DNA of 32,000 bases. Origin: Promethearchaeota archaeon. Lineage in GTDB: Archaea; Asgardarchaeota; Lokiarchaeia; Sigyniarchaeales; SOKP01. Positions 1 through 32,000 of this stretch are shown here, one piece after another. Where the stretch lies: assembly GCA_030606485.1 (NCBI GenBank), contig JAUWGH010000010.1, positions 1 through 32,000 on the forward strand. Reading direction: 5' to 3'. Positions within the stretch are counted from its first letter, which is position 1; every line of letters begins with the position of its first letter. The notes beneath the pieces are model-generated. The model saw only the letters and a list, made by a program, of their open reading frames with translations, was not told where the DNA came from and did no database searches. A program made the position numbers and the translations under genes.

Positions 1-1
1 T

Positions 2-2308
2 ATTTGGAAAACGGTTTTAAATCTTACAATTCCCTTAGATTTTAGTAATGAAAAGCGCATGGGACTGATAGAATATCCTCTTTCTCAAATGGAAAGATTA
101 GCTGCGTTTAAAATGCAATCAAGTCTTTTAGTTAATGATTCCTCCAACCTTGAGTGGTATAATTTTACTTATGAGATCTATAAGGAATCTACCAATGAGT
201 GGGTGTTATGTAATTGGACAGGCAATAAATATTGGGATTTAAGATATTTGGATTTATTCGGAAATTTTAAAGATACTAATCACAGTGGATACAGAAATAA
301 TTATAAATTTTTTAATTTTAGTACAGATTATCGGCGAGACGACATATATCTTATTACCCGAGGAACTTATAATCGGGAATCTGGATTATATTTTAACTAT
401 AACCAAAAAACTACGCTTTCAAATTTCGTAGATTCAAATAAATATATTAAAATTCGTCTAATTATTACAAATGGCAGAGATCCCTTTGAAGTTTCGATTA
501 ATCATTTTGGGATTGGAGCGTTTTATTGGGGATTATTCGGAAACCAATTTGATAACTATTATATATATGATTACGAAGATGATTTCTCTGCTATAAACCT
601 TCTAAATTTGGAGGTGCAAGATATTGAAGTAATTAACGGAACTGGTGATAGATATCTTGATGTAGTAGCGGTAATTGGTAAAGAAGTTGTAAATAATTCG
701 TTCAGTTCGAGATTAAGACTTTTTGACGTGAAAAATCACAAGAGTTTAACGAAATGGAATCTGAACCAAAAGTACATTCCTTATAAAAAAGTAAACATCT
801 TACCGCTAAATAATTCCTTAAATAATTGGATTATAAGCGGTTATTTTCTTAACGGAAGTAAGGAATATTTTGCTCATAAATTGATTCAAGATCCCCATTG
901 GGATGTACATCTATCTTATTTTGACGATTATTCTGATTCAAAAACAGTAATTGATTCTCATTGGTTTATAAATTCAAGTAAATTTGAACTACTTGGAAAA
1001 ACTAAGGTTACAAAAGATGGAAAAATAGGAATTATTTTAGGGAATTACGATCGCTCTGGATCTCTTAATAGTATTCAAATTATTGATATAAACACAAAAA
1101 AAGTTGTCAGCCAAATAGACAACGATCAATTATTCTCATTAAGCGGCAGTATATCCCCTCAAACTACAGATTTCACCGCCGAAGGAGCTGGTCGTAAGCT
1201 TCTAATATCGTACGAGGATTTTAATGGCGATAATTACCTTGATCATGTCGGATATTATGAAAAAAAATATTTAAATCAATATCATCCATATGAAGCTTCT
1301 GAAATTCGGATATATAGCGGGAATTCAAGCGATGATAATTTCAACATTCTATTTAGATATGAAACTCCAACTACAAAAAAACAACGAGAAAGATTAAATT
1401 TTCAGTTAGAGTTAGAAGAAGGATTGAAAGTACCTTTTGCATCTATCGGCGATTTGAACGACGATGGATATTCAGATGGGATTATTGGTCTCCAAATAGG
1501 TATGAATAAATTTTCATCGTACAAAGGAGCTAATCTTACTTATTTTGATATTTCTTCTAGTTCAGAAAATTCCCCAAAAGAGTTTTACGAGAATAGATGG
1601 ATTTTGGAACCTTTTTCCTATATATACGAGTGGGTAACACATATGCCACCGGATTTTATATTCTTTGATCGGGTTGAAAACATTGGAGATTTCAGTGGGG
1701 ATGAAAAAGACGATGTTTTTGTTTCTCGTTTTTTATATGTGAAAACCGGAATAACGGGATGGGAGAATATCTATTATACAGATGAATCCATTTCTGAAAT
1801 TCTCGATCCGTTTAACCAAAAAATACTTTTTAGGTTTAATTTAGATGTTGATTCGTTCTATCCGATCAGCGATGTAAATAGAGATGGTAGAAAAGAATGT
1901 GTATTCTCAAGTGGAGGAACTATATTTTGCGTTAATTCTCAGTTTAATGTCAATATTTCGAATCTTGAAGAGGAGCAAATAATGCAAGCAAACGAATTCG
2001 TGATAGAATGGGAAGGTAATGGAAATTATGACCATTTTGAAGTCTTTATTAACGATAATAAATACAGACCTACAAAATCTACAAATCTCTCCGTTTCTTT
2101 AGGTGCTGGTTTAAAAAAAATAGATATTTTTATGTATAGTCAAAATGGAATGGTTATTACTGCGGATTCTGTAAAAATAATTATTCCAGCTAGTTTTACA
2201 TGTTTTATTTTGACATTTACAATAATGGGCATTGTTGCTGGAATATTTATTACATATTATCTATTCCACAAAAAGAGTCTTAAAAGAATTATAATTGTGA
2301 ATAATTAA
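2..2308 (+). CDS. FG-GAP/VCBS-repeat beta-propeller membrane-anchored surface protein, 5'-truncated by the window edge
   Basis: The frame is open from base 2 (IWKTVLNLTIPLDFSNEKR) into the ATG at 59, so the gene starts upstream. Ca-binding repeats DFNGDNYLD, DLNDDGYSD, DFSGDEKDD and DVNRDGRKE are followed by an Ig-like beta segment, a C-terminal TM helix (FTCFILTFTIMGIVAGIFITYYLF) and a basic tail (HKKSLKR). Confidence 0.85.
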   Translation: MWKTVLNLTIPLDFSNEKRMGLIEYPLSQMERLAAFKMQSSLLVNDSSNLEWYNFTYEIYKESTNEWVLCNWTGNKYWDLRYLDLFGNFKDTNHSGYRNNYKFFNFSTDYRRDDIYLITRGTYNRESGLYFNYNQKTTLSNFVDSNKYIKIRLIITNGRDPFEVSINHFGIGAFYWGLFGNQFDNYYIYDYEDDFSAINLLNLEVQDIEVINGTGDRYLDVVAVIGKEVVNNSFSSRLRLFDVKNHKSLTKWNLNQKYIPYKKVNILPLNNSLNNWIISGYFLNGSKEYFAHKLIQDPHWDVHLSYFDDYSDSKTVIDSHWFINSSKFELLGKTKVTKDGKIGIILGNYDRSGSLNSIQIIDINTKKVVSQIDNDQLFSLSGSISPQTTDFTAEGAGRKLLISYEDFNGDNYLDHVGYYEKKYLNQYHPYEASEIRIYSGNSSDDNFNILFRYETPTTKKQRERLNFQLELEEGLKVPFASIGDLNDDGYSDGIIGLQIGMNKFSSYKGANLTYFDISSSSENSPKEFYENRWILEPFSYIYEWVTHMPPDFIFFDRVENIGDFSGDEKDDVFVSRFLYVKTGITGWENIYYTDESISEILDPFNQKILFRFNLDVDSFYPISDVNRDGRKECVFSSGGTIFCVNSQFNVNISNLEEEQIMQANEFVIEWEGNGNYDHFEVFINDNKYRPTKSTNLSVSLGAGLKKIDIFMYSQNGMVITADSVKIIIPASFTCFILTFTIMGIVAGIFITYYLFHKKSLKRIIIVNN

Positions 2309-2331
2309 AAGAGAAAGGGTGAACAGTTAAA

Positions 2332-3273
2332 TTGATTCAAACTCAAGACGTAGAAATGTTTGAAATATGGAGTAAAGATTTAACGAAAATTTATGGAAAA
2401 GGAGAAAGGGCGTTCGAAGCTGTTTCAAAAATAAATCTATGTGTGGAACCAGGAATTCACGGATTTCTTGGTCCTAATGGAGCAGGGAAAACCACGACAA
2501 TAAATATGTTGGTTGGAGCACTTTCAATAACCTATGGTGAAGCAAAGATAAGAGAAAAGAAAGCAGGTTCGGTAACAGCGCGCAAATTAATTGGATTTTT
2601 ACCTCAAGATCCCGTTTTATATAAAAATATGAGTGGAGAAAAATATTTAATTTATATGGGAAGGTTAGGTGGTTTAAAGCGCAAAGAAGCAAAGAGAAAA
2701 GCCCAAGAGCTATTGCAAGATTTTGACCTTTTAGGCGATAGAAATAAAAAACTTGGGAAATACTCTGGAGGGATGAGACAAAAAATTGCGTTGGCGGGAG
2801 CACTTATTCACGATCCTGAGATATTAATCCTGGACGAGCCAACCACAAATCTAGACGCTGTTGGACGTGCTGTGTTTATAGAGAAAATAAAAGATTTAGG
2901 AAAAAAAAAGAGTATTTTTGTCTCCAGTCATGTGTTATCTGAAATCGAACAAATGTGCGAGGATATTACAATAATAAGCATGGGAAAGATTATTTTAACT
3001 GATTCGATAAAAAATCTTAAGAAGAAATTTTTAGAAAACGTGTTTATTTTGGATACAAATATGAATGAAAAATTATTAGAACAAATAAAACAGAAAGAAT
3101 TTGTTTCAAACGCGTGGATTGACGATAGAGACGGTAAAATTCGCATAATACCAAAAGATCCAGTAAAACTTCGAGAAACAATGTCAAAAATCATATTTGA
3201 AAATAAAGCCGAATTATATCGTTTTGACCAAATTGAATTATCATTACAAGATATTTTTTTGAAATTTGTGTAG
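2332..3273 (+). CDS. ABC-2 type transporter ATP-binding protein
   Basis: Walker A GPNGAGKTT, Q-loop LPQ, signature YSGGMRQK, Walker B ILILDEPT, H-loop SSH. The TTG start follows GGGTGA; an alternative ATG lies at 2356. Confidence 0.96.
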   Translation: MIQTQDVEMFEIWSKDLTKIYGKGERAFEAVSKINLCVEPGIHGFLGPNGAGKTTTINMLVGALSITYGEAKIREKKAGSVTARKLIGFLPQDPVLYKNMSGEKYLIYMGRLGGLKRKEAKRKAQELLQDFDLLGDRNKKLGKYSGGMRQKIALAGALIHDPEILILDEPTTNLDAVGRAVFIEKIKDLGKKKSIFVSSHVLSEIEQMCEDITIISMGKIILTDSIKNLKKKFLENVFILDTNMNEKLLEQIKQKEFVSNAWIDDRDGKIRIIPKDPVKLRETMSKIIFENKAELYRFDQIELSLQDIFLKFV

Positions 3274-3298
3274 TGAAATAAAAGTGAACGTTAGAAGA

Positions 3299-4330
3299 AT
3301 GGATTGGATGAATAATTTTAAAATTAAAATGAAGGGTATAAAAACAAGACTTAAAAAAGTAAATATTCCGAAATCTCCACCTATGCTTACTTTAATTGAA
3401 AAAACCTTTTTTGATTTAATCAAGCCTATAAAATTCGTAGTTTCTCTTTTAATAATGCTAATTCAACCTTTAATCTTGATAATGTCTCCATTAATGATTG
3501 GTTTTGGATCTACTACTACTATAAATGTTGATTTCGCTTCTATTTCTGTCGAACATGCAGCATCGATTATAACCATTGTTTTAGCTTATCCACTATTCTC
3601 TTGGACATTTGGCATAATTTTTACTGGTATCTTAGGAATCTTTGGCGCTCCCTTGGTTGCTGAAGAAGTAGACTCGGGAACTTTACTAATTTTAGTAAGC
3701 AAACCTATTAATCGATATAAAATATTTCTCGCCAAATATATTGCGTTATTCTTGTACGGAATACTCTTAAGCTTCAGCATTATATTTCTGGTGGGGTGGA
3801 TTGCTCTAATAAGATATTCTGGGAATCTTTCTCATTTTATTGGGATTTTACCATTCTTATTTTCATTATTTCTCTATGCTATTCTATTGACGCTTATTTT
3901 TACTAGTATAACGTTAGCTTTTTCATCAATATTTAAAAAATCAAGAAATGCAGCTTTAGCAGTTATTCTCATAGTTGTTCTTTCATTTCTAGGATTTCCA
4001 TATATTAAAGCACTACTTCAAGTTAATTACGAAAGGTTTCAAATTTATCATTTTGATATTGGATATCATTTAGGAAATGTATTTGTCTCATTTATAGAAT
4101 TATTTAACGCTATTCCTCCCACAGCAACGTGGCAAATTTATTTCGCTCAAAATTGTGGTGTATTTAAATATGTGGCGTATGTGGATCCCGACCAAAATAT
4201 TAATCTTGGAGGTTTGGAGAAGACGAATTATTACTTGCCAGTAATCTCGTTATTGATATGGATTATTATTGCGTTATTGCTTTTATTCTATGGATTTATA
4301 AGTATAAAGAAAAGAGAGATTTATGAATAA
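3299..4330 (+). CDS. ABC-2 type transporter permease
   Basis: About six TM segments and the motif AEEVDSGTLLILVSKPINRYKIFLAKY typical of ABC2_membrane permeases; directly follows the ATPase. ATG 3299 preferred over TTG 3266. Confidence 0.93.
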   Translation: MDWMNNFKIKMKGIKTRLKKVNIPKSPPMLTLIEKTFFDLIKPIKFVVSLLIMLIQPLILIMSPLMIGFGSTTTINVDFASISVEHAASIITIVLAYPLFSWTFGIIFTGILGIFGAPLVAEEVDSGTLLILVSKPINRYKIFLAKYIALFLYGILLSFSIIFLVGWIALIRYSGNLSHFIGILPFLFSLFLYAILLTLIFTSITLAFSSIFKKSRNAALAVILIVVLSFLGFPYIKALLQVNYERFQIYHFDIGYHLGNVFVSFIELFNAIPPTATWQIYFAQNCGVFKYVAYVDPDQNINLGGLEKTNYYLPVISLLIWIIIALLLLFYGFISIKKREIYE

Positions 4331-4981
4331 TATTTCCGTCAAATTGACTCCAATTTCTTTTAATTTTTTCAATGCTACCGAAGATTTAAGTGCCCTAACA
4401 ATGTTATTAAAACTTCTTTTTCGAAATGGTTACTTTGTATATGTGAGGATTCTAAGTGAAGATATTTATAATTATTTGAACAATTTGAGCGATTATTTAA
4501 TTCTTCGGATTGTAATGGAAGTAAGCAGGTTCTTTGATTAAACCAATTTTTAAAATTTTTCGAAAGTTAATAGTTTAAATATTCAGATTGCTATTTTCAA
4601 TAGATGATTCTTGAGTAAATGAATTGATTTCTAAATAAATGTAGTTGTTTTTAAAAAAATTTATCAAATCTATTAGTTCTTTTTCATCCATATTTTTTAT
4701 CTCTTCAAAAAAAATAAATCAATTTTTTTACAAAAACCAATCCTTTCAACATTAGCCGATAATTTCAACCATTATATATCCAACTCTCTAATATATTTTT
4801 AGAATTTTTATAACTTTGGTTTTTTAAAGTTTCTCGTTTTTTTTGAGATTAAAAAATTACAAACCCTGCCATAACTTATATTTCGCCATTTTCTGCTTAT
4901 CTCAATACATAATTTTTAACAATCAAATTCAAAATATTTTTATTAAGTGATAAGAAAAATGGTTGAAATTAAGAAAGAATT

Positions 4982-5311
4982 TTGGGATCTGATGTCAAAG
5001 AAAGGCACCAAGAAGGACAACTTAAAAATGATTTACGGGATTTAAGAGATTATTTCTCAAATGATTTAAATTTACCGAAGGAAGTTTTCCAGAAAGATAC
5101 AGAAATATTAACTATTAAATTTCTCGAACAAGTCGATGAAAAACTTAATATCATATTGAATAATTATGATTTTCTAACAGAAAAGGGACAAGAAGACAAA
5201 AGAAAGAATTTTATGACCAATCTTTCAAATGACCTTTATATGATTTTGGAGAAGGAAAGTATTTTGCTCGCTAAAAGTCCCTCCCTACCGTCTTTATTCA
5301 ATTATTGTTAA
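4982..5311 (+). CDS. Hypothetical helical protein; true start possibly ATG 4959 via a 1-nt frameshift
   Basis: 109-codon ORF with amphipathic helical composition. One extra T in the run at 4980-4983 would join MVEIKKEF to LGSDVKER. Confidence 0.5.
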   Translation: MGSDVKERHQEGQLKNDLRDLRDYFSNDLNLPKEVFQKDTEILTIKFLEQVDEKLNIILNNYDFLTEKGQEDKRKNFMTNLSNDLYMILEKESILLAKSPSLPSLFNYC

Positions 5312-5343
5312 ATCATCTTCTCAAATAAAAGATTGACTTGTTT

Positions 5344-6363
5344 TTAGATCAAAATGACCACAGGCTCTCCCAAAAACTTTTTTATATAATTGAATTGTTT
5401 CCTTATAGTTGTAGCACTGAAGTCAGAAACTTCTTCATTTGCTATTATTTTTTGTGTAAAAATTTTTTTATAAGGGCTAATCTGTGCAATATAATATATA
5501 AATCCTGCAGTAAAGGCTTTTATATTAACACTGTTGATAAAATTGTAAGGAATTAGTTTTAATACCTTATAAGCCAAGAGTTGCATTTGAATTTTCATAT
5601 TCTCAAATTTTTCTTCACTTTCAATATAATAACTAACTAAATTATATGGAATTCTGTTTATTTCTCTATTAAATAGAAACTTGATTTGTTCTTTTAATTT
5701 CTTTTCTAATTCTAATTTCAATTGTTTTTTTTCCTTTTTTATGGATTTTAACACATTATCAATATCTTTTTTTTTCTTTACTTTAATAGTAGATACTTTA
5801 ATCAAAGCGTTATTTAACATTTTCTTATTGATTTTATGCCCTATTTCATTACAAATTTCTATATATCTTTCAATTCTAATGTTTGTTGAGTCTTTTATTT
5901 TATCCCAGATAATTGCAAAAAATATCAAAATCATATTTTGAAAGGGTTTTTTAAAGTTCTTCAAATACGATAAGTATTTCCTTTTTATCGATTCAAACTG
6001 AACTGAATCAATTTGAATATTATAGCCTTTAAGTAAATCAATCTCACTTTTTTGACGAGTAAAACTAGTTTTCGAATCTTTATACCATTTGCCGAGTTTT
6101 TTAATCTTATCATATTTTAGTTTTATTATTGGATCTTGTAAAGCTGCTTTATCTAGTTTTTTGATACGATATTCATAAGTCCGTTGCCGATTTTCCAACT
6201 CACTGGAGTATGGGAAATTGTCTTTTAATATTGTAATATCTTCACTTAATATCAAACCACAATCTTTACAAACGATATGACCTCTTTCCCTCACTAAATT
6301 CTTATGAGAACATGAAGTGCTGTCTTTTTGTACCAGATTTAACTTATTGTCTTTTTTTTGCAT
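5344..6363 (-). CDS. tfb: Divergent transcription initiation factor B (TFB/TFIIB) paralogue
   Basis: N-terminal Zn ribbon CSH-x11-CKDCG. The C-terminal segment AFTAGFIYYIAQ...TQKIIANEEVSDFSATTIRKQF matches the TFB second cyclin repeat/HTH pattern (AAAAxYIA...TQREVA...VTEVTIRNRY). Confidence 0.75.
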   Translation of the reverse strand: MQKKDNKLNLVQKDSTSCSHKNLVRERGHIVCKDCGLILSEDITILKDNFPYSSELENRQRTYEYRIKKLDKAALQDPIIKLKYDKIKKLGKWYKDSKTSFTRQKSEIDLLKGYNIQIDSVQFESIKRKYLSYLKNFKKPFQNMILIFFAIIWDKIKDSTNIRIERYIEICNEIGHKINKKMLNNALIKVSTIKVKKKKDIDNVLKSIKKEKKQLKLELEKKLKEQIKFLFNREINRIPYNLVSYYIESEEKFENMKIQMQLLAYKVLKLIPYNFINSVNIKAFTAGFIYYIAQISPYKKIFTQKIIANEEVSDFSATTIRKQFNYIKKFLGEPVVILI

Positions 6364-6509
6364 CCTATTATTTAATTTTATTCTAATTGTTTTTATTTTA
6401 AAATAACTAGTTTTAAAATGTATATATTTTTTTATATAAGATATACTCTATATTAATTCTAAAAAAATAATTGCAAAGAAAAAAAAAAATAAAAAATGGA
6501 TTGAAATTT

Positions 6510-6734
6510 ATGGAACTTATGCCCCATGCGAAACATTTTACAATAATTGGTATGATTATTTTAGTTTCTTGTTTTATATATATAGAATTTCTATATCTAA
6601 CTGTTGGTTTATTAATTATCCCAATGGTTATTGCATGTGTGTTAGCTGTATGCGGGATGGTCCTTACAGCTATTGGAATAAAACAATTCATTATTATAAA
6701 AAATTTAGATGAAACAAAAAATTTGAAGAAATAA
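6510..6734 (+). CDS. Small two-TM membrane protein
   Basis: Two hydrophobic helices (FTIIGMIILVSCFIYIEFL, LIIPMVIACVLAVCGMVLTAIGI). ATG 6510 preferred over TTG 6471. Confidence 0.6.
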   Translation: MELMPHAKHFTIIGMIILVSCFIYIEFLYLTVGLLIIPMVIACVLAVCGMVLTAIGIKQFIIIKNLDETKNLKK

Positions 6735-6801
6735 GTGAAAAATTAAAGCATAGGGAATCACTATTTTAATTTCTTTTCTTTTAATTATTCAAAAACACGT
6801 T

Positions 6802-7563
6802 CTAATCCTTATTAACATCCATTAACTTTTGCTTTTCGTTAATATTTGCCATTGTATTAAATAAAACTAATTTTCTACGTGGAATATATTCAGCGTATAA
6901 TTCCAATTTATCAACCATACTTAAAATCATTTCAATTAGGAACTCTTTATCCTTAATTCCAGATTTTTCAGAAAGTTCATCGATTCTTATTCGTTTGAAT
7001 TTTGTTCCAATCTCCATTAAGGATTTCTTTTTTTCTTGAACTTCACTTTTTTCAATAAGCCTATTGATATTAGATATTTTAGAATCAATCATAATAATAA
7101 ATCTTTGAGAAAAACTTTCTTTTAATGAAATTGTTCTATACTCCATTAACTTTTCAATATCTTTTTCTAAATTACTCTTAGTTTTGCTTTCTTTAAATGG
7201 GATTAAATCTAAAAAACTATTAATTTCATTTTTAAGGTTTTCAATTCTTATTTTCTCTTTTAATTCTTCTTGTTTAATTTTTTCTCTTTCCTCTCTCTTT
7301 TTTATTTCTTTTTCTTGTCTTTCTTTCACAATTTTCTCTTGTTCAATTCTTTCTTTTTCCTTTTTTTGTTTCTCTCTCTTAATTTTTTCAATTTCCTCTA
7401 ATTCATTTTTTTTAATTCTTTCTTTTTTAGGCTTTTGAACTTCTGGAATTTCTTCTAATTTTGGTCTCCCAATTACCTTTTTACCACATGATTTGCAAAA
7501 GTCCCAATGTGGTTTAAGTGGTGCTCCACAAAATCTACAAAACTTATCTTTTTTTTCACTCAT
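6802..7563 (-). CDS. Zinc-ribbon / E-K-rich coiled-coil / PCI-like winged-helix protein
   Basis: CRFC-x10-CKSC at the N-terminus, a long EK-rich helix, and a C-terminus GTKFKRIRIDELSEKSGI...LYAEYIPRRKLVLFNTMANINE that resembles the Lokiarchaeal C-terminal PCI-like domain (recalled pattern). ATG 7563 preferred over TTG 7617. Confidence 0.75.
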   Translation of the reverse strand: MSEKKDKFCRFCGAPLKPHWDFCKSCGKKVIGRPKLEEIPEVQKPKKERIKKNELEEIEKIKREKQKKEKERIEQEKIVKERQEKEIKKREEREKIKQEELKEKIRIENLKNEINSFLDLIPFKESKTKSNLEKDIEKLMEYRTISLKESFSQRFIIMIDSKISNINRLIEKSEVQEKKKSLMEIGTKFKRIRIDELSEKSGIKDKEFLIEMILSMVDKLELYAEYIPRRKLVLFNTMANINEKQKLMDVNKD

Positions 7564-7591
7564 AAATTCTCGTTTCAAATTAAATTCATTA

Positions 7592-10500
7592 TTATATAAG
7601 AATAAAAATTCCAGCAATTTGCAAATAAAGTAGAATCGCTGTTAAAATAATTAAAATGATAAATATTAATGTAGTAAAAAACCTCCATTTTATGGAGATG
7701 CGCCCTCTTTTTTCTTCACGATAAATAAAAAATAATAGAATTGCACCAAAAATAATAATTGAAAAAAGTATTAAAAATATATTTGGTGGAATAAAACCAA
7801 ATAATGTTCCAACAACTGAGCCATAAATAATACAATAATATATCAGCTTTACTCGGAAACTACTTTCTGGGTCTTCACTAGCTAGATCACGCATAATTGG
7901 ATAAGCCAATAAAAATGTAACGACCAAATCAACTGGTAAAGCATGAAACCAAGCTAAATTTAAAGGAGGTATTGCAATGTTTTCTTCTAATAAGATAAAT
8001 ATAACTATAAAAATGATGATAATAATAATCCCCCAAATGTATTTCCAATTTTGCTTTAAAAAATTAACAAGTTTATTATAAGCCTTTAAAATTGCAATTT
8101 TAATAGAATTAAAGAAATTCACAATTTTCATCTTTAACGCTCTGAACTTTATCAAAACATAATCGATAATTTGACCAAACTGTTTTTTTAATTCTTCAAA
8201 AAAGAATATAAATGGATATAGTAGAAGTGTAATAACAAAAAATACTGTACTCCAAATATAGGATAAAGAAAAATAATAAACAATGACACTTAATGATAAA
8301 AAAGTAGCAATCCAAAATGGAAGTGCTAGTAATGAATGCTTTTGAAATGGTTTTATATCGATGGCAATAAAAATTAAAAGAATCAACATAGCAACACTTA
8401 AATTAAATGGCCAATTTGTTGTGTATGGTTGTAGCAAAAGTCCTAAGTATAGAAAACAATTTAAAGAGAGTAAGGATCCAAGAAATAAAAATGAAATTCT
8501 TCTAATTTTTAATCTGGACTTCTCTTTAAAGACTCTGATATTGATATCAAGATAAGATAAAACAAATAATATTATTGAAGAAAAAATAATCAAATTGATG
8601 GTAAATAAAATATCTAAACTCGCGAAATATAAAGGCCAAGATATAAAATTTACGTATAATAAAAATAACAATGATCTTTTAATCTTAGTTTTATTAGTTC
8701 TGATTATTTTTATATTCCGTAATAGATAAAATAGGTAATAGAATTCAATTATAAAGAATATTATTATCAATGGGATAAATACAATTGCAAATGTAAAGAT
8801 CAAATCTAAAAACATTATGGAAGATATCATTATTGATATCCAGGAAATAATTTTGATAGAATTTGACCATTTTGAGAGTAAGAATTTAAATAAATATTGA
8901 TCAATTATCATCATAAGATGAACAGCAATACTTAATAGCATTATTTGATATTCAATTGGTGCTAAACCCAACGCTCTTTGAATAAATATGAATAAAAATA
9001 GATAAAATTTCAATCCTATAATTCCTTGGATGAATAATTTCTTTTCTTTAAGGGTTTCGATTTTTTTATAAAATCTAGACATTATAAAAAATTGTTTAAG
9101 TGTTGAAAACAATGCATAATTGGTATAAAATTGCATTGTAAAAAATAAAAATAAATTAAACCAGAGAAGGTCTGGGTTGTCTATTAAAAATCGGTTTAAA
9201 AATATGAGTAAAAATATAGATATTAACAAATAACTTGTTGTATGAATTAAATATCCATATCTCTTCCTAAAACTCTTTACAATATATAATTCAAATATTG
9301 ATAATATAAAAAGTGTAATTAAAGAAATTAATGAACTCTCAAGGAATCCAAAACTCTCAAATAAACTGTAAATTAATAGTATTAGTTCAATATATAAACA
9401 AAAAGTAATCAATGAATATCCTTTTGCTTTAAAATCAAGATATTTTTCTTTAAAATATAATTGATTTAATAAATATATTGAGTAGAATGAAAATGAACTT
9501 TCAATTAATAATAATAAGCCTATATTGAAAAAATTTAGAAGCAGAAATATCCCAGAAATCGTAATCCAGTAGATTGCAAAAAGAATTTGAATGAAAATAA
9601 AAAATATAAATTCAATCTGGAGAACAAATTTAATTTGAACTATTTTATTATAAATTAAGCTTGAAAAGAATAATAACACAAAGGATAATAATAAGAAAAG
9701 TAATGTTGTTGGAAAACCAATCAATAATACAGTAATACCTGAAATTAAATTGGATATTAATGATGCAAAATATAAAGAATTCATTATAAGAATAGAATAA
9801 ATCAAATAAACCCTCAAGAGGGAGCTTATTTTTTTATATTTTACGTTTATTTGGGATAGAAAATAAGTTGATATCAGATTTAATAGAGATAATGTTAATA
9901 GTAAAAGAAAAATATCCAAATGGAAAAGATATAGATATATAGAAAATAAATTACATCCAACAAACCAAGACCAAAGTATTATCTGATTCCTTATTTTTGG
10001 AATCAAATATTTAAAAAGATACTTATCTACGACGAAACTTTCTAAAAACAAAATACCGCTACCTAATAATGATATAAAAAATAATGAAAACAAAATCTCA
10101 ACCTCAATCTCTATTAGAAAAATCCAAACATTAAGGAGAATAGCGGTTGGAAGAATCCAATATAAGAATAAACTCAATCCATTCAAAAATTTTGTTAATG
10201 GTTTGACTTTTAATTTAATTCCAGATAATTCAATATATTTCAAAGAGCATAATAATAATGCTGACCAAATTATTAAAAATTCAAAAATCTGATTATACCA
10301 AGAAATTGGAGTAAGAACTGAAATCCATATCGAAATAAATAATGAATTAATGATAAAACATACAGAATTTAGAATTCTTAATATGAGATCTTTCTGAATT
10401 ATCTCTAAATATTCATTTTTAATTTTAATTCTTCCTTTTTTAGCCAAATTACTGAATAAATTTATTATAACTTGCAAAAAACTAAAATAGACCATTAACC

Positions 10501-13500
10501 ATGTTATAATTCCAACAGTATGAATTATTGGAATAAATAATAGGAATGCTAGGATAAGAAAAGTTAGAGGAAATGGAACAAGAAACAGTAATACAAATCT
10601 ATACTTATCTAAAAGGGGATAGAAAAATAATATTAACACTGAACTAAAAATGAAACAAATAAACATTGGAGACTCTTGAGTAAATGGAAATAATAATGAC
10701 GTAATTGTTAAAGACGTTCCAAACGCCATAATTGTCCAGGGAATTGCTTTATTGAAATTATAAATCATTTTTTCATATCGATTAAAAACGAAGAAGGTCC
10801 CTCCAAATATTGCAATTGCAAAAAATATAGAAAATAGTTCAAGTCCTGGTATAATATAAAACGAGAAGAATGTTAATAAAGAGAAATTTATAATCAAAAT
10901 AATTGAAATAACAAAATGAGTATATTTCTTGTTTAATTTCAGATATTTTGATGAAAACATGCTAAATCCTAAAATAATAAAGGAAATATTAACAGCGATA
11001 AATGGATTGAGAAGAATTGCATATAAGATAAAATAAATTAATAAAAACATTCCAAGCAAAAATGTTGTATATGAAAAAATAAGTATTGTAATTTTACTTC
11101 TTATCATAGGAAAATATGAATAAATCATTGAAAATAGCCCTATAGCGATAAGAACAATAGATGTAATTATCTCGGGCAACATATTTAAAAACATTAAATA
11201 GAAAATTAAAAATACTATATTGATTCCACTTAAAAGAATCCATAATTTTGAAAGAACCTTCCAATACTTTAATTTGTAGATTATAGGCATTAATAAAAAG
11301 ATTGAAATAATTGTAAAAGAAAGATAAGTGAGAAGAAAGTTCTCTCCAAATATATTAAATGTAATCCATGCAACCAATCCAAAGCTTTCAATCCAGAAGA
11401 ATAATAAAATTTGACCAAAGTGTTCCTTAATTTTTGTGTATAGAACGGGTAAATACAACAATGAAGAAATTAAAATTGAAATAATTAATGACCCGTTAAA
11501 ATCTAATGTTCCAAAAAGTGTAAGTGCATTAGTGTATACATCGATATCAAGGAATATTCTATAGATTATGACAAAATTCACGATAGGAAATATATTCCAA
11601 AGCCACCATCCTGCTTTCCAAATTGCCCAAGATATCTTCCATTTATAAATTCCAATTGAAAGATAAAAAAGAAAAATTCCTAGATTTAATGAGATAATTA
11701 GAGGAAGAGGTTCTTCAAGCGGAATCGGTAAATAATATGTAAATAAGAAATATAAAAAGGTAGGAAGAGATATAACAATTGCAGTTAAAAATGTATAGAA
11801 TGAATATTTTCTATATTTCTCAGGAATTTCATTAAATAATAAAACAAATCCGAATCCTGTTATGCTTAAGGTAAAAGTGAAAATTAAAATATTATTAATT
11901 AAATCATCTACAGGGAGTATAAATAAAAATTGATAAGAAATATAGCTAATTACATCAAAAATAATTAATACAATTAAAGTTTTCTTATACAAATGATAAT
12001 TTTTATCCCCAATACGACGAAGGAAAACTGAATAAAAGAATAAAATTATTCCAAGTGAAATAGTGATATTATATAATAGTAAAATATTAGTGAAAGTCAA
12101 GAAAAAGACAAAAGATATTGCAGAAATTGATCCATACAGAATAAATTTTTCAAGATGGAAATGCTTTTTGAGGTTTAAAATTATAGCAAAAAATAATACA
12201 CAAGATAAAGATACTAAATATTCTATAATAAAAAATCCAAGAGGGATCGGCTCAAAAATAGAGAAATCAAAACCTGAATATATATGAAACATTAAATAAA
12301 ATCTTAAAAATGTGATATAACTAAGTAAGAAAATATTTAAAACTCTTAAAATTAAATTTTCATTTCTAACGCGAAAAATTATAATATAAAGAAGAAAGAG
12401 AAAAATGAAAGAAATAAGGGGCTCTATATAAAGAAGACTAATGAAAAGCAATAAATTGAGAGAAAATAATTCAATTAATCGAAATTTAGATTTTCTTTTT
12501 GAATAATAATTTTTTATGAAACAGTAATTTAAAAAAATAAAAATATTCATACATAGAGTTCCAATTAAAATAATTGGATTTTCATTAAAGAATGAAAAAT
12601 TTATTGCAAAACTCCAAAATATTTCAATAAAAAATACAAGAAATGAACCAATAAATGTAAAAATAGTGATATTTTCTATAAGTATTATATACTTATCTAA
12701 TGAAATTCTTGCTTTCTTTAGATATGAAATGGTTATTGGGAATAAAATCGAGAAAATTGCAATAAAAAATGTGATTTTATTAATAATTGAAAATGGCAGA
12801 TAATCTGAAATCAAGAGAATAAGAAATATTTTTACATATAACCAAGAGCCTAATTCTATAATTTCTTTTGTTTTAAAAAAATCTAATCTAAAAACTGATT
12901 CACTTACCTTAAATAAAACTAAAATTGATGAGAAAAAAGAAATAAAATATAAAAAATAATTCAATACAGCAAGATCTGGTGGAAATATTATTATTAAACT
13001 AATAATATTGTGAAATAACAACATCACTAGGTAAGATAACGTAAAAGTAGAACCAAAAAATATTATATTATAGCAAGTTTTTAAAGAACTACTACTAATA
13101 ATCCCCAGTTTTTGCATTTTTTTTAATGTATAAATATTAAAAACGAAAAAAATCAAAATCGATATTGAAATTAAAAACTCATTTATTATAATTGAAAGAA
13201 AAATTACTGACGTTGATATAGAGATAAAAAACCAAACAAATATCTGTGATTTATTGATTAACCTCTGATTAAGTTCTTTATATTTATAACGAATAGATAT
13301 ATATTCTAATAATTTTAAAAAACCAAATATCAAATATAGCGTACAATTAATACCAATTAAAATTAGAAATATACTAAAAAGAATTAACCCTGTATTTAAC
13401 AGATCCAATATGATAATTGTAGGAAGGATAATAATTGAAACCGATAAAGGGATATTATCTATTGCAATAAACTTTTTATACCAATTTTCATGAATTAATT

Positions 13501-15751
13501 TTTTGTAAAAAATATAATAAATTGGAAGATATAAACTAATACAAGACAAAATCACAGGAACAGTTAATACATAATAAGTTCCATAAAAGAACAGAAAAGA
13601 ATAGTAAAAAATGATAAAGGAAAGAAAAATAAATGCAAAACTTGTGAATTTAATTATAAATTCTCTAGAAAAAAGTTCCTCTTTAAGAGAAAAGATATTA
13701 ATTAACACACAAATAATTGCTGTTGATAAAAATATAGAAATTAATAAAAATGAAACATTTAAAACAAAGACTAATTCAAAAAATATGTAAAATAAGATTG
13801 TAAATAATTCACCAGCAACAATGTATGAATTAAACTTTACATAATTTTGATATTTTGAATTCGAAATTTTTCCTAACTTTACTCCAAATTTTAAAAGATA
13901 ATGAAGTGTAATTGAAAAAAATAATAGGTCTAATAATAGAGCTATAATGTTAAAAAAAACTGAAATAATTGAAATAAAAATTGAAGCAAATAAAAACCAG
14001 GAAGCAAAATAACTATAATTTAGAAAATTTCCCTTAGAAAAGATTCCAATAAGGTAATTTAGAAATGCAAACAAAATAAATAATAAAGGGAATAAAATAG
14101 ATGAAATTATTAAAGAATTAAAAAAGAATCCGGGATCTACAGCAGCTACAAGGAAATAAATTCTGAAATTAATTAAAATAAATAGAAAAATTTCGATTAA
14201 AAATGAGATTATAGTCAAACATGTTTTAAAAAAATTTGATGCTTTTCTCTTAAATCTACTAAAATATAATCTATACAGGGAACTTAAGAGAGCAATTAAG
14301 AAGATTAATGCATTTATGAAAAAATATGAATAAGATATAATGAAAGGATCTGAAGTAAAAACAATATATGCACTAAATATAAAAGGAAAAAATAAATAAA
14401 GAATAAGGAAAAAGCTAGAAATGATAAGAAAATCTTGAACAATCGAAGCATTTCTTTTGTCAAGTAATTTAATCTTTGCAAAAATTTCTAGAACAAAATA
14501 TAAAACTATACAAAAAATAATTAATTGTTCATTCCAATTCAATTCTAAAATTCTGAAACAAAAAGAAGCTAAAATTATAATAGTATTAGTCATATAGAGG
14601 ATTCTATTATATTTCTTATCAGAAAAGCCAGCCCTTTCTTCTAAATAAAACAGTATATTAATAAAAACGAGTGATAAAAATGCAAGAATTGGAAAATCCA
14701 AAAATAATAATAGTGAAAATATACTGGTGATTAATGTTAATGAAAGAATAGAATTGATTTTTTGACGATTTTTATGTCTAATTTGTTCCTTTTTTCTCCT
14801 TTCTTCACTTGCCAGTTCTAAATGGTGTGTATAATGAAAATATACATATAACTCAACTTTAAGAAAGATTATAATCAGGCATAAGATAATTAATGATATA
14901 TTAAATAAGTCTAAACTAGAAAGTGGGGGCATTAATGGACTAAATAGCATATGCAAAAGAATTAATAGAATTGATATACAGAAAAAAAGTCCAATATTAG
15001 AACTAACTAATTTTTGTTTAAATTCAATTAATTCATTTAAAAACTTTCTATTTTCCTTTATTGCATTAGTAATTCTAAAACGAACATTTCTTGTAAATAG
15101 AAGCGTAATTCCATAAAAAAATACATTTAGAATAAATAAATAAAACCAGGATAGTTGAGTATAAGATATAAACGCTAAAAATACAATTTGGATTATGTAA
15201 CTAATTATAAATATGAAATTGTGTAAATTGGTAAATATCGAAGTTATACCAACTATGTGCTTAAATCTTTTTTCTGCATCATCAAATAAATCAACTGGCT
15301 TAAAGTAAAAATAAAACCAAGTGATATTATAAATTACTATAAAAGCAATTAAAGGAAAAAGTCCAAATTTTCCAGTCTGCCATTGAGAAGTAATAAATTC
15401 AACTATTGGCGTTAAAAGAACAGCAGCAAATGTGACAAAATAAGAAATATGAATCCTGGCAACTAAATTGTTTTCTATGTTCTTAAAAAATGGTTTATCC
15501 CGATATCTATCAAAACCTATATAAAAGAAAAATAATGAAAAAGTGAGGGCTAAAAGTGAAAAAGCGATTGCAAAATGAAAATCTGATTGTCCCGTAATTT
15601 GAATCGTTATAAAATCTGTAATATAATAGGTTAATAAAGCACAAGCTATTGGAGCAATAATTAAATAAAAACAAAACCACCAAACTTTCCAAATAAACTC
15701 TGTTGCTCTTCTAATTCTCTCTTCAGAATCATTTGATGATTTTGAACTCAT
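7592..15751 (-). CDS. Giant polytopic membrane protein (2719 aa, about 80-85 TM helices by eye)
   Basis: Uninterrupted 8160-nt ORF in very AT-rich DNA with no competing long ORF on the other strand. Hydrophobic 18-25-aa segments alternate with short Lys/Arg-rich loops along the whole length. Confidence 0.93.
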   Translation of the reverse strand: MSSKSSNDSEERIRRATEFIWKVWWFCFYLIIAPIACALLTYYITDFITIQITGQSDFHFAIAFSLLALTFSLFFFYIGFDRYRDKPFFKNIENNLVARIHISYFVTFAAVLLTPIVEFITSQWQTGKFGLFPLIAFIVIYNITWFYFYFKPVDLFDDAEKRFKHIVGITSIFTNLHNFIFIISYIIQIVFLAFISYTQLSWFYLFILNVFFYGITLLFTRNVRFRITNAIKENRKFLNELIEFKQKLVSSNIGLFFCISILLILLHMLFSPLMPPLSSLDLFNISLIILCLIIIFLKVELYVYFHYTHHLELASEERRKKEQIRHKNRQKINSILSLTLITSIFSLLLFLDFPILAFLSLVFINILFYLEERAGFSDKKYNRILYMTNTIIILASFCFRILELNWNEQLIIFCIVLYFVLEIFAKIKLLDKRNASIVQDFLIISSFFLILYLFFPFIFSAYIVFTSDPFIISYSYFFINALIFLIALLSSLYRLYFSRFKRKASNFFKTCLTIISFLIEIFLFILINFRIYFLVAAVDPGFFFNSLIISSILFPLLFILFAFLNYLIGIFSKGNFLNYSYFASWFLFASIFISIISVFFNIIALLLDLLFFSITLHYLLKFGVKLGKISNSKYQNYVKFNSYIVAGELFTILFYIFFELVFVLNVSFLLISIFLSTAIICVLINIFSLKEELFSREFIIKFTSFAFIFLSFIIFYYSFLFFYGTYYVLTVPVILSCISLYLPIYYIFYKKLIHENWYKKFIAIDNIPLSVSIIILPTIIILDLLNTGLILFSIFLILIGINCTLYLIFGFLKLLEYISIRYKYKELNQRLINKSQIFVWFFISISTSVIFLSIIINEFLISISILIFFVFNIYTLKKMQKLGIISSSSLKTCYNIIFFGSTFTLSYLVMLLFHNIISLIIIFPPDLAVLNYFLYFISFFSSILVLFKVSESVFRLDFFKTKEIIELGSWLYVKIFLILLISDYLPFSIINKITFFIAIFSILFPITISYLKKARISLDKYIILIENITIFTFIGSFLVFFIEIFWSFAINFSFFNENPIILIGTLCMNIFIFLNYCFIKNYYSKRKSKFRLIELFSLNLLLFISLLYIEPLISFIFLFLLYIIIFRVRNENLILRVLNIFLLSYITFLRFYLMFHIYSGFDFSIFEPIPLGFFIIEYLVSLSCVLFFAIILNLKKHFHLEKFILYGSISAISFVFFLTFTNILLLYNITISLGIILFFYSVFLRRIGDKNYHLYKKTLIVLIIFDVISYISYQFLFILPVDDLINNILIFTFTLSITGFGFVLLFNEIPEKYRKYSFYTFLTAIVISLPTFLYFLFTYYLPIPLEEPLPLIISLNLGIFLFYLSIGIYKWKISWAIWKAGWWLWNIFPIVNFVIIYRIFLDIDVYTNALTLFGTLDFNGSLIISILISSLLYLPVLYTKIKEHFGQILLFFWIESFGLVAWITFNIFGENFLLTYLSFTIISIFLLMPIIYKLKYWKVLSKLWILLSGINIVFLIFYLMFLNMLPEIITSIVLIAIGLFSMIYSYFPMIRSKITILIFSYTTFLLGMFLLIYFILYAILLNPFIAVNISFIILGFSMFSSKYLKLNKKYTHFVISIILIINFSLLTFFSFYIIPGLELFSIFFAIAIFGGTFFVFNRYEKMIYNFNKAIPWTIMAFGTSLTITSLLFPFTQESPMFICFIFSSVLILFFYPLLDKYRFVLLFLVPFPLTFLILAFLLFIPIIHTVGIITWLMVYFSFLQVIINLFSNLAKKGRIKIKNEYLEIIQKDLILRILNSVCFIINSLFISIWISVLTPISWYNQIFEFLIIWSALLLCSLKYIELSGIKLKVKPLTKFLNGLSLFLYWILPTAILLNVWIFLIEIEVEILFSLFFISLLGSGILFLESFVVDKYLFKYLIPKIRNQIILWSWFVGCNLFSIYLYLFHLDIFLLLLTLSLLNLISTYFLSQINVKYKKISSLLRVYLIYSILIMNSLYFASLISNLISGITVLLIGFPTTLLFLLLSFVLLFFSSLIYNKIVQIKFVLQIEFIFFIFIQILFAIYWITISGIFLLLNFFNIGLLLLIESSFSFYSIYLLNQLYFKEKYLDFKAKGYSLITFCLYIELILLIYSLFESFGFLESSLISLITLFILSIFELYIVKSFRKRYGYLIHTTSYLLISIFLLIFLNRFLIDNPDLLWFNLFLFFTMQFYTNYALFSTLKQFFIMSRFYKKIETLKEKKLFIQGIIGLKFYLFLFIFIQRALGLAPIEYQIMLLSIAVHLMMIIDQYLFKFLLSKWSNSIKIISWISIMISSIMFLDLIFTFAIVFIPLIIIFFIIEFYYLFYLLRNIKIIRTNKTKIKRSLLFLLYVNFISWPLYFASLDILFTINLIIFSSIILFVLSYLDINIRVFKEKSRLKIRRISFLFLGSLLSLNCFLYLGLLLQPYTTNWPFNLSVAMLILLIFIAIDIKPFQKHSLLALPFWIATFLSLSVIVYYFSLSYIWSTVFFVITLLLYPFIFFFEELKKQFGQIIDYVLIKFRALKMKIVNFFNSIKIAILKAYNKLVNFLKQNWKYIWGIIIIIIFIVIFILLEENIAIPPLNLAWFHALPVDLVVTFLLAYPIMRDLASEDPESSFRVKLIYYCIIYGSVVGTLFGFIPPNIFLILFSIIIFGAILLFFIYREEKRGRISIKWRFFTTLIFIILIILTAILLYLQIAGIFILI

Positions 15752-16377
15752 ATTTTTGGTAAAACACCTAAATAGAATTTAAATTCTTAAAAAAAATTTT
15801 CGGTTGGAGGGCTCCTATTAGAATTTAATTTTTATTAGAAAATAATTATATCATTATACCAAATAATTCTTTCTCTTTTATTAGTATTTAAAAGATTTTG
15901 AGACCAATATTTGTCACAGAAAATAATTAAATATTTCAATTTTTTAATAAAACTGTTTGAGGATATTTTCAAATTTATAAATTAACTTAATTTTTAAAAA
16001 TTTTTGATTCTATTCCGATAAAAATTTTTATTATCTCTTTTTAAATTCTATTAAGTTTTTCTGATGATTTCCCTTAATTTTAAAAAAAATCAAACCAATT
16101 AAGTCGATTCAAGGAAGCCATATGTAATGCAGTACAAAATCATGTAGAAATTATTTTTCCACTCTAGAACGTATTGGGAAAATCAATTAAGAAAATAGGG
16201 TTTTAGCGTTATTAAAACTCATAAGCAAGGACATATTATTGAATCTATAGCAAAAAAAGCAATTAAATCTAATGAATAAAACATAAATAAATTAATAAAA
16301 TATATATAAAATTTTAAATATTAACTATTTACATGAATAGCGAGAAGATGTCAGCAAACGATATTCGAGGGGATACA

Positions 16378-16980
16378 ATGAGTATTTGTAATCAACCTCT
16401 TTCAGAATGTAATGATTGTGGTCTTGGCGAAGTTCTAATGTGTAAGTATGAAGTTAAGGATACTATCATCTTTTTGATACCCTTTCTTATTGCTTTCATT
16501 CCTGCCATTATTGGAATTATTTTATCGGGCAATAGCTTGTGGCTCATTGCATACTTCGGATTTTTAATATTCTTTTTTATTATATGGGAAAACCGGATAC
16601 TATGTAGTCATTGCCCATACTATGCTGAAGAAGGGAAAACTCTCCGTTGCCACGCGAACTATGGCTTACCTAAAACTTGGAGCTATCACCCAGAACCGTT
16701 GAGTCACTCCGAACAAATTCAATTCCTAATAGGAGTATTGATTATAGTTGGATTTCCTATGCCTTTCTTGATTATTGGAGAACAATATTTGATGTTGATA
16801 ATCTCAGTAGTAGGGATAATATTCTGGTTATGTGTTTTACAATTAAGAGCCTGTAAAAAATGCATAAATTTTTCTTGTCCCCTAAATCGCATTCCTAAGA
16901 AAATAGTAGATGAATACCTCAAGCATAACAAGGTTATGAGAAACGCGTGGGAGAAAACAGGGTATAGAATTGCAGATTAA
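16378..16980 (+). CDS. Cys-rich four-TM membrane protein, putative metal or Fe-S binding
   Basis: Cys clusters CNQPLSECNDC-x7-C, CSHCPYY-x8-CHAN and CKKCINFSCPLN flank two TM hairpins. GAGGGG precedes ATG 16378; an alternative ATG lies at 16333. Confidence 0.85.
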   Translation: MSICNQPLSECNDCGLGEVLMCKYEVKDTIIFLIPFLIAFIPAIIGIILSGNSLWLIAYFGFLIFFFIIWENRILCSHCPYYAEEGKTLRCHANYGLPKTWSYHPEPLSHSEQIQFLIGVLIIVGFPMPFLIIGEQYLMLIISVVGIIFWLCVLQLRACKKCINFSCPLNRIPKKIVDEYLKHNKVMRNAWEKTGYRIAD

Positions 16981-17240
16981 TCTACTTTAATTGGATGTGC
17001 AAAATTCCTGTAAGAAATGATTTTGAAACCAATTTTTTTGACAAAAAAATTAATTTTTTCAATATTTTTTAAAAAACTAAGAAATCTTATCACTCTGTAA
17101 TATTATAGAATTAAAGGAAATAATTATTGTAATTAATAAATCAATGATTTTTTTTTCATAACAGTAATATTTATATTAAATTGACTTGTTGGTTTCATAA
17201 AAACAGATGCTGTTTTTTATTTTCTGAATACACATAAAAG

Positions 17241-17540
17241 ATGCCAATAAAAGTAAAATTGTATGGAGATTTAAGAGAAAAGGCACCTCAACATAATTCC
17301 AATGCAGGTGCTCCAAGCACATTGAATCTTGAAGATAATGAAATAGAAACGGTATTTGATATTTTAAAGAAATTCAACATAAAAGAAACCGAAATTAGCC
17401 ATATATTTGTAAATCATAAATACAGCAAGTTACAGAAAGAAGTCAAAAATGGAGATAGAGTTGGATTATTCCCAAAGAATATGGGATTAATTTTTGTGGA
17501 AATAATCCACAGTAATTCACATTTTAATTCTGAAAAATAA
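17241..17540 (+). CDS. MoaD/ThiS-family beta-grasp protein lacking C-terminal Gly-Gly
   Basis: IKVKLYGDLRE...TVFDILKKFNI...IFVNH...VKNGDRVGLFP follows the MoaD pattern, but the protein continues KNMGLIFVEIIHSNSHFNSEK. Confidence 0.85.
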   Translation: MPIKVKLYGDLREKAPQHNSNAGAPSTLNLEDNEIETVFDILKKFNIKETEISHIFVNHKYSKLQKEVKNGDRVGLFPKNMGLIFVEIIHSNSHFNSEK

Positions 17541-17627
17541 TTGATAATCCTAATTAATATTATTATAGCATAAATTATGAAATAAAGTAAAAAAATATAG
17601 GAATAAATTGATAATTATATTTGAGGG

Positions 17628-18509
17628 GTGAAGAAAATAAGACTTAAATTATTAGAATTTATATGCTGTCCAGATTGCCATAGTGAATTATCTTTAACAG
17701 AAAAGATAACGGAAGAATTAATTCAAGAAGGACATCTTTACTGCAATAAATGCAAAGATTATTATCCAATTATAGATGGCATTCCTATTCTCTTTAAAGC
17801 AAAATATTTAACTGGAAGTAGATTTAAAGAATCTTTTGAGAAATCAGGCACTTATTGGACTGATTTAAATGCAAAACTTTATGAAAATTTTAGAGCAAAG
17901 TTAGTAACACGTCTTTTTGGAGGCAACATTTTTACATATGATTATGTCAAAGATGCAATAGAACCAACTGCAAACCTTCTTGATATCCAAAAGGGTGATA
18001 CTATTTTAGATATTGCCTGTGGCACAGGACTATTAACAAGACCTTTAGCAAGGAGAGTCGGCGATAGTGGTAATATAGTTGGTCTGGATATTTCATTTGA
18101 TATGTTAAGATATGCTAAAAAATATGCTGAAAGAGATGGTCTATATAATATTGATTTAATAAAAGGAAACGCTGAGTATTTACCATATAAAAATGATTAT
18201 TTTAATGGGGTAGCTTCATCTGGAATATTCCCTAGCGATCTAAATCCAAGTAAAACATTAGATAAAATGTATAGAGTTTTGAAAAAAGGTGGGAAACTCT
18301 CACTTGGCGCTGGTGTTCAATGTAAATACCAAGGTCTCAAAATCAGATTAGTAAGAAAAATTCTAGATATATTAACCAAAATATTTAATATGAGAATTAA
18401 ATGGATTAAACAAGATGAATTAGTTAGATTAGTTGAAACTGCTGGATTTAAAAATGTTCAATATTTGCATCTTGATGGAATTTTATGTATTGTAAAAGGA
18501 AAGAAATAA
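17628..18509 (+). CDS. Trm112-like domain fused to class I SAM-dependent methyltransferase (UbiE/MenG-like)
   Basis: N-terminal LEFICCPDCHSEL...LYCNKCKDYYPIIDGIPIL; motif I LDIACGTG, GLDISFDML, GNAEYLPY, RVLKKGG. GTG start directly after GAGGG. Confidence 0.9.
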   Translation: MKKIRLKLLEFICCPDCHSELSLTEKITEELIQEGHLYCNKCKDYYPIIDGIPILFKAKYLTGSRFKESFEKSGTYWTDLNAKLYENFRAKLVTRLFGGNIFTYDYVKDAIEPTANLLDIQKGDTILDIACGTGLLTRPLARRVGDSGNIVGLDISFDMLRYAKKYAERDGLYNIDLIKGNAEYLPYKNDYFNGVASSGIFPSDLNPSKTLDKMYRVLKKGGKLSLGAGVQCKYQGLKIRLVRKILDILTKIFNMRIKWIKQDELVRLVETAGFKNVQYLHLDGILCIVKGKK

Positions 18510-18579
18510 TATGGCTTAAAACAAATTTAAATATTTATAATAGATCTTAAATCATAGATTCTCAAATTATAGATTTGAA

Positions 18580-20148
18580 ATGCTGAATAACAAAGAATCG
18601 AGAAATTATATTTTATCTTTAATTTTAGCGATTTTTTTATTGTTCCCATTTATTTCCATCCAGAAAGCAATAGATTATCAAGAAATTAATGAAGATGAAC
18701 AATTTGATTTGTTTAATCATAAAAATAATCTAATATATTCTGGTTATAGGAATCTTCCCCATAAAATACATATTAATAATAATTGGACTGTAACAAAATC
18801 TACATACGATTGGTGTTCCGGATCAGGAACTTGGAGCGACCCTTACATTATCGAAAATGTGATTATAAACGCCGGTAATTCAGGAAGTTGTATATTAATT
18901 GAAAATTCGAATGTTTGTTTTAAAATCAAAAACTGTATTTTAAAAAATTCAGAATGGGCAAACTCTCATGCAGGAATCAAATTAGCTAATACAAAGAATG
19001 GGCAACTTATTGATAATGATTGTTCTAATAATAATGGCTATGGAATATCTTTATTGAAAAGTGATAATAACACTATTTCAAATAATATTGCTAATTTCAA
19101 TAACGGTAATTCAATATATTTGGAGGATTGTGATAATAATACCATCTCCGAAAATACATTAAATTATAACGGGTGTGGAATGTTCTTATGGAAGATAAAT
19201 AATAATAAAATCTCAAGAAATATTGTAAATTACAATAGAGAAGGAATGGTTTTAAGTGATGGCAATAAAAATTATATCTCTGAGAACACCGTGAGTTACA
19301 ATGAAGAACGTGGAATACGTATTTCTTTTTGTGATTATAGCACAATCACAAGAAATAATGCAACTAATAATGAACATTCTGGTATATCTACAACTAATGG
19401 AGACAATAATGTCGTTTCAAATAACACCTTTAATATGAATAACGATGGGATTGTAATCGGGTGGTGTCAAAATAACACTATTTCAAGAAATACGGCTAGT
19501 AAAAATAAGAGATATGGAATACTTATATACGAACAGGCTTATCAAAATAGTATCTCAAATAATTCAATGTATGAGTGTAGCGTAGGAATCTTTGCGGATA
19601 TCGACCTAATTTCTGGAAATAATATTGATAATTCAAATTTAATAAATGGAAAGCCCTTATATTTTTATACCAATGAAAAATCTTTAGGATCCAATAATTT
19701 TACTAATGCAGGGCAAATAATTCTAATCAAATGTAATGATTCATTAATATCAAACTTAGAATTATCCAAAGGATCAAAAGGAATTTCCTTATATCATTGT
19801 AAAAATATCTTGATCTCAAATAATAGTGTATCAAACAATATTTTTTGTGGTATATTTATAAAACATAGTAATAATAATACAATTTTGGATAACACTATAA
19901 AAGACAATTACTATGGAATATGTTTATGGTTTAGTAATTATAATAATATATCTGGGAATATATTGATAAATAATCTTTTTGGTATAGATGAATCTGATAG
20001 TTCGGGGAATATAATAGAAAATAACCAATTTATTCCTACAATACCAGGATATAATGTTTGCATTCTAATCGCTGCAATTTTCGTTATTTTAATAATCATT
20101 ATTATTAAAACACGTTTTAAATTTGATTCCAAATTAATTTTTATTTAA
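18580..20148 (+). CDS. NosD/CASH-like parallel beta-helix surface protein with Loki-CTERM-type anchor
   Basis: N-terminal hydrophobic signal, GSGTWSDPYIIEN motif, many GIxLxxSxNNTIxxN repeats, and C-terminal IPGY + TM + KTRFK. Confidence 0.9.
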   Translation: MLNNKESRNYILSLILAIFLLFPFISIQKAIDYQEINEDEQFDLFNHKNNLIYSGYRNLPHKIHINNNWTVTKSTYDWCSGSGTWSDPYIIENVIINAGNSGSCILIENSNVCFKIKNCILKNSEWANSHAGIKLANTKNGQLIDNDCSNNNGYGISLLKSDNNTISNNIANFNNGNSIYLEDCDNNTISENTLNYNGCGMFLWKINNNKISRNIVNYNREGMVLSDGNKNYISENTVSYNEERGIRISFCDYSTITRNNATNNEHSGISTTNGDNNVVSNNTFNMNNDGIVIGWCQNNTISRNTASKNKRYGILIYEQAYQNSISNNSMYECSVGIFADIDLISGNNIDNSNLINGKPLYFYTNEKSLGSNNFTNAGQIILIKCNDSLISNLELSKGSKGISLYHCKNILISNNSVSNNIFCGIFIKHSNNNTILDNTIKDNYYGICLWFSNYNNISGNILINNLFGIDESDSSGNIIENNQFIPTIPGYNVCILIAAIFVILIIIIIKTRFKFDSKLIFI

Positions 20149-20196
20149 TAATGGAATCTAATTAATTATTTGCCATATAAAATGATTATATAAGTA

Positions 20197-20508
20197 TTAA
20201 GAATTAATATCTCTTATTATTCTAGTTCTTATTATTGTATAGATACAAATGATCAGAACAACACACATAGTTATAATAACTGATAAATTAAACACAAACA
20301 TTTGAAAGTAGAATGTTCCATCATATCTATAAATATAAGGTATATATGAAATCAACATAAAAATTCCATTAATTAATATCATTGGGGTAAAAATAACTCC
20401 TATTAAAGCCAAAATAAATATAAATAACATTTGTTTTTGATTTAGAGTAAATCCAAACCATGTAGCTTTTTTGCTGGTTTTGTTCCTATCTGAATTTTTT
20501 TCAACCAT
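20197..20508 (-). CDS. Small two-TM membrane protein
   Basis: 103 aa with two long hydrophobic segments; GAAAGGAG upstream of the ATG on the minus strand. Confidence 0.75.
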   Translation of the reverse strand: MVEKNSDRNKTSKKATWFGFTLNQKQMLFIFILALIGVIFTPMILINGIFMLISYIPYIYRYDGTFYFQMFVFNLSVIITMCVVLIICIYTIIRTRIIRDINS

Positions 20509-20798
20509 GCAATTAACTCCTTTCTGTAATCTTTAAATAAATTATTCTTTAAATATACTTCTTTCTATCCTTACTTTAATTATATTACTATTTAAATATT
20601 TAAATCATCGCTAGAATAATAGTAATTAATTCTTCAAATGAGATATACATCGCTGAGAATACTAACCATCCCGATAAAGATCTTCAGAGTAAATTTTTTT
20701 TTAAATATAATAGTTTAGGTGTTTCACAAAGAAAGCTCCAACACTTATGGAGTAATAATTTTTGCTAAAAATTATCTACAGTCACTCAAATTTTAATA

Positions 20799-21222
20799 CT
20801 AAATATTAAACATTCTATAAGGTACACCGAAGAAGATTTCACCCCCAATGATACTCTTAATTTTATTCCGAGTAGTAATTGTATCATAATAAATAAGTAA
20901 TTTTCCCTTTCCATCACATGGTTTATTTATTTCAACCCAAACAAATCCAGGACTTGTATTTTCAATGGATGTAATAATATCCTGATGTTCTTCAATTGTT
21001 TTTCTCACAGCCCAATACTTGGAAGTTCTTCACAGGAAGGCCCTAAATTATTAGCATAAATCATATAAGGCCCATAGAACAGAATAATAAACGACATACT
21101 TCCAAATACAATTAAATGTATTGTTAGGGTATAAAAAAGCGTTGTTTTTTTCTTCCCTTTGAAGATTTATTATTTTGAAAAAGAGGATTTAAATGTGATT
21201 TCTTTGAAGAATCTTCAGACAT
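20799..21222 (-). pseudogene. Doubly frameshifted (or mis-assembled) single-TM protein gene ending FFGVPYRMFNI
   Basis: AGGAAGGAG precedes ATG 21222. Three consecutive frames join if one base is added at the A7 run (21145-21151) and one at the G3 run (21011-21013), giving MSEDSSKK...RKKTTLFYTLTIHLIVFGSMSFIILFYGPY...CEELPSIGAVRKTIEEHQDII...PCDGKG...FFGVPYRMFNI. Confidence 0.6.
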
Positions 21223-21319
21223 ATAACTCCTTCCTAGGTTAAAATTTTCGAAAAAGCCATAAAATAGAAGATGGATTGAATAGTACCAATATTTAAGTAA
21301 TACAACAATAAAAATTTAC

Positions 21320-21502
21320 TCAATTATTCTTTTTTACTTTCACTTTCTCATAAATGGTAAGAAAATTCAGATGATATATAAGTGCTTTTAAGAATTCTTT
21401 CCGTTCAAGTTTAATTACTCCCAAAGTAAAGTATAATAACCCAAAATTTGGTTCTATTTTTGTTGCTTCTAGAATAGATTTTAAATTAAAAGAGAAATAC
21501 AC
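21320..21502 (-). CDS. Short TPR-like peptide, possibly a gene remnant
   Basis: ATKIEPNFGLLYFTLGVIKLERKEFLKAL fits one TPR unit; only 60 aa. Confidence 0.35.
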   Translation of the reverse strand: MYFSFNLKSILEATKIEPNFGLLYFTLGVIKLERKEFLKALIYHLNFLTIYEKVKVKKNN

Positions 21503-21670
21503 TTTTGGGATCGATTTAATTTGATTAATTTAATATTAAGACTTAAATAAATTAAATTATTTTCTTTTGATAAAAATAATTTGGAAATTAATATTCCTTT
21601 GTGTATTTATTTTAAATTTAATCCTATAAAAAATTGTGGTGTTTTTTGTTCTACTTTTCTATTTAATAAT

Positions 21671-22021
21671 TTAAAAATCTAAATTATGATTAAAAGTGGG
21701 AAGAGATATACTAGTTAAAAAAAATGGTGATATGAAATAAAGGAATTTCGATTTGTCGTTCATTTTTTTACCGTCTCTCGCTATCCTGCCAAGGAGATTA
21801 TGCTTATACAAATCACTAACTGAATTATCCAAGATATTTTCATTAATATTAATTCCTTTTATGAAAGACATTTCTCCATTTACATTCAATTTAAAGTCTT
21901 GGTTTATCTCCCTACTAGATGCTCGATATAACGGATTTATGTCATAAACTTCATTGAATTTTAATAAAACTTTAAGCTTAGGGGTGAGGGATAAATGCAT
22001 TCTTATTTTTTTTTCACTCAT
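21671..22021 (-). CDS. Hypothetical protein, possible winged-helix DNA-binding
   Basis: LTPKLKVLL...SSREIN...LDNSVSDLYKHNLLGR...KFLYFIS has wHTH-like spacing. ATG 22021 preferred over TTG 22030. Confidence 0.5.
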   Translation of the reverse strand: MSEKKIRMHLSLTPKLKVLLKFNEVYDINPLYRASSREINQDFKLNVNGEMSFIKGININENILDNSVSDLYKHNLLGRIARDGKKMNDKSKFLYFISPFFLTSISLPTFNHNLDF

Positions 22022-22384
22022 TTTAGACAAGATCCATTTTTTAAAAAAATTATAAAATAAAGGTATTTAAATAAAAAATATTGATCGGATACAAAATTCA
22101 GTGATGACTGACAGGTTAATTCAATTGAAAATTAGATCTCGAACAAACGATTAAGGAAATTTTAAATTAATCCAATAAAAATTTTAATAAGAAAAATAAT
22201 TTTCTATTTGTTCTGAAGATGGATTTAAATATGCCTTCCATGAAGGAGAAATATTACCCTCAATTATTTATAAATTTTAATCTTTTTATCAAGGGATTCT
22301 CTGAATTCACAGACATTTTTGTAAAGATTGATTAAATTGAATTCGCCAAAACCAGTCTCTTTATCCAAGTTAGGAAATAGAATA

Positions 22385-22392
22385 TTTAAATA
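22385..22392 (+). promoter_or_regulatory. Putative archaeal TATA box
   Basis: TTTAAATA preceded by purine-rich GGAAATAGAA (BRE-like), about 26 nt before ATG 22418. The motif is common in AT-rich DNA. Confidence 0.3.
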
Positions 22393-22405
22393 ATTAATTC
22401 CCTAT

Positions 22406-23179
22406 ATGATCCATAGCATGTTCCAAATCTTTATTTTGGACGTTCAATTGGAGTTCTTATCGTTTCTTATATTCATTGCATTATTAACCGGAGAATTTTT
22501 AATTCTTTTTATATATTATGTTAAAGGAGGATTTCAAAAAGAAAATACAAAATCTGGCCTAAATTTTTTAATTTTGATTTTTTATTTTATTTATTTTGGT
22601 CTAAGTTTCATAAATCTATTTATTTTTATAATATCATTTAGTATTACCTTTTATTGGACCTCTTATATCTATGTAAAATCCGAATTTTCAAATAAAAATG
22701 ATGGTTTATTGCAAATTAATTATTATTGGTCTTTGGTTTTCTTTTATATGCTTTATCTTTATTTTAAAATTTTTAATTCTAATACTCCTAATGAACTTAT
22801 ATTCTCTTCAATTATTCAAATGATGTTTGTACTAACGGGCTATTATCTGTTTAATCGTTATTTATTTAATAAAAAAAAAGCAGTTTCTTTTAGAAACAAA
22901 GCTCGTGAAGAATTAGGCAAAAAAAAATATGAAGAGGCATTAAATTTCCTTAAAGAAGCAGTTCAGGCTTCAAATAATATAATCGGCATAACAAAACTAG
23001 AGACTCAACTGGAGATAGAATTTAAAAATATGGAAACTACTATTAAAGAAGGTAATTTTAAAAATCTTGAAAACATATTACCTGAAATTATTAATCAGAA
23101 GACTCAAATTTTAGCATATTTTATTATTTGTTCTATCTTAACATTTTTAATAAGTTTTTTTCTAATTTTCATTTTTTAA
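22406..23179 (+). CDS. Multi-TM membrane protein with a TPR-like cytoplasmic segment
   Basis: About five N-terminal TM helices, then RNKAREELGKKKYEEALNFLKEAV and a C-terminal TM helix; start may be ATG 22418. Confidence 0.8.
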   Translation: MIHSMFQIFILDVQLEFLSFLIFIALLTGEFLILFIYYVKGGFQKENTKSGLNFLILIFYFIYFGLSFINLFIFIISFSITFYWTSYIYVKSEFSNKNDGLLQINYYWSLVFFYMLYLYFKIFNSNTPNELIFSSIIQMMFVLTGYYLFNRYLFNKKKAVSFRNKAREELGKKKYEEALNFLKEAVQASNNIIGITKLETQLEIEFKNMETTIKEGNFKNLENILPEIINQKTQILAYFIICSILTFLISFFLIFIF

Positions 23180-23479
23180 CTATATTTAACTATATTAAAC
23201 CCCATCATTGGATTTTGTAACCACCCCAAAGTTTATATAAACAATACATCTTCACGTTTAAGCAATAAAATAAATTTATCTATCCATTAGAAGTAAAATA
23301 TAAACTAGGAATAGTAGCACTGTTTTTTAAGATATCCAATAAAATACTTGAAAAGAGATAAATCTTGGATTATAATTTTTTATTAAAAAATGATATACGG
23401 AGTTAATTTATTCCAATATATAATAAATAATTCATTATAATGAAAATCAGAAAAACAATACGGCTTAAATAATTGAAAT

Positions 23480-24286
23480 TTAAATTTCCTTTTCTTTTTT
23501 AAAAAGAAACGCAATAACAATTCCAATTGCCGGGATTAAGAATAGCAAAACTATAAAACCAATCATGTTTAAAAGAGGATCAATCAATGCTGGCTCATAA
23601 ATTATCACACCAGCAGCGTAAAAGATTAAGGCTGTAGCTATAAGTAAAGGTAAAACCATCAATTTAAAAATAACTTCAAATAAAAAGAAGCTACCAGCAT
23701 AAGTAAGAAATCCATCCTTATTTTTTATGCCATGAATTATTAAAAAAATTGCTGAGACTAAATATGGTATGCCCCAGACGAGATAATATATGGTAAATAG
23801 TATAGCTATAATATTTACGCTAATTCCTCCAAAAACAAATAAAAATGTAAATAATTCACCATTCCAGAAAATGGTGGTTAATATGTTGCTAAAAGTCCAT
23901 AAAATTCCTACAATTATCAGGTAATTTCTAAAATGTTCTCGATTTTCCTTTCCAAAAATTATAAAAAAAATTCCATAAGTCATAATGGCGGGTATACCAA
24001 ATAATAATGATCGAAAAATCTGATAACTTAGAAAAAATTGATATTCTACTGCATAATTAAAATTTATATCAGTCATAGAGATATTAGGGATTAAATATTT
24101 TATAATCTCGCAACAAATATTAATTTTTCCTGCTAATATTAATAATTTGGAGAATCGCACTTCATCTGATTGGTTCATGCCAGATTTAATTATAAATAAA
24201 TTAATTATAATTAATATAAATGTAGGTAAAGTATTTTGAAATGATAAAATGTTAATAAAATTAAATGTAATAGTTATTTTTTCCAC
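23480..24286 (-). CDS. Polytopic membrane protein (about seven TM) with internal repeats
   Basis: Hydrophobic throughout; the motif F-x-I-x2-G-x2-N...L-x2-(A/V)G recurs three times. GTG start. Confidence 0.8.
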   Translation of the reverse strand: MEKITITFNFINILSFQNTLPTFILIIINLFIIKSGMNQSDEVRFSKLLILAGKINICCEIIKYLIPNISMTDINFNYAVEYQFFLSYQIFRSLLFGIPAIMTYGIFFIIFGKENREHFRNYLIIVGILWTFSNILTTIFWNGELFTFLFVFGGISVNIIAILFTIYYLVWGIPYLVSAIFLIIHGIKNKDGFLTYAGSFFLFEVIFKLMVLPLLIATALIFYAAGVIIYEPALIDPLLNMIGFIVLLFLIPAIGIVIAFLFKKEKEI

Positions 24287-24473
24287 CCAAAACTATATTT
24301 ATAATCTTATTTTTCTCTTCTTAAAAAAGTAAAAATTATATATAAAATTTTTTGTTAGATGTTTTTTTGTTAGATTTAGCTACAAGATAAAAATGATTCA
24401 AATTAAAATTTTCTTTCAGGCTTACTGGAAAAATATTTTAAGTGAAAAAAATGAATGAAATTAAAAAAGGATT

Positions 24474-24947
24474 TTGAATGAAAAGGAAAATAATGTGAAA
24501 GAAAGGAATAAGAAAGAAAACCATAAGAGTTTTTGGAAAAACTATAAGAAAAACTGGATATGGGTTAGTATTGGATTTTGTATATGCAATACATTCATGC
24601 TATGGCTGTTATTTTTTCTTATGATTATTGATTTGATACTAGCGCTCTTTTTTACAGTTTTATTTCCTTTAATGATAATTTTAGTTTATTATGGTAGAAA
24701 ATCAATACACCAAAGGACTATATCTAAAATTATGTTGATAGGATGTGGTGGATTTGGTTTCGGTGTTATTATATGGTTTATTACCGGCTATTTACTTATT
24801 ACTGCTCCTTGGGCACCCTTACAAGCTTTACCTCCAGTGCTAAGAGGTAGAATTTTACTCCTACTTCTACTACCTTTATATGGAATTGCAGCCTATATCA
24901 TGTATAGAATAGGCAAAAAGAGAGAATGGATTCCTTATAATTACTAA
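24474..24947 (+). CDS. Four-TM membrane protein
   Basis: Lys-rich N-terminus, then four hydrophobic helices; TTG start, or ATG 24451 via a 1-nt frameshift. Confidence 0.8.
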   Translation: MNEKENNVKERNKKENHKSFWKNYKKNWIWVSIGFCICNTFMLWLLFFLMIIDLILALFFTVLFPLMIILVYYGRKSIHQRTISKIMLIGCGGFGFGVIIWFITGYLLITAPWAPLQALPPVLRGRILLLLLLPLYGIAAYIMYRIGKKREWIPYNY

Positions 24948-25035
24948 TTTAAAATATTTAAATATTTTTTTTTTTTAATATTTGTTATTAACTTTATACA
25001 TACAAAATTTTCTTTAATTCGCCCCGATAGTGTTT

Positions 25036-25998
25036 TCAAAATTCTTGCTTTGCTCTTTCTTTAAACCATTCCATAAATTTAGTGAATCTATTTTCATCTA
25101 TAATATCTTTTACTTTATATAAATGAAGATAACCATATCTGGAAAAATATATACCTAATTTTTTTATTTCGTTTTGTGATGGCATATCAGCAATTCCTCC
25201 AATTCTATATAGAGTATAATAACCAATTAATTGATTGAAATAATCTCTGTGCATTTGAAGTTTTTTTGTAGTTTTTATATCAATTAATTTATCATCAATA
25301 ACTAAATCTGCATCAGCCCCTCCAACTAGTTTTGAAGCTTTACCAAATGTCGGATTTAGCAAACATATTTCATTTGCTTTGAAAAAATCTGGATTAACTA
25401 GAGAAATAAGATTATTTAGATCCTCAATATCTTTACCATCAATATTATAACTTTTTGTTATATGACTCACCCTATAAATAGGATCTAATTTAGCAAGCAA
25501 TAATGTAGATTTTATCAGATTGTCATTTATTTGACCGTTTTTAAGAAATAAAAAATAATTTTTCTTGGCGTTTGAGATTATTTTTATTGCTTTTTGATAA
25601 TGTTTTTTGATGATTTTTATTTTTTGTTTATGATTTTTTATTGCATAACGCTTTTCTATTAATTTAAGCATTTTAAACAATTTTTCTACAACTAATTCTT
25701 TATTAACAAAAGTAAGATTTTTTAATGGTTTTCGCTTCTCTAACAATTCATTTACTTCAAGTACTAGTTCAAGCAATTTAAGTGAGCCTTCGGCAACCCA
25801 TTGCTTAGTAATAGCTTTTGTATTTAAATATTTTATATAAAATCGTAAAAGATAATCAAAAGATGTTCCAACCAATCCGTAATCTTGAGTTAAGGGGGGA
25901 CATAATATCTCTTTTTTTATATCAAATCTTGGTTTAGGATATTCTTCTCGAAATTTTTCTCTTACATCTTTTTTATTCAAAAATGAAGTTAAACTCAT
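25036..25998 (-). CDS. PD-(D/E)xK-superfamily nuclease (RecB-like motifs)
   Basis: GTSFDYLLRF; catalytic core GGADADLVIDDKLIDIKT and QLIGY (QxxxY); no Cas4-type Cys cluster. Confidence 0.75.
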   Translation of the reverse strand: MSLTSFLNKKDVREKFREEYPKPRFDIKKEILCPPLTQDYGLVGTSFDYLLRFYIKYLNTKAITKQWVAEGSLKLLELVLEVNELLEKRKPLKNLTFVNKELVVEKLFKMLKLIEKRYAIKNHKQKIKIIKKHYQKAIKIISNAKKNYFLFLKNGQINDNLIKSTLLLAKLDPIYRVSHITKSYNIDGKDIEDLNNLISLVNPDFFKANEICLLNPTFGKASKLVGGADADLVIDDKLIDIKTTKKLQMHRDYFNQLIGYYTLYRIGGIADMPSQNEIKKLGIYFSRYGYLHLYKVKDIIDENRFTKFMEWFKERAKQEF

Positions 25999-26036
25999 AA
26001 TTAAATCATCATCTCTTTTTATTATTTTTAAAGGTG

Positions 26037-26136
26037 GGACTCCTGCTACATAGAGGGGTATAGAGGGGGAGGGCGAAATGGTGTAGATTTAATTCCACAT
26101 CAACCAAAAGACAAAAATCCAGAGTAGCAGGAATCC
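26037..26136 (-). ncRNA. Putative structured RNA element, copy A
   Basis: Terminal stem GGATTCCTGCTAC/GTAGCAGGAGTCC (13 bp, one G-U on the minus strand) encloses an inner hairpin TGG-TTGA-TGTGGA/TCTACA-CCA; homologous to 31840-31946. Confidence 0.5.
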
Positions 26137-26146
26137 TTTTTTAATT

Positions 26147-26365
26147 TTATTTTTTGTTTTGAATTTCCTCTAATTTGTCTATTTTATATTTCATTTCCAT
26201 TAAAAAATTATTAATTTCGCTTAATTCCTTATCGGAAAGATATTTTATTGCATTTTCAAATTCTGGATATATTTTTCCAGATAATTTCCTCATAGTTGGA
26301 ATTATGTTGTAAATTCTAAAACTTAGATTAATTTGTTTATTATCTTTTGAATTATTTTCATTCAT
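26147..26365 (-). CDS. Small hypothetical helical protein
   Basis: 72-aa ATG ORF, co-oriented in a tight cluster; coiled-coil-like C-terminus. Confidence 0.6.
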   Translation of the reverse strand: MNENNSKDNKQINLSFRIYNIIPTMRKLSGKIYPEFENAIKYLSDKELSEINNFLMEMKYKIDKLEEIQNKK

Positions 26366-26388
26366 TTAACTTCAGAATTTTCCCTTTC

Positions 26389-26634
26389 TTATTCATTCAA
26401 TACATTTTCGCAGATTTCTAAGGCTCTTTTGAAATTTATATCACTCTCATCAATTGAATTAAAATCAATCTCACCGTAGTTAATATATTTACCTTTGATT
26501 TTATCTAAAATCTGAAAATAGATTTTATGCTTGTATTGTATTATTTCTCCCTCAATTCTTTCAATTGTTTTTATGTTTAATTCTTTAAAATCCGTAATAA
26601 TGTAAAAAAACACATTTTTTCTTTTATTTTTCAT
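26389..26634 (-). CDS. Small hypothetical protein
   Basis: 81-aa ATG ORF; GGAAG directly upstream; 23 bp from the next gene. Confidence 0.6.
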   Translation of the reverse strand: MKNKRKNVFFYIITDFKELNIKTIERIEGEIIQYKHKIYFQILDKIKGKYINYGEIDFNSIDESDINFKRALEICENVLNE

Positions 26635-26674
26635 AAAATCTTCCTTATTTTAATTCCTAATAAAAAAAGATATA

Positions 26675-26989
26675 TTAAATTAATGATTCTACAAATTCTA
26701 ATAAAATCTTACTTGTTTTATGTTCTTCCCCTGATAGAATAGAAGAATCTAATAAATTTGTTAAAGCTTTTCTTATTATTTTAAATTCTTTATCGTCAAA
26801 TAATAGATTTCTCCTATCATAGACAATATAATTTTTAGTTATATCCGATTGAATGTCATTTATTTGTATTTTGATATTATTTTTAATAATTTTCGATTGA
26901 ATATCATTTACTTGGTTTTTTAATGCAATAAACATTTTATCTATTTTTTCACTTAATATTAAGCAAAAATGGCTCATTGATTCGGGCAT
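26675..26989 (-). CDS. Small hypothetical protein
   Basis: 104-aa ATG ORF, first of the minus-strand cluster. Confidence 0.6.
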   Translation of the reverse strand: MPESMSHFCLILSEKIDKMFIALKNQVNDIQSKIIKNNIKIQINDIQSDITKNYIVYDRRNLLFDDKEFKIIRKALTNLLDSSILSGEEHKTSKILLEFVESLI

Positions 26990-27106
26990 ATTTTTACACT
27001 TTTATTTTCTGTTATAACAATTATTATAATATTTATTATATCATTATCGAATCTTTTTAAAAAGGATGATGGTTTTTTTTATTTAATTAAAGGCGAAATT
27101 TAAAAA

Positions 27107-27280
27107 ATGAATGGAAAAACAACTAAATATTATAAATATAAACATTCTGGCTCTGGAACGATAACTATACCTATTTCTATCGCTGAAGCTTTAAATTGGA
27201 AACATAAAGATGATGTTAATCTTGTTATTAAAAACATAGATGGTAAAATAGGATTATTTATGTATAAAAAAGAAAAATAG
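27107..27280 (+). CDS. AbrB/MazE/SpoVT-like DNA-binding protein (57 aa, not in the ORF track)
   Basis: Manual translation MNGKTTKYYKYKHSGSGTITIPISIAEALNWKHKDDVNLVIKNIDGKIGLFMYKKEK; GxxxITIPxxIAxxLxWxxxDxV is the swapped-hairpin pattern. Confidence 0.75.
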   Translation: MNGKTTKYYKYKHSGSGTITIPISIAEALNWKHKDDVNLVIKNIDGKIGLFMYKKEK

Positions 27281-27457
27281 AATATAAAAAGAAAATTAAA
27301 GAAGAGAGAATAATTGAATAAAAAGGATAAGGTGGCTGAAAAACCTAAAAAAAAAAATTTTTAGAAGAAGTTGCAGATAACAACAAAAGAAATTCTGGAG
27401 CTTAGAAAGGTTAGACAAGAATGGGATAAGAGAAGATTGGAATGAATTCCAATTAAA

Positions 27458-28993
27458 TTATTCCTTAGGAGTAAAAATTAAATTATATTCACATATTCGA
27501 CCCCCATGTCGAAGGATACACTTTTTTAATTCTATTTGGTAATCATATTTTGGGTCAAATTTTTTTAGAAATGCAATTGTATAAGGAATACAGATAATTT
27601 CTATAAATTTTGAACCTCTTGAGGGATTAGACTCACCGCCAATCGGACAAAATTCGGAAGAATGTTTAACTCTTACATTATATTCATGTTCGTTCACTTT
27701 TTCTATTTTTGGTTCTGCCCCTAATACTTTATACATCTTCATTAAAGCGGCTTCTAAATTTGTTATGCCCCGACTTTTATATACTTTCGCTAAATTCCCT
27801 CCCAATAGGGTGGATATACTCCGAGGTAAATTTTCTCCACCAAAACTTATCATCTCATCTATATATGCATGAAAGAATTTTGAAGGAGTTTTTATTTCCG
27901 TTATTCCCTTTATAAATTCTTCCGTCAATCGATATGCTTCATCATCAGAATATTGTACTGGAGGATGTTTTGTAAAATATGCAGAAGGATAATATAAAAC
28001 ACCACCCTCATTTCTATCAAGTGCTAATTTACAACACCTTATTGCATCTATTACAATTCCTGCAGAATTCGGGGAATCTTCTACCGAAAGGCGTAATTCG
28101 AGGTTTATAGGAATGTCTCCAAAAATCCTACCTTCCATTCGAATGAAACAAATTTTATTATCTTTTTGCCAAGCTACCCAATCACTTGGGCCAATATGTA
28201 TATTTTCATCTTTCAATCGAATTGCCGTTTGTGATTGGACAGCTTCAGTTTTAGATATTTTTTTAGAAATTAGACGATTTCTATCTAGCATATTAAGAAA
28301 ATCAGTATTGCCTCCTGTATTAAGCTGATATGTACGCGTAAGCTTTACTCCTCTTTTCTTAAAAAGATTAGTTAAAATTCGGTGCACAATAGTAGCTCCA
28401 AATTGAGATTTTATATCATCTCCGATAATTGGAATTCCCTTTTTTTCAAATTGACTACTCCACTCAGGATTACTGGCAATAAAAACAGGGATACAATTTA
28501 TAAAGCCCACTTTTGCTTCTAAAGCACATTCAGCGTAAAATTTGGCGACTTTTTCAGAACCAACTGGGAGATAATTTATGAGCATATCCGTATTAGATTC
28601 TTTAAGTTCTTGAATTATTTCTTCCTTGCTTGATTCTTTTTGATTTGATAAAACAAATCTATATTTTTCATCATAATTATTCATATGATCTGCAAAACTA
28701 TCTAAAACTTTTCCCATTTTAACGATAACACCAGTTTTTGGAATATTATTGCAAAATATTCTAGTACAATTAGGTGGTTGAAAAATAGCCTTTGTTACAT
28801 CCTTTCCAACTTTCCTATAATCTATATCAAATGCAGCAACTACTTCAATATCACCTGGTTTATACCCGCCAATATCCCAATGCATTAATCCAATACAATT
28901 ATCATCATTTTTATTTTTATAATATTCAATACCTTGGATTAATGAACAAGCACAATTACCAATCCCAGCAATAGCAATTTTAATTTTCCGTAT
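27458..28993 (-). CDS. ino1: Myo-inositol-1-phosphate synthase fused to a C-terminal 4-Cys V4R-like domain; apparent ATA start
   Basis: The frame extends upstream of the tracked ATG (28885) to ATA 28993, giving (M)RKIKIAIAGIGNCACSLIQG. Motifs YLPVGS, GDDIKSQFGAT, QLNTGGNTDFLNM, SKKISKT, EDSPNSAG and KHPP are present, followed by a 148-aa extension. Confidence 0.93.
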   Translation of the reverse strand: MRKIKIAIAGIGNCACSLIQGIEYYKNKNDDNCIGLMHWDIGGYKPGDIEVVAAFDIDYRKVGKDVTKAIFQPPNCTRIFCNNIPKTGVIVKMGKVLDSFADHMNNYDEKYRFVLSNQKESSKEEIIQELKESNTDMLINYLPVGSEKVAKFYAECALEAKVGFINCIPVFIASNPEWSSQFEKKGIPIIGDDIKSQFGATIVHRILTNLFKKRGVKLTRTYQLNTGGNTDFLNMLDRNRLISKKISKTEAVQSQTAIRLKDENIHIGPSDWVAWQKDNKICFIRMEGRIFGDIPINLELRLSVEDSPNSAGIVIDAIRCCKLALDRNEGGVLYYPSAYFTKHPPVQYSDDEAYRLTEEFIKGITEIKTPSKFFHAYIDEMISFGGENLPRSISTLLGGNLAKVYKSRGITNLEAALMKMYKVLGAEPKIEKVNEHEYNVRVKHSSEFCPIGGESNPSRGSKFIEIICIPYTIAFLKKFDPKYDYQIELKKCILRHGGRICEYNLIFTPKE

Positions 28994-29113
28994 TTATATT
29001 CACTTCCAAAAATTTTTAAGTCTTTTCATTTAATTCCTAGATTATTTAATTATTGGAATTTTAATAAGTATAATTTTAATTAATATTCCAATACATTTTA
29101 CGGTTATTGTTAT

Positions 29114-30217
29114 TTAAAAGGGAAAATTATATTCCTTTAACCCTAATTCTTCTTGCATTATTTTTATATCTTGTTGGAGATTCTCATTAATCGGAATTCC
29201 TGTTTTATGTCTTTCCATTTTTGCTTCAAATTCTTTTTCTCCAGCGGTATATATCCTATCACAACCTGGGACTTTTTTGGAATTTCTTAAACCTTTCATA
29301 ATGTTTCCAGTAATCTTTCTAAAAGTATCCAATGGAATAAAATTTTCAATATTAATTGCTAAAAAGAAATGTCCAACTTTTAAATATTTTTTACCATTCT
29401 CCTCAATTCCAGCTGTATCTTTTAAATAAATGCCATCTTGTAATGCTGCTGATAATATTTCTACTAATGTGGCATATCCATAACCTTTATGGCCGCCATT
29501 TTCTTCTCCCTTTTTGCCAAATGATAATAAAGCCGCTGTATTATTACCTAAATTATTTAAAATTTTAGCTGGATCTATTTCAGATTCTTCTTTATTATTT
29601 ATAACTAATCCTTTAGGAAGTGTTTTCTTAAGGCGGTTGTATACTTCTACTTTACCTCTTTGGATTATTGAAGTTGCACAATCAATAAGAAATGGAAAAT
29701 TTTCATCGGTTGGACAACCAGCTGTTAAAGGATTAGTTCCTAACATAGGTTCTACTCCAAAAATTGGTGGTACAGAGGGTCTTGTATTTGTAACAGCGAT
29801 TCCAATCATGCCTTCTTTTATTGCCATTAGTGAATAATAGCCTGCAATTCCAAAATGAGTAGAATTTCTAACAGCCACTGCCCCGATACCATATTTTTTA
29901 GCTTTCTCAATTGCTAATTTCATTGATTTATAAGCAATAACATGACCCATTCCAAGTCCTCCATCTATGACGGCTGTAGTAGGACTTTCTTTAATAATCT
30001 TAATTTCCGTCCTTGGATAATATATACCCGCTTTAATTCGATCATAATACATTTTCATTCTTTGTATTCCATGGGATTCAATTCCTCTTATATCCGAGGT
30101 TATTAAAACATCTGCACAAATCTCTGCGTCTTCTTTAGGGACATCCAATCCAATAAAAACATCCTTTATAAAATTTTTGAGTGTCGTTGCATCAATATAT
30201 ACTATTTTATCAGACAT
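29114..30217 (-). CDS. Ldh_2-family oxidoreductase (malate/L-lactate/sulfolactate dehydrogenase type)
   Basis: DIRGIESHG, VRNSTHFG, GTNPL, DCATS, GHKGYG; GGAAGTGG RBS-like sequence upstream. Substrate cannot be determined from sequence. Confidence 0.93.
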   Translation of the reverse strand: MSDKIVYIDATTLKNFIKDVFIGLDVPKEDAEICADVLITSDIRGIESHGIQRMKMYYDRIKAGIYYPRTEIKIIKESPTTAVIDGGLGMGHVIAYKSMKLAIEKAKKYGIGAVAVRNSTHFGIAGYYSLMAIKEGMIGIAVTNTRPSVPPIFGVEPMLGTNPLTAGCPTDENFPFLIDCATSIIQRGKVEVYNRLKKTLPKGLVINNKEESEIDPAKILNNLGNNTAALLSFGKKGEENGGHKGYGYATLVEILSAALQDGIYLKDTAGIEENGKKYLKVGHFFLAINIENFIPLDTFRKITGNIMKGLRNSKKVPGCDRIYTAGEKEFEAKMERHKTGIPINENLQQDIKIMQEELGLKEYNFPF

Positions 30218-30749
30218 TATTCCACTTCCATAAAATTTTAATGCTAGTTAGATTTAGTGATATTAAATCTCGAATTATTTTCATTAAAAAGTCTTGATAT
30301 TTTAAACTCTTAATAAATGATTAAATCAAATATCTATTTTTTTATAAACCTCTATTTAATTAAATAAAAACTTAATTTAGTTTTTAATATTTAAACTTTA
30401 TACGAATTTTGAGATTAGTATAAAAAGGAATTTTTTTATAACATTTTTAAAAAATGGAGATAAAATAAAGTAAAGATTAGAATTTTTGTATAAGTGGGTT
30501 TCCCTAATTTATCAGAGTGGGGAGGAGTTAAAAGAATTATTGAATGAATTTTTAGCGGAGATTCATTCCGAGATGGATTCAGGGTTGAATTTATCAGATT
30601 TAGATGAAATTACCCCAGAATAAATTTCCTTTTTTGAAATTAATTTATTTTGTTTTATCAGTCTTATTAGATTAAAAAATAAGTAAGTACTAAGTTTTTT
30701 GATCCTTAATTATATTATCAAAATCGAAACATTTAAATCTCCTAGATAA

Positions 30750-31037
30750 GACGGTCAAGGAAGAGTCGAGTCACGAAACAATACCAAAAAAAAGAGGGCG
30801 CCCCGCAAGCAGGAACAACTGAGCGTGGAACAAGTGGAAACCTTGAAGGCGCGCTACGAGCAAAACATCAAAAGCGTCAATCAAGCCGTTCGGTTGAGGG
30901 CATTTTTCAAGGCTCCTTTCAAGCACACGGTTCTTGGCTGGAAAACGGACAAGTCCAAGCGGTTAACGGCTGAGGAAGCGGAAGAAAAGTTAAGGAAATT
31001 AGTTCGCGACTTACGAGAAGAGGCCTCTACACTCATC
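30750..31037 (+). other. GC-rich foreign gene fragment, possibly a mobile-element remnant
   Basis: Hand count of 139 G+C in 280 nt (30751-31030, about 50%) against very AT-rich flanks; open frame DGQGRVESRNNTKKKRAPRK...LREEASTLI without a credible start. Confidence 0.5.
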
Positions 31038-31216
31038 AATTCTGATATTTTTTCCCCTTTTGTTTTTATCTCATTATCCTTTAACGTCTACTCCATTTAA
31101 TGCTTTCTACATTATTTAAATAATATAGCGCGAAATATATTTGCTAAATTCCAAATTTATTAAAGATATGAATTGATAATGATTTTTGTTGATACAAATT
31201 TTAATATAATTCTAAT

Positions 31217-31381
31217 ATGGGGGTTTTAAAAATTAAACTTGAAATTGATTTACCTGAAAAAAAATTTAAAAATTTAAAAATAATTTTTGAGATGTTCAAT
31301 CAAGACTTAACTGAATCGTTAGAAAAAATAGCGATAAATTTCATTAAAAGTTCTCTTAAAGAAATTGAATTTATGCTTTAG
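31217..31381 (+). CDS. Small ribbon-helix-helix-like protein (54 aa, not in the ORF track)
   Basis: MGVLKIKLEIDLPEKKFKNLKIIFEMFNQDLTESLEKIAINFIKSSLKEIEFML: alternating beta-strand followed by two amphipathic helices. Confidence 0.45.
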   Translation: MGVLKIKLEIDLPEKKFKNLKIIFEMFNQDLTESLEKIAINFIKSSLKEIEFML

Positions 31382-31668
31382 GTTATTCAAACAATCTTTT
31401 TAAAAATTTGTATAGGAAAACTTGATAAATCATTTCTTGAAAAGGGAAAAGAAAAATCATCTGGCTCCAAGTTTTCTATTATAATCATTATCTTTCAAAT
31501 TAATTTCCGGGGTGTCTTTTACCGAAAAATGAGAATTATGAATTAGTGCAAGAACTTTTCACTATACTCGGTATAAGGATTGAATCAGAATAAGAAGAAA
31601 TAAAAGAGGTTGAGGTAATAGAGATTAGGAATGGATGAGAAATAATGTTTTTTTGAAGATTTTTTATG

Positions 31669-31812
31669 TTATTCTACTGTTTCTTTGCAATGTTCAAATT
31701 TCATTTCAATTTTAATAAGATCTAACCAGAAAGTATCTTCATAAACCATAATTTCTTTTAATTCTTTTATTAATTTTAAGAAATTATTTAACTTTTTAAT
31801 CACTTCATTCAT
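31669..31812 (-). CDS. Small hypothetical helical protein (47 aa, not in the ORF track)
   Basis: MNEVIKKLNNFLKLIKELKEIMVYEDTFWLDLIKIEMKFEHCKETVE; AGAGGA about 9 nt upstream. Confidence 0.45.
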   Translation of the reverse strand: MNEVIKKLNNFLKLIKELKEIMVYEDTFWLDLIKIEMKFEHCKETVE

Positions 31813-31839
31813 TTTGTAATTTCCTCTATTTTTAAAAGG

Positions 31840-31946
31840 TGACTCCTATCACAAATCAAGGGCTAAAAGAAGAAAGTCGATTTATATAAAGTAAATTTTT
31901 TTTATAGCACATCTAAGAGCTAAAAATTCCAATGTAATAGGAGTCA
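31840..31946 (-). ncRNA. Putative structured RNA element, copy B
   Basis: Terminal stem TGACTCCTATTACA/TGTGATAGGAGTCA (14 bp, one G-U on the minus strand); shares internal motifs and the 3' flank with copy A. Confidence 0.5.
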
Positions 31947-32000
31947 TAGTTTTTATTTCTCTAACTATTTAAATTATATTTCTTCCTTTAATTGCTTTCC

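Follow-up and report, generated by a model that had tools for sequence, protein, structure and literature searches.

The window, by which is meant the whole 32,000-nucleotide stretch of DNA that was analysed, carries on its minus strand a single very long gene that runs from an ATG at position 15751 to a stop codon at 7592–7594 in an unbroken frame and encodes a product of 2,719 aa (Table 1). The gene is low in G+C (23%, window 26%), and isoleucine, leucine and phenylalanine together make up 47.7% of the residues of the protein. In its own genome (3.75 Mb, 13 contigs, 100% complete) the gene is single-copy. Using a word-indexed search, 82 long homologues were found, 30–43% identical and nearly all 2,500–3,750 aa in length, labelled ‘hypothetical’ and originating from MAGs of the Promethearchaeota or Lokiarchaeota. 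The start methionine is kept in 65 of 69 homologues, and 227 alignment columns are conserved at ≥85%, many of them invariant for Trp, Pro, Gly or Asn; across the family, the conserved positions are mostly F, Y, W, S, L, P and G. Compared to a 90%-identical orthologue, dN/dS was 0.22, a value that indicates purifying selection.

These three lines of evidence (dN/dS, 82 homologues and 227 conserved columns) establish that the gene is real, conserved, constrained and working. An extreme composition (23% G+C, 48% I+L+F) could suggest instead that the frame is open by chance on the T-rich strand of AT-rich DNA, or that the gene is a relic in decay, especially as shuffled sequences look ‘transmembrane’ too. 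However, 2,719 codons have stayed open in AT-rich DNA full of stop-like triplets, which is therefore not a matter of chance, the dN/dS is that of a constrained gene, homologues with intact frames occur in >100 genomes, the invariant residues are position-specific and the topology is ordered. A chance frame or relic is already refuted by these observations and retains practically no probability. The original prediction would have been refuted by short, poorly conserved homologues; those found span 2,500–4,900 aa and are well conserved.

No functional clue emerged from the gene neighbourhood at the loci compared. A zinc-ribbon/coiled-coil gene lies 28 bp downstream of the giant gene and was considered as a conserved neighbour, but was rejected, as it recurs only beside the 90%-identical relative and is absent at nine other loci. 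The neighbours at other loci include sugar-metabolism, ABC-transporter, histidinol-dehydrogenase and amylase genes. In one closed genome, an SPFH/flotillin gene is situated directly upstream of the homologue, a single instance.

Table 1. Features of the giant membrane-protein gene, with positions in the window, strand and supporting evidence
Feature	Position	Strand	Evidence or remark
Whole gene	7592..15751	(-)	2,719 codons + stop; encodes a protein of ~85 predicted TM helices, N-terminus cytoplasmic
N-terminal region, aa 1–334 (TM1–8)	14750..15751	(-)	Least widely shared part; BLAST coverage
N-terminal arm, aa 335–1184 (~TM9–36)	12200..14749	(-)	Hairpin array, length varies across family
Unique conserved core, aa 1185–1765 (~TM37–56, 20 helices)	10457..12199	(-)	Conservation, fixed length
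Trp-rich motif region, aa 1369–1421, most conserved	11489..11647	(-)	Conservation, segmentation, AF2
C-terminal arm, aa 1766–2719 (~TM57–85)	7595..10456	(-)	~Seven four-helix units, ~125-aa period, length variable
Best-supported internal repeat pair, aa 1831–1963 and aa 2086–2209, two units apart	9125..10261	(-)	hhalign 97.7%, E 2e-12
Longest cytoplasmic loop, aa 2519–2570 (52 aa, K/R-rich)	8042..8197	(-)	Segmentation

Membrane segments were assigned by a dynamic-programming segmentation in which charge was not used as input. Based on family-averaged hydrophobicity, 85 segments were predicted, and 84 when the same method was applied to the single query sequence; this segmentation superseded a simple hydrophobicity threshold that merged or dropped helices and returned 51–54 segments. 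An AlphaFold2 (AF2) model of residues 1090–2240 (1,151 aa; 60-sequence alignment; pLDDT 76, pTM 0.52) contains 37–39 long helices, compared to 38 from the segmentation of that region. The original prediction had counted ~80–85 transmembrane helices by eye, and both segmentations support that figure, with AF2 in agreement over the 1,151 residues modelled; ~85 helices stand, rather than far fewer. At a density of ~3.1 helices per 100 aa, helices account for 61% of residues on the segmentation map, cytoplasmic loops for 29% and external loops for 10%. No stretch outside the membrane is longer than the 52 aa of one cytoplasmic loop (2519–2570), in keeping with the earlier claim that no soluble domain exceeds ~55 aa, and this loop can be read as amphipathic. 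Cytoplasmic loops are otherwise short and K/R-rich, while the external loops are very short (≤21 aa) and almost uncharged. Only ~6 conserved residues in the whole protein that bear charge or are polar fall within helices (E520, E648, K974, N1392, Q2055 and E2122).

Lys and Arg residues of the query, placed on the family-averaged segmentation, divide into 187 in odd loops, six in even loops and nine in helices, where an odd or even loop is the one preceding an odd- or even-numbered helix. This alternation is the positive-inside rule met ~42 times in succession, with the N-terminus inside. A period of 62–63 residues was present in both hydrophobicity and K/R density in five family members and corresponds to one hairpin with its cytoplasmic loop. 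The protein is predicted to cross the membrane ~85 times as ~42 helical hairpins, starting from the cytoplasmic side.

A shuffle control separated what composition alone can produce from what it cannot. Segmentation of a single sequence slips register, which makes summed odd/even K/R counts meaningless, and a local alternation index was used in their place. With the single-sequence method, shuffles of the query (n = 100) yielded 76 ± 3 segments (maximum, 85) compared to 84 for the real protein; because shuffled chains come so close, the bare helix count is weak evidence and largely composition-driven. The organisation of the protein, unlike its helix count, exceeds chance: the K/R alternation index was 0.93 (shuffles, 0.55 ± 0.05), the segments enclose 42 charged residues (shuffles, 93 ± 7), and K/R autocorrelation at a lag of 55–70 residues was 0.28 (shuffles, 0.04 ± 0.04). 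Further, conservation within the helices of the core and C-terminal arm peaks at 95–100 degrees per residue (power 1.4–1.46× the mean), the pattern that would be expected of real helices with one constrained face. Conservation moments of individual helices were too noisy to separate a ribbon from a compact disc.

What is new here is the anatomy, a fixed core of ~580 residues set between two arms of variable length. Conservation along the protein peaks at residues ~1185–1765, and in 67 full-length members the length of this core is held to 578–596 aa, compared to 999–1,842 aa for the part N-terminal of it and 830–1,583 aa for the part C-terminal of it. Most of the invariant W, G, P, N and F residues lie in the core, as do 17 of the 29 conserved Pro/Gly, and no internal repeat partner for it was found when windows of the alignment were compared profile to profile. 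Modelled separately (581 aa; pLDDT 81.3, pTM 0.57), the core contains several helices that are short, broken or kinked. Its best-conserved part begins with a Trp-rich amphipathic segment predicted to lie on the cytoplasmic side (aa 1369–1392; W1371, W1375, W1378, G1381, W1385, P1389 and N1392), at the end of which the invariant Asn, N1392, is located mid-membrane in the predicted topology. Helix 43, in the same region, is weakly hydrophobic, and aa 1401–1421 (21 aa) form the only sizeable conserved external loop, where a small beta-hairpin is predicted; beta strands occur at residues 321–329 of the 1,151-aa model and 226–234 of the core model. The original prediction, which proposed a helical solenoid that might curve, scaffold or sense the membrane in connection with the protrusive cell shapes of the Lokiarchaeia, overlooked this unique conserved core, a feature that speaks against such a solenoid being uniform and passive.

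The arms, by comparison, are repetitive. The internal repeats escaped a BLASTP comparison of the protein with itself and became visible only by profile-profile comparison of family alignments. In the C-terminal arm, direct repeats were recovered by hhalign at offsets of 117–130, 245–256, 376 and 493 residues (probabilities 51–98%), and from this series (~125, 250, 376 and 493) the unit is ~125 aa, or four helices. The N-terminal arm is related to it, with aa 775–1036 homologous to aa 1866–2049 of the C-terminal arm (hhalign, 89–96%); the aligned units begin on helices of the same parity and therefore share the same orientation. A repeat architecture, also part of the original prediction, is present at both of these scales, as a 62–63-residue hairpin period and as a four-helix repeat of ~125 residues. 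Arm segments of the query, for example ~1979–2320, align at more than one place in a longer member of 3,754 aa (P0007), showing what alignment identifies as additional arm-segment copies in the longer family members. The N-terminal end is less widely shared, as aa 1–334 were covered by ~40 of 81 homologues in BLAST compared to 60–78 elsewhere in the protein, and one MAG possesses this region as a separate overlapping ORF (L004:5070-6011) that is 38% identical to aa 1–311.

The distribution of the family was surveyed by searching 400 genomes of the phylum with the core. Matches were found in four taxonomic families (100/134, 1/1, 12/14 and 2/4) of a single Asgard order, in 115 of its 153 other genomes altogether, and in none of the 246 genomes of the phylum outside that order. 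In three closed genomes of the order the homologues are intact and measure 4,296 aa (G135), 4,908 and 3,146 aa (G138) and 3,940 aa (G143); they match the core profile with E-values of 1e-56 to 1e-67, and the single-sequence method gave 94–137 segments for them. These homologues, unannotated or labelled ‘hypothetical’, have the same core and the same wall-to-wall helix build as the window protein, but are much longer, with more hairpin units, and their core similarity is far below that seen within the taxonomic family of the window. The window protein shows the features that define the family, namely a core of ~580 aa with invariant W, G, P and N, flanking hairpin arrays and a total length of 2,500–4,900 aa. 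Six genomes of the window’s own taxonomic family that are ≥96% complete had no match (G150, G161, G162, G165, G167 and G173), so the gene can be lost and the protein is not indispensable for the cell plan of the lineage.

Wider searches for relatives returned only the family itself. An exhaustive HMMER profile search with the core against 1.84 billion representative proteins recovered 53 proteins, all of them members or fragments of this giant family; the most distant matches that were checked also belonged to the Promethearchaeota, except for one labelled as a Nanopelagicaceae bacterium, a label that is probably a binning error. There was no match to Pfam (E ≤ 1, whole protein) or to NCBIfam. 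Pfam likewise had no match in the homologues of 4,908 and 4,296 aa, and in 14 long members had nothing but one small zinc ribbon in a single member. Sequence searches of the PDB (E ≤ 1–10) returned nothing meaningful. Searches by shape with the 1,151-aa and 581-aa models (Foldseek against the PDB, VIA-align and ESM-Atlas) found nothing above the noise of helical proteins, the best values being a Foldseek E of 0.05, VIA Z-scores of 9.0–9.6 on pieces of 3–4 helices and TM-scores ≤0.39; the rows below noise included soluble TPR/HEAT solenoids (TM ~0.1), three- and four-helix bundles (Z ≤ 9.6) and a model of DUF2339. Recognition was low (1151–1248) in language-model feature searches with the core and with each of the arms, which returned unnamed clusters only. 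No published description of a giant Lokiarchaeial membrane-protein family was found in the literature searched. Based on these searches, the family appears to be undescribed and restricted to one order, and it seems to match no known family or fold.

Several known systems share parts of this build. The bacterial DUF2339 (PF10101), DUF2157 (PF09925) and SCO7613 C-terminal domain families likewise consist of long runs of transmembrane hairpins without soluble domains, and were retrieved with feature scores of 0.78–0.83, though the matched clusters are much shorter (377–846 aa). A predicted DUF2339 model aligned to the window protein over 270 residues with TM-scores of 0.33/0.39, below 0.5, and an rmsd of 6.2 Å. 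The DUF2339 HMM had no match in the protein, nor in a six-frame search of the whole genome (E ≤ 1), while control genomes did match. The comparison with these bacterial hairpin arrays explains nothing about the role of the window protein. Among prokaryotic proteins, the giants of the Omnitrophota have up to 147 predicted transmembrane helices in one chain, the chain in question being 147,155 aa long, predicted to be extracellular and equipped with recognisable domains (bioRxiv 10.1101/2023.11.21.568195; bioRxiv 10.64898/2026.06.07.730766). These giants are the nearest phenomenon in print, but that chain has ~0.1 helix per 100 aa compared to ~3.1 in the window protein, which is without other domains.

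A chain of known secondary transporters or membrane enzymes, concatenated and diverged past easy recognition, could in principle account for so many helices, and weak structural rows to MFS, M-PPase and MurJ, all below noise, point in that direction. Carriers typically have inverted 5+5 or 6+6 repeats, however, whereas the repeats here are direct four-helix units in the same orientation, and neither MFS-, APC- or RND-type transporter domains nor inverted repeats were found in the window protein, where the corresponding fold rows stayed below noise. The GT-C glycosyltransferases and O-antigen-ligase-like enzymes have a sizeable extracytoplasmic loop that carries a catalytic acidic motif; the window protein has no profile match to them, and its external loops, at most 21 aa and almost uncharged, leave no large loops for catalytic sites. 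With no match in Pfam, NCBIfam or the PDB even at E ≤ 1–10, and only this family retrieved by the core profile from 1.84 billion representatives, concatenation is very improbable. The absence of an enzyme or transporter signature, claimed from the first reading of the DNA, agrees with the Pfam, NCBIfam and PDB sequence searches, and the protein did not resolve into concatenated known transporter domains.

The original prediction also drew a likeness to Piezo. Piezo1 and Piezo2 are eukaryotic mechanosensitive channels with 38 transmembrane helices, each a trimeric propeller with a mechanically gated cation conductance, a C-terminal pore module and a large extracellular cap; to our knowledge, Piezo is the largest characterised polytopic protein. 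The likeness is one of helix number and of four-helix units; in sequence or fold, no relationship was found. Both are very large polytopic chains in which repeated four-helix units accompany a distinct conserved module and no enzymatic domain occurs, and the direct repeat of ~125 aa in the C-terminal arm is comparable to the Piezo blade of four-helix units, by analogy only. The window protein differs from Piezo in being archaeal, in its ~85 helices, in a conserved module that is central, with arms on both sides, instead of C-terminal, and in a longest external loop of 21 aa in place of the cap. The Piezo family profiles of Pfam were unmatched (E ≤ 1) by the window protein and by 16 homologues, and Piezo chains were absent from the top Foldseek and VIA-align rows for the 1,151-aa and 581-aa models, although such searches test large helical models poorly.

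By the same logic as Piezo, the protein could be a channel or mechanosensor in which the core, alone or as an oligomer, would form a pore or gate and the four-helix arms would act as membrane levers for tension or curvature. A layout in which a separate conserved module is joined by arms built of four-helix repeats would suit this, as would a core with 17 of the 29 conserved Pro/Gly, broken helices and the invariant mid-membrane N1392, together with the small number of conserved buried acidic or basic residues. Yet above-noise similarity to Piezo, OSCA/TMEM63, MscS or other channels was found neither in sequence nor in fold, an extracellular cap and large loops are absent, and the buried polar residues are sparse, with no evident pore-lining series. 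A channel or mechanosensor is possible on this evidence, though unlikely. A more specific suggestion, drawn by analogy, is that of a single-chain machine with a fixed 20-helix core and two evolutionarily expandable in-bilayer four-helix arms, which, in the thin protrusions formed by the Lokiarchaeia, would sense or impose membrane curvature or tension and so represent a counterpart to the design principle of Piezo that evolved independently in archaea; this is a speculative proposal and unlikely as it stands.

The protein could also be a lipid-handling machine, such as a scramblase, a flippase, a lipid-ordering raft or a membrane-biogenesis factor, serving the membranes of the order. Nearly all of it lies within the membrane, its positive cytoplasmic face is very large (187 K/R), many interfacial aromatic and Ser residues are conserved, and in one closed genome the flotillin gene directly precedes that of the homologue, all of which would be in line with such a function. 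However, the protein resembled none of the known scramblase, flippase or lipid-synthesis families in the searches, the flotillin neighbour occurs once only and no lipid gene is consistently linked; a role in lipid handling has a small probability.

The reading favoured here, tentatively, is that of a membrane-embedded platform with a working core and expandable arms, which would be neither an enzyme nor a chain of solute transporters. It is favoured because soluble domains and large loops are absent and neither a family nor a fold was matched, because the repeats are direct and same-oriented and not inverted as in carriers, and because aromatic residues, Ser, Pro and Gly predominate at the conserved positions. 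The fixed core would be the working site, presumably the seat of a specific activity, given its invariant Trp, Pro, Gly and Asn residues, the kinks or breaks in its helices and an external loop that is the only one conserved. A large in-plane footprint may be provided by the expandable arms, and by our own geometric estimate it would be ~90–100 nm2 if the helices pack compactly and tens of nm long if they form a ribbon. The strongly positive cytoplasmic face could serve to order lipids, make the bilayer stiffer or give it shape, or signal the state of the bilayer to the core. Against the platform, the few conserved buried polar residues and the broken core helices would suit a channel or carrier equally, and the pTM of the predicted models is just 0.52–0.57.

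The present contribution consists of the core-and-arms anatomy, the phyletic limits of the family, an exhaustive search that found nothing outside it and the control with shuffled sequences. Should the predicted topology be correct, the family keeps up a density of ~3 membrane helices per 100 residues across lengths of 2,500–4,900 residues without a recognisable domain, with a helix count more than twice that of Piezo, and raises the broader question of how 85–137 helices of one chain are inserted and folded in a cell. The core-plus-arms anatomy offers a concrete target in the 580-residue core, and the confinement of the family to one Asgard order, closed genomes included, makes it testable if those genomes are from cultured strains. 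The host group comprises the archaea that have received most attention in work on how eukaryotic membrane complexity arose, and whichever role is found for the protein, as a scaffold, a sensor, a channel or an organiser of lipids, a new protein family would be defined by it.

The gene directly downstream of the giant gene, which combines a zinc ribbon with a long charged coiled coil, remains adjacent to it only in the 90%-identical relative and was not found at nine other loci bearing homologues of the giant protein; as a conserved partner of the giant protein it was therefore rejected. The ABC transporter pair and the NosD gene are ordinary neighbours; in other genomes they show no linkage to the giant gene. 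The 339-aa protein is conserved in the close relative and has no recognised domain besides its weak N-terminal zinc ribbon.

Features in the window and at two loci carrying homologues of the giant protein
Position	Strand	Feature	Remark
window:2332-4330	+	ABC ATPase and ABC-2 permease pair	
window:5344-6363	-	339-aa protein, weak TFIIB/A2L-type zinc ribbon at N-terminus	
window:6802-7563	-	Zinc ribbon and long charged coiled coil	Same strand as giant gene, 28 bp downstream
window:17628-18509	+	Trm112-like zinc-ribbon N-terminus fused to UbiE/COQ5-type class I methyltransferase domain	
window:18580-20148	+	NosD/right-handed beta-helix protein	
L004:5070-6011	+	Separate 313-aa ORF, equivalent to first ~310 residues of giant protein	Loki_b31 MAG
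L009:207-1442	+	SPFH/Band-7 (flotillin-like) gene	Closed genome G143

Among the homologues elsewhere, a 3,940-aa protein in a closed genome (G143) is immediately preceded by an SPFH/Band-7 gene, a single occurrence of this arrangement. Across the 16 family members scanned, the sole non-membrane domain detected was a small zinc ribbon inserted in the N-terminal region of P0076 (residues ~167–225; weak TcaA-like and Zn_ribbon matches). Another member, P0078 (1,892 aa), lies on a 16-kb contig labelled ‘Candidatus Nanopelagicaceae bacterium’ in the database, probably an Asgard contig misplaced into a bacterial MAG by binning.

The N-terminal region is encoded separately in the Loki_b31 MAG, where the 313-aa ORF has 38% identity to residues 1–311 of the window's giant protein and shares an 11-nt overlap with the main ORF of 2,534 aa. 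Either the gene is genuinely split there, or the arrangement stems from a frameshift or an error in assembly.

Within the taxonomic family of the window's own genome, six genomes that are 96–99% complete (G150, G161, G162, G165, G167 and G173) had no match to the profile of the conserved core, and in one genus a match occurred in only 1 of 10 genomes. Together, this distribution suggests that the giant protein has undergone lineage-specific loss.

Follow-up and report, generated by a model that had tools for sequence, protein, structure and literature searches.

At positions 26,037 to 26,136 of the window, by which we mean the whole 32,000-nucleotide stretch of Promethearchaeota DNA analysed here, two inverted arms enclose a short sequence that resembles a second one 5.8 kb away. 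The question that this locus raises is whether the element is a control signal of a neighbouring gene, a piece of mobile DNA or a gene in its own right. The first-pass annotation, made from the letters of the window, had proposed a minus-strand RNA such as a leader, a riboswitch-like element or a processing signal. Our best explanation as a whole, which we hold with moderate confidence, is that this element (copy A) is a gene for a structured small RNA of about 105–135 nt, or a recent duplicate of such a gene, and that the RNA family is uncatalogued; the mode of action proposed for it below, with an Sm-like protein and anti-Shine-Dalgarno (anti-SD) pairing, is one that we infer.

Copy A is a full family member of about 105–110 nt (26030..26139, minus strand) and scores 110.3 bits with R1 and 58.4 bits (E 2e-12) with R2, the two covariance models described below. 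All of its parts lie on the minus strand. The closing helix P1, which covaries across the family, opens with the 5′ arm GGAUUCCUGCUAC (26124..26136; minus-strand letters GGATTCCTGCTAC). It is followed by the near-invariant single-stranded core CUGGAUUUUUGUCUUUUGG (26104..26122), which is Sm-site-like and may form a small GGAU/GUCU hairpin. The hairpin P2, UGUGGA-AUUAAA-UCUACA with G-U pairs (26082..26099), shows double-sided changes at 6 of 6 pairs in the family. Next comes the pyrimidine-rich single-stranded tract UUUCGCCCUCCCCCUCUAUACCCCUCUAU (26050..26078; family consensus GAUUUCGCCCUCCUCCCCCUAUUU), which is unpaired in the predicted folds of homologues, as is the core. The 3′ arm of P1, GUAGCAGGAGUCC (26037..26049; minus-strand letters GTAGCAGGAGTCC), closes the structure, and the tail CACCUUU (26030..26036; family consensus N-C-C-Y-U-U-U) is conserved after P1 in the family alignment. 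This tail is presumably the 3′ end of the RNA or a putative termination tract. Copy A represents the short form typical of its genus, in which a third hairpin, P3, is missing.

Copy B (31834..31949, minus strand) is a diverged relative, and the letters and coordinates of both copies are as the first-pass annotation gave them. The P1 arms of copy B are UGACUCCUAUUACA (31933..31946; minus-strand letters TGACTCCTATTACA) and UGUGAUAGGAGUCA (31840..31853; minus-strand letters TGTGATAGGAGTCA), with about 79 nt between them, compared to about 74 nt in copy A. Three outer-stem pairs switch on both sides between the copies, as had been noticed (G-C to U-A, G-C to A-U and C-G to U-A), and the one irregular pair in each outer stem is indeed U-G when read from the minus strand; on the plus strand it would be C-A. 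The distances to the next ATG, 38 nt 3′ of copy A (25998) and 27 nt 3′ of copy B (31812), were also correct. On the minus strand the folding z-score is -4.5 for copy A and -4.0 for copy B, a stability that none of 200 shuffles reached, whereas the plus strand of copy A gives z = -2.3 only. The arm pattern of copy B is expected 0.00 times in the window. Model R1, which was built without copy B, still detects it (33.4 bits, E ~1e-3; 27.2 bits with R2), and copy B is thus a true but distant relative. Its 14-bp P1 is intact and the tail is kept, the core is mutated to UUGGAAUUUUUAGCUCUUAG, and P2 and the C-rich tract are gone; in the orthologue of a sister genome, one P1 position has changed without compensation (alignment row L079). 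Copy B is probably a degenerate, decaying copy. Some features that had been described as shared by the pair need to be recast. The motif GATGTG is present, but in copy A it simply forms the 5′ side of P2. Of the reported conserved flank, CACCTTT stands, but as the element's own 3′ tail, and the AAAAATA that follows it is not conserved in the family. The homology of the two copies also stands, yet they belong to a larger family, with six copies in the genome and about 140 matches in the taxonomic family.

The six copies in this 3.75-Mb genome of 29% GC were located by BLAST and covariance-model searches. BLAST of the whole genome with copy A returned C1:6071-6197 (91%) and C10:236711-236833 (77%), together with two matches confined to the core, C3:55752-55812 and C10:79046-79106. 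When aligned, copy A and these four have in common the invariant CUGGAUUUUUGUCUUUUGG, the hairpin and the C-rich tract. The outer stems of the paralogues differ in their letters and keep the pairing (GGAUUCCUGCUAC/GUAGCAGGAGUCC, GAUCCCUGCCAC/GUGGCAGGGAUC and CUCCCCCCAU/AUGGGCGGAG). Because the sequence-only search with nhmmer found five copies and missed copy B, structure-aware models were needed. Model R1 was seeded with five copies of this genome, copy B being left out. MAFFT alignments of the long form misplaced P2 and P3, and model R2 was therefore built from four consistently aligned copies from other genera, none of this genus, with a hand-written structure.

Of the 36 further genomes in the same taxonomic family, 35 had a match to R1; outside the family, matches were weak at most. 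R2 recovered all six copies in this genome. Within the family it detected the element in 12 of 13 genera and in 40 of 41 genomes, each of which has 1–12 matches, for a total of about 140. In a separate phylum-wide sample of 150 genomes, R2 matched all 25 genomes of the own family and one of the 125 genomes of the other 26 families, the latter weakly (25.6 bits). Covariance-model searching of this and other Asgard genomes, as the first-pass annotation had proposed, thus brought further copies to light, and the family appears, on these searches, to be specific to one family of Loki-type Asgard archaea. Copy number varies within the genus: one genome that is 100% complete has the syntenic copy only (see below), and others have three to six. 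The sequencing runs that contain the DNA of the window come from cold-seep and marine sediment. The 19-nt core also occurs in four IMG/VR contigs, of which one holds a true member and three hold chance 19-mers in coding-like sequence. The member lies at the end of a 224-kb contig that is filed as viral (IMGVR_UViG_3300029288_000001, L125:8-137), scores 30.5 bits, and has the core, P2 and the C tract, without P1.

The description of the element as undescribed was borne out. The window has no Rfam match at gathering thresholds; across six loci, searched against Rfam 15 at E<=1, the sole match on the element was a spurious NEAT1_2 (24 bits vs a gathering score of 60). No published description of the RNA family was found in the literature. 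A tRNA or tRNA-like identity was rejected, as ARAGORN found no tRNA gene and no cloverleaf in the window. A C/D-box or H/ACA sRNA was likewise rejected: CUGA follows P2, but the 56-sequence alignment has no conserved C box (RUGAUGA) or ACA tail.

For the structural statistics, 68 matches, which comprise 56 distinct sequences, were aligned to R2; this alignment is fitted to the model and so favours pairing. Standard pairs fill 98.2% of the 1063 cells of P1, P2 and P3, and compensatory double-sided changes occur at every one of the 21 pairs (10 in P1, 6 in P2 and 5 in P3). The covariation score is 0.384, compared to 0.158 ± 0.007 in shuffles, none of 500 of which reached 0.384. When, as a control, the 3′ partners were slid by 1–3 columns, pairing fell to 25–48% of the cells. 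RNAalifold, run independently, returned the same P1, P2 and P3, and in addition a small GGAU/GUCU hairpin whose pairs never vary. The paired cells hold 53 G-U or U-G combinations vs four A-C or C-A, which indicates that the pairing acts on the minus strand of the window. The earlier proposal of a conserved structured RNA read from that strand is upheld by this asymmetry and by the compensatory changes at all 21 pairs.

The family consensus reads, in its 5′ part, (A)UGACUCCUGCC - N3-5 - CCCUGGAUUUUUGUCUUUUGGUUAG - [P2] - CUGAUUUCGCCCUCCUCCCCCUAUUUUAUUU and continues, in its 3′ part, with [P3 GACCU-loop-AGGUC] - UUGNU - GGCAGGAGUC - (A/U)CC(U/C)UUU. P3 is a 5-bp hairpin, usually with a loop of 7 nt, which is present outside this genus and missing in the copies of this genus. 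The core CUGGAUUUUUGUCUUUUGG is the same in almost every one of the 56 distinct copies and, in this genome, is confined to the elements; in the family as a whole, about 35 single-stranded nucleotides are near-invariant. One strong member (L066, 86 bits) is without the C tract. No pseudoknot or other tertiary pairing is evident in the alignment, and P1 has no conserved bulges there, which rules out a bulge-helix-bulge processing motif. Two copies (L032, C3:55700-55880, and L035, C10:78990-79170) have an extra outer helix, GGAUAAAGUC/GACUUUAUCC, around P1, and these two copies have both flanks in common. A new RNA family with three covarying helices and some 35 near-invariant nucleotides, present in essentially every searched genome of one Loki-type family, is in our view well supported.

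The genomic setting of the copies bears directly on what such an RNA could do. One copy per genome holds a conserved syntenic locus across many genera. On one side lies a divergent gene for a membrane protein of 124–131 aa; the co-oriented gene downstream usually encodes a radical-SAM protein with an HMPTM-type zinc ribbon. The syntenic copies lie 206–612 nt from the next gene and 160–380 nt from the divergent gene; in some genomes the downstream gene is convergent instead, about 50 nt off. At the C10 locus, a 1.1-kb gene-free gap (L031:860-2000) just downstream of the syntenic copy contains a direct repeat, GCTACGTAGAG...GCTACGTAAAG, and, ahead of the radical-SAM gene, a long AT-rich spacer. 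In a survey of the neighbours of 56 distinct copies, 28 copies had divergent (-,+), nine co-directional (+,+), six antisense-to-both (-,-) and three convergent (+,-) arrangements, and the distances from element to gene ranged from 33 to more than 600 nt. The genes downstream of the extra copies in this genome are mutually unrelated, including those that follow copy A and its C1 paralogue. The element is independent of any particular neighbouring gene. It is most likely, judged from its setting and its conservation, a stand-alone small RNA gene and not a leader, a riboswitch or a MITE.

These observations bear on the reading closest to the original proposal, namely that the element is a cis-acting RNA of the flanking transcripts, either a 3′-UTR stabiliser, terminator or processing module of the upstream gene or a leader or riboswitch of the downstream gene. 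The copies in the window would suit such a role. Copy A begins 10 nt past the stop of a 72-aa ORF and copy B begins 27 nt past a 68-aa ORF, each a short way before its ATG. Copy A, the C1 paralogue and the C3 55.7-kb and C10 79-kb copies all lie 3′ of small same-strand ORFs (72, 71, 91 and 91 aa, respectively). The U5 and U4 tracts in the core are archaeal-terminator-like, and a closing helix around conserved junction strands is how a riboswitch aptamer is built. The neighbouring small ORFs offer no lead: those of 72, 81, 104, 91 and 68 aa have no informative Pfam or PHROG match, and PADLOC gave nothing informative for those of 72, 81 and 104 aa. With no fixed gene, distance or orientation across the family, a leader or riboswitch does not fit, and the proposed role towards the next ATG, be it as leader, riboswitch or processing signal, was not supported: the copies stand in every orientation, at 33 to more than 600 nt, in places beside convergent genes about 50 nt off, and the paralogous copies precede unrelated genes. 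The same invariant tracts recur in 1–12 copies per genome, which argues for a shared partner and not for gene-specific control. We consider the cis-acting reading unlikely.

A DNA-level explanation, either a MITE-like transposable element or an attC-type folded single-strand recombination site that bounds cassettes, seems to us improbable to a somewhat greater degree. The element does resemble both in having terminal inverted repeats and many copies, from one to six between species of one genus, and in lying at the edges of duplicated blocks. The homology of paralogous blocks stops 10–36 nt past the element (copy A vs C1; C3 55.7 kb vs C10 79 kb), the draft assemblies of sister genomes break at it, and the three copies on contig C3 share one orientation. 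The G-U asymmetry, read as G-T wobble, would fit a folded DNA strand as well. Against this, there is no target-site duplication: the longest word shared by the two flanks averages 3.17, vs 3.08 ± 0.29 for mismatched flanks. Sister genomes and the DNA contigs from three other studies showed neither an empty site nor a clean joint left by removal of the element, and contigs often end at it. Conservation is higher in the interior than at the termini, opposite to what a MITE would show; P1 is free to vary, and one copy holds the same intergenic position across many genera. The first-pass annotation had likewise thought a MITE less likely, and the missing duplication and the locus that is syntenic across genera bear it out. 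As for attC, the R″ and R′ boxes (RYYYAAC...GTTRRRY) are absent, the ends reading AUGACUCC...GGAGUCAC, and copies 5.8 kb and 24 kb apart have several genes between them in place of one per cassette. The ancestral state appears to be one syntenic copy per genome; the others, copy A among them, sit in variable regions at the edges of duplicated blocks. Since there is no target-site duplication and no empty site, and since it is the interior and not the termini that is invariant, we read the extra copies as having probably spread by recombination or duplication at a dispersed repeat and not by transposition.

The putative assignment as a new self-cleaving or otherwise catalytic RNA is, to our mind, very improbable. 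It would account for a multi-helix junction with about 35 near-invariant junction nucleotides, and for many copies per genome with no consistent gene neighbourhood, a pattern also seen for twister and hammerhead ribozymes. However, no Rfam ribozyme matches even at E<=1, the conserved strands consist mostly of U and C, and the alignment shows no evident pseudoknot.

Signals upstream of P1 are consistent with a promoter. A TATA-like AWATAGR occurs 8–45 nt upstream of P1 in 19 of 55 copies, compared to 2.6% expected per interval of that kind, the counts being mostly of orthologous loci. The motif stands 20 nt before P1 in copy B (UUUAAAUAG) and in the C10 copy (AUUAAAUAGG), its spacing to P1 varies from 14 to 42 nt by our reading of the upstream alignment, and P1 is preceded by a conserved AA(A/C)NAU hexamer. 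With counts that come largely from orthologous loci and with this variable spacing, an own promoter for the element is plausible at most. Copy A may equally be cut from a 3′ UTR or be co-transcribed with the 72-aa ORF, as it begins 10 nt past the stop of that ORF. Within the RNA itself, the U5+U4 stretch is similar to termination signals of archaea, a point against our explanation. Metatranscriptome contigs that fall on the window (one metatranscriptome, 7% of the words of the window) cover 27750-28693 only, which is the inositol-1-phosphate synthase gene, away from the element; the other RNA runs contained next to none of these words.

How might the RNA work? The helices are free to vary and the two single-stranded tracts are fixed, which is the signature of tracts that are read by a constant partner. 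In the mechanism that we propose, the RNA would be transcribed alone or processed from a longer transcript and would act in trans as a stable ribonucleoprotein. The closing helix P1 joins the ends of the RNA, with P2 (and P3 outside this genus) inside, and these helices leave the invariant CCUGGAUUUUUGUCUUUUGGUUAG and the C-rich GCCCUCCUCCCCCU exposed as single strands; a short YCCYUUU tail probably terminates the RNA. Flanked by two helices, the U tract of AUUUUUG type would most likely serve as a putative platform for an Sm-like (LSM) protein, and the anti-SD-like C tract most likely as a putative seed for pairing with GGAGG-type ribosome-binding sites of mRNAs. Our best guess is a trans-acting small RNA for which an Sm-like protein may be the chaperone and whose C tract may pair with ribosome-binding sites.

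Several features of the genome are in keeping with this proposal. Between P1 and P2, the first tract (GGAUUUUUGUCUUUUGG) is built like an Sm site (RAU3-6GR) and is near the U7 variant AAUUUGUCUAG, and the genome has three LSM-domain genes (C6:252023-252217, C5:48575-48790 and C10:682255-682431). The second tract, GCCCUCCUCCCCCU, contains CCUCC, the anti-SD core of the 16S rRNA of the genome (3′ end GCGGCUGGAUCACCUCCUUUUU). The host appears to use SD sequences, with GAGG motifs before ATGs. Against the proposal, no extended antisense target of either conserved tract was found in this genome, so that the pairing would rest on short SD-like seeds, and the strong member L066 has no C tract. The 16S rRNA 3′ end, GGAUCACCUCCUUUUU, maps to C6:397-407, some 400 nt into that contig. 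The 3′ end of the small RNA, GGAGUCACCUUU, and the start of the core, CUGGAU, resemble pieces of the 16S tail CUGGAUCACCU, which may be a coincidence.

Sm sites are RAU3-6GR in spliceosomal snRNAs and AAUUUGUCUAG in U7, and the archaeal SmAP binds U-rich RNAs. The present element is similar in that its GAUUUUUGUCU tract is single-stranded between two helices and in that LSM-domain proteins are encoded. It differs in that a U, and not a purine, follows the G; the other features of snRNAs are absent, and homology is not claimed. The stretch GAUUUUUGU between P1 and P2 is invariant, with U at its last position vs the purine of RAU3-6GR, and it may instead form the GGAU/GUCU mini-hairpin. A bolder extension of the analogy would make the RNA the core of an Asgard Sm-type RNP, with an Sm-like ring on GAUUUUUGUCU between the two helices, held as stably as in eukaryotic snRNAs and U7, and the C-rich tract guiding it to other RNAs. 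We hold this to be quite doubtful; if true, the closest lineage to the eukaryotes would possess a prokaryotic RNP with the plan of an snRNP.

Small RNAs that target SD sequences through C-rich stretches are known in RsaE/RoxS of low-GC bacteria (Firmicutes) and in sRNA41 and sRNA162 of Methanosarcina mazei. The element shares with them an exposed C-rich tract with CCUCC in a low-GC genome that appears to use SD; its fold is unrelated to theirs, the member L066 is without the tract, and the genome holds no extended antisense target. GC-rich orphan small RNAs of AT-rich archaea (the HgcC/E/F/G type) were reportedly described by Klein, Misulovin and Eddy in 2002. Like these, the element is a stand-alone structured intergenic RNA that forms a GC island (0.42–0.48 vs 0.29 for the genome). 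Unlike them, it is multi-copy and restricted to one Loki-type family, and it has no sequence or structure match to any Rfam family. Y RNAs are also comparable, at about 100 nt, with a long helix of the 5′ and 3′ ends, a pyrimidine-rich interior and a short U tail, but no Ro60/TROVE protein is encoded and there is no Rfam Y_RNA match. PF05731 (TROVE) gave no match in the own genome, which is 100% complete, and the controls Deinococcus and Bacteroides were detected. The Y-RNA reading was rejected on the absence of this partner.

Asgard archaea are the closest prokaryotic relatives of eukaryotes, and, to our knowledge, very few of their noncoding RNAs have been described beyond rRNA, tRNA, SRP and RNase P RNA. 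In some genomes the family has expanded to up to a dozen copies, and the combination of an Sm-site-like U tract with an anti-SD-like C tract could provide an entry point into RNA regulation and Sm-protein biology of the Asgards. An Rfam entry for the family would be worthwhile, as its GC islands are otherwise annotated as spurious ORFs or taken for unexplained repeats at which assemblies break.

The surroundings of copy A in the window deserve a brief description. Just downstream of it, a 320-aa ORF (25036-25998, minus strand) resembles a PD-(D/E)xK nuclease and may be part of a defence system. Its matches are to PADLOC PDC-S61 (E 2.3e-11), to a PD-DExK family associated with RTs (5.6e-7) and to phrog_34041 (1e-20), with none in Pfam. 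Given this ORF, the surroundings of copy A are accessory and defence-like. The ORF also prompted us to consider the element as the RNA of a retron or DRT, a bridge RNA or an omega RNA. These readings were rejected, as a reverse transcriptase, IS110 recombinase or TnpB is absent from the vicinity and does not adjoin the syntenic copies either. The segment 26001-30514 and C1:6055-10686 show a mosaic segmental paralogy: the region of an Ldh_2-family gene (30514-29112) is 94% identical to C1:10686-9284, the 72-aa ORF together with the element (26369-26001) is 91% identical to C1:6411-6055, and the intervening segments are unrelated. Another dispersed repeat of 144 nt (21330-21473) is 89.6% identical, in inverted orientation, to C3:56996-57139, within a 342-aa ORF beside the C3 55.7-kb copy. 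Farther from copy A, a giant ORF of 2719 aa occupies 7592-15751 (minus strand), and the direct repeats with a period of 66–69 nt at 18580-20148 (plus strand) are ordinary protein repeats in a NosD/right-handed beta-helix protein.
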